This document shows, piece after piece, positions 1 through 64,000 of a stretch of 64,000 bases of DNA. The stretch spans positions 124,001 through 188,000 of the forward strand of contig JALMLS010000525.1 in assembly GCA_038496445.1 (NCBI GenBank), in the 5' to 3' direction. A model generated the notes under the pieces. That model was not told where the DNA came from and made no database searches. It worked only from the letters and a program-made list of their open reading frames with translations. The position numbers and the translations under genes were made by a program. Within the stretch, counting starts at the first letter, position 1; each line of letters opens with the position of its first letter. This stretch comes from Trichosphaerium sp. ATCC 40318 (taxonomy: Eukaryota; Protista; Tubulinea).

Positions 1-2077
1 GTGTTGATTCTATCTCCGCGTTTTATAACCTTATCAATTGTTGCAATTTGTTGCCAATCAAATTCGAAGAAATCAGCTAAATACAAATTCAATAAGCATG
101 AAACAAACTCCAAAAAAACCACGTTACCTCTGCTGAGTATTCCAAGGTATTCGTCACCACGGTGATGTGTACTCCACATTTGAGATCCAACTAGACAGAA
201 TGTTGATAAATAAAGATAAAGTACTAAAAGAAGAAACCAACAAAGTTGATCTTACCTTCATGCATGTGCTAAACGTTGGGAAAAACATTAGTTGAAAACA
301 GCAATTTGTAGAGTTGTTTTTTTTTGTAGCTTACCAAAAAATCAGCAAACACGTGAATATCATGAGGCCAGTTCTTTGTACATTCCGAAGGACAATCGAG
401 CTCATACTCGAAATACTTTTGCTTAGGTGGAATTGGTGATAATGCAGCACCAAAGTCACCAAGTGTAACCATTGCTTTTGAAAAATAAGTTTGAAGATTT
501 TATAAGTTAATCATTTGGTTTCCCTTACCTGCGTCGTATTTGCGCTTTTCTGGCGTATAATGTATTCTTACTCCTGAATTATCGATCATATCAGGTGTCA
601 ACTTTCTATTATCGTAATGAACCTTATGTCAGAGTTAGCAGAGTGCTGTTAAAGTCAGGTATGTGAGTTGTTGTCAAAGTTAAAAATCAACCAAAAAACG
701 TTACACGAAACAAGGTCTTAGATGCATACCTCAAGTATCACATGTGTAGCTGCGTGAGGGTCTTTTGTACCCATCAAGAAACCAGCTTCTGGCGGTACAT
801 AAAGTGAACCCTAAAAAAGAAATGAGAAAAATCGAGTTAAAGATGTTCTGTACTCCGCCAACTGCCCACGCAAACATAAGTTGAGTGCATCCTGAATCAA
901 GATCTCCTAGAGGCGAACTGCATCTTTGGGCTTTTGTATACTTTTGCCAGTAACTAGTTGGCTCACACAAGTGCACTAAGAAGTGATGTACAATCCCTTC
1001 CGATGACTATAGAAAAGTAAACAAAAGTCGCGCGGGTAAAAGATTGTCCGTTACCTTTTGTACTATAGGATCAATCCTGATAATATGTGCCTCTGATACT
1101 TCTAAAAAACCAGGTAAGTACAATTACCTAAGCGTATTATTTGTTAAGTGATTACCTGGAAGTACAAGTGACTGACACATGTACGTTGTTATTTTATCGC
1201 TTGGAATAGTTACACCAGGCATTGTCATCTCGTAAGTTGATACATTAGGATCTGTATCATTCCAAGGCGTAGGTTCTCCCCAGAAAGAAACAACTGTAGA
1301 TCCGCGATGATCAGAATCAGAAGGGTGCTTATAGCGAATATCGTTAGAAGGCCCTATACCCCAAATAACTCTTTTGTTTTGGACAAACAAAAGTTAGCTT
1401 CCCACGTAAAATCACGTGATATTTTTTAATGACAAACCTGTTTTCTCCTTCAACAAGCTTTCTATCTTGTGTATCGCCTGTATCAAATTTACGCTTTACA
1501 TGAAAGGTAGTGTAGCCATCACCTCTTTCAAGAAAAAATTAGTGTAAATTCAAACAACAAACAAAAAAGTATGTGACTGCGTACTGTTCACCTCCTACGA
1601 GTTCCCAGTCTTGGCATTTATCTATTACAGGCTCAGAAAACGTTAACGCATGTCTATCAGTTATTTGAGGTTCTCCGTTTGGTCCAAAGTTAAGCATAAT
1701 GATATCAGCACCTAATGTAACTCATTAATTAGGCATCTAACCAAGCAAGCCTTTTTCTTATTCTCAAAATTACAAGGGTAACCCTATTCTGTTTTTTATA
1801 GTCACGTGCCTGGCATTGCACCTGTAGTGAACTCAGCAACACCTAAGAGAAGTTAGTTTGTGACATTTCAAACAAAAAAACTCTCACCAAAGCCAACCCA
1901 TGCGTCCTCTTCATGTGCCCTCACTGCCATGTTAATTTCTTCATTTTCCAAGTCTACATTCCAGAAAACTTCGAATCTATCCAATTGTAGTTCCTGTCTG
2001 TGGTCGTATTCTCCAGGAGAGAAAGCAACACATAACGTAGCTAATAATACGAGGAGGTACAGCCCTCTCATGCTCAT
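1..2077 (-). CDS. DOMON-domain copper type II ascorbate-dependent monooxygenase (DBH/MOXD1-like), multi-exon, 3' end runs off window
   Basis: Signal peptide MSMRGLYLLVLLATLCVAFS; DOMON motifs WVGFG...MPGADII; TTYMCQ, HHFLVHLC, FAWAVGG, GVRIHYT and PH-type Cu2 monooxygenase segments across exons. Confidence 0.85.
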
Positions 2078-2139
2078 CTTGCTTATTTTGGTTTAAGTGT
2101 CGCAAATAGGCAATTGCTGCTAAAACTGTCAGTAGCCAC

Positions 2140-2521
2140 ATGGCACCTTGTACTACGCCGGCTGCGTAATTAAACTGATTTTTCCGGAAGATGAAAAGAA
2201 GGGTATTCCCTCTCGCCGCCTACCATTTCCCCGAGTAGAAACATTGCCAGCTGGCGCTCAAGAGCTACACTACGGGTATTTCAGAAACAAAGGCATCACA
2301 AAACCTTTCAAGTATGTATTTAAAAATCACCTGCTAGTAAATCTTGCAGTTGTAAATACCTAATGCCATTCACTAAACAAGAAAAAACAGAAAAAAAAAA
2401 GAATGCAAAACACAGAACTTTGTTCGTTCATAGCATAATACTGATTCGAATGCCAAAAGTGACAAGTGTTGGTATTGATTCTTTGAAAGACATTGCCCGT
2501 ATTGAGATAATTATAAAGTAA
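2140..2521 (+). CDS. Possible small hypothetical protein (~86 aa, 2 exons); needs a 1-nt correction just after the ATG
   Basis: ORF 2148-2363 reads naturally up to a GTATGT donor; the TTCATAG acceptor near 2433 continues in frame to TAA 2519-2521; the ATG at 2140 is out of frame by one base. Confidence 0.3.
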
Positions 2522-2600
2522 TATGTGATATAAAATAAAGGTATAGAATATCACGGGATACTTGTCAGTTTCATTTGACATAATTATCTGATAGTCGGGT

Positions 2601-5497
<2,897 letters not shown>

Positions 5498-5799
5498 TTG
5501 TAGTGCTTTTTGTGGAAGCCAAAACTAACTTAACTGTGGTACTAAAATGGCAGCCGAAGAATCTATCTTTCGAAACTGTGCTTCGTGTGGTTCAGGGTGT
5601 TTATATCAAAAATGGAACCAAAAAAAACCCGATAGCAATCATCATTTGAGGACTGATGCCATTCCTTACCCAACGGTCTCCTTTCCCTCAACTATAGAAT
5701 GCTTTCAATAAAATTGAAACTAATCCAAGACTGCCAGTAATACTTGCTGTCTACTCTCTAAGCCAACTACTTACTTGTAACCTTACTTGCCCTTGTATT

Positions 5800-6618
5800 T
5801 TATACATTATCTTTTGTGCTCACCGTGCATTCTTTGCTCATTGATAAATGAAGTGTGCTCTTTTAATTTACCATTTCTGTACCATTCCTGTTTTTATACT
5901 CTCACGAATCGGCTGTTTGACCAATGTGTGCCACTGTACTGCTGACTAGTAAACGCACTGATCGCTGTTTGCAAGTAAGTTACACCTTATTATATTCGCT
6001 AGCGCTGTACGACGTCGTACATCGCTGCTTAACTCTTTATCTTCATCAGCTTTTGCAACCTCAGTACCTTCTTCCTTTAATTCTTCTTTTGACTCTTTTG
6101 TATCTGCTTTGTCTTCTTTACCCTCTCCATCTTCTTTAGCTTCTGTATCAGCTTTTTCATCCTTTTTAGGGGTCTTCCCACGGTATCATCAATTTCAATT
6201 TCGCCGTTTTGTGTCTTTTCAAGAAGCTCATCTGCTGCGCTATCTGGTTGACCTGTTTCTGTGCTCCAATCTGTTTCCAAATCTACAAACCAAAGTGAGT
6301 AAAATAATAAACGAAGCAGACCTAGGTATGCAGATAAATTACTCAAAGCGTCAGCGAAAAATTCATCAGTATGTCTGTGACGTACTACACGTACAGGTTC
6401 TCTACCGTATCTTTCAGCCTCTTAGTACCATTCCCAATCGTTTACACAAACATTTAACTGTACATATAATTTTGCTATGGAGTAAGCTACTCAGTAGTAC
6501 CAAAGAAACAAAGAGTCAATGCTAAGAGGTACATATCATTCAGCTAGCTGAAAGTAGTTTATTACGTAGTTTTTTCCAGTTTACACAGAAATTCAGATGC
6601 AACAGTAACAGAAAACAT
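5800..6618 (-). CDS. Hypothetical protein with a Glu/Lys-rich region; apparent frameshift near 6165-6180; termini uncertain
   Basis: Exon reads LETDWSTETGQPDSAADELLEKTQNGEIEIDDTV, then in another frame PKKDEKADTEAKEDGEGKEDKADTKESKEELKEEG; GT-AG introns flank it. Confidence 0.45.
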
Positions 6619-6929
6619 GTCTACAACAAGCATTGCGATTCGCGAAAGCGAAGTTTTGATGTTTTTGTTTTAAACGCTCCGAAAAAAAAAAGTTACGACT
6701 TGAATTACAAAAGGAATGCGACGTTTCGTTGCACGGTTTTTTCTTTTTCGAGTTAACATAGGTAAATCCTTGTACAACGAATGTTTTTTAAACATATGTT
6801 TCCTTAAATACTGCATTTAAAACCTAAAAACGGCATTTTTATTCATTTGCAAAAGAAACCAGCATTCCAAGCATCATGTCCTTTGTATTGGAGAAAAAAC
6901 GCCGTACAACTGAAAAGTTCATTGTAAAG

Positions 6930-7316
6930 ATGTTGACGCCAAGAAGTAGAAGACGTACAGCTTCAGCGCCGCCAAAAATTACAAAAAAGAACTCATCACC
7001 GTCTTTACCACCTAAATCAGCAAGAAAGTCATCTAGAAAGGCGTCAGATAGTATAGTTGAGTCAGAAGCGATTGTAGACGGTAAAAAATCAGCGCGTAGA
7101 CAGTCACGTAAACGATCAAAATCAGAAAAGATTTACTATCAACCAGAACAAATAGGCAAAGGGTAAGTAAACGCACTTGTTAAAAAACAAAGTTTCCTTT
7201 TTTAGATCTTTTTGTTTTAACTTCTTTTTAGCAAATGCCGCATCAATTATCACAGAAGTAACTCTGGGATCTCTTATATAAACAGTAGACCGTATATACG
7301 AAGAGGATGTATTTAA
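6930..7316 (+). CDS. Small basic Ser/Arg/Lys-rich hypothetical protein, 2 exons
   Basis: ORF MLTPRSRRRTASAPPK...; GTAAGT donor at 7163, TTTAG acceptor, in-frame TAA at 7314-7316. Confidence 0.5.
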
Positions 7317-7539
7317 AAAAAAAGATAGCTACGCGCGTAACGCTTTACGTGGTTCTTGCTTTCTCTCTCCCTCCCTTCCCTCCTCTCAACTTGTACTTTT
7401 GTTAAACTATCTGCCTACAGAAAAAGCTGTTGTAGCATTGTAAATAACAACCAGCTCATTTCAAGAAATAAAAAACGCGAAAGCGGTTTTCTTCTCTACT
7501 CGAAGTTCCTTGAGTGTCATCAGCATCTAACCACTTCTC

Positions 7540-8355
7540 TTAACAATAGAGTTGTAATAGAACACCCAGAGTACGTGATCCATCACCCAGAGGTCTCAAA
7601 GAAAGAGAGAACTCATAAATATCTTCCCAAATCATAGACGCGGATCTGTGAGGTTTTGGCATCGCTGCTAGTCGCTTTTGTAGAGCCTCCAGCTTCCCTT
7701 TTTGTCTACCCAGCCGTTCCTTCTCCTCCGCACTACGTTCTTCATCGTCAAAGAATGTTCCTAAAAGACTTTGAGCTGCACTTGCTTCATTCTCACCCTC
7801 TTCGCTCCAAATGTTCGTAAAGATCTGTTTACACACTTCATCTATCGGTGCAGAGAAGTAAAGACCTGACATAGTGGACTCACAAGCCCATCCAGGTAAT
7901 GCCTCTTCCTCTATATCTTTAACCATCTTCTTTAATACGCGTGTATCCTCGAAGATTTGTTTAAAATCGTGCGTGAGCGAGCAGCATTGTTTACACGGCT
8001 CGGATTTGACGCCAATGGTACCACACGGGTACAAACAATGGTCTATGAAAGTGAATGGCACTTGTCCTTCTTCTTCCGGTTCGTCAGAGTTATCAACCCC
8101 GAAATCATAGCCGTACTCTTCTTTAAAACTTTGTCTGAACCCTATTTGCTCATTTCTGCATTTTGCCGCCCAAAACAGGTTTGTTTTCTTAGAACTTGCT
8201 TTACATACCAACCGTAGCGCTAAAACGCTATCAGCACTCTCCATTTCGTCTACATCATCATCTAGAAGGATGTGTCGCTGAATTACGATCCATGGCACTT
8301 CATACAGCTGTTCTGAGGTCATAGGACTCGTATCGTTACGTTTTCGTTTCTCCAT
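7540..8355 (-). CDS. Intronless 271-aa hypothetical protein with a weak F-box-like N-terminus
   Basis: Uninterrupted ORF; LYEVPWIVIQRHIL...VLALRLVCK...W resembles F-box spacing. Confidence 0.7.
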   Translation of the reverse strand: MEKRKRNDTSPMTSEQLYEVPWIVIQRHILLDDDVDEMESADSVLALRLVCKASSKKTNLFWAAKCRNEQIGFRQSFKEEYGYDFGVDNSDEPEEEGQVPFTFIDHCLYPCGTIGVKSEPCKQCCSLTHDFKQIFEDTRVLKKMVKDIEEEALPGWACESTMSGLYFSAPIDEVCKQIFTNIWSEEGENEASAAQSLLGTFFDDEERSAEEKERLGRQKGKLEALQKRLAAMPKPHRSASMIWEDIYEFSLSLRPLGDGSRTLGVLLQLYC

Positions 8356-8505
8356 AAAGAAATACGATCAGTTGGGTGGTTGTAAGGCAGAAAACCAGAA
8401 CGAAAATGGACAGAAGAAAATTCAAACATTTTCCTTTTTTGACTCAAAAAGTTTTTCGCTTTGATTGTCGGCAAAATAAACAATCCTTCATTTGTTTTGG
8501 ATCTA

Positions 8506-11500
8506 ATGGATACAAACATACTATTGCTGTTTATCATAGGGTTATCTTGCGCGTATTCATTGGTACAACTGAACTCTTTCCATTTTATCTCAACCGCCAT
8601 TTTAGAATGAGTTTGGAGACCCTAGTGTCACTCAAATAGACCCATGGGGAACAGATTCATTGCGTATACGCATAACAGTTAGCGGTGCACCTAAAAACTT
8701 GGCTGTACAAGTACGTTTCCGCTCCCAAATCATGCTCTAAATGACATTAAAGGCGTTACTTCCTAACCCACCGAAAAATACAAAGTAAGTACTGCGAGGC
8801 GTCGAAACGCTCTTAATCATTCTGTATAGAGGGGAAATTTACAACACCCCGCTGTACACATCAAACGGAAATATAGCTGCTTCAGTTGAAGATGGCAAAC
8901 TCGTGGTAACACGTTTATCTGATAAAAAGGTACAAAAATCGAAAATAAACTGTTAGATCACGTGACCTTCTTTTTTTTTTCTTTGGTGGTGATTTCTGTT
9001 CACAGGTTTTGTTACAAGAAAGCGGTCACTCGTTTGGTACCTCATTTAGTGCAGAAGGGACCACGAAAGCATCTATATCTTTTGAACCTCAAGATGAAGT
9101 GCGTTGGAACTTTTATTTTTCTGAAAGGTTTTTCGCTTTTTCGTAGTGACTTTCGAGAAAGGATATTTATGGTTTGGGTGAACACAGAACAGGCAAACTA
9201 CAAAATAAACCGTACACACATAGTTTTCAAAGGAGTCAAATTTACTCCTACTCAATTGGTGGAGACATAAGTATTCCTTTTTATCAATCATCTGCTGGAT
9301 ACGGATTTTTATGGCAAGTATTAGAATATTCCTCTTTCGACCTACCCTCATACTTCACTTCTCATTCTCGCGCTTAGGAACTTACCTTCTTTTGGATCTG
9401 TGTCTATACTAGCAAACGGGACGTCGTGGGTATCAAATGCTGCTACCCAACTTGGTACGAAATAACAAGCGAAATTGCAAAAACAATTAATTTCTTTTAA
9501 AGATTTCTGGGTTACCACAACATCTTCAAGCGATCTTGACTACGCTGAAATTATGCATAACTATGTGGACGCGACAGGCCACCCTCCACCTATGCCGTTC
9601 CATGCATCAGGTAATAATCTTGAGGACTTTAGGTTCTAAAAAGCTACAAAAGGGTTTTGGCAATGTAAGAACAGATATCGAAACGAAACTGAATTGTTAA
9701 GTATAGCCAACGGCTATTATACAAGGTACCTAACTTTATACATCACCAAGCATGTATTTAATAACAAATTCAAGGAATTTACCTCTGAGTGTTATTGTTG
9801 TGGACTACTACAACTGGTAAGCATAACGTGTTGTTGTAGTGTTTTCATAAAAAAAATAGGGTTAATTTTGGAGACTGGGCGTTCAACCCTGCGTGCTGGC
9901 AGACTCCAGCAAACATGGTCAGCAACCTAAATGGTCATGGTACCGAGATTATGGTACGTATACTTGTTTTTTTCCTATGTGTCAACGAAGAGAATATTCT
10001 AGGTTTCCGTGTGGCCAAACATTGTTAAAGAAAGTCATAACTTTAAAGCGATGTATGATAATGGGTATGTACTCACCCTCAACTTAATGATTTGGTTCTT
10101 AGTTTTTACTTATTTGTGTATTAGATACCTTGTAATGAACTCGAGTGGTACACCATATCCTTTCAGGGCGGCTGGTCGTTATACTTATGATCCTTTCAAT
10201 CCCGATGCAAGAAAGTACGCTTGCTATTAGATTCCACTTTTTTTCTTTTTTTTGGTTTTGCTGTTTTTGTACAATCTAATTTTGTTGTAGAGTACGTTGT
10301 TGTTGAAGCTAGAATGAGTTCGTTCTGAAGTATTTTGATTAGTTCGTTTGGGATCAAGTTAAGAAAGGTTATTATGACAATGGTGTAAAGATGTACTGGT
10401 TAGATGCAGATGAACCAGAGCGTCAACTGCCCGATACAAGGTGAGACTATTTATTGCACATGCCACAACTAATATCATTAAGTGGTCAATGGTACTACGC
10501 CGCTGGTCAGGATGAACAAGTCGGTAAAGATTCTTAAAAAATTATGTAGCACCTATTGACTAAGTGTTGTAGGTATGGCGTATCCTCTATTACATCAACA
10601 GACGGTAAGATTTTTATAAGATTCGAAGAATATTTCAAAGAAAAAAAAAGTTTTCATGACATCCACAGAAAGAAATGTTTTGCCATCTAACAACTTAAGT
10701 TCTACGATGGATTAAAAGCTGAAGGAGAAGACGTGGTGTTACTGAGCAGAAGCGCATGGGCTGGTAAGATATAAAAGCTGTTTTCTTTTGAAAAAAGAAG
10801 ATTGTGTCTCATTTTGTGCAGGTAGTCAACGTTACGGAGCTGCAGTGTGGAGTGGTGACATTTCTTCTACGTTTGCAGAACTTGCTATTCAGGTTAGAGT
10901 GGCACAAAACGTTGCAATGTCAGGTACAATTTCTCATAACTCTGTTTCTTTCTAATTTTTTTTTTAGGATTGTACTGGTGGACCACTGATATCGGTGGTT
11001 ACAAGGTTATCTTTATTTACATTTGTTAGAAGTAGATATTAAATACTGCTATAGGATGGTAACATCAACGATGCAACTTTTCAAGAGTTGATCGTGAGAT
11101 GGTACAGTTTAAATGTCGTTCACTTTTTTTTTGTATTTACAATTTATCAAAAGGTTCCAATTTGGCGCTTTCTGTCCACTGGTACACGATTGACCCCAAT
11201 ACTTGTCTTTCCTAAAACATGTATTAGTTCAGAACCCACGGACATAGAAGCCCTTCGGACCCTAACAGCGCTTGCGGTAGTTCTGGAGGTCCAAATGAGG
11301 TATTTTTATTTTGGTTTTGTTCGAATAAGTTTAATGTTTGCTCAGGTTTGGCGCTTTGGTGATACCGCTTATAATGTTATTTCAAAAATTATATTGCTCA
11401 GAGAGCAATTGAGAGACTATATCATGAAACACGTGCGCATTTCTAACAAAAGTTTGGTAACTAACCTTTTTTTTGTTTAGATGCAAATTGCTTCCGAGAT

Positions 11501-11945
11501 AGGTACTCCTATAGTTCGTCCGATGTTCTGGGAGTTCCCAAACGACCCTTGCGCATCAGCAGATGATCAATACATGTTCGGTCCAGACTGGCTAGTCGCA
11601 CCTGGTACAAAAAATAAGCAAACATCTTGATTTACTAACAATGCACAGTTTTGGAGTACCAGGCCAAGAGTAGGCAAGTTTGCTTACCTGTGCTGCCTAA
11701 AGGATATACATGGGTACGGAGAACTTTGTAGAGTTTTGACTTTAATTATTTATTAGGTCCATCACTACACCCAGAAGGCTTTTGGACCTGGAAAGCAAAC
11801 AATGTACAGTCGACATTTTTTTTTTTTTCACCTTTTTTGGAATACCCAACAATTTTAGTTATCAAAATTGCGCTAACTTGTAGTTTTTTTTTTTAGTCCT
11901 ACACCTATAGATGAATTTCCACTATTCTACTTGAACGCAGAATGA
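8506..11945 (+). CDS. Glycoside hydrolase family 31 (alpha-xylosidase/alpha-glucosidase-like), secreted, ~27 introns
   Basis: Signal peptide; GFWQCKNRY, VVDYYNW, nucleophile motif YWLDADEPE, WSGDI acid/base motif, WWTTDIGG, FRTHG, DQYMFGPDWLVAP. Confidence 0.95.
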
Positions 11946-12309
11946 TTTAAGTGTCAAATAAAGCACCGTTGAACCCAGTTTTTGCAAATTTACTTCAAAA
12001 GTTCACGTGGCAAAGACATTCATCTACACGCTCGCAAAAAGTACTATTACTGCGTCGATAGCGATATCAAGTCGTACACATAACTTTTCTCCGTTTTTCG
12101 GGTTATACACGTCATAGAGCGACAAAACCACGTTAAATAGTATCTCTACGCGTGGAATACGCGTAGGGGTTGGTTTTAGAAGTTCTTGAGAACCAACCGT
12201 TTTAAGCTTATGTGCGGAGGAACAAAAATCCGAAACCTTGTTGTCGCCAAATTAAGCAAATTTCAACGACAACAGCAATAAACGTACCCCCAAAACTTCC
12301 CAAAAGTTT

Positions 12310-15300
12310 ATGAGCATAATACAGGACGCAATGGAACACCCTGAAGGCTATTTATACTCAAAAACAGAACAAAAAGGTTCAAAATGGACCAAAAAATACT
12401 TTAAAGTGATAAAACAATGCGTGGTTGCATCTAAAAGCGCCAAAGATGATGGAGAAAAGTGCTTTTGTACTACTTTAAAATATTATTTATAAAACTTCGT
12501 TGTTAACGTTCCGTAGCCTTAGGTGATATCGACAGGCTATCAAAAGGCTCCTCAGCCAGTTTAACACAATCCGAGAACCTATTTTCTTTTACCATTGACA
12601 TATCAAGCAGTACGTGACGTAATAGTGCATAACATAACATTATTAGGCGACACGATCATGTTTCGTGCTCAAGACAAACCAGACTACGATTTATGGTGCG
12701 ACTTCTTTTCTACACACGCTAAGGAGATAGAACTGCCAAAAATACGAGCAACCGCAGCTGTACGAAGTAATTTTAGTAACAAGCACCGAAATGCCAATAT
12801 GTCGCCTTCTCAGATTTTCTGTAATTTAATTAGACGTATTTCTAACGAAGAATACCAAAGGCCGGAGAGATTATGAAACGATTTTCAGATAAAAAAAACG
12901 GCGTTGAAATAAAGAACAGAAAATATAGGCTTAAAACGTACCAGAATTGTTTCCTTGGTAATGAAGCAGTTGATTGGATTATAGAGAACGTAGAAGTATC
13001 AACAAGGTAAAGAACTCAATATTTTCAGAAAAAGGGGAAAACAATTAAACCGAAAAAACTCCCAACCTGAATTACACATCAAAAAAAAAAATTTGTCCCA
13101 GTAGGAGACATCAACAACAAGCAGTGTATTATCTATGCACTGTTTCACTTTTTGGTGGAGGAGAAAACCTACAAATAAGGAAGGAGAATCCAAATTTGTG
13201 GGTCTTTTTTTTTCGGATTTTGTTTGTTTTTTGGGCAGCTACTCTTGATTTTCGGATGTTGTAGCTTATGTGTGTCTATTATAGGGAAGAAGCAGTAGAT
13301 CTAGGTGGTAGATTAATGTCTTCTGGATTTGTCAGACACACTACAGATGATCATTTATTCAAAGATGAAGGTCTATTCTACACATTGGAAAATACAGATG
13401 CAACTGCTTCAAGAGTCGTTGTTTTAGGAGGAGGTATTGCTGGTGCAACTGTAGCAAAGGTGATTATATTTACCGAAATCATGTGCGCTATATTTATACT
13501 ATTCTAGGTCTTAGAAAAGAACTCCAAAGTCGAAGTTACACTTATCGATGGCAAGGATTACTTTGAACTGACACCTGCTGTTCTTCGAGCTATTACACAA
13601 CCTGGTATCACTGAGGCTGTTACTTTCATTAAATCGATAGTTACCAAGCATACACAATACTTGACTAGATCAAAAGTCATCAAAGGATTCGCTTCTGTAA
13701 GTGATTGCTAGCAAAAACAATTTGTAAATTAATGCCATTCTAGATTGTTACACCAGACAAAGTTATTCTAAAGAATGATGTTACTGTACCTTTTGATTAC
13801 TTGGTTATATGTACTGGAACTAGTTATGGATCAAGAATCAAGGATAACGATATGACCACTGATTTTAGGCACGTGCCTTTTGCTGAGCGAATTAAACAGA
13901 TTTCTAACTACTTTTGTTTCAGAGTCAAAGATCTAAGTGACGAAGCAATGGATTTAAAAGAAGCTACAAGCGTTTTGATTGTAGGAGGGGGTGTTGTTGG
14001 TACAGAATTAGCTGGGTATGTATAGTATTAGCTCTTGGTACGTATTGTTAACTGGTTTTAACAACAGAGAAATTATCAACGCTTATCCGAAGAAAAAAGT
14101 TGATTTGGTACAACGTCAACCAAGTTTACTTGGTCGCATGAACAAAAAGACACAAAGGGCTGCATTGAAGTACTTGACAAGCAAGGTAATAACAAAAAAT
14201 TTACTACTAAACATGTCAACGTGCTCACCAAAAGTATTTAGGGTGTCAATGTTACTTTGAATGAAACTGTTGAAACGCAATGCACCGTTGACAATTGTTA
14301 CAAGCTCATCTATTCTGGAAAGCAAATAACTGCTGATAAAGTATTCTTTTGTACAGGACCTAAAGCAGTCACACCATTTATGAAGGAACACTTTAAAAAG
14401 CGTATTGATAAGCACGGGTTCATAGAGGTAAAGCCAACTTTAAGCCATTGTTTGCTTAAGTTAACTTTTTTTGAAGGTTAACAAGTACCTTCAAATCCCT
14501 GGTCATAGTAATATTTTCTGTGCTGGCGATTGTGCTCAACTTAAGGAAGAGAAGACAGCAGAACGTGCAACTGCCCATGCAGAGTTTGTTGCTTCCCAAA
14601 TTCGTCGGTTGATCAATTCAAAAGATCTAAAAAAAGGATACAAATCACCATCAAGACCTGCGTTCATGGTCGTCAGTCTCGGTCCTAAAAACGGCCTTTT
14701 GGTATCTGGGAACTCGTATGTACTACCCTCAAGTTAACTGGTAACTTACATAACGAAATAGGTTGGTCAGCACAGGATCAGTACCTGCCCGTCTTAAAAA
14801 GCTTGGCTTTAACATTTTACAAAAACAAATCAAAAAACAAAATTCTGGTGTAGGAACACCAAGAAGAAGTAATTACTCAAACCTTCTTGCTATGGATACA
14901 GATGAAGTAATTTGTCGTGACTGGAAAGTCTGTCCTCAGAAACTTGCTGTCTTCGGTGCAGATACAATCATTGGAAACAGAGTTGTAGTATCATTGAATG
15001 CAAAAGGAGTTGCATGCAGAGTTACAGTGCCAAAACTTTTTGGTAAGTCTTTTTCTTTTTTGTTTGTCTTGTTGGTGGCACTCACTTACTTGTTACTCAA
15101 TAGGTCGTATTAAGGGTGTTAAAGAGAAAAATATAAGTAGAGTTGAAGTTGAGTGGGATAATGATAGGAGCGTTGACACTGCGCTTGAAGGTATCTAATT
15201 TTGTTAAAGTGATTTAAAAGTTGTTTACTTTTTTCTATTAGATGTTCAAATTATGCTCATGTGCTTGAGTCTTTCTGACCAATCTGAACAACATATGATC

Positions 15301-16141
15301 AAATTATGTGAAGCTATAACACGTGCTCGCATTCGTGGAGTAATAAAACATGTTGTGTGCACCTTTGAGGCATCTTTGAACCTTGAAGAACGAGATGATG
15401 ATCGAGCAAAACAGCTTAAGAAATGCAAAAAAATGTTGATAGATACTGGTATCAATACAACTTTTGTCAGTTGTGTACGTCTTACCTACTATGTTTATTG
15501 TTCTAATACCTAGCTCTAGGCTATTTTCTACGATTATATAGCACAAAACTGCGCTGACAGTGTCCGTGGTACTAAGAAGAAAACATTCAATATGCCTTTA
15601 GGACCACATCGTTATGCTTGGGTATGTTTTCGCTTTTGTATATAACTTTCGCTTACTGTCATCTCAAGGTATCTAGTTTTGATGTAGGAGAAGCTTTAAG
15701 TACTATAATGCTGGATAACGAGAATCACATTGGTGAGGAGTACGGCTTAACAAGTCGTGCTCTGTTGTCTGGTCAACAAATTGCAGAAATCTTGGCAAAA
15801 ATCAGTACGTTCTGAGACATCATGACTTTAGTCATAACTCACAATCTTGTTATTAGCTAGCAAGAATATAAAGTATAAGCCTGGAAAGTACGAAGATGCT
15901 CAACGCTATTATGAGACAAATCTTGGTTGTAGCAGTGATATTGCAAGAGTTTTTGTAGACTTATTTTTTGGAAAAGATGGTATGAAAGATCTTGCCTTTT
16001 GTGTTATTTTATTAAACTTCTATTGTAGGTAAGGGTATAAAATACACACCAAAGGTTAAGAAAGGGTTATCTATGCTACTTGAAAATGAACCAATGTCGT
16101 TTGAACAATGGTCTAACAAAAACGCACATTTATTTGCCTAA
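12310..16141 (+). CDS. Multidomain PH + DEP + AIFM2/FSP1-like FAD/NAD(P)H oxidoreductase + NmrA-like Rossmann protein
   Basis: PH (EGYLYSK...WTKKYF...FRAQDKPDYDLW); DEP (GVEIKNRKYRLKTYQNCFLGNEAVDW...HLFKDEGLFY); VVVLGGGIAG, FDYLVICTG, IVGGGVVGTELAGE, NIFCAGD; KLAVFGADTIIG...VSSFDVGE...LSGQQIAEIL...MSFEQW. Confidence 0.88.
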
Positions 16142-16414
16142 AAAGTGGTATTTGTTCACGTGAAAAAAAAAAAAGAATTGTAAAAAATCAACGCATAAAA
16201 ACGTTTCGTATATCAACAGTTTACTTTTATACAATCACAATGGTTTCAAGTATTCACACACAAACTTTTACGAACACATGCAATCAACATACATTAGAGA
16301 AGGGGTTGCATTTTTTTTTGGTGGTAATTTTTTTTTGCGTTTTAGCACAGAACGAGTTTGACTTTTATTAATAGTGAGTTGCAACTAAAAGTAGGCTAGA
16401 AGCTGGTAGTCCAT

Positions 16415-18577
16415 ATGGGTAATGGCAGGTCTTCGTCTCAGACGTATACAAATCGGGCTTCTCCGTGCGTGTAATTCCATTGTGTACATATTTAATAACG
16501 AACGCCATAAGCTACCCAGGCGCTAATACAAATGGCCGACGCGTTGCTCCGCTGTATGCGCCTTCATATCCGCATAATGTACAAAAATAACACCAAACAG
16601 TTATAATAATCAAGTATAGATGCCGAATAATCAACGTGGACCGAATGTACCGCATAATAGGCCACCTACAGCTACAAATCAAAACCAAATGTCAAACAGT
16701 TACTCTAGTTACCCCAGACAGCAACAAAACCCTTATGCGCCAGTACGAACTTGAAAGCAATAAAGAAAATAAAAAACAAAACTAAGACGAGCTTTAGGGT
16801 ATGTACGCTCAATATCCAGGCCAACCATACGCTTCACAGGCGCAAGGCGCGTACGTATCTTTAAAAAACGTTAAAACTGAACGATATACCACCAAACACG
16901 CTTGAAACGCCTAAGCATCATCTTATTTCGATTCGTAGATATCCAGGACAAACGCAAAATAACTTTGGACCTAATTACGCAACGAATGCACCTCCTGTCG
17001 CCACTGTACCGCAATATTTTAACGTGTGGATGGCTGTAGAAGTAAGTATTAGTAATTTTGCGTGGAAAGTTTTTTCCGTTTTTCTTCCTTCTGGAGTGTC
17101 AGGTTCACTAAATTTTTATTTTTAAGAGTGGTAATATATCTTCATTGGATAATTGGTTAGCTGCTGGTAATCCAGTTGATATTGCAAGGTGAGTAATTGA
17201 GTAAAAAATAAAAGAAGACAGAAACCAGAAAAAAAAATAAATTTATGTTAACATTTTTTACTTAGTCCAGCAAATGGTCACACACCTCTACATTGTGCTG
17301 CTAGTACGTTCATATACTTACTAAATATATATATTGTTTAGTGCCTAATTTTAAAATGAAGAGGTTGGTAACTATGACATTACAATGAGGCTAATTAAAG
17401 GGTATGTTTTTTTTTGTCAAAAAGATCCTTCGCGTTCACCGCTTTCTTTGTCTCTATGATTCTTAATATACGAGCCAGCGCCTTAATTTTATTCAATAGG
17501 AATGCAAATGTTAATGCCCGAGCAAAGGATGGAGCTACACCACTTATACTAGCTGTATGCTTAAAACAAATATGAAAATGATAATTTTTTACACCCATTG
17601 ATTAGATACGATACAAACACGATAATATTGTCCGACTTCTTGGTGAACATGGCGCAAAAGTTAATATGAAAGATGCACAGGTAAAAATAAAATACAAACA
17701 GAATGAATAATCACGTGATAATCAACACATGAACTCACAAAACCACAACTATTTTTTTATCAATTTTCTGTTTGGAAGAAAAGTACTGACATAAAATGAA
17801 GGGTCATGATGCGCTATGGTGGATTAATGTCACTGGACAAGATAACCTTGCTGAATTCTTAAAAGATATCGTACGTCTAGTTTATTATCATTATACCATG
17901 CCGTGACTCACCCGTTTTTAATCAGATGCTTATTCAACAACATGCTGTAATGTCAAAATCTCCAAACTTATCGGCGTCACCACCTGTACATACATTTTCG
18001 CCGAACGCTTTGAACGTATTATCATCAAGTCCTTCGGGAAAGAAAATTGGTAGTGAGGATGTAGAAGATAAGAGTAAGAGTGACGAAACTCCGGAAGAAG
18101 ATAATGAAGAAGGAGAAAAACATCAGCCAAAGAAAAAAGGGAGTGCAAAAAAAGAAGAACTTTCTGAACAGCAGCGACGAGACATCGCTATTAAATGGCT
18201 TGCTACGTTTATGGATGAAGATTTTACATGTCCTATATGCTTAGAACTATTATATAAACCAATAACGGTTGTATGCGGTCACACGTACGTATCTTCTCAA
18301 AACAATAGTTACATTATTTATTTTCATTCACCAACCGAAATCTCTTCACCACAACCTCGTATCTTATTGATTTTATCCTAGATTCTGCAGACAATGTTTG
18401 GATTCATGTTGGGCAGGTGAAAAAGTAGCATGTATATGCCCTCTATGCCGTGCACCTTCGGGAGTTCAAACAACAAAAAAATTATCAGATAACTTTATTT
18501 TGTCAACTATACTTCAAAAAATAGTACCAGAAGAGTACACCAGAAGAGCAAAACAATGTGATCCTTCGGTGACTTAG
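16415..18577 (+). CDS. Ankyrin-repeat + C3HC4 RING finger protein (putative E3 ligase), possible N-myristoylation
   Basis: MGNGRS start; GHTPLHCAA and DGATPLILA ankyrin repeats; [25 protein letters not shown]...CPLCR RING; 5' exon structure approximate. Confidence 0.85.
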
Positions 18578-18876
18578 TTATTAACAACCTCCACCTTTTT
18601 CGTCACAACCAAAAAAAATAAAACACACTTGTACAGTACCACAAATCCTTAGTCATGATTCAATGCTTCAAACAAACTATGGTTAGTACTTTCTTTCTCC
18701 GACATTTCCTTTCCTGAGCATCCACTAACATAACTTTTGCGCCTAGCCTATGGTTGTACTCGAAGTAGTGTTCGCGAGTGCAATTAAGGCTAATAAATAG
18801 AGCACGTGGTGAAGTTGTGAGACATCAACTATCTTTGACTTTCTTTCCCATTTTAAACCATCTTGTCCACTCAACC

Positions 18877-21316
18877 ATGAACAACCTATTAGGTTTGATA
18901 GCCCTACTCTTTGTAGGCATTGCTTGCGCAGCTATTGCTTTACCAAAAGCAAACACAGACCGCAGTTATGTCGAAACACACCTCCCAAGACGTTTAGACC
19001 TAGGTACGACACGGATACCTAATAATCACGTGTTTTTAAGCGACATTAACCGTTAATCAACAAAAATAGGCTGGACATACCACAGCAAGGCTGATTTGTC
19101 TCAAACACGTACATTTATCATTGCAGTTGAAAGACAAAACACAGATAAATTAGAGCAACTTTTCTGGTACGTAGAAAAAGGTGGTGAACTTACAAACAGA
19201 AACTTTATTGGGAACCCAAAAAAAAAAGAAAAAAAAGAAAACTACCGCGAAAAAGTTTTCCCGACACTCCGCTTCAGGCTTTCACTAACCTATTTACTCC
19301 AAGGGAAATCACTGACCCAAAATCGCAATACTACGCTCAATATTTGACCATTGATGAGCTTACAGCTCTCATTGCTCCAAAGCAATCTTCTCTTGATGCT
19401 GTACACAACTTCTTGGCTTCTAATGGTATCTCCGACTACCACGTGACAAAGAACAAGGATTATTTCACCTTTAAGACAACACTACAACATGCCAGAACAA
19501 TGTTTGATACAGAGTTTCATACCTTCAAACATGACGACTCTGGAAAGACCTACACAAGTTCACTTGGTCCATACACACTCCCATCAAGCATCGCATCCGT
19601 TGTTGACTTCGTTGGCGGTATTGTAGGGTACGTACTTAGTCTGCTTAATCGGTTTTGGAGCTGTAGAAGTGCTCTTTTCTTTTTTCTTGGAGTTAAAACT
19701 GTTGCTTTAGTTTGCCTCTACTCAAGAAATTGAGCCTCAAGAAGAGCGATCTCACATTCCAACTTGGTCCAAAAGATCTTCGTAAGCGTTACAACGTAAC
19801 TATGGTCGGTGGTCAAGCCTCAAGCAACGCTCAATCTGTTGCTGAATTCCAAGTACTTTTTTTATCATTTCTTGGTTGGCAATCAATGGTAAACTAATTT
19901 ATTCTCAAAAAAATAGGGACAATACTACTCTGTATCTGACTTGAAACAATTCTTCCAACAATACCAATCCGAATACTCTCAATATGACACTGTCACAAAA
20001 GTATACGGCACAAACGATCCTAATTCTCCAGGTACTTTTGTCAAGTTTTTTCTACTTTTTTTGTGGGTCACGTGCTTATTATGAAAAAAAGGTACTGAAG
20101 CTGAATTGGATATCCAATACATCATGGGTGTAGCACCAAAGGTTCCAACTTGGTTCTGGAGTAATCCAAATCAAGATTTCTGGAGCGATATCACTGGTAA
20201 GTCAAATACGAAAAAGGTAAAAAAATTAATGTTTATTTCGTTTAGCTTGGCTCTCACAAATGGACGATGAACCAAATAACCCATTCGGTACGTTAATAAA
20301 TACCACTTACTGGTAGCAATAAATTTTTGACCGCGTTTAGTTCACTCCATCAGCTACGGTGTACAAGGATCATACCCTAGCGCAACTTACAGACAAAACA
20401 CAAACACCGCTTTCCAAAAACTCGGTTCACGTGGTATCTCAATAATCTTCGCATCTGGTGATTCTGGAACAGGTACGCAGTACAAACTACACTCACGTAG
20501 TCTAACTTTCTCTTAGGATGTAACTTGTGCTTCTACTTCGAGCCTAGCTTCCCAGGTATGGAAAAAAACAGAAAAAACAACTCTAACTTTCTGTCATAGC
20601 TACTTCACCTTATGTCACTTCCGTTGGCGCTACTCGCTTCCTTGGTAACGGTGTTGGACCAGAAGGCGCTGTAGAAGCTTTCAGTACGATATTTTTGTTT
20701 TTGGTTTTTTTTATATCACGTGATCCTCTGTTTTAATAAACATTGTAGGCTCTGGCGGTGGTTTTTCATGGTTATTTGATATCCCAGATTACCAAGCTTC
20801 AGCTGTCTCTAACTTCTTCTCAACATCAACAAAATTACCTTCATCTGGATACTACAACGCTAAAGGACGTGGTACACCTGATGTAGCTGCTATGGGTATC
20901 GGATTCTCCGTAGTAGTATCAGGATCAACTACAAGGTAGAAATAACCGTGAAGTTAATCAGTTTTTCTCATTTTTTTTTAAATAGTGTTGGTGGAACTTC
21001 TGCTTCCTCTCCTACTTTTGCCGGTATTGTTTCTCTTCTTAACGAAGTTCAATTACTTGCTGGAAAGAAACAACTTGGATTCTTGAACCCATGGTTGTAC
21101 CAAGTACGTCTCAGAAGCTTAAAGTAAATACCAAAAAACCCTTACTTACAATATTTTTAGACTTCCGCTGCTCACGGTGATGCTTTCTTTGATGTCACTG
21201 AAGGAAGCAATGCTCAAGGATGTTGTGGTGAAGGTTTCTCATGCCAAGTTGGCTGGGATCCTGTAACTGGTCTTGGAACTCCAAACTTCGATCGTCTCAA
21301 GAATTACTTGCCTTGA
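18877..21316 (+). CDS. TPP1: Tripeptidyl-peptidase 1-like sedolisin (peptidase S53) with prodomain
   Basis: Signal peptide; [54 protein letters not shown]. Confidence 0.95.
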
Positions 21317-21472
21317 TCATAATAATAAACAAGATTTATCTTATTACCTAGTTCATTCATTCGTCTCTGCCAAGACTACAAGTAAACAAGCTTTTCTAGT
21401 ACCATTGTAGATTAAGTTAGTCCCTCTAAGTCGTTCACGTTGACGCACATTGTTTTCTCAACAGCCGACATA

Positions 21473-23327
21473 ATGCAGCACTACAAGTGGGAAGATTTCG
21501 CTTCTAAACCATACTCATTCCAAGGAAAAGCGTACGTGATATGATATAAAGCGCGCTAAACATTATTATAGCTTTTTAAACGCTTACTGGGATGAAGTTG
21601 GGTGTACGCACTAAAGAAGTCGTTTCCTCGCTAATCACGTGTTAGGTGATGCCGAAAAGGTTTGGAACTGGGCTCATAAGGCAAGTTGTTGGTGTAACTG
21701 ATTAATTTAACTGTTCGTAGTTCATAGAGCTCGATCTTGACAAAGCTGAAGAAGGCTGTGACCTTGATGAAGTACGTCCTGGAAAGTTTTTTCTGGAACT
21801 TTTTTTTTTACCATTTTACGGTTATTTTTCTGTTCCTTGGTTCACGTGTTTGTACTAGTTTGGAGCACACAGATTTTTGGAAGCTATACAAGAAACTAAA
21901 ACAGTCAAAGAAATGCGTCAGCAGTTAAAGGAGACGGATATGGACTTTAACAAAAGAATTGGTAACCTACATTTTTATTCCCAAATACATAAACATTTAC
22001 GTCATTTAGCATTGATAGAATACTGTTTGTGGAAGTATTCCAAAAGAATCCCCGACTTTCTGAGCAAACCACAGGTACAATAAAGAGCTAATAGTCTACA
22101 ACCAGGTTCTGACACGTGATTTTAAAACAGGGTGATGCCGAAGAGATTAACAGGTGCCAAAAATTGCTCGATGAAGTTCTTGCTGCTTTAAAGGATGCTC
22201 AAGACAAGGCTGAAACTGCAAGAAAAGCTGATAGCGAAGCTTCAGCAACAGCTAAAGAAGCCAAGGTATGGGTATCACATTTAGTCATCATTCTGATTTT
22301 CTGTCAAAGGCTCGTGACGAAGCTGCAAAGGCATCTGCAGCTGCAGCTGTTGAAAAAGAAGCTGAAGCAGCTAAATCCGCTGCTGAAGCTCAAGCGAAGG
22401 AGAAAGTATCCGCTGAGAAGGCAGCTGAAGCAAAAGAAGCAGCTGATGAGTTGAGAGTAAGTTTGTTTTGTTTTCAGCTATTTTAATCAAATGAAAAAAA
22501 GGCAGCTTTGGCAGACTTGAAGGCAGTTGAAGACGCTTACAATAATAAAACTGAAGACTTAAAGAAAAAGGTTCGTTAATCATAACAAAATCACGTGATT
22601 TTATTAAAATATTTTAGAGCGAACAAGGTGGTGTTGTAACCAGGAATAAAGCAAAAGCTGAGCTCGAAATCCACTTATCCGGTACTCAAAACATGTGCGT
22701 TGTCTAGAGTCTCACACAACTTGTAGAGGATCCGCTGCCTCTCCGTACAGCTAAGATTACAACAGAAGCCGCAACACGCAAAGCTAGTACGCGTAGCCAT
22801 TTTCAAACGTGATTATTCAATCGTTTTGTTAGCCAAGGCACAGGAAGCAGCCGATTCTGCTTTAGCTGAAGCCAAAGCTCAACGTGAAGAAGCCGACAGT
22901 GATCATGCTGCGGCCGTTCAAGCACGTCAAGAAGCTGAAAGAGATGCTGCAGAGGTACTAAATTTCTTTTGAATAATACTTATATCCTTTAGGCAGCATC
23001 CGCTAGACAAGCTGCAGAGGCTGCTGCGGAAGCCGCAAGGGTAGCAAGGGAGGAAGCTGATCAAGCGCTAGATGATTGTAATGCTAAATACGCTGAAGCT
23101 GAGGTAAGTTCTCATGTCATAGCTAAGACGTCTTTTCTAACAGTATGGAACAGGCAGCACTTGCTGAAGCAAAGAAGAACGCAGGTCCTGGCCAAGGAAA
23201 CGTGTGGTGGTATGGAAATAGAGCACTTTTGATATTTTTATCTTTAACACGCAATAGGTTGGAACGTGAACTACATGAAGCCAAGAAATACATGCCAATG
23301 AAGAAAGGAGGTATTTTGAGAAAGTAG
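21473..23327 (+). CDS. 34-kDa calcium-regulated actin-bundling protein family member (Dictyostelium AbpB-like / TolA-like) with Ala-rich coiled-coil insertions
   Basis: FLNAYWDEV, EF-hand-like DMDFNKRIALIEYCLWKY, GVVTRNKAKAEL, C-terminal GNVWWLERELHEAKKY; these match the AbpB family pattern as recalled. Confidence 0.8.
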
Positions 23328-23533
23328 AAGAGAACACGAAGTGCAAGAACCACAGAACCTTGTTAGTGACTTAGATAAATTAAAAGTTTGCTTCGAATGT
23401 CTTTCAGTTTTCATAGCTACTAAGACGCTAAGGTGTACAATACATTATAGGTATTTTAAGTTAGGTTAAAAATAAACGGTATGTCAAAGCGTGAACACGT
23501 GTTCTATACAAAGTGTGGTTTATTTAAGAATAC

Positions 23534-24194
23534 TTAAACAGTTTTAAGACATTTGCTAATACAATCGTGAAAGTCTTTCTTGCAGTCCTCAAGACGGGCT
23601 TGGAAACACTCAGCAATAGCAGTTTTGCATGCGTTACATGATTCAGGAAGAAGTGAATCTGTAGATACAAGGGTAGAGATACCAGCTGCTACCTTTGTAT
23701 CATCGCCAGCAATCGGTTTATCAGATTGGTTACCATCGTGATCGCCCATTGGGTGCTCTCCGTGCTCGCCTTGGTGTTTTCCTTTGTGATCACCCATTGG
23801 ATGTTCTCCGTGCTCGCCGTTTTGTTTACCGCTGTGATCGCCCATAGGATGCTCGCCGTGTTCACCGTTTTGTTTACCTTTGTGATCGCCCATTGAATGC
23901 TCGCCGTTTTGTTTACCGCTGTGATCGCCCATTGGATGCTCGCCATGTTCGCCTTTACCTTGTTGACCGCCCATTGGATGTTCTCCGTTGTTGCCTTGTT
24001 GTTGGCCGTGTTGACCTTGGTGTTTTCTGTTATGTCTACCATTACGAGGACGCTTTTGATCGGAGTCTTCAGCGAAACACTACAACACAGATTAGTCAAA
24101 AAACGTTTTTAGTTAAAGCGTAACAACACAAACTTACGCTAGAAATAACTAGAGCAGCGATAAGTAAGAGTGCAACACGTGATGATAATGCCAT
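23534..24194 (-). CDS. Secreted His/Gly/Met-rich repeat protein with a C-terminal 6-Cys helical domain
   Basis: Exon 1 24194-24138 (signal peptide MALSSRVALLLIAALVFSS), intron 24137-24080, exon 2 to TAA at 23534; repeated GEHPMGDH. Confidence 0.85.
23743..23990 (-). repeat. Coding tandem repeat, ~6 units of 39-48 nt encoding (GEH)GEHPMGDH(S/K)GKQN
   Basis: Direct repeats such as tgtgatcgcccattggatgctcgccgt are visible on the + strand. Confidence 0.9.
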
Positions 24195-25166
24195 GATAGT
24201 GAGTTGTTGTTATGTCTGTGTTGACTGTTTTTAATTGATAGTTCTTGTGTTTTCAAAAAGTCCCGCAATTTTCGGACCGTTATGGCCGATAAAAACTGCA
24301 CATTCTTAAAACATCATATCGTTCCCTACACTTTTTTTCTCGGTACGAAATTGATATTAAAGCCATGTACAAGTAAGCTTACACGTACTAAATTTGAAAA
24401 AAAGTGGAATTTCTACTTCTTGTCACTGTAGTTCGCACAACTCTCCATATTATTATCTCGTCTATCTATACCTGAAAAACTCTTTCGCAAGTGGCTGGTT
24501 GCTAAATGTGTTTCCCCGTGTTCGCAAAAACAAGAGATTTTTGCGGGCTTTATTGTAAATCACATCCAAAAACCTCCTCAGATTACTAATTTACTTGCTA
24601 CTTCTACTTGTTTTAATTTCGATCCAACTCTTCTGTATTGCAATACCTAAAAACTGATGTAGAATAGTTTTAGTAAAGATAGCCTAAGTAAACGAGTAAT
24701 TAGCTATTGAAAACAACACAAATAAATCCTTTTTTTAGAGTGACGTCACATAGCAAAAAGTTCTTTTTGATTTTTTGACACTAAAAGTCAACCAAGAGCT
24801 CATTGTGGATAGTGTGGATTTCGCGCCTGTGTTGTTCACTATGAAGAGCTAACGGTTAGTTTATTTGAGAAAGTCTACGAATAGGTGGTAGCTGAATTAT
24901 AAGTCAGGTTCGATTCCTATTTTTTTCACGCAACTAGAAATTTATGATGTGGGCCAAAATAATGACCTAGACATTGCACTCACAGTTGTGTTTTACTAGA
25001 CCTCGATTAATCTCACTTCGGTCGGCAAACCAGACGGCACGAATTTCACCTTTTTGTCCGGCCTTGAAAAGCCCTGGTTTACGAAGCCTTTGAGAGAAGA
25101 CTTAAAAATAGCTATTCTGAATTGCGTTGAAAACTGAATTCGATAAATAGCGTTAATTACGTAATT

Positions 25167-28100
25167 ATGGCCGCCTCTATCCAGCACATTGGTGATTTTC
25201 CACCAGAGCTATTGACATTCATTTTTCTTGAATTAAAGCCTATAGATGTGCTAAAATGCGCGTGCGTTAACCGCACATGGTCAATATCGACGGATCATGA
25301 CTCCTTATGGAGGGTAGGCGCGAAATAGATCCGTACTAACTTGTTGACCGCTTTTAGGAACTTTACAAGCGCGAAACGACTTGCTACGCTCATATTAACA
25401 ACTGGAGAGAAGCTTGTATCCGTTTATCGATGGTAGACTTTAATCTAAAAAATGGAAGGCTGTATCCAACTATGATTGCAAGTAACTACTCCAAGCACGT
25501 TTTATATCTCATCGAGAGTACACATATGACTTACAGATGGAAAATAGGGACCCAACTGGTTATGACCGAGTTAGTTTTTTTTTTTCAAAAAAATCAGCAA
25601 AAAAACGAAGTCTAGCACTTTAGAGACTCTCTGACTCTTTCCTTTAGATTGGCATAGATAATAAATATCTAGGATCACCAGTGATTTCGGTACAGTGGTC
25701 TAAACTTGGATATCATGGATCTCACGAGACTGTACGCTGATCTTTAACATTGGTTTGTGCTGTTTGAAATAATGAGTTGTAGAGAAGTCCGTTGTACACA
25801 GATATTGTTGACCCTATTCAACAAAAGATTGATATATTGCCATGTACAAAATCAAACACATATAAATATGCAGAACAGTTTGAGAACGTTACTTTGGTAT
25901 GAAGAAAAAGGCGAAAGGAAGTATTGCCAAATTGTTTTTGTTGAAACTATTTTTACACTTTTTTTTTTGTTTTACTACTGTTGTACTTAACTGGATTTTT
26001 TAAGATGTTTGCTGATGGTTATACAAATAATTCAATGCGAATTATGTCAAACTATAAGAAGGGACAAGAACCAAAAGTTCTTTCTGAGTTTGGCACGTTC
26101 TCTTGTCTTTTTTTTTTAGTTCTAATAAAATGTAAAGAAATCAAATTCCGATCAAGAGGATCACATTATATCCAGTATCATTACAATGAAGATACCTCAG
26201 CCAAATTATTATGCACATTTTACGAGTATGAAACACGTAGTCTTCCTGAAATAAAGCTCATTGATCTGGAAACACAAGAAGTGATGTAAGTTCCATTCAA
26301 CTCTTTTTAACAAACACTTAGAACTAAAAACTTATTAGAGATTTATCTTTTTCTGTTGAAGTAATTCCAGATAAGGTAACTGTTTACAATGGATATACAT
26401 TTATTGCTTGCTTATAGTTCTGAACATGTTTAGGTATACACATACAATGGAAATATGATTGTAATATCACGTCCTATGAACAAGAGTACGAAAACCTTCA
26501 AAAAACCCTAATTTACCAAATGTTAGCTGTAATAGCTTCTAAAAAAAGCTATGAGGTGTTTGAGATTATAGGAGAAACGTGTATTCCAAAGTGTAAGATT
26601 GAAAGCTATAGTGGTCCTAGAGCAAGTGAAGTAAGTAATGCATCTGCTTGTTTTTTATTCTCATGTGTCATGTACTAATTATCTTTAGCGTTGCTGCTCA
26701 ATGGATACTAATACAAAACAGGTACTCTAACATTCCTCATTTTGTATGTATACAAATCACCTAGTTAAGTCGTACTGTAGATTGTTGTAAGTGTTGGTAT
26801 TAACAATGTGTCCAATTACAATGGCAAGACATGGATATGTGTTCATGACTATGAAAAGGATCAGGAAATAGTGACTAGAAAAATACCAATGAAAGTGAAG
26901 AATCTTCTCTTAAAACACAACAAACTAGTTGCTGTATGAAGTTTTTTTGATGTTCTTTTTTTTTTTTCTTTTTCTTCTTTGGCTTTTACGTTCAGTTTGC
27001 TTATTGGTTTTTTTGAAGTGTCTTGATAAGTATTTATTATTTTTGAATCCTAAGACACTTGATACTATATATACTGTAAAAGTACAATATATTTACTCAT
27101 GGTTTATGCTTGCAACATGGATAGATCCTCAGAGGCTTGTAATCAAAGTATGTGTTTAACTAATTTTTTTGAAATTTGTCATTTTTCCCCTTTTGTTAAC
27201 TGACTCATTTTATTGATAGAGTGGTGAGCATATTCTTATGTATGACTTTGGTATGGGTTCAAGACAACCTTCTAAAATTAAGCTCGTGTGCTTGAATCAG
27301 GACAAAAAGAATAGCATTATCACGAAAAAATATCAAGTACAAAAACATAAAGGAAACAAAACTCTCCTACCTCCTCTCTAACCTACACTACCAATGAACC
27401 CCTGTACAATATGATACACTAACCGAATTTATAAAGGGAGAAATGGAAGAGTTCGAAGTTGAACCACAAAGAATCTTTGACGAATTTTGTAAAAGAAATT
27501 CTGTCTTTTGTACTGAGCAGTATAAAACTGTTACCTGTTGCAGACGTTTTGCTCAAACTGAAAACAAAAAGTACTTTCTTGTCACCTTCATGTACTTATC
27601 TACTTTCTAACATTTTCAAAAGGTTTTATGTAATCATTGATGGAGCAGCATCAATGGCAAATAGAAAAATGAAGTATAACTTTTTGGTATGTTTTTTCTC
27701 GAAATATTCTTCATTTTTTTTGTTTTTCATTAATGGTTTTTAGCTTCGTGATCTTGTGTCTTTGAAAGATTTATGCTTTGAGCACTATTTTTATCCTGTT
27801 CAATGGTATGATAAAGATGTCAAACTAAGTACACAAGGTAGGGCTTTGATTGCGCTTCAGTCTAATATCCACTTCCTTTTTCTCCTAATTCTTTGAAGGC
27901 GAACCACTTTTGCATTCAAGTCCGGGATGCTATGGACTTGCATGGATTTTTGCAATGAGACGTAATGAAAATAACGAATGGGATTACACTGATTGTACAA
28001 TCAGTACGTTAACCTTTGCTCTGTATTGAAACTACTATTTTAAAACGGTTATACACTAAGCTCGATCTAAAATCGTTCATTTTTTTTACATGAAAAACTA

Positions 28101-28185
28101 ACTTTTTTTTACCTCAGATGAAGTGAGTGGGTTATCGCAGGATCAAAAAATACCTAATATTGGATCCGAGAACAGCTTATTTTAG
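25167..28185 (+). CDS. F-box protein with a beta-rich C-terminal region; 3' end uncertain (may extend to ~28463)
   Basis: IGDFPPELLTFIFLELKPIDVLKCACVNRTW...LWR is a canonical F-box; many GT-AG exons follow. Confidence 0.75.
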
Positions 28186-28415
28186 ACAGTTTGTTTATCT
28201 AAACAGAATGATTTGTTTCAGATGTAACGAACGATCTTGTACTCTATTCTTCAAGATTTACAAAATACCCAATTTTCTTATTGAACTTTGACGAAGATTA
28301 TGCGCATCGACGAATGTTATTCCAACTAAATAAAGGACACTATTACCATACAATAAGGCCACGTTTCTCTTACACACGTTCTTTCATCTTTTCGTGTGCC
28401 CTTTTCCATTTTATT

Positions 28416-41031: not shown

Positions 41032-42322
41032 ATGAGAAGCTTTAGGCGCACTGTCGTCGCAGTAGCTGATCGCATCGCGAAAAATACCTCGCCTGAAACA
41101 GCATGGCATGTAAAGCGTGTAGCAAGCACGTTATTGCCTAAACACAATTTTGGTGACCGTACGTCACACTATTAAGCTTTTGAGTGTTAAAACAAAAATT
41201 ATTTTCAATTGACAACTTATTAGTGTGGAATTACCGTCATTGGTTCGGCCCAGCTCCTACTAAAACAGTATTGGACTTTAACGACAAAGTTTCCTTTGAT
41301 AATTGGAGAGTGGTAACTGATGACATTGTTGGAGGTTGCAAGCCAATTCCGTGCGTTTCTGATACATTATAGGTGAATCTGTTGCTTCTCTTCAACAAAC
41401 AAAGAATCCTGTTGGAGAAAACAACCATTTGGTGTTTGAAGGTGACATATCAACCAAAACGCCACCAAAGATGGATAGAAGCGGATTTGCATGTATTCAA
41501 TCCCCTGTACGTTGTTATGACATGTCAAGACGATTGTGAACTTACTGGCAATTACCAAACAGATTTATTGGCCTTATGTAGATCTAGACGGCTATGATGC
41601 TTTAGAAATACGCCTCAAATCGGTAAATGACGAGTCTAAATTGTATTTTATTGATGTTCGTGTTTAGGATGGCAGGATCTACACTGCGCAGCTGAAAACA
41701 GCTGGGTTCGCTGAGGAATTTGAGACGCTTTATCAGATGATTATGCCACCTGTACCACCTGGCACTTGGACAACAGTAGTTGTAAGGCTTTTTTTTATTA
41801 TCATTATTATTGTGGCCAAGCTGCAGAGCTAAGAGGTGTACCTAGCTTCCATTTGACAGGTTTCTATTCACGCGTGATGGTTGGTGGTCTCCACTTGCTC
41901 AAGAGCCACCTGATGCTACAAAAATAGAGCGAATAGGTTTTTTACAAGCACAAAACAAAGATGGGCCTTTCCGCTTGGAAATACGTAAGTCCAACAAAGA
42001 GAAAACATGCTGAATCCTTACTTCTTTCTCAACTAATCACGTGCTTTCTGTAGAGAGTATACGTGCCATACAAAATTGGAGGCGAAAACAGAAGCGTAGA
42101 TACACAATAGAAGTACCTGGAAATCCGCAAGGAAGTCAGTGGGTTGATTGGGGAGAACAACCTATGTATTACGGATCGGATAAATTAGACATTTCCTTAC
42201 ACACCTCTGGCACTCAGACTGAGTATGACACACCGGAGCCAAATGCTACTACAGAAGCTGGTGAACAAGTTGATCAAACAGAAGAGGAAGGAAAGGCCAA
42301 GGCTGATGACAAGACGGCGTAA
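41032..42322 (+). CDS. NDUFAF1: Complex I intermediate-associated protein 30 (CIA30/NDUFAF1-like)
   Basis: Arg-rich presequence; WRVVTDDIVGGES, FEGDIS...RSGFACI, DLDGYDALEIRLKSDGRIY, DGPFRLEI. Confidence 0.88.
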
Positions 42323-42568
42323 AAAAAAGAAAAAGAAAAAGCCTGTCATGGTGACTTCTTTTTTTTCTTTCTTGTACATTTTTTTTTTTCAATACGCTCG
42401 ACACCCAAATGCACTGTTACGGTATAATTTTCTTACGTTAATTGAACCAACGTCATTCCTTTGTGGGTTTAAATTGGTTGGTCTGTTATACAAGCGTTTT
42501 CTTTACAAGCGTTTGTTTTTTATCAAAAAATAAGGGTCGTTTAAGTTGGTTGTGAGCGTCTGTTAGTT

Positions 42569-42953
42569 TTATACGGTGAGGAATGTCTGTTTCTTTTCTG
42601 CCTGCCAAACCCAACACCATCTGAACAAACAACCTGCGAAACATACTGCATAACCAGCAGCAGCGAATAACAAGGTAGCGTTGTAATCCTTGAAGTGTTG
42701 CTCATCGTCTTCTGCAGGTGGTTTTTGTTCGCCATTCACCGCTCCGTACTTTGCTGGATACTCTAGTAGCGCCATTACGACCTATCAAGTCAGTATTGTA
42801 TTTAATTATTTAGTGACTTGTTGACGCACCAACATCACTACTGCGCATAGAGAGAAAATAAAGTAGCAGAACGCGCCTAGTTTGTATTTTAGAATGCGCG
42901 TGGTTAAATAACTACGTACAGCTCTTGGTAGGTGGGAGACACAACAATACCAT
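42569..42953 (-). CDS. RNASEK: V-ATPase subunit f / ribonuclease kappa-like two-TM protein, 3 exons
   Basis: Spliced product MVLLCLPPTKSCAFCYFIFSLCAVVMLVVMALL...NATLLFAAAGYAVCFAGCLFRW...; size and two-TM layout match the RNASEK family. Confidence 0.7.
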
Positions 42954-43099
42954 AGTGTCTAGTGAGGTTTTTAGTATTTGTGGGGTTGAAAAATCGACGG
43001 AACAAGCCAAATTATTTTGAGCTGAATTTTCCCAGAGCAATGTTAAGGCATGGTGTTGCTGAGCACTTATTGGAGTAAAAAGCACCACAGACCAGTTTA

Positions 43100-46000
43100 A
43101 TGACAGCGTGGATAGCGCCGTCGAAGTCAATTCGCTATGTCAATCTGTACCAGGCGAGGTGGCTGCCATTTCGATTGACAATCCTCCCATTTGTATTATT
43201 TTATGTGGCGGCTATTGTAGGGTATTTTACAGACCCAGAGCGAGTTCAAATATATTTCTACGCTCTACCTGTGATTGTGGTATTGCAAGTGTTGTCATTC
43301 CTTTTCTCAATATGGTCTGTATCGTTTGAATGCTTTGTTAATTACAGCGGGGCACGTCGTTTCGTATTCACTGTAAAATACTAATATCTTGCAGGTAAGT
43401 AGCTTGGCGCGCGCCACATGCGTAAAGGTAGTGCCTTTCAGTCACAAAGGGTCCGTAGCGCGATGTGAAATTGAAACAAAGGTACATCGTTGCTATTCCT
43501 CTTCACCAAGGTAATTAGGTTACTGACAACTCATTTAGGATGATCAAACATGGTTTGTATACCAAAAACGTAAATTCTTATTTGACACGGACGCTGGTGT
43601 CTTCCGAAAGCTACAACTGCCTGTTAAGCATAAATTCGACTTTTACAAGCAAGCTAGAGGTTATGGCACCGAGACAATCGTCAACCAGGCAAAACAACAA
43701 TGGGGACCTAACCAGTACGTACAATAGTACTTATGACATCCCTACATAGCCTCGCCACGTGGCGCAGGAACCTAAACGGCTTGACTTTTTTTTATGATAA
43801 ACGTGTTTTATTCAAATAACTTATGTTCTTTCGTCCTATCCTAGGTTCGATATTCCAATGCCTACTTTCCTTGATTTGTATAAGGAGCAAGCTGTTCAAC
43901 CGTTCTTTGTATTTCAACTATTTTGCGTATTGCTGTGGTGTTTGGATGAATACTGGTGCGTCTTGATAGAAATGCTTACAGAATTTTTTTTTTTTCGTCT
44001 TAGATTCCTACCTGTCAAGTTTGTTATTCATCCTCTTTAGGTATTACAGTATAATGACATTGGTCTTGCTATTGATTTTTGAGTCTACAGTTGTTCATAC
44101 AGTGCGTAGGAATTGAGTATTTTTTGTTCTGTTTATTTATCACAATCCATTTGGAATAAAAAATTCTGATATTTTGGTTTTAGCGTCTAAAAAATCTAAA
44201 ATCGCTGAGAAGCATGAAGATTTCTCACTATACAGTTGATGTTTATAGATGTGGTAGATGGAAGAAGATATCAACAGATCAAGTAGTACCAGGTGACATT
44301 TGTGCATTAAGAGAACGAGGTACGTCAGTGACAGCAATTCTAAAGAGTAAAAAAAAAAAGGATAATACCTTATGTATGTCATTTAGGCATAGTAATGCCA
44401 TTCGATGCACTTGTCCTCACGGGCTCAGCAGTGGCCAATGAAGCCATGTTGACAGGAGAATCAACACCACAAAGAAAGGAACCAATTGAGACAAGACGTG
44501 GTGATGAACAGTTCTCTATAAAGACAGATCCTCATCATGTATTGTTTGGTGGTACAAAACTAATGCAAGCGTTGGGTGTATCAAACAAAGGTAATGATGG
44601 AGAAGACAATGACTTAGTGATTCGAGATGGATGTGTAGTATTTGTATTAAGAACAGGCTTTCACACATCTCAGGTAAGCTCTTATTGTCATACAATAAAG
44701 GGTATGCTAATTGTATATTAGGGTAACTTGGTGAGAACGATTCTCTTCTCCACCACTCGTGTTACCGAGAACAATGTTGAAAGCTTTTTGTTTATTGGCT
44801 TTTTGTTAATATTCGCTTTGTGTGCATCTGCCTATGTTCTTGTTAAAGGTACGACTATATTGTTCTACTAGATCATGTGTTTTGTGCGTGTGAATGCTTA
44901 CATTGGTGTTTAGGACTTGAGGATGAAAATCGTGATCGTTGGAAGCTCATGTTAAATTGCACTCTCATTATAACATCAGTTGTCCCTCCAGAACTCCCTA
45001 TGGAGCTCTCATTGGCAGTAAACACTTCCCTATTACGCCTAGCTAAGTTAAAGGTGAGTCAGCCATTTTTATAAACATATCTTCTATTAGAAGGTTGTTG
45101 GTTAAAATTGTTTGTTTTCTAGATTTTTTGTACTGAACCGTTCCGGATTACATTTGGAGGAAAAGTGAGTACTTGTTGCTTTGATAAGACTGGAACTTTG
45201 ACGACAGAGCATCTCATCTTGAAGGGTATTGTAACTGCAGGTGAACGTAAGATTATGCCAACACACGCTGCTGAAGCAGACGCTCGACTCATCATGAGTG
45301 GCTGTCATTCTATAGGTACACAGTCTTACACCTCTTTCGTTATTTCCTAAGTTAGTTTATAGTTCGTCTCAACAATAGTAACGTCGGTGACCCTATGGAG
45401 CTCGCAGCTTTGGGTGGATCTAATATGAACATGACAAGCAATGATACCATTTCTTCTAATACTGGAAAGAAGTATAGGATATACCATCGTTTTGCTTTTA
45501 AATCAACATTGAAACGTATGGCAACAATTGTTGCTGAAGAGAAATCAGGAGATAAAAAGATTCATGTTCTCTTAAAAGGTGCCCCAGAAACTGTTAGAGG
45601 TTTCCTCCAAGATGTACGTCATTACAGGTTTTTATTACCCCAATGGGTGCAGTACAAGTTCAGACTGACTGTTTCTTTAGATACCAGAAGAGTACGATGC
45701 TACTTACAAGTACTTTGCTAGAAATGGAGCACGTGTTATTGCTCTTGCTCATAAAGAGTTAACAGGGTGGAAATCTTCTTTGCATGATTTGAAACATATT
45801 GACAGGGATGATGCTGAAGAAAATCTTGTATTCGCTGGATTCTTATTATTCGAGTGCCCTCTTAAGCCAGACTCTGCTAGCGCCATTATGAAGTTGAAGC
45901 GTTCAGCACATAAAGTTGTAATGATTACAGGAGATAACGCCTTGACGGCTTGCTATGTTGCTAAAACGCTCTCTATGGCATCTAAATTATTCCTTACACT

Positions 46001-47931
46001 TTCTGTGAATGGTTACGGAGATATTGAATGGGTTGCTGTTGACGAGTCAGTAACGTTTGATTTTGATGAAAAAGAGGTAGAAAAATTAAGGTAACCTGTC
46101 AAGTTTTTTCATTTTCTGACAATCACCTCATTAACCGTGCCATTTTTTAGTGAAGAATATGCTCTATGTGTTACAGGGAAGGCTATGAAAAAACTTGTAG
46201 AAGACGGTATTACCCTCAAACCAAAATTCTACACTCATCCTGTGGTACTTAATTTCTATATAAGTTGAATTGCTTTGTTAGTAATGTTTTTTTTAAGGTT
46301 TGGGCTAGAAGCTCTCCAGCTCAAAAACAAGTCATCCTCGCTCAACTCAAAGCTGCTGGTCAATCAACACTCATGTGTGGAGATGGTACCAACGATGTTG
46401 GTGCACTAAAACAAGCAGATGTTGGTACGTTATACTAATTGCAGTTTATTTTGATTACTTGTTTAAAAATTATGGTTCAAACTCCTAACAAATATGTAGG
46501 TGTCGCTGTAATGAATCAAGCTGGTTATACTGATCCTAAGAAGAAACAGAAACTACAAGCCAAGAAAGAAGCAGCCAAACGAACTCTTACTAAAGATACA
46601 TCAAGAAGACCAAAAGGTTCAAGACGTGGAGGCTCTACTAGAGAAGTATGTTTTCGGGTTTTATCTCTAAAATCAAGTTTCCTTATTAATACCTTATTAA
46701 CCTATCTCAAGAAAGCACAAAAACCAATATCAGCTGGTAAAGCAAGAAAGCTCAACCAATGGAGGGCAAAGATGGAAGAAATGGCGAAAGACATGGAAAA
46801 AGATGATGTTACTGTTGTAAAACTTGGTGATGCCTCTATTGCTTCTCCTTTTACCAGCAAGAGCTCTTCAATCATGCCTAGTACGTCGCTTTTTACTATA
46901 GTTTAAATTATACTAACAAATACATGTCAGTTACGGATATTATTCGTCAAGGTCGTTGCACGCTCGTCACCACAATACAAATGTTCAAAATCCTTGCACT
47001 TAACTGTCTTATTTTGGCCTATGGTCTTTCTGTGCTGTACCTTGATGGTATTAAGCCAGGTGATACGTACGTACACAACTATACATCAACAAACGTGATA
47101 CACGTGTTTTACTGACTGAGAAAACGTTTAGCCAAGCAACTGTTGGTGCTCTTTTGACTGCCATTACTTTCTTGTTTATTTCTCGATCTGAAGTACGTCT
47201 TGTGTTCTGTGCACGTGTTTTTTTTATTTTGTTAACAAATGTTATTTTTCTAGCCGCTAGCTAAACTTTCAAAACAAAGACCTGTTACTCATGTATTTTG
47301 TCCGTATATGCTTATTTCTATACTTGGTCAGTTTTTGATTCATTTGGCTGTACTCATATTTGCCGTTTCTGGAGCACAGAGTTTACAGCAAGAGTACGAC
47401 ACTTTCAATGACTATAGTGTTTTTTTTGTTGACTTTTTCTGGATTAAAGGAAAGCTGATCCTGAAGCTGATTTTAAACCTGATATTGTCAACTCTGCTGT
47501 ATTTTTGATTTCAATGGCAATGCAAACTGTTACTTTTGCAGTAAACTACGAGGTAACAAAAAACTTTTTTGTACCTTTTGAAATCAAATTTTTTTTTATA
47601 GGGTCATCCTTTCATGCAATCTCTACAAGAAAATAAAGGTTTAGCATATTGTTTGGGTGGATCTGCTGTATTCACTGTTATTACTACACTACAACTAATT
47701 CCTGAAATATCAGAACAGTTTGAGCTTGTAGAACTCCCTATTGAGGTATGACGTGTCACGTTTTATTTTTTACTTTTATTTACAAATTACTCTTGGTGTT
47801 GTTGTTGCTGTTGTTGTTGTTAACTCTATTTCAAACAGTTCCGTTTGGCTCTTGTTGGAGCTATGGTGTTCGATGCATTTGGATGTTATGGATGGGAGAA
47901 ACTCTCAGCATATCTATTGAAGCCAAAATAA
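43100..47931 (+). CDS. ATP13A1: P5A-type ATPase (ATP13A1/Spf1), ER transmembrane-helix dislocase
   Basis: [97 protein letters not shown]. Confidence 0.97.
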
Positions 47932-48047
47932 AAAAAGTGTGAATCGATTCATACGAAAGATTAAAATAAAATCATTTTTTCTCTACCAATCCAAAAAAAC
48001 AGTGTTTTGCTTCTTGTACACTCTCCTCCAAAAAACCACTTTACTCA

Positions 48048-49966
48048 TTATCTCAGGTTTACGAAATGGTATTCACCGTATATCTCAATACCAGAGATTG
48101 ATAAAAAGTTATGTTGCTACAACAAGTTAGTTGGACGTTTTTTGTTCAAATAACAACCAAGTAGGTATAATACGTACTGTTGAGTTTCTGCCAATTTGTA
48201 CAATCTTAAAGTATCTATACGGTTCTGGAGCCATAGGAATATCCCAGGAATGATGAGAAAAGGGACCATTCAAACTTTTATCCTCCTTGTGCCTGGTACG
48301 CAATCTCAACAAAGACAACAAACCAAAAAAGAAAAAAAGGAATTAGTCCATCAAGAACCATACCGTATCAGTTCAGTCCATGCTTGCTTGTCATTTGATC
48401 CACATAGAACCCAATTACGTAAACAATCTTGTTTAGAATTTCCACCATGCCTTAGTGTATACTTGTTCTACAAAGGAAAAAAAACCAAAATGAGTTCTCC
48501 AACCTATAGGACGATGGTGAACTTACTGGTTTTAAAGCGCCCTTAACGAAATCCAACATGATCCAAGACGAAGGAATATCTCTTGTCCAAAACTCTCTTG
48601 CATGTGCATGGTAACATACAAACTCTGGTAAACCTTTCTCTTCAGATGAAGCCACAATGCCAATCCTAAAAAAGGCGTAAGCAAGAACAATTAAAAAAAA
48701 AATGGCTTATTGATTTTTACCTTCTGGCTTGTACAGGATGAGTCCAAGGCTCTTTACCACCGACAGTGGCAATATAGTGGATAGCTCCACGGTTATCAAA
48801 ATCATGATCGTATTCAAATAAGCGACCATAGGCAGATCTAGCATGACGCCTTAAAATTGTTGATTTTGAAGGTGCAGTAGCATCACCATCATTTGTAGTT
48901 TCTACTATTGTAACAGGCATCTGAATCCACATCTGTTAGCCGCACGTGAGGGTAAAACATTTGAAACGACACAAAAAAAAAGTCATGCGTACACGTTTGA
49001 GTGCATCTGTGACCATATTAGGAGGTATATTGGTATTATGCAAAGCCTCTTGAAGGACAATTTGAGTGAGTTGTTCAAAATGAATAGTTTCCCAAATGCT
49101 TGTTTTGATTTCTTCTGATAGTTCTCCTTTCTTCTTTGAACCACATCTTTCAATGTAGCTATTAGCTGTTTTGTATACCTCGTCTTCTCTTGCTACAAAT
49201 ATCTGGTCGTGGTTGAGCAGTCTTACAAGGATGGCAGGAGAAAGGGTGTTGAAATCAAAGTCTTTGAAATCAGAGAAATGCCTTGCCATTGTAGAAAGAC
49301 ACGCTTCAACAGCTTGAAAAAACCCGTTAGAGATGGGTTGAAGTACAAAATGACGAAGTTTTCTTCTGAGAGGTTTTTGAATGTACCTGCTTCTACGTTT
49401 GCATTGACAGCGAGCTGTAGTAGCAGTGGAGCGTCTTTTACAGTGATATTTTTGTCCAAGTACTCGTTCAGCAATTGTCCAAGTAACGGCATGTCAAGCC
49501 TAATTTCTTTTATTAGTATCGTATAAAAGCGCCCTAATCTGGTGCTCTTGGCACATACGCATTAGTCAAGAGTATCAAACTGACGATATTTTCCCATTTA
49601 AGCGCAATTCTACCTAACACCACTTTAAGCGTATGGATTGAATGATTTGTAAGCCTATGGCGCCTGTGGTATCGAAAAGAGATGTTTTGAGTTCGTACCT
49701 GTGTACATGAAATGTATAACGTGTTTAAATAGGTTTCTATCCTTTACACTCTTTGGTAGCGTAACAACAACCCTTCTACTGTCTTGTTGCTCTGAAATCC
49801 TTTTGGCAAGTACTTTAGAGTGGTATGCTACTATCAATTGATGGCAATAGAACTCCTTGTCACCGAGTTTTAAAATAACATCGTGAAATACCCTTTCTTT
49901 ATAAAACTTGCCAAAACCACCTGTAAACGAAACAGAAGAATCGTCAATGGCGTCAACGGCTGCCAT
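48048..49966 (-). CDS. BTB/POZ-BACK protein with a C-terminal discoidin (F5/8 type C)-like domain
   Basis: FHDVILKLGDKEFYCHQLIVAYHSKVL...IHFMYTG; BACK region (EDEVY); FEYDHDFDNRGAIHYIAT, LRNWVLCGSND, YRYFKIVQIGRNS, SGIEIYG. Confidence 0.88.
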
Positions 49967-50232
49967 TGCCGGCTTTATGAGTGCTTAACTTAAAGTCAGC
50001 ACACTTTAAGTTCACTTCTACATCCTGCAACCCTGTCACCTTGTGAGATCGCTGCAGCGACTACACAAAGTAGTTCAACAATGTCACAACGAAACTTGTG
50101 AAATTCTTCCAAGGAACACGTGGGTAGTAAGGGTGATTAAACAGTTTTTACACTAAAACTTTAAATGCTGTTAATAGTTTGTTTCATTATTTTTTAAATA
50201 CAAGGGTTGCAAGTGTAGTGGAGTAGTAAGTG

Positions 50233-53200
50233 CTATGTCTTGGTTATCCTCTTGTTTACGGCTTTTATAACTGTGAATTGCTGTGTATAATTACCAGTTA
50301 ACGTCCCACCAAAATTTGCATAGTCTTTGACTGCTATGTGAGCGCAATCACCATAGCGTATTTCTATGAAATAATTTCCTTTAAAATCAAACCTACAATG
50401 TTCATTTGGCTAAAAACATCGTAATTAGTACTGGCTCTTAGTTTATTGAATGTACCTTTAATTCACATAGTTGTGGTGAGTCTTTGGACTGATAACGCTC
50501 ATGTGATACCAATAGAGCTGGGTCCTCCTACAAACACTGTTAGCGCTTTTTTTAAGTCAAGTACTTAAGGCTTGGTTAACATGATGTACCGGGCTATTAT
50601 TTACAATTACAATCCTGCCAATATCCCTAAACACACACTATTAAACTTGATCTAACAATAGGTATTACGTACTTCATCCATAATAATCTATCACTTCCAG
50701 AAAAGACAAGATAACTGCTATCATTGAACAAATATTCATGAGCCTTTGCCTCATTTATTAGATCCTCCGCTTTTACTTCGTGCACGTGTAATCGAACATG
50801 TCGTGCAATTGTGACTGAACCTTTGTTAGTTGCTCTTAGAACTGCTCTACTAACTCTATGTGATGACTTTGAAGCAATTGTAGGCGATGGTGCCACTACA
50901 ACAAAATCGCCACTATCTGTTTTTTCTTCTGATTCAGTTTCTGTAGGGATAGTATTACGTTGGCTGTTATCAACAATCGTTGAGCGCCTGCACAGAAAGT
51001 TTAGGTAACTTCAAAAAACCCAAAGGACCTTGTTTGTGGTTGTACCTGTTACTATCTCTAGGGCTAAACGATGCTCTAACAACACCAACAACGCTTGATG
51101 CTAAACTTTTATATTTCGAGATTGTCCCAATCTTTCTTGTCACTCTTGCAGGTGCTGTTGATCCTCTTTTCTTGACAACTGGTATAGAATCTATGTAGAA
51201 CAAAAATAGTTAAAATACAACATACATACACCACAATTGCGATGTCACGTGACAAAGTTGGAGATGTACCTTCTACAAATTCTGGCATGTATTGTGCTCG
51301 CGCTTCTGTGTGCATAGAGTTAATGTTTAACCAAGACACAATCGCATCCTGCAGGGATTCCATCCAACTGTTCTTTTCGGCTTGGTCTGCAGCTACGAAC
51401 AAAAGTGTCTTTACAGGGCTTGCAATATAAAACTGGCACTTTGAATGAGGAGTGTCCGCCTTATCAAAGATCCAGGCTGTTAGCAGAGGCAAGTATTTAT
51501 CTAGACAGGATTTAGCACTAGCAAAGTATGTGTGAGTATAGTGAATGCATCAATTACCCATTTTTTGATAACCGCCCATAAGTGGTACAGCAGTGATTAC
51601 AGCATCAGAGAAGAGGTAGATGGTCCTTGCTTGTAATGAATCATCACTAAACGATCTTTTTGTGAGAACACCTTCCCTGCAGAGACCGTTAGCATTGTGA
51701 CCAACAAAGCAAATGTGACGTTACCTTATAAATCTACGACTGGGAGAAACGAGCTGCTTGAACCTAACGGTAAAAAAAAAACTTAACACAAAAGATACAA
51801 CTTGTTCTCTGATTTACCCCAGTGATATAAACCGTTGTTGTATCTCTATCACCTTGGCTCTGTTGTTGTACTGTTCTACACTATTATCCACATAATCAGC
51901 GACTTCTTTTACTTTCTCTAAGGCTATCTTCAAGTCCTCATAGTCCACGTGTGTTTCGGGTGTGTATTTTATAAGTGTTTCAATGAGAAGGCAGTAGCGA
52001 GGTATCCCTTTACAACAAAAGTAGATGTGTAAGTTTAACCACATTGAATTTAAACGCATACTATGCTAGTACGCACTCTGTACTGGTTGTATAAGGTAAG
52101 AAAAAATATCTAAGTGCTTCGGACTCGATTGTTTCAATCGCTCTAAACAAAAGGATTAGAACAATAACTTGAATGTACAAAATGGATGAAATACCAAGTT
52201 GTGCTTTGAAGAATGGGTTTGTCTCCATAAGAGATGACACACAAGCTGTAGCTCTATCGAAACCTAAAATATTAAGCATCTTCAGCATTATTAAAATAGA
52301 ATTACCATCGCAATATCGGTTGTAAGCTTTCAAAAAATCAGCCTTTTTAGGAGCAGAAATTAGTAAATGAAATAAACTCTTTTCTTTCACTTGAGCTGTA
52401 CCATCACAATGAAAACTTGGCCTATCTTTTTAGTATCGTTCCAATCGTTCATAGGTTCACTTAGACGCTTATAAAGCTCATTTGATACTCTGTGAACCTA
52501 GTACAAAAATAAGGCCACAAGATTGTCATTTCATTGAATTAATTAAGATTGACAAAAGTCGTACAGTTTCAACTTCACTAAACATGTGCTGCATGTTTTC
52601 ATTACTGATCATTTTAGATTTTTTCAAGGGATCAACAAATTGCTTGTATTAGTATTTAGTACTTCCCAGTGTAGTATGTCGCCCAAAAAAAAAGTGGTTA
52701 CCTCTTTAAGATATGTTATATTGTCGAGAAATGCCTTCTCTGTCAGCCATATCTCGCGTGCAGCTCGATCACGCTTTGCTTTCAGTGCATTAGATTGATT
52801 TTGGTTTTAACACGTAAACTTATCAACGTACAATACTTAGGAGCCTCAGGATCCTTAAGAGCATCCTCAATGATCTCATTGACATCATTTTCTTCTATTG
52901 TTGCTTTGTCTGCAATCAAATCTGTATCACTCAGCGCTGCATTATCATCTACAATTGGATTTGCACTGCTACTTCCTATTGTAGACGAGGACGCTGCACT
53001 CTCCTTTCTTGGAGGTTCATCAATTCGTGAAAACATAAGCGAACTCTCACTTTTATCTGGTTTAATTGTTGGCGGTGGTAATGCCGCTTGAGGTGGTTCT
53101 GGACCGTCGAAATACTTGAAGCCAAGGTACACTATAGTTTTATCCTTTGTACCTTCATTCAAGTTCCCCATACCTAGTCACGTGATTAACTTTAGTAAAT

Positions 53201-53855
53201 TGAAAACAAGTTGTTTTTACTAACCTGGTGTGGCACTTCTCAATACAAGATAACCTTGATGCTCGTACTCTAGCCATTTTTTTTGCATTTGGAATACTTT
53301 AAAGTCCTCTATCGGTGACCCTTTTCCACCAACCCTGTAAAAAAAGTACATGTGCTTTGCGTTGGATCCAGAGCGTGTTTCTACAAAATAGGATTGTCAA
53401 AAACATTGATAAAACGCCTGGACGTTTTTTTGAAAATTGTTTTTTTTTCTATTTGTTTTTGGACGTACTGAACTTGGGCAACAGGTCGGATAATCTAGTA
53501 TAAAACCAACGGCCGCCCACTTCTGATTCAGCAGGTAAAATTGCCTCTGTTGCGTATTGAGCATCTAGTCGCACCTATGAGAGCATTGAGAAGTATGTTT
53601 GACAGGGGTGTAAACGCAAATTTGTACTTCTTTGACAAATGGTCCCTTAGCGCCACGCCTGAATCCAAAATGAGCGCCTTTGCGTATTGATAGGTGATCT
53701 GGCCGCTTCTTATATCGTGCGTTGTAAAAACATAATTGCGTTATGAACAGCTATGCACACGCGAGTTAATGGTAGTAGCAGCAAATATTAACGAAAGGTT
53801 TTCTAAACTGGAATAGAATGCGTGCTTTTGTGTCATCCACCTTTTTTTCGCTCAT
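50233..53855 (-). CDS. RhoGEF (DH-PH) protein; start approximate
   Basis: EIWLTEKAFLDNI, YLIQPVQRIPRYCLLIETLIKYTPETHVDY (DH); RRFIREG..IYLFSDA...FVAADQAEKNSW (PH). Confidence 0.9.
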
Positions 53856-54029
53856 TATAACAAGCCTATATGGCTATCGAGCGAGTAGTATCGTTGACAG
53901 TCAATTAAGATAGTCAGTTGGCAGTCAATTTACCATTTCGGCAATACAGTACAAAAATGATGCAACGACCCAAATTAGCATAAAACAATAAGTACAATAC
54001 AATTTCATGTTGCCAAGCGCAGGAGCTAG

Positions 54030-54182
54030 TTAGAGTACAGACGGTAAGTGCATTTTAAAGATGCCCTTCGATCGAAAGGCGTCAACACGAAAACGACCTG
54101 GCCGGTGTAACCCTTGCCATTCTTTGAGTCTACTGGCGTCGCGACTCCTTTTGATAGCTCGTCCTGCGAGATACACACCCAT
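54030..54182 (-). CDS. Putative 50-aa basic small protein
   Basis: AAACAAG-ATG context; MGVYLAGRAIKRSRDASRLKEWQGLHRPGRFRVDAFRSKGIFKMHLPSVL*; GC-richer than its flanks. Confidence 0.4.
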   Translation of the reverse strand: MGVYLAGRAIKRSRDASRLKEWQGLHRPGRFRVDAFRSKGIFKMHLPSVL

Positions 54183-54298
54183 CTTGTTTGTATTTGTTAT
54201 TTATTGTACAATTTACATCATAACCGCTTTTGAGCCCACGAGTGTTATTGGTACGTTGCGAAGCGGCGAGGATGTAGAGTTCTTCTATATTCTTTTTT

Positions 54299-55202
54299 TT
54301 AAGTGCCCATAATGTTCTTTAGCAACTTTTTACTAAACGTATGCTTTATCTGATTCTTTGGTGGTGGATACATCAAACCTGGATCTACCTTACGTTTCTT
54401 TGCGTCAGGACGAGTACCCTGTTGTGTTCGCGCTTTACGCTTATTCTATACCAAATAACGTTAATGTGGTGGCCATCAAATAAGAGAATGTTTTCAGGTT
54501 TTTTTTGCTAATTTTGTTTTTTGACACTTGCCTTTCTGACATCTTCAATATCGTTTAATATACTGTTTGTTTGACGTCTAGCATTAGAAATAGATGATTG
54601 TAGTCTCATATCGCGTAGCTCCTTCTTATTATCGAGCTCTTGTTGTAGGTCTGACCACAAAAAACCTTTCAAGTAACGAATATTCCACATTCCATATTTG
54701 CCTACAGTGCCATTGAATCGCTTCCCAGAGAACAGGATTGGTGTATTATTTAGCCCATACGCTACTTGGCGTGCATCCCGCTAATTGTATTGTGAGGACA
54801 GACGACTAAATGAAGAAATATGAAATATGCACTTACACGGTTTTCCATTTCAACCCAACCTTTTTTCCATACTACTTTACGCTTGGAGCTACGTTTTGGA
54901 TCACGTTCCAAGTACATACGTTCAACATGACCGAATTCGGTTAAAAGACCTTCTAAATCGCCTCTAGACATGAAACGAGGGAATCTATCAAAGTACAAAA
55001 CGCCTACGAGAAATTAACATTTTTTTGTACTTGTAGCTTTCTCACCTCTCTTTTTTATCTTTTTTTTGTATGCTTGGGCCTCTTTCTTTAGTTCTTCAAG
55101 GTTTAAAGCGTTTGCAGGCTTGAAAGAATCATCCTCCTCGTCAGAGTATACCACATCGTCAGTAACAATCTCAGGCGTTTCAGTTTCCACAGGGGCGTCC
55201 AT
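54299..55202 (-). CDS. ESF2: Pre-rRNA-processing protein ESF2/ABT1 (RRM)
   Basis: GVLYFDRFPRFM...FGHVERMYL, KKGWVEM, LNNTPI, WNIRYLKGFLWSDL. Confidence 0.9.
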
Positions 55203-55284
55203 CAAGATAACTTGTTGCTGAAAAATATTGATTTTTTCGCGACTTAAGCTTTGTGCTAAACACCATTCAATTGCCTTCGCAACC

Positions 55285-56689
55285 ATGCCACCTAAGAAGA
55301 AGTCTAATAAAAATGCCAAAAAGGTTGTTCAGAAACAAAAAAAGCAGCTGGAGGATAAAACCTTTGGAATGAAGAATAAAAAAGGTACGTAGCGCGTAGG
55401 AAACAAAATTTGGCCAAACGTAATATTTGTACAGGAAGAAAAGCACAGGGTAAAATTAATGTACAAAGAGACCTCCCAAACGTTGTATTAATCTTTGTAG
55501 GCCATGAACAAATCAATGAAAGGCTCAAAAGCTGTACACACTTTGATATTGACAATTGCCTCTAATAATCCTACTATAGCATAGACAAATTGAACAAAAC
55601 CGTAAAGCCAACCAAGCCAAAAAAGAGGCAAAAAAAAGGGAGGCAGAAGAGCGCCGGTTGGCTATGCTCAGACAATCAATGGGCGGGCGACAAAAGCAGC
55701 AAAAAGAGGCACCTGTAGTTGGTACGTATGCGCTCTTGCAAGCACCACAGTCTCTGAATTCTGCGTTGAGATTTTTCATGAAATCCTAAAAAATACCACC
55801 AAACTAACTTTATCTTTGTTAGCTCCATCAGTAACGGGTATGATAATGAAGATGAAAGGGTATATTAGATGTTAACGAATACACTTAGATTTTTTAAAAG
55901 AGAATAAGCAAAAGACAAAGCTCAGCATGCTTGCTCTCGACGAGCGTACGGTTTCTTTTACTTGTTTCAATTTTCGAAGCAAAAACCGAAAAAAGGCCTT
56001 AATTGACTTGTATAGAAATTAAATTGGCTGGAACTCCAGAAGGAGAAGGATTAGATCCTATTGAAGACATCCTCGAGAAGGCAGTAAGTATTAGCGCTGA
56101 GCAACTCAGATTTTTGATGGTTTTTTTTATTTTCCTTACGATTTTTTATTCGAAACGATCCTTATAAATATTTAGCGTCAAAAATGCCGTGGTGGACGAC
56201 CAGTTACGCGAGAGACGTTCATGCAATGGAAAGAAAAGATTAAAAAGCTTGAGGAAGCTGATAAATTGGCTGTTGACAAGGAGCGTGCAAAAATGTTGAA
56301 AGTACGGGAACCTTTTTTTTCGTTGCGAACAAAAAGTCTAACTGTCCTTGAAACTTTAGTCTGGAAAGGTCAAAATGACTGGAAAGGAGCTCTTTACAAA
56401 CAAGAAGGAGTTAGCATTCGAAGACAATGATACAGCTGACGGTGATGTCATGGACTTGACAGCCTTCAAAAAGGAAGAAGAAGAGGTACGCCGATATCTT
56501 TCTCTTTGAAACTTGTTTAAAAAAAAACCACGTGTTGATCAATATTAGGAGCAAATTGGAGATCCTTTGGATCAAGTTCCTGTAGAGATCCTACAAAAGA
56601 TTCTAGAGAACGTGAATACCAAGCTTTTCGATACTACGGATCCAATACTAAACCAAGAGATTGTTCTACAAGTCAAAGTAGGTGCTTAA
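55285..56689 (+). CDS. ZC3H15/Tma46 (DFRP1)-like protein apparently lacking CCCH fingers; 1-nt indel near 55380-55450
   Basis: MPPKKK...EDKTFGMKNKKG N-terminus; IEDILEKAR...PVTRETFMQWK...TGKELF DFRP C-terminal motif. Confidence 0.8.
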
Positions 56690-57128
56690 AAAACATTTAC
56701 TTTTTTTGTTTTGGAGGAAAAGAAAAGGTGTGTACAGATGAGGGAAGAGTAAGTTGTAGTTAATAACCAAGATGACTACGACTTCTCTGTAGAGATTTTT
56801 TTTGGCCTTGAACCCCCTTTTGTTTTTTTGCAAATAGAGGTATTTGTCAGAAATAAACAAATGTATTACTGTCTATAAACTTGGTTGTGTTAGCACTCAC
56901 TTTGCAAAAATAACGATATGAAGCTGAACAGATTCTGGCCCATAGAAATAATATTTCGACAATTGTGCAGTTTGTATTGTGTTGTGGAGTATATTAGGGC
57001 CTATTTCAGGGCCTGGTACAAGATTGGTACATTAACGTGGTGTTACTAGAATGAAAATAAAGTTGATAAGTTTTTCTCTCCAAAGAGTCCGCTGTATCGA
57101 TAGTGTAATGTCGGATTCACATTTAATA

Positions 57129-58733
57129 CTATTCAATATCGAGTGCTTGTACTAATGCCATTATTGCCCAGCTACAGATTACATCCTAAGTTTGGTTGTC
57201 AACTACTAGCTCAGTCCGCAGTGCAAGCAAAAAAATTCTTTTGGATTGTACCATGATTGAAGTGACAACAGGAATAGAAACATTATCCGGATCTACCTTG
57301 AAAAATATACCAGCAGCAACTACATAATAAGCAACGAAAGAAGCAAATGAAATGACAACCGTTACAACTCCTACTAGAACCACAGTTTTGTAGTAAGGAT
57401 GTGGTCCATAAAGGAGTAGATACCCAAGTACTAACATATTAATTGTCAAGGCACTTAATGCAAGTACCTAAAACTTGTTAAGTTCTGGAGATGAACCGCG
57501 AAAATCGCTTACACCTGCTTCTTTAAGCATTTTAATGGAGGGAAACCAAGGAAGTGACCCCAAGTTGTTTTCCACCTACAAGTAATTAACTTACATTTTT
57601 TAGCACGTGACACCAACCTTTTGCAAGTTAAACCATGTGCTCGCACGCGCTGCAAAGACTGAGCCAACACTACCGCCCAATGAATTAAGTAATGGTAGCA
57701 CTACCATAAGCTTGACAACATCATCATTATCTAGCACTCATTTGGTTATGGCACGTGCGTTGACTTGTAAGTCCTCACCTGTGTTTTGTTTTGTTTCTGC
57801 TTTGTCAAGTTCTAGCTCTAAAGCAACGCCAGCAAAAAAACTTACAAGTGTACATACCAACAATACACTGTATCTCTCCCTACCAGTGATATCAGAACAA
57901 GAATTGATTGTAGAAATAACGTACTTAAAAATAGTGGCGAGCTTCTTCAAAGAAATCAACTGTGTAGCAAACCCCAACATTGCTAGAATAATTACTGGTG
58001 TTAAAAAAACAGCAACAGTGTCTATGTAGATGCCCATAGCTTTAGCAATAGCTACTGATACCAAAACGAGAGGTAGGGTTATAAGATCTCCACAAGTTGT
58101 TATGAGAGGAGGTGCGATATTATCAGGGTTTAGCTTAAAGTGAAGGGCTCCTTTGACGACAACATATACCAATACAACCAATACAAAAGCCGACGAAAAT
58201 GCTGATAACGTTGCGATTGTTTGTAAGGTTAGAGAAGATGTTATCTTAATACCAAAGAATGGACATAGAGTTTGTGCAAGGAGGACAATAAAGAATGAAA
58301 GACTTGCTACCTCAACGAAACTCATTAAAAATCTTGCTTTTATCAGATTATTTTCTGATTCTTTGTTTGCGCAGTTTTCTGAGTTTTCTGGTAACGCTTG
58401 AATCAGATAGTGTGTGCTTAGTGTGGAGCTAAGGCTTCCATAAACCTGACCTCTAAGCCCTATAATGCCTAGAACAACAGTAAGATGGATAAGTAAGCGT
58501 ATCGTGCCTGGAACCACCGAAAGCAATCCTGGTGTGCTCAAAAACACGTGATTGTAGTGAGAAATTAAAACACCTGGTATAAAACTTATACAAGCGCCCA
58601 ATAGAAAGGATAAACATGATTCCAAATATATAGCTCTTAGTTGGCTCTTTTTTGAATAACTTTCATTATTTCCTTCTCCTATCCCATATTAGGCATTTTT
58701 TAACGTTTTTGTAGCGGTTTTACCAGCTTCCAT
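57129..58733 (-). CDS. SLC41/MgtE-family Mg2+ transporter; start approximate
   Basis: GLRGQVYGSLSSTLS, NPDNIAPPLITTCGDL, GSVGSVFAARAST, DPDNVSIPVVTSIMD (two MgtE repeats). Confidence 0.88.
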
Positions 58734-58991
58734 CACGCCATTCGACGATGTTTAAGTCGAAGCACCGATTTCAATCAATTAAGGTTAAGTTACCACGCCA
58801 TTTGACTCAAGTTGTTCGACATTTCTTAAGCTGCACGCTGTACTCTTGAGAGGAGCTGAGTAGAACCTTTGAGCAATTTCATAAGTGAATAATATGCGAC
58901 AGATTACACGCCATAGTTTGTTCAGATTTTTATCGCTGGTGCAATAACGAAGAGGCTTGGTTGTTAGGGTTTTAATTGATTGATATTTTGA

Positions 58992-61900
58992 CTACAATTT
59001 AGGAAATAGGTTTTTGTGGGTGTAATATTTTTCTCCTGCTGCAAACTGTTTTACAGTATGTCCAGATTGCGAACGTAGCAACCATTTTACTGAGAGCAAA
59101 CCATTAATGCCAACAGGCCCTAAAAACAAAGTCACAAAAAAGAAAGAAAAATCAAGCAATATATGTTACCTCTTGCGTGTATTCTACCAGTTGCAATCCC
59201 AACCTCAGCACCAAGACCAAAACGGAAGCCTAAAGAAACCATAAGGTCTTTATAACATCATCAATCAAGTGTTTACCATCAGCAAACCTCGTGCTACAGT
59301 TATGAAATACGCAAGCACTATCGACATCCCTTTTGAAAGAAAGTTAGAGTTAAGGTTCGAGTTTGATTGTCCGTTACCTTTGAAACAACTTGACACTCTC
59401 AGAATTATTTGTTAGTATTGCTTCTGTATGACCGCTGCCGTTAGCATTGATATGATCTAGAAGATAAACATTTATAAGTTCAACAGAAAAACAAGTTGGA
59501 AAAACCAAAAAAAGTACCAATAGCCTCAGAAACATTGTCTACTATTTCAAGTGTCAACATGTTATCACCATATTCCTCATGAAAAGATTTGGTTTTTGTG
59601 AGACCAAACGTCTTGCAAGCACGTGGTCCTCCGTAAGCCACAATATTGGCTTTGGTGATAGCAGATACTATTTTTTGTGCTGATCCGTTTTTAACGTGTG
59701 CTGCATGGATCAAAAGCGTTTCCAAAGCATTGCATGCAGCTGGATAATCAGTTTTTGCGTCAATAATGATGTTTATAGCAGTGTCTAATCAGAAAAAAAA
59801 TCTGGTTAAAAACGTGATCACATATCAAGGTGTGTTAACATACCAATATCAACGTCTTTGTCTACAAAAATATGGCATATGCCCTCTGCATGACCAAGTA
59901 CAGGTATCTTTGTGTTAGATTGTATGTAAGTAACCAATGATCCAGATCCTCTATACAAAAATTAGAGTTAATTCATTCATGGGTAACTTATAACTTGCCT
60001 TGGGATTACCAAGTCAATGTAGTCATGAAGTTTAAGCAGATTTGGAATGGCTTTACGGCCATGAATGAGTGATATCAAATACCTAACCTTGCATTAATAA
60101 CTTTGTTTAAGAGCAAAAGGGTAAAGGGTACCTGGATGATCTGCTCTTTGTGACTTGTTCTATTGATTCCATTACAATGCGGTGCAATATTGTATTACTT
60201 CTTGCCGCTTCTTTGCCACCTTTGAGGATAAGACCATTTCCACTCTTGATAGCAAGTGCTGCAATTTGTGGTAATGCATCTGGGCGTGCTTCGAAAATAA
60301 CAAGGAGTACACCAAGAGGTACAGATACTTTTTCCAGTATGAGACCGCTAGCGAGTTCTGTACGCTTAAGTACACGTCCTATAGGTTCTGTTGATGTCCC
60401 AATTTGTCTGATGCCGGTAACCAATGTCTTTTATGAAACACGTGTCAGTTTGTTTACAACAATTGTACTTTTTTACAGATGACGTACCTGAAGTTTCTGT
60501 GGTGTTAGTTTGAGCCTCTTTATGAGTGGTTTATCTATTCCGTTTGCAATAGCATCTTTCATGTCTATGGCGTTTTCTCTGGGCTAATCTGAGCGGCGCT
60601 GAGGTTTAAAGAAAGGAGCGTACGCCAGAATCTTTGAGCTTTGTTGCATTATTTTATCTGCTATGTTCTCTAGGATAGCTGCTCGTTGTTCAGTGCTAAG
60701 CTTTACTGCTTGTCTGCTTGCTTGTCGTACAGCCTTGGCGAGTTTAATCTCGGCATTGTTGGAAGTTCGCTTCAATTCCCTACATTTAACGTGTCAGACA
60801 AGCAAAAACTTGTTACAACAGCCACTTGCATCTCAGGATTTTTGATAAACAAGGTACCAACCGTTTCGCCTTTAAACAATCGAACAATAGAATCTTTAGA
60901 ATATCCAGAAGCAATGACGACCATCTTTTTTTTAAAAAGAGATTAACAACAGGATTGAGATTCATAAATTGCACCTTGACTCCACCCAATAGAGCATCCT
61001 TGGCTGCGTCTATTTTAGCTTGCATGCCACCTTTTTGCACAATTAGCGACAACAATGAATCCTGTATCTAAATACCTCTTCCTACACGTGACTTGGTGCC
61101 AATCTCGTAATCTGTTTCGCCATTGACGTACGTATTAATGAGTTTCTAAAAGAGACGATTATTAATCAACACTGAACTTGGATACGCATACTGAGCCTGT
61201 ATCCGAAGGGTGACCAGTGTATAAACCATCGACATCAGTGAGTAAAATAACCAAATCGGCATTTACTTCACGTGCTACTAAACCAGCAAGAGAGTCATTA
61301 TCCCAAAAGAGTTTCTCTTGGACATCTGTGTAAGGCGTTTTTCGAGTACTTTGCAAAAAAATTACAATTTGGCACCGGTTGGGTCACATGGCTCACCTCA
61401 ATACATCGTTCTCGTTCAATACAGGAAGCACACCTACCTGTAATAGATTCTCCAAAGTATGACGTATATTGTATCGTCTTTCAGGATGCTTGAAATCCTC
61501 ATCTGTGACAAGAACTTGAGACAAGGATACCTCCTTTTGTGAGAATAGAGTATCATATACGGCCATCAAACGGCTCTGACCGGACGCAGCGCATTCTCTA
61601 GGACCCGACTACACACAAAGGGGGTAAGGATAAGGATAGTTAAAAATAGTAGGCGAAGTTGAATCGAAACTCGCAAACTTTGATACGGAACTAGCTACTA
61701 AAAAGGCGCTCGTACGTATTGTGATGACACAGTATCGCGAACGTGAGCGCGCAAAGGGGCGCTAAGAAGTGTTTGACCACGTATAAGACGCCTTCCCATT
61801 CCTAACAAACAAATTTTAAGTGTTACAAACACCTTCTCCGCTCGTAAGTGATGGCTGTCGTACCGATAGAACCGCTAGTTACGAATATAACCTGTTTTCC

Positions 61901-62041
61901 CACATGAATCAACTCTGCTATCTGTTCCACAATGTGGCCGAGCCTGCCAAGCGCCAGAGACCCATCAGCTTGCGTAACAACGCTTGTTCCCACTTTTACG
62001 ACAATACGCTTGAAATACTGAATGTCTTCTCTAGTGCTCAT
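58992..62041 (-). CDS. P5CS: Bifunctional delta-1-pyrroline-5-carboxylate synthase (glutamate 5-kinase + gamma-glutamyl phosphate reductase)
   Basis: [83 protein letters not shown]. Confidence 0.97.
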
Positions 62042-62157
62042 GATAAAAACCTACTAGGTACTCTAAGCGCGTGTTTGAGAGCGTGCGAAGTATTTTCCCT
62101 TGTGTAAATTCCACACTTTTCTTATTCACATATAATACGCGAGGGTGAGTTACAAAC

Positions 62158-63933
62158 ATGTTGTTACGAACTACTAGCCGTTTATCAATCGCTAGAAAAG
62201 GTGCGTTGAGAAAAACTGTCAATTTATCCGTTTCGACGGTCATTTTATGCGTGAAGGAGTGCTGACATTCATCTAGTCGTGCCTGTGACACGTAGGATAA
62301 CTACAACACATAACAATAAACAAAATAGATGGAAACAATCAACACGTACGTCTATCGCCCAAACAGACCATTACGAGTGACAAGCCACATCTGGTTCTTA
62401 ATACTCTTCATTATGAACTTAAGCTTACAAAATCATTCAGAGCGTACCACTCGTCGCTTCACAACTAGTATTAATGAACCTACACAACACCTGATCAAAA
62501 AATCAAATTATTTTGTGGTTGGTGTGGCTGCAGCCATAGCACTCGCTTTCGGTTACATGAGCGAAACAAAGGCTGAGGACGAAGAAGAGCCAGCAATGAA
62601 GTTTGAGGACATGGAGTGGGATGAAGAAACATCCTTGCTTCACCGTCTCATCCCAGAAGGTACTTTAAACCCTTTATTACGATCGTTTTGTGACACCCAT
62701 AACCAATAGAGACATGGAAAATGGACGACGTCACTCAATACTGGGACTTTCTACTTACGCGATACATGATCGCTTATGCCAACAAACGCCTTCGTTACTA
62801 TGGAGATAAGCTAACAGAGATAATGTCAGGCTTACTCGTAATGGTGTGTGCAAGGGAGAGCATAGAACCAGGGTACCACAACACACATCTAAAAAAAGCC
62901 ATGGTTACAAGCAGCTAGTTGGCATTAAATTTTTTTTGTTGAATTTAGCCTTGACATGTTTTTTGCAGTGCACCACGGTCAGCTTTGGTTCTGCAAGAGG
63001 CTATCATGAAGCAACCACAGAAACTAGAAGAACACTACAAATTCTGTTGTGATGCTATATTCCCTGAAAACAATGGAGCAGCGTACGTACAACAATGGCT
63101 TGATGATAGCTCTATTTTCTATTTAGCTAATTATTGTTAGTGTACATTTTATTGCAGAGGCCTTGTGGCGTATTTACTCCAAAAAATCATTGGAATTATT
63201 GCAAGACCTACAAAAGAAAGTGGTTAAGAGAGGGTACGGTCCATTGTTGTTGCCTTGGTTGTGTAGTAATTGGAGTTATAGTAAATCTCACCCTGATTGC
63301 GGCTACGAGGATGAAGCTACGAGAATACAAACGCTATTCAAGCGTCGACCAGACTGGCGTCTCATATCGAGAGAGGAGTTCACAGTACGTTCAAAATACG
63401 TGCTCATGTTTTGCTCATCAATGTGTGTAGGTGACATCCTTGGATGACTTGGACAGACTCGTATTACATTATTTCTTAACAGCGGATAAGACAGCTATCC
63501 GCCTCATGTGCGATGTCACAGCTCCTTTGCTCGAGCCAGAGGAATATTCACGACAGCACGCACTGTACACCAAGGGAGAATTAGACGATATCGCTCCGCT
63601 TTTGGGCACGTGATACGCACTTTTTTTTGTTCTAAATTAACTGAATGTATAGGACATACAGCATACGTTCTATTGGATTGGATGGCAGCAGTGCACCCAC
63701 TGTGTTATCAAGAGGTTTATAGATACTCTCTTATTGAAAAATACGCCAAAAATTCAAAGTTTGCACCAACCGATGACAGCCCAGAATCTAACTTGAAGCG
63801 GTCGTACATGTCAAACCAACAACTACAAATTGCGACTGAGCTTAGTGCCAGTTATGCCAATGGTCAACTACCTCTAGATATGCCATCAGAGCTTAAACAG
63901 TACATAGCCCATGGCGCGTACTTCGTCAACTGA
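62158..63933 (+). CDS. Hypothetical mitochondrion-targeted single-TM protein
   Basis: Presequence-like MLLRTTSRLSIARK...; TM FVVGVAAAIALAFGYM; GT-AG exons to TGA at 63931-63933. Confidence 0.65.
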
Positions 63934-64000
63934 AAAAAACCCAATAAATAAATCAATTGACCAAAAATACCGTTGGTTTTGAAAAGAATTTTATAGTACC

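What the first reader, a model, noticed from the sequence alone, without database searches (positions are those of the whole stretch)
12310..16141. PH-DEP-AIFM2/FSP1-NmrA four-domain fusion: a signal-recruited membrane oxidoreductase
Seen: PH (~12340-12710), DEP (~12870-13385), an AIFM2/AMID-type oxidoreductase with both GxG dinucleotide motifs (~13410-14810), and an NmrA-like Rossmann domain with a degenerate glycine loop GADTIIG (~14935-16141). The DEP-oxidoreductase and oxidoreductase-NmrA junctions each lie within one exon, so those fusions are not splice-model artefacts. Established: animal FSP1 reaches membranes by myristoylation and reduces CoQ; PH and DEP domains bind phosphoinositides and receptors; NmrA domains sense NAD(P) redox state. 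Inference: a regulated, lipid-targeted quinone reductase with a built-in redox sensor, for example at phagosomes. I do not know of this architecture being described.
Basis: partly seen in the sequence, partly recalled or inferred. Interest (0 to 1): 0.72.

Follow-up and report, generated by a model that had tools for sequence, protein, structure and literature searches.

The report
PH-DEP-FSP1-like-NmrA-like fusion enzyme gene
This is one real, spliced and expressed gene, probably from an amoeba, that joins two membrane/signal-targeting domains (PH, DEP) to an apparently intact FSP1-type quinone reductase and a cofactor-loop-degenerate NmrA-like domain; relatives exist unnamed in other amoebae, and its function is still only inferred.

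Summary
An 18-exon gene on the + strand (12310-16141, 902 aa) has all 17 introns confirmed by spliced cDNA contigs from two studies. These include the junctions PH to DEP, DEP to oxidoreductase (inside exon 5) and oxidoreductase to C-terminal domain (inside exon 11). No single contig spans the whole gene.

- DEP is solid.
- The flavoenzyme is FSP1/AIFM2-type with intact FAD and NAD(P)H loops, the conserved Glu and the GD motif.
- PH is probable but below threshold, because it is split over three exons.
- The C-terminal domain is NmrA-like only by transitive homology. Its exons match, in order, a tail family whose profile hits NmrA-like proteins.
- That domain's glycine loop (GADTIIG) is degenerate, as in all seven aligned relatives, so an NAD(P) "redox sensor" is not supported.

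The combination is not unique. The FSP1-like plus NmrA-like core, and DEP-FSP1-like fusions, recur in Amoebozoa, also joined to RGS, RasGAP or kinase domains. One metagenome protein is DEP-FSP1-like-NmrA. Earlier unchecked notes of this scan report paralogues on other DNA of this genome. I found no paper on the architecture.

Best reading: a PH/DEP-recruited NAD(P)H:quinone reductase, function inferred.

The parts
12310..16141 (+). Whole coding region, 18 exons, 902 aa. Exons: 12310-12466, 12517-12609, 12647-12759, 12861-13006, 13285-13459, 13508-13696, 13744-13868, 13923-14015, 14068-14185, 14242-14427, 14477-14715, 14762-15042, 15104-15190, 15242-15474, 15520-15621, 15669-15804, 15857-15979, 16029-16141.
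   Evidence: Open-frame GT-AG model. All introns seen as joints or pieces in spliced cDNA contigs.
12340..12729 (+). Probable PH domain, split over exons 1-3. The signature Trp of the C-terminal helix lies at 12694-12696.
   Evidence: Pfam PH 0.016, profile 4-36, on exon 1. Atlas features 0.92 with 170 shared, PH clusters. PLEKHA6 PH at E=1. Sequence pattern read directly.
12900..13384 (+). DEP domain, interrupted by the 278-nt intron 13007-13284.
   Evidence: Pfam DEP 5.3e-13 (profile 1-35) and 1.8e-6 (profile 37-71). A local DEP profile built from amoebozoan relatives gives 2e-16 and 5e-7.
13409..14837 (+). FSP1/AIFM2-like flavoprotein: FAD domain, NAD(P)H domain and FSP1-type C-terminal hairpin and helix.
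   Evidence: Pyr_redox_2 colinear on exons 7, 9 and 10. PDB AIFM2/FSP1 9e-10. Family profile matches exons 5-11 in order.
13427..13444 (+). FAD-binding loop GGGIAG.
   Evidence: Read from the exon 5 translation. Aligned with the family's GGGFAG.
13869..13922 (+).
   Evidence: Joint 13866>13921 with 2 ambiguous letters in X2 and X3 contigs. Removing it restores the family spacing.
13984..14007 (+). NAD(P)H-binding loop GGGVVG followed by TE. The Glu (14005-14007) corresponds, by alignment position and my inference, to human FSP1 E156.
   Evidence: Role of E156: PMC10516921.
14525..14554 (+). GD motif (AGDCA) and the family-invariant EEK.
14838..14939 (+). Linker between the enzyme and the C-terminal domain. 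It lies inside exon 11.
14940..16138 (+). NmrA-like (atypical SDR) domain, divergent.
   Evidence: hhalign of exons 11, 13, 15, 16 and 17 to tail profile A2, colinear, E 1e-5, 5e-4, 1e-6, 1e-3 and 2e-7. These exons are the top four hits of a local profile over all six-frame fragments of the window. A2 hits NmrA-like structures.
14955..14975 (+). Degenerate glycine loop GADTIIG. The canonical NmrA-like form is GxxGxxG.
   Evidence: The relatives' loops are equally degenerate.
16142..16212 (+). 3' untranslated region. cDNA contigs end at 16154 (X1) and 16212 (X2).
   Evidence: table 8.

Best explanation
One expressed gene encodes a 902-aa cytosolic protein. An FSP1/AIFM2-type NAD(P)H:quinone oxidoreductase with intact cofactor motifs has lost the animal enzyme's N-terminal myristoyl anchor. 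In its place it carries a PH and a DEP domain, which most likely bring it to membranes through acidic lipids, phosphoinositides or receptor tails. There it would reduce membrane quinones such as ubiquinone.

The C-terminal NmrA-like domain is a conserved partner of this enzyme in Amoebozoa. Its dinucleotide loop has decayed, so it more likely acts as a structural, regulatory or partner-binding domain than as a second reductase or a canonical NAD(P) sensor.

Shown: gene structure, transcription, domain identities and motif integrity. Inferred: membrane recruitment, the quinone substrate, and the role of the tail.
For: - Spliced cDNA contigs from two studies confirm all 17 introns and link all four domains through overlaps.
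- DEP scores above Pfam's cut-off.
- The enzyme is closest to AIFM2/FSP1 structures: 9e-10, against NDH-2 at 1e-4.
- GGGIAG, GGGVVG-TE, CTG, AGD and the family EEK are all present.
- The model of relative P0060 best matches human FSP1 (8jsc, 7e-25, TM 0.78 by target).
- The FSP1 paper states that the myristoyl motif and the C-terminal domain serve membrane association and that E156 is needed (PMC10516921).
- The tail family profile hits atypical SDR/NmrA-like structures: 3e48 6e-16, triphenylmethane reductase 1e-11, an NmrA-family regulator 5e-9, YtfG/QOR2 2e-6. The model of the P0060 tail matches SimC7 and HSCARG/NMRAL1.
- The window's exons match that profile colinearly.
- DEP is joined directly to the same enzyme in Balamuthia, Stenamoeba, Vermistella and contig L001. 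This argues for a selected function of the DEP-enzyme pair.
Against: - No activity, cofactor or localisation data exist.
- PH is below Pfam's cut-off (16 bits against 25).
- No single cDNA contig spans the whole gene.
- One cDNA 5' end lies at 14973, inside the tail. It could mark a shorter transcript.
- Several family-invariant residues of the tail (R, G and S of alignment A3) and one Asn of the enzyme are not kept here.
- Relatives fuse the same core to RGS, RasGAP and kinase domains, and some have decayed cofactor loops (P0060 has GGD and GG). This fits a sensing role as well as a catalytic one.
- The joined protein was neither scanned nor folded.
Confidence: 0.55

Rival explanations
1. The FSP1-like plus NmrA-like pair is mainly a sensor module that reads NAD(P)H, quinone or oxidant status. 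The protein would then be a signalling adaptor, with PH and DEP placing the sensor at receptors or G-protein complexes and catalysis secondary.
For: - The same core is fused to signalling output domains in relatives: kinase with or without DEP in Mastigella and Pelomyxa, RGS in Rhizamoeba, Pyxidicula and a Syncephalis fungus, and RasGAP.
- Some members have decayed cofactor loops.
- An earlier scan note describes an RGS paralogue with decayed motifs (unchecked).
Against: - This gene has no output domain besides PH and DEP.
- It keeps every catalytic motif I could check.
- The NmrA-like loop that would sense NAD(P) is degenerate.
Confidence: 0.25
2. The enzyme is a membrane-recruited NAD(P)H oxidase-type producer of H2O2 or superoxide, for example for killing prey, rather than an antioxidant quinone reductase.
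For: - FSP1 itself can produce H2O2 and hydroxylate its FAD in the presence of NAD(P)H and oxygen (PMC10516921).
- Recruitment domains would suit a local oxidative burst.
Against: - There is no specific sequence evidence for this.
- The quinone-side C-terminal hairpin is conserved.
- The idea rests on analogy only.
Confidence: 0.08
3. The four-domain protein is an annotation artefact: two or three neighbouring genes, or a chimeric assembly.
For: - No single cDNA contig spans 12310-16141.
- One cDNA 5' end lies at 14973.
Against: - One contig joins PH, DEP and half of the enzyme. Another joins the other half of the enzyme to the tail and the stop. A third bridges the two. All joints keep one frame.
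- Both domain junctions lie inside single exons.
- Relatives carry the same fusions.
Confidence: 0.04

Closest known systems
Animal FSP1 / AIFM2 (ferroptosis suppressor protein 1; PDB 8jsc, 8wik, 7xpi)
   Same: - Two-Rossmann flavoprotein with FAD and NAD(P)H loops, the conserved Glu after the second loop, the GD motif and an FSP1-type C-terminal hairpin.
- It is the best solved relative of exon 10 and of the model of relative P0060.
   Different: - No N-terminal myristoylation motif; the enzyme sits behind PH and DEP.
- It carries a roughly 400-aa NmrA-like C-terminal extension.
- It has the family-specific EEK motif.
- Activity is untested.
Unnamed amoebozoan FSP1-like plus NmrA-like proteins: P0060 (metagenome), P0009 (Rhizamoeba saxonica), P0012 (Mastigella eilhardi), P0034 (Pelomyxa schiedti KAH3756735.1), P0002, P0008, P0073
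   Same: - The same two-domain core, colinear with the window's exons 5-17.
- P0060 also starts with a DEP half joined directly to the enzyme.
- The glycine loop of the tail is degenerate in all of them.
   Different: - Only 25-50% identical.
- None of those examined shows a PH domain. P0060 is cut at its N-terminus, so it cannot be judged.
- P0012 and P0034 add a kinase.
- This gene lacks some tail residues that are invariant among them.
DEP-FSP1-like proteins without tail: Balamuthia mandrillaris KAL6073310.1 (P0020), Stenamoeba (P0042), Vermistella (P0068); contig L001 of GCA_037189325.1
   Same: DEP is immediately followed by the FAD loop, as in exon 5 here.
   Different: - The three proteins have no NmrA-like domain. 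In L001 the contig ends before the point where one would start.
- No PH domain was seen.
NmrA / HSCARG (NMRAL1) and other atypical SDRs (triphenylmethane reductase, SimC7, E. coli YtfG/QOR2, complex I 39-kDa subunit)
   Same: The fold and the family-level sequence profile of the tail.
   Different: - The window's own exons give no direct Pfam NmrA hit.
- The GxxGxxG loop reads GADTIIG.
- No NAD(P) binding can be assumed.

Membership tests
FSP1/AIFM2-type NAD(P)H:quinone oxidoreductase | N-terminal FAD-binding GxGxxG Rossmann loop | tested here: met
   GGGIAG at 13427-13444, aligned with the family's GGGFAG.
FSP1/AIFM2-type NAD(P)H:quinone oxidoreductase | Second GxGxxG loop for NAD(P)H, with the conserved Glu (human E156) | tested here: met
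   GGGVVGTE at 13984-14007. The Glu is invariant in alignment A3. Its role is described in PMC10516921.
FSP1/AIFM2-type NAD(P)H:quinone oxidoreductase | Characteristic C-terminal domain (hairpin and helix) needed for dimer and quinone site | tested here: inconclusive
   Exon 10 aligns to 7xpi residues 257-326 at 9e-10. The rest aligns only at family level (SLGP...G hairpin and the start of exon 11). Exon 11 alone finds no FSP1 in the PDB.
FSP1/AIFM2-type NAD(P)H:quinone oxidoreductase | N-terminal myristoylation motif | tested here: not met
   The protein starts MSIIQD, and the enzyme begins about 220 residues in.
FSP1/AIFM2-type NAD(P)H:quinone oxidoreductase | FAD content and NAD(P)H:CoQ reductase activity | not testable with these tools
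   Needs recombinant protein.
DEP domain (PF00610) | Match to the Pfam profile above the gathering score over its full length | tested here: met
   Exon 4 scores 49.1 bits (cut-off 32.7) on profile 1-35. Exon 5 scores 28.2 bits on profile 37-71. The two are colinear.
PH domain (PF00169) | Match to the Pfam profile above the gathering score | tested here: inconclusive
   Exon 1 alone scores 16.2 bits against a cut-off of 25.1. Exons 2 and 3 give no hit. Atlas features 0.92 to PH clusters. The conserved Trp is present. The whole domain could not be scored because it is split over three exons.
NmrA-like family (PF05368), atypical SDR | Sequence match to the family profile | tested here: inconclusive
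   No direct Pfam hit on any exon. The link is transitive: exons to tail profile A2; A2 to NmrA-like PDB chains; two of nine A2 members to Pfam NmrA, best 1.9e-19.
NmrA-like family (PF05368), atypical SDR | Glycine-rich dinucleotide loop GxxGxxG (motif from my own knowledge) | tested here: not met
   GADTIIG at 14955-14975. The relatives' loops are equally degenerate.
NmrA-like family (PF05368), atypical SDR | NmrA-like Rossmann fold | tested here: inconclusive
   Shown only for relative P0060's tail: pLDDT 70.7, with best folds SimC7, 3e48 and HSCARG. The window's own product was not folded.

The most novel reading that the evidence does not exclude
The FSP1-like plus NmrA-like pair may be an old amoebozoan module that couples membrane quinone or NAD(P)H redox chemistry to cell signalling, plugged into DEP, PH, RGS, RasGAP, kinase and F-box proteins. 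This gene would be its catalytically intact form, recruited on signal to particular membranes.

Earlier notes on this genome, which I did not check, report a DEP-PH glutathione peroxidase. Together the two would form a signal-recruited defence against lipid peroxidation: a protist counterpart of the animal FSP1 and GPX4 pair that uses domain fusion instead of lipidation.
Probability: 0.2. Interest if true: 0.8.

Novelty: new variant of a known kind. Interest (0 to 1): 0.5.

Why it matters
FSP1 is known from animals as a myristoylated enzyme that protects membranes by reducing quinones. This gene, and the amoebozoan family it belongs to, show the same enzyme type anchored in a different way, through PH and DEP, and permanently paired with an NmrA-like domain. 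In relatives the enzyme type is also wired to RGS or RasGAP domains, and the paired core to kinase domains.

If the enzyme is active and recruited on signal, it would give a tractable non-animal model for how quinone-based membrane protection is targeted. It would also point to a link between redox chemistry and G-protein or lipid signalling.

If it is only a decorated housekeeping reductase, the result is still a clean annotation of an undescribed protein family.

Tried and rejected
- **Word-index protein searches.** I ran three: P0060 whole, alignment A3, and the P0060 tail region. The first two were swamped by NDH-2-like proteins. None recovered any known family member other than the query P0060 itself, and the third found only P0060. 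They give no census and no evidence of absence.
- **The gene's own product in the representative library.** The search with exon 10 found no copy of it; the best hit was 53% identical. I therefore had no stored full-length reference for this protein.
- **Single-exon PDB searches.** Exons 6, 9, 11 and 13 and PH exon 3 gave nothing useful.
- **tblastn of relatives against the window.** It did not pick up the tail exons. Profiles were needed.
- **Other tails.** P0104 (Tieghemostelium) has a low-complexity tail that is not homologous, so I dropped it. The tails of P0003 and P0056 are not recognised by the tail profile.
- **Alternative splice model.** The pair 15808/15861 is rejected by the reads, which show 15804>15857.
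- **Literature.** Four searches found no description of the architecture.
- **Organism.** Run and organism names were coded, so the organism is not identified. 'Amoebozoan' rests only on the sources of the nearest relatives.
- **Joined sequence.** In one search a script joined the exons, only to test that the frame stays open and to count residues. The joined sequence was kept in a scratch file for the exon table; it was not printed and not sent to any tool.
Full report
**What is there**

The region 12310-16141 (+) lies in a compact eukaryotic locus with about 37% G+C and introns of mostly 45-60 nt. A separate spliced transcript starts near 16379 downstream.

I searched for GT-AG pairs that keep one frame open. 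That gave a 17-exon model from ATG 12310 to TAA 16139-16141. An in-frame stop lies 19 codons before the ATG.

**Transcript evidence**

No run is on record as RNA, but three runs hold parts of the stretch. Laid on 12000-16500, their contigs are spliced, and one carries a SMART template-switch oligo, so they are cDNA.
- Fifteen joints are listed, and two more follow from the contig pieces. All agree with my introns within the stated ambiguity.
- One joint (13866>13921, two ambiguous letters) reveals a further GC-AG intron, 13869-13922. It removes 18 codons and restores the spacing seen in relatives. The product is therefore 18 exons and 902 aa.
- X2 record 3 (1312 nt) runs from 12330 through the PH exons, DEP and the first half of the enzyme.
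- X1 record 2 (1590 nt) runs from exon 8 to 16154.
- X3 record 8 bridges 13747-14592.

The fusion thus rests on overlapping contigs from two studies, not on one molecule. X2 record 4 begins at 14973 directly behind the SMART oligo. That is either a truncated cDNA or an internal 5' end.

**Domains, tested exon by exon**

- **DEP.** Clear: exon 4 gives 5.3e-13 on profile 1-35, and exon 5 gives 1.8e-6 on profile 37-71. A 278-nt intron lies inside the domain.
- **DEP-enzyme junction.** Exon 5 continues without a break into VVVLGGGIAGATVAK.
- **Oxidoreductase.** Pyr_redox_2 hits are colinear on exons 7, 9 and 10.
- **Closest solved relatives.** For exon 10 these are AIFM2/FSP1 (7xpi 9.2e-10, human FSP1 4e-7), ahead of bacterial NDH-2 (1.2e-4) and yeast Ndi1 (0.05).
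- **PH.** Only probable: 16 bits on exon 1 against a cut-off of 25, a language-model match of 0.92 to PH clusters, and PLEKHA6 PH domains at E=1. The expected Trp in the last helix is present.
- **NmrA.** No exon gives a Pfam NmrA hit.

**Relatives**

A full HMMER search of 1.84 billion representatives with exon 10 found no copy of this protein (best 53% identity), but it found many longer relatives. Their Pfam scans and sources show the following.

| Protein(s) | Source | Architecture |
|---|---|---|
| P0060 | soil/aquatic metagenome, N-terminally cut | DEP half, Pyr_redox_2, NmrA (8.7e-19) |
| P0002, P0008/P0155, P0073, P0009 | P0009 is Rhizamoeba | Pyr_redox_2 plus a roughly 350-aa tail |
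| P0012, P0034 | Mastigella; Pelomyxa KAH3756735.1 | the same core plus a kinase, and DEP in P0034 |
| P0020, P0042, P0068 | Balamuthia KAL6073310.1; Stenamoeba; Vermistella | DEP-Pyr_redox_2 without tail |
| P0047, P0056, P0157, P0160 | Rhizamoeba; Pyxidicula; unnamed (P0157); Syncephalis (a fungus) | carry RGS |
| P0003 | not named | carries RasGAP |

- The tails are homologous to one another.
- Contig L001 (GCA_037189325.1) encodes DEP joined directly to an enzyme about 50% identical to this one.
- Nearly all named sources are Amoebozoa, so the window is probably amoebozoan. This is an inference.

**The C-terminal domain**

- A profile of nine tails (A2) hits atypical SDR/NmrA-like structures: 3e48 5.6e-16, triphenylmethane reductase 1.2e-11, an NmrA-family regulator 4.7e-9, SimC7, YtfG/QOR2 1.6e-6 and the complex I 39-kDa subunit 3.5e-6.
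- Two of the nine tails reach Pfam NmrA.
- The AlphaFold model of the P0060 tail (pLDDT 70.7) matches SimC7, 3e48, HSCARG/NMRAL1 and triphenylmethane reductase.
- The window's exons 11, 13, 15, 16 and 17 match A2 in order: template 10-92, 145-205, 240-282, 288-322 and 329-356, with E 1.3e-5, 5.3e-4, 1.3e-6, 1.3e-3 and 2e-7.
- In a local profile search over all 2769 six-frame fragments of the window, the four best hits are exactly these exons.
- A profile of the whole core (A3) matches eleven fragments from 13400 to 16135, all on the + strand and in profile order.

So the domain is NmrA-like by transitive homology. The enzyme-tail junction lies inside exon 11.

**Motifs**

The exon-wise alignment to the family shows, in the enzyme: GGGIAG, IDGKDYFE, H..YL, FDYLVICTGTSY, GGGVVGTELAGE, NIFCAGDCA and EEKTAERA, then the SLGP hairpin.
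- The FSP1 structure paper describes FAD and NAD(P)H domains plus a C-terminal domain needed for dimerisation, membrane association and activity. It reports that human E156A is inactive (PMC10516921).
- The Glu is kept here.
- The N-terminus (MSIIQD) has no myristoylation glycine.

In the tail the glycine loop reads GADTIIG, where NmrA-like proteins have GxxGxxG (motif from my own knowledge).
- The seven aligned relatives have GVESQLG, TGDSTIS, LGFSSFT and the like. The loss is therefore family-wide and old.
- Several tail residues that are invariant among relatives (an Arg, a Gly, a Ser) are not kept here.

**How it most likely works**

The steps from motif integrity onward are inferred. The protein is an active FSP1-like NAD(P)H:quinone reductase. 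PH and DEP, both known membrane- and receptor-binding modules, replace the lipid anchor and make its membrane residence conditional.

The tail is a conserved accessory domain that probably does not bind NAD(P) in the canonical way. Its resemblance to quinone-related atypical SDRs (QOR2, the complex I 39-kDa subunit) is noted but not interpreted further.

The main rival is that the core is chiefly a sensor feeding signalling partners. Fusions of the enzyme type to RGS and RasGAP domains, and of the whole core to kinase domains, in relatives, and decayed loops in some members, suggest this. A pro-oxidant role and an annotation artefact are minor rivals.

**Novelty**

I found no paper on this architecture. 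Related proteins exist in public data only under generic or wrong names.

Earlier notes of this scan, unchecked by me, list more fusions on other DNA of the same genome: RGS-RGS-FSP1-NmrA, F-box-DEP-FSP1, DEP-PH-GPx, DEP-MerA-like and globin-PH-DEP. This gene is therefore one member of a lineage-specific expansion, and the scan has met the FSP1-NmrA pair before.

I class it as a new variant of a known kind.

**Limits**

- The structure models are of relative P0060 and of moderate quality (pLDDT 65.9 and 70.7).
- The organism is not identified.

Noticed in passing
window 39556-39689 (-): U4 spliceosomal snRNA gene, Rfam 82.7 bits, full length.
   Followed up: no
window 14973: One cDNA contig (X2 record 4) begins here directly behind a SMART template-switch oligo, inside the codons of the GADTIIG loop. 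It is either a truncated cDNA or an internal transcript start that would give a tail-only product.
   Followed up: partly
window 13869-13922: A GC-AG intron in a gene whose other 16 introns are GT-AG.
   Followed up: yes
window 13667-13776: X3 record 7 reads straight through intron 13697-13743: unspliced RNA or DNA carry-over in that library.
   Followed up: no
window 16379-16800 (+): A separate spliced transcript starts about 230 nt after this gene's stop. The contig's loose end at 16464 matches window text near 16520, which implies another short intron. The ORF pieces are rich in Q, N and P.
   Followed up: no
L001 1-1572 (NCBI GCA_037189325.1, JBBCKK010030312.1): A genomic contig of another eukaryote (47% G+C) encodes DEP followed directly by the same FSP1-like enzyme, about 50% identical. 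The DEP there has no intron, and the contig ends before any tail.
   Followed up: partly
P0160 (Syncephalis fuscata, 1080 aa): A zoopagomycete fungus has an RGS domain in front of a Pyr_redox_2 enzyme of the same type, so signalling fusions of this enzyme are not confined to Amoebozoa.
   Followed up: no
window 17926-18381 and 19344-19733 (+): By eye only: an ORF with a RING-like CPICLE...C.H motif, and an ORF that resembles a sedolisin/kumamolisin pro-domain.
   Followed up: no
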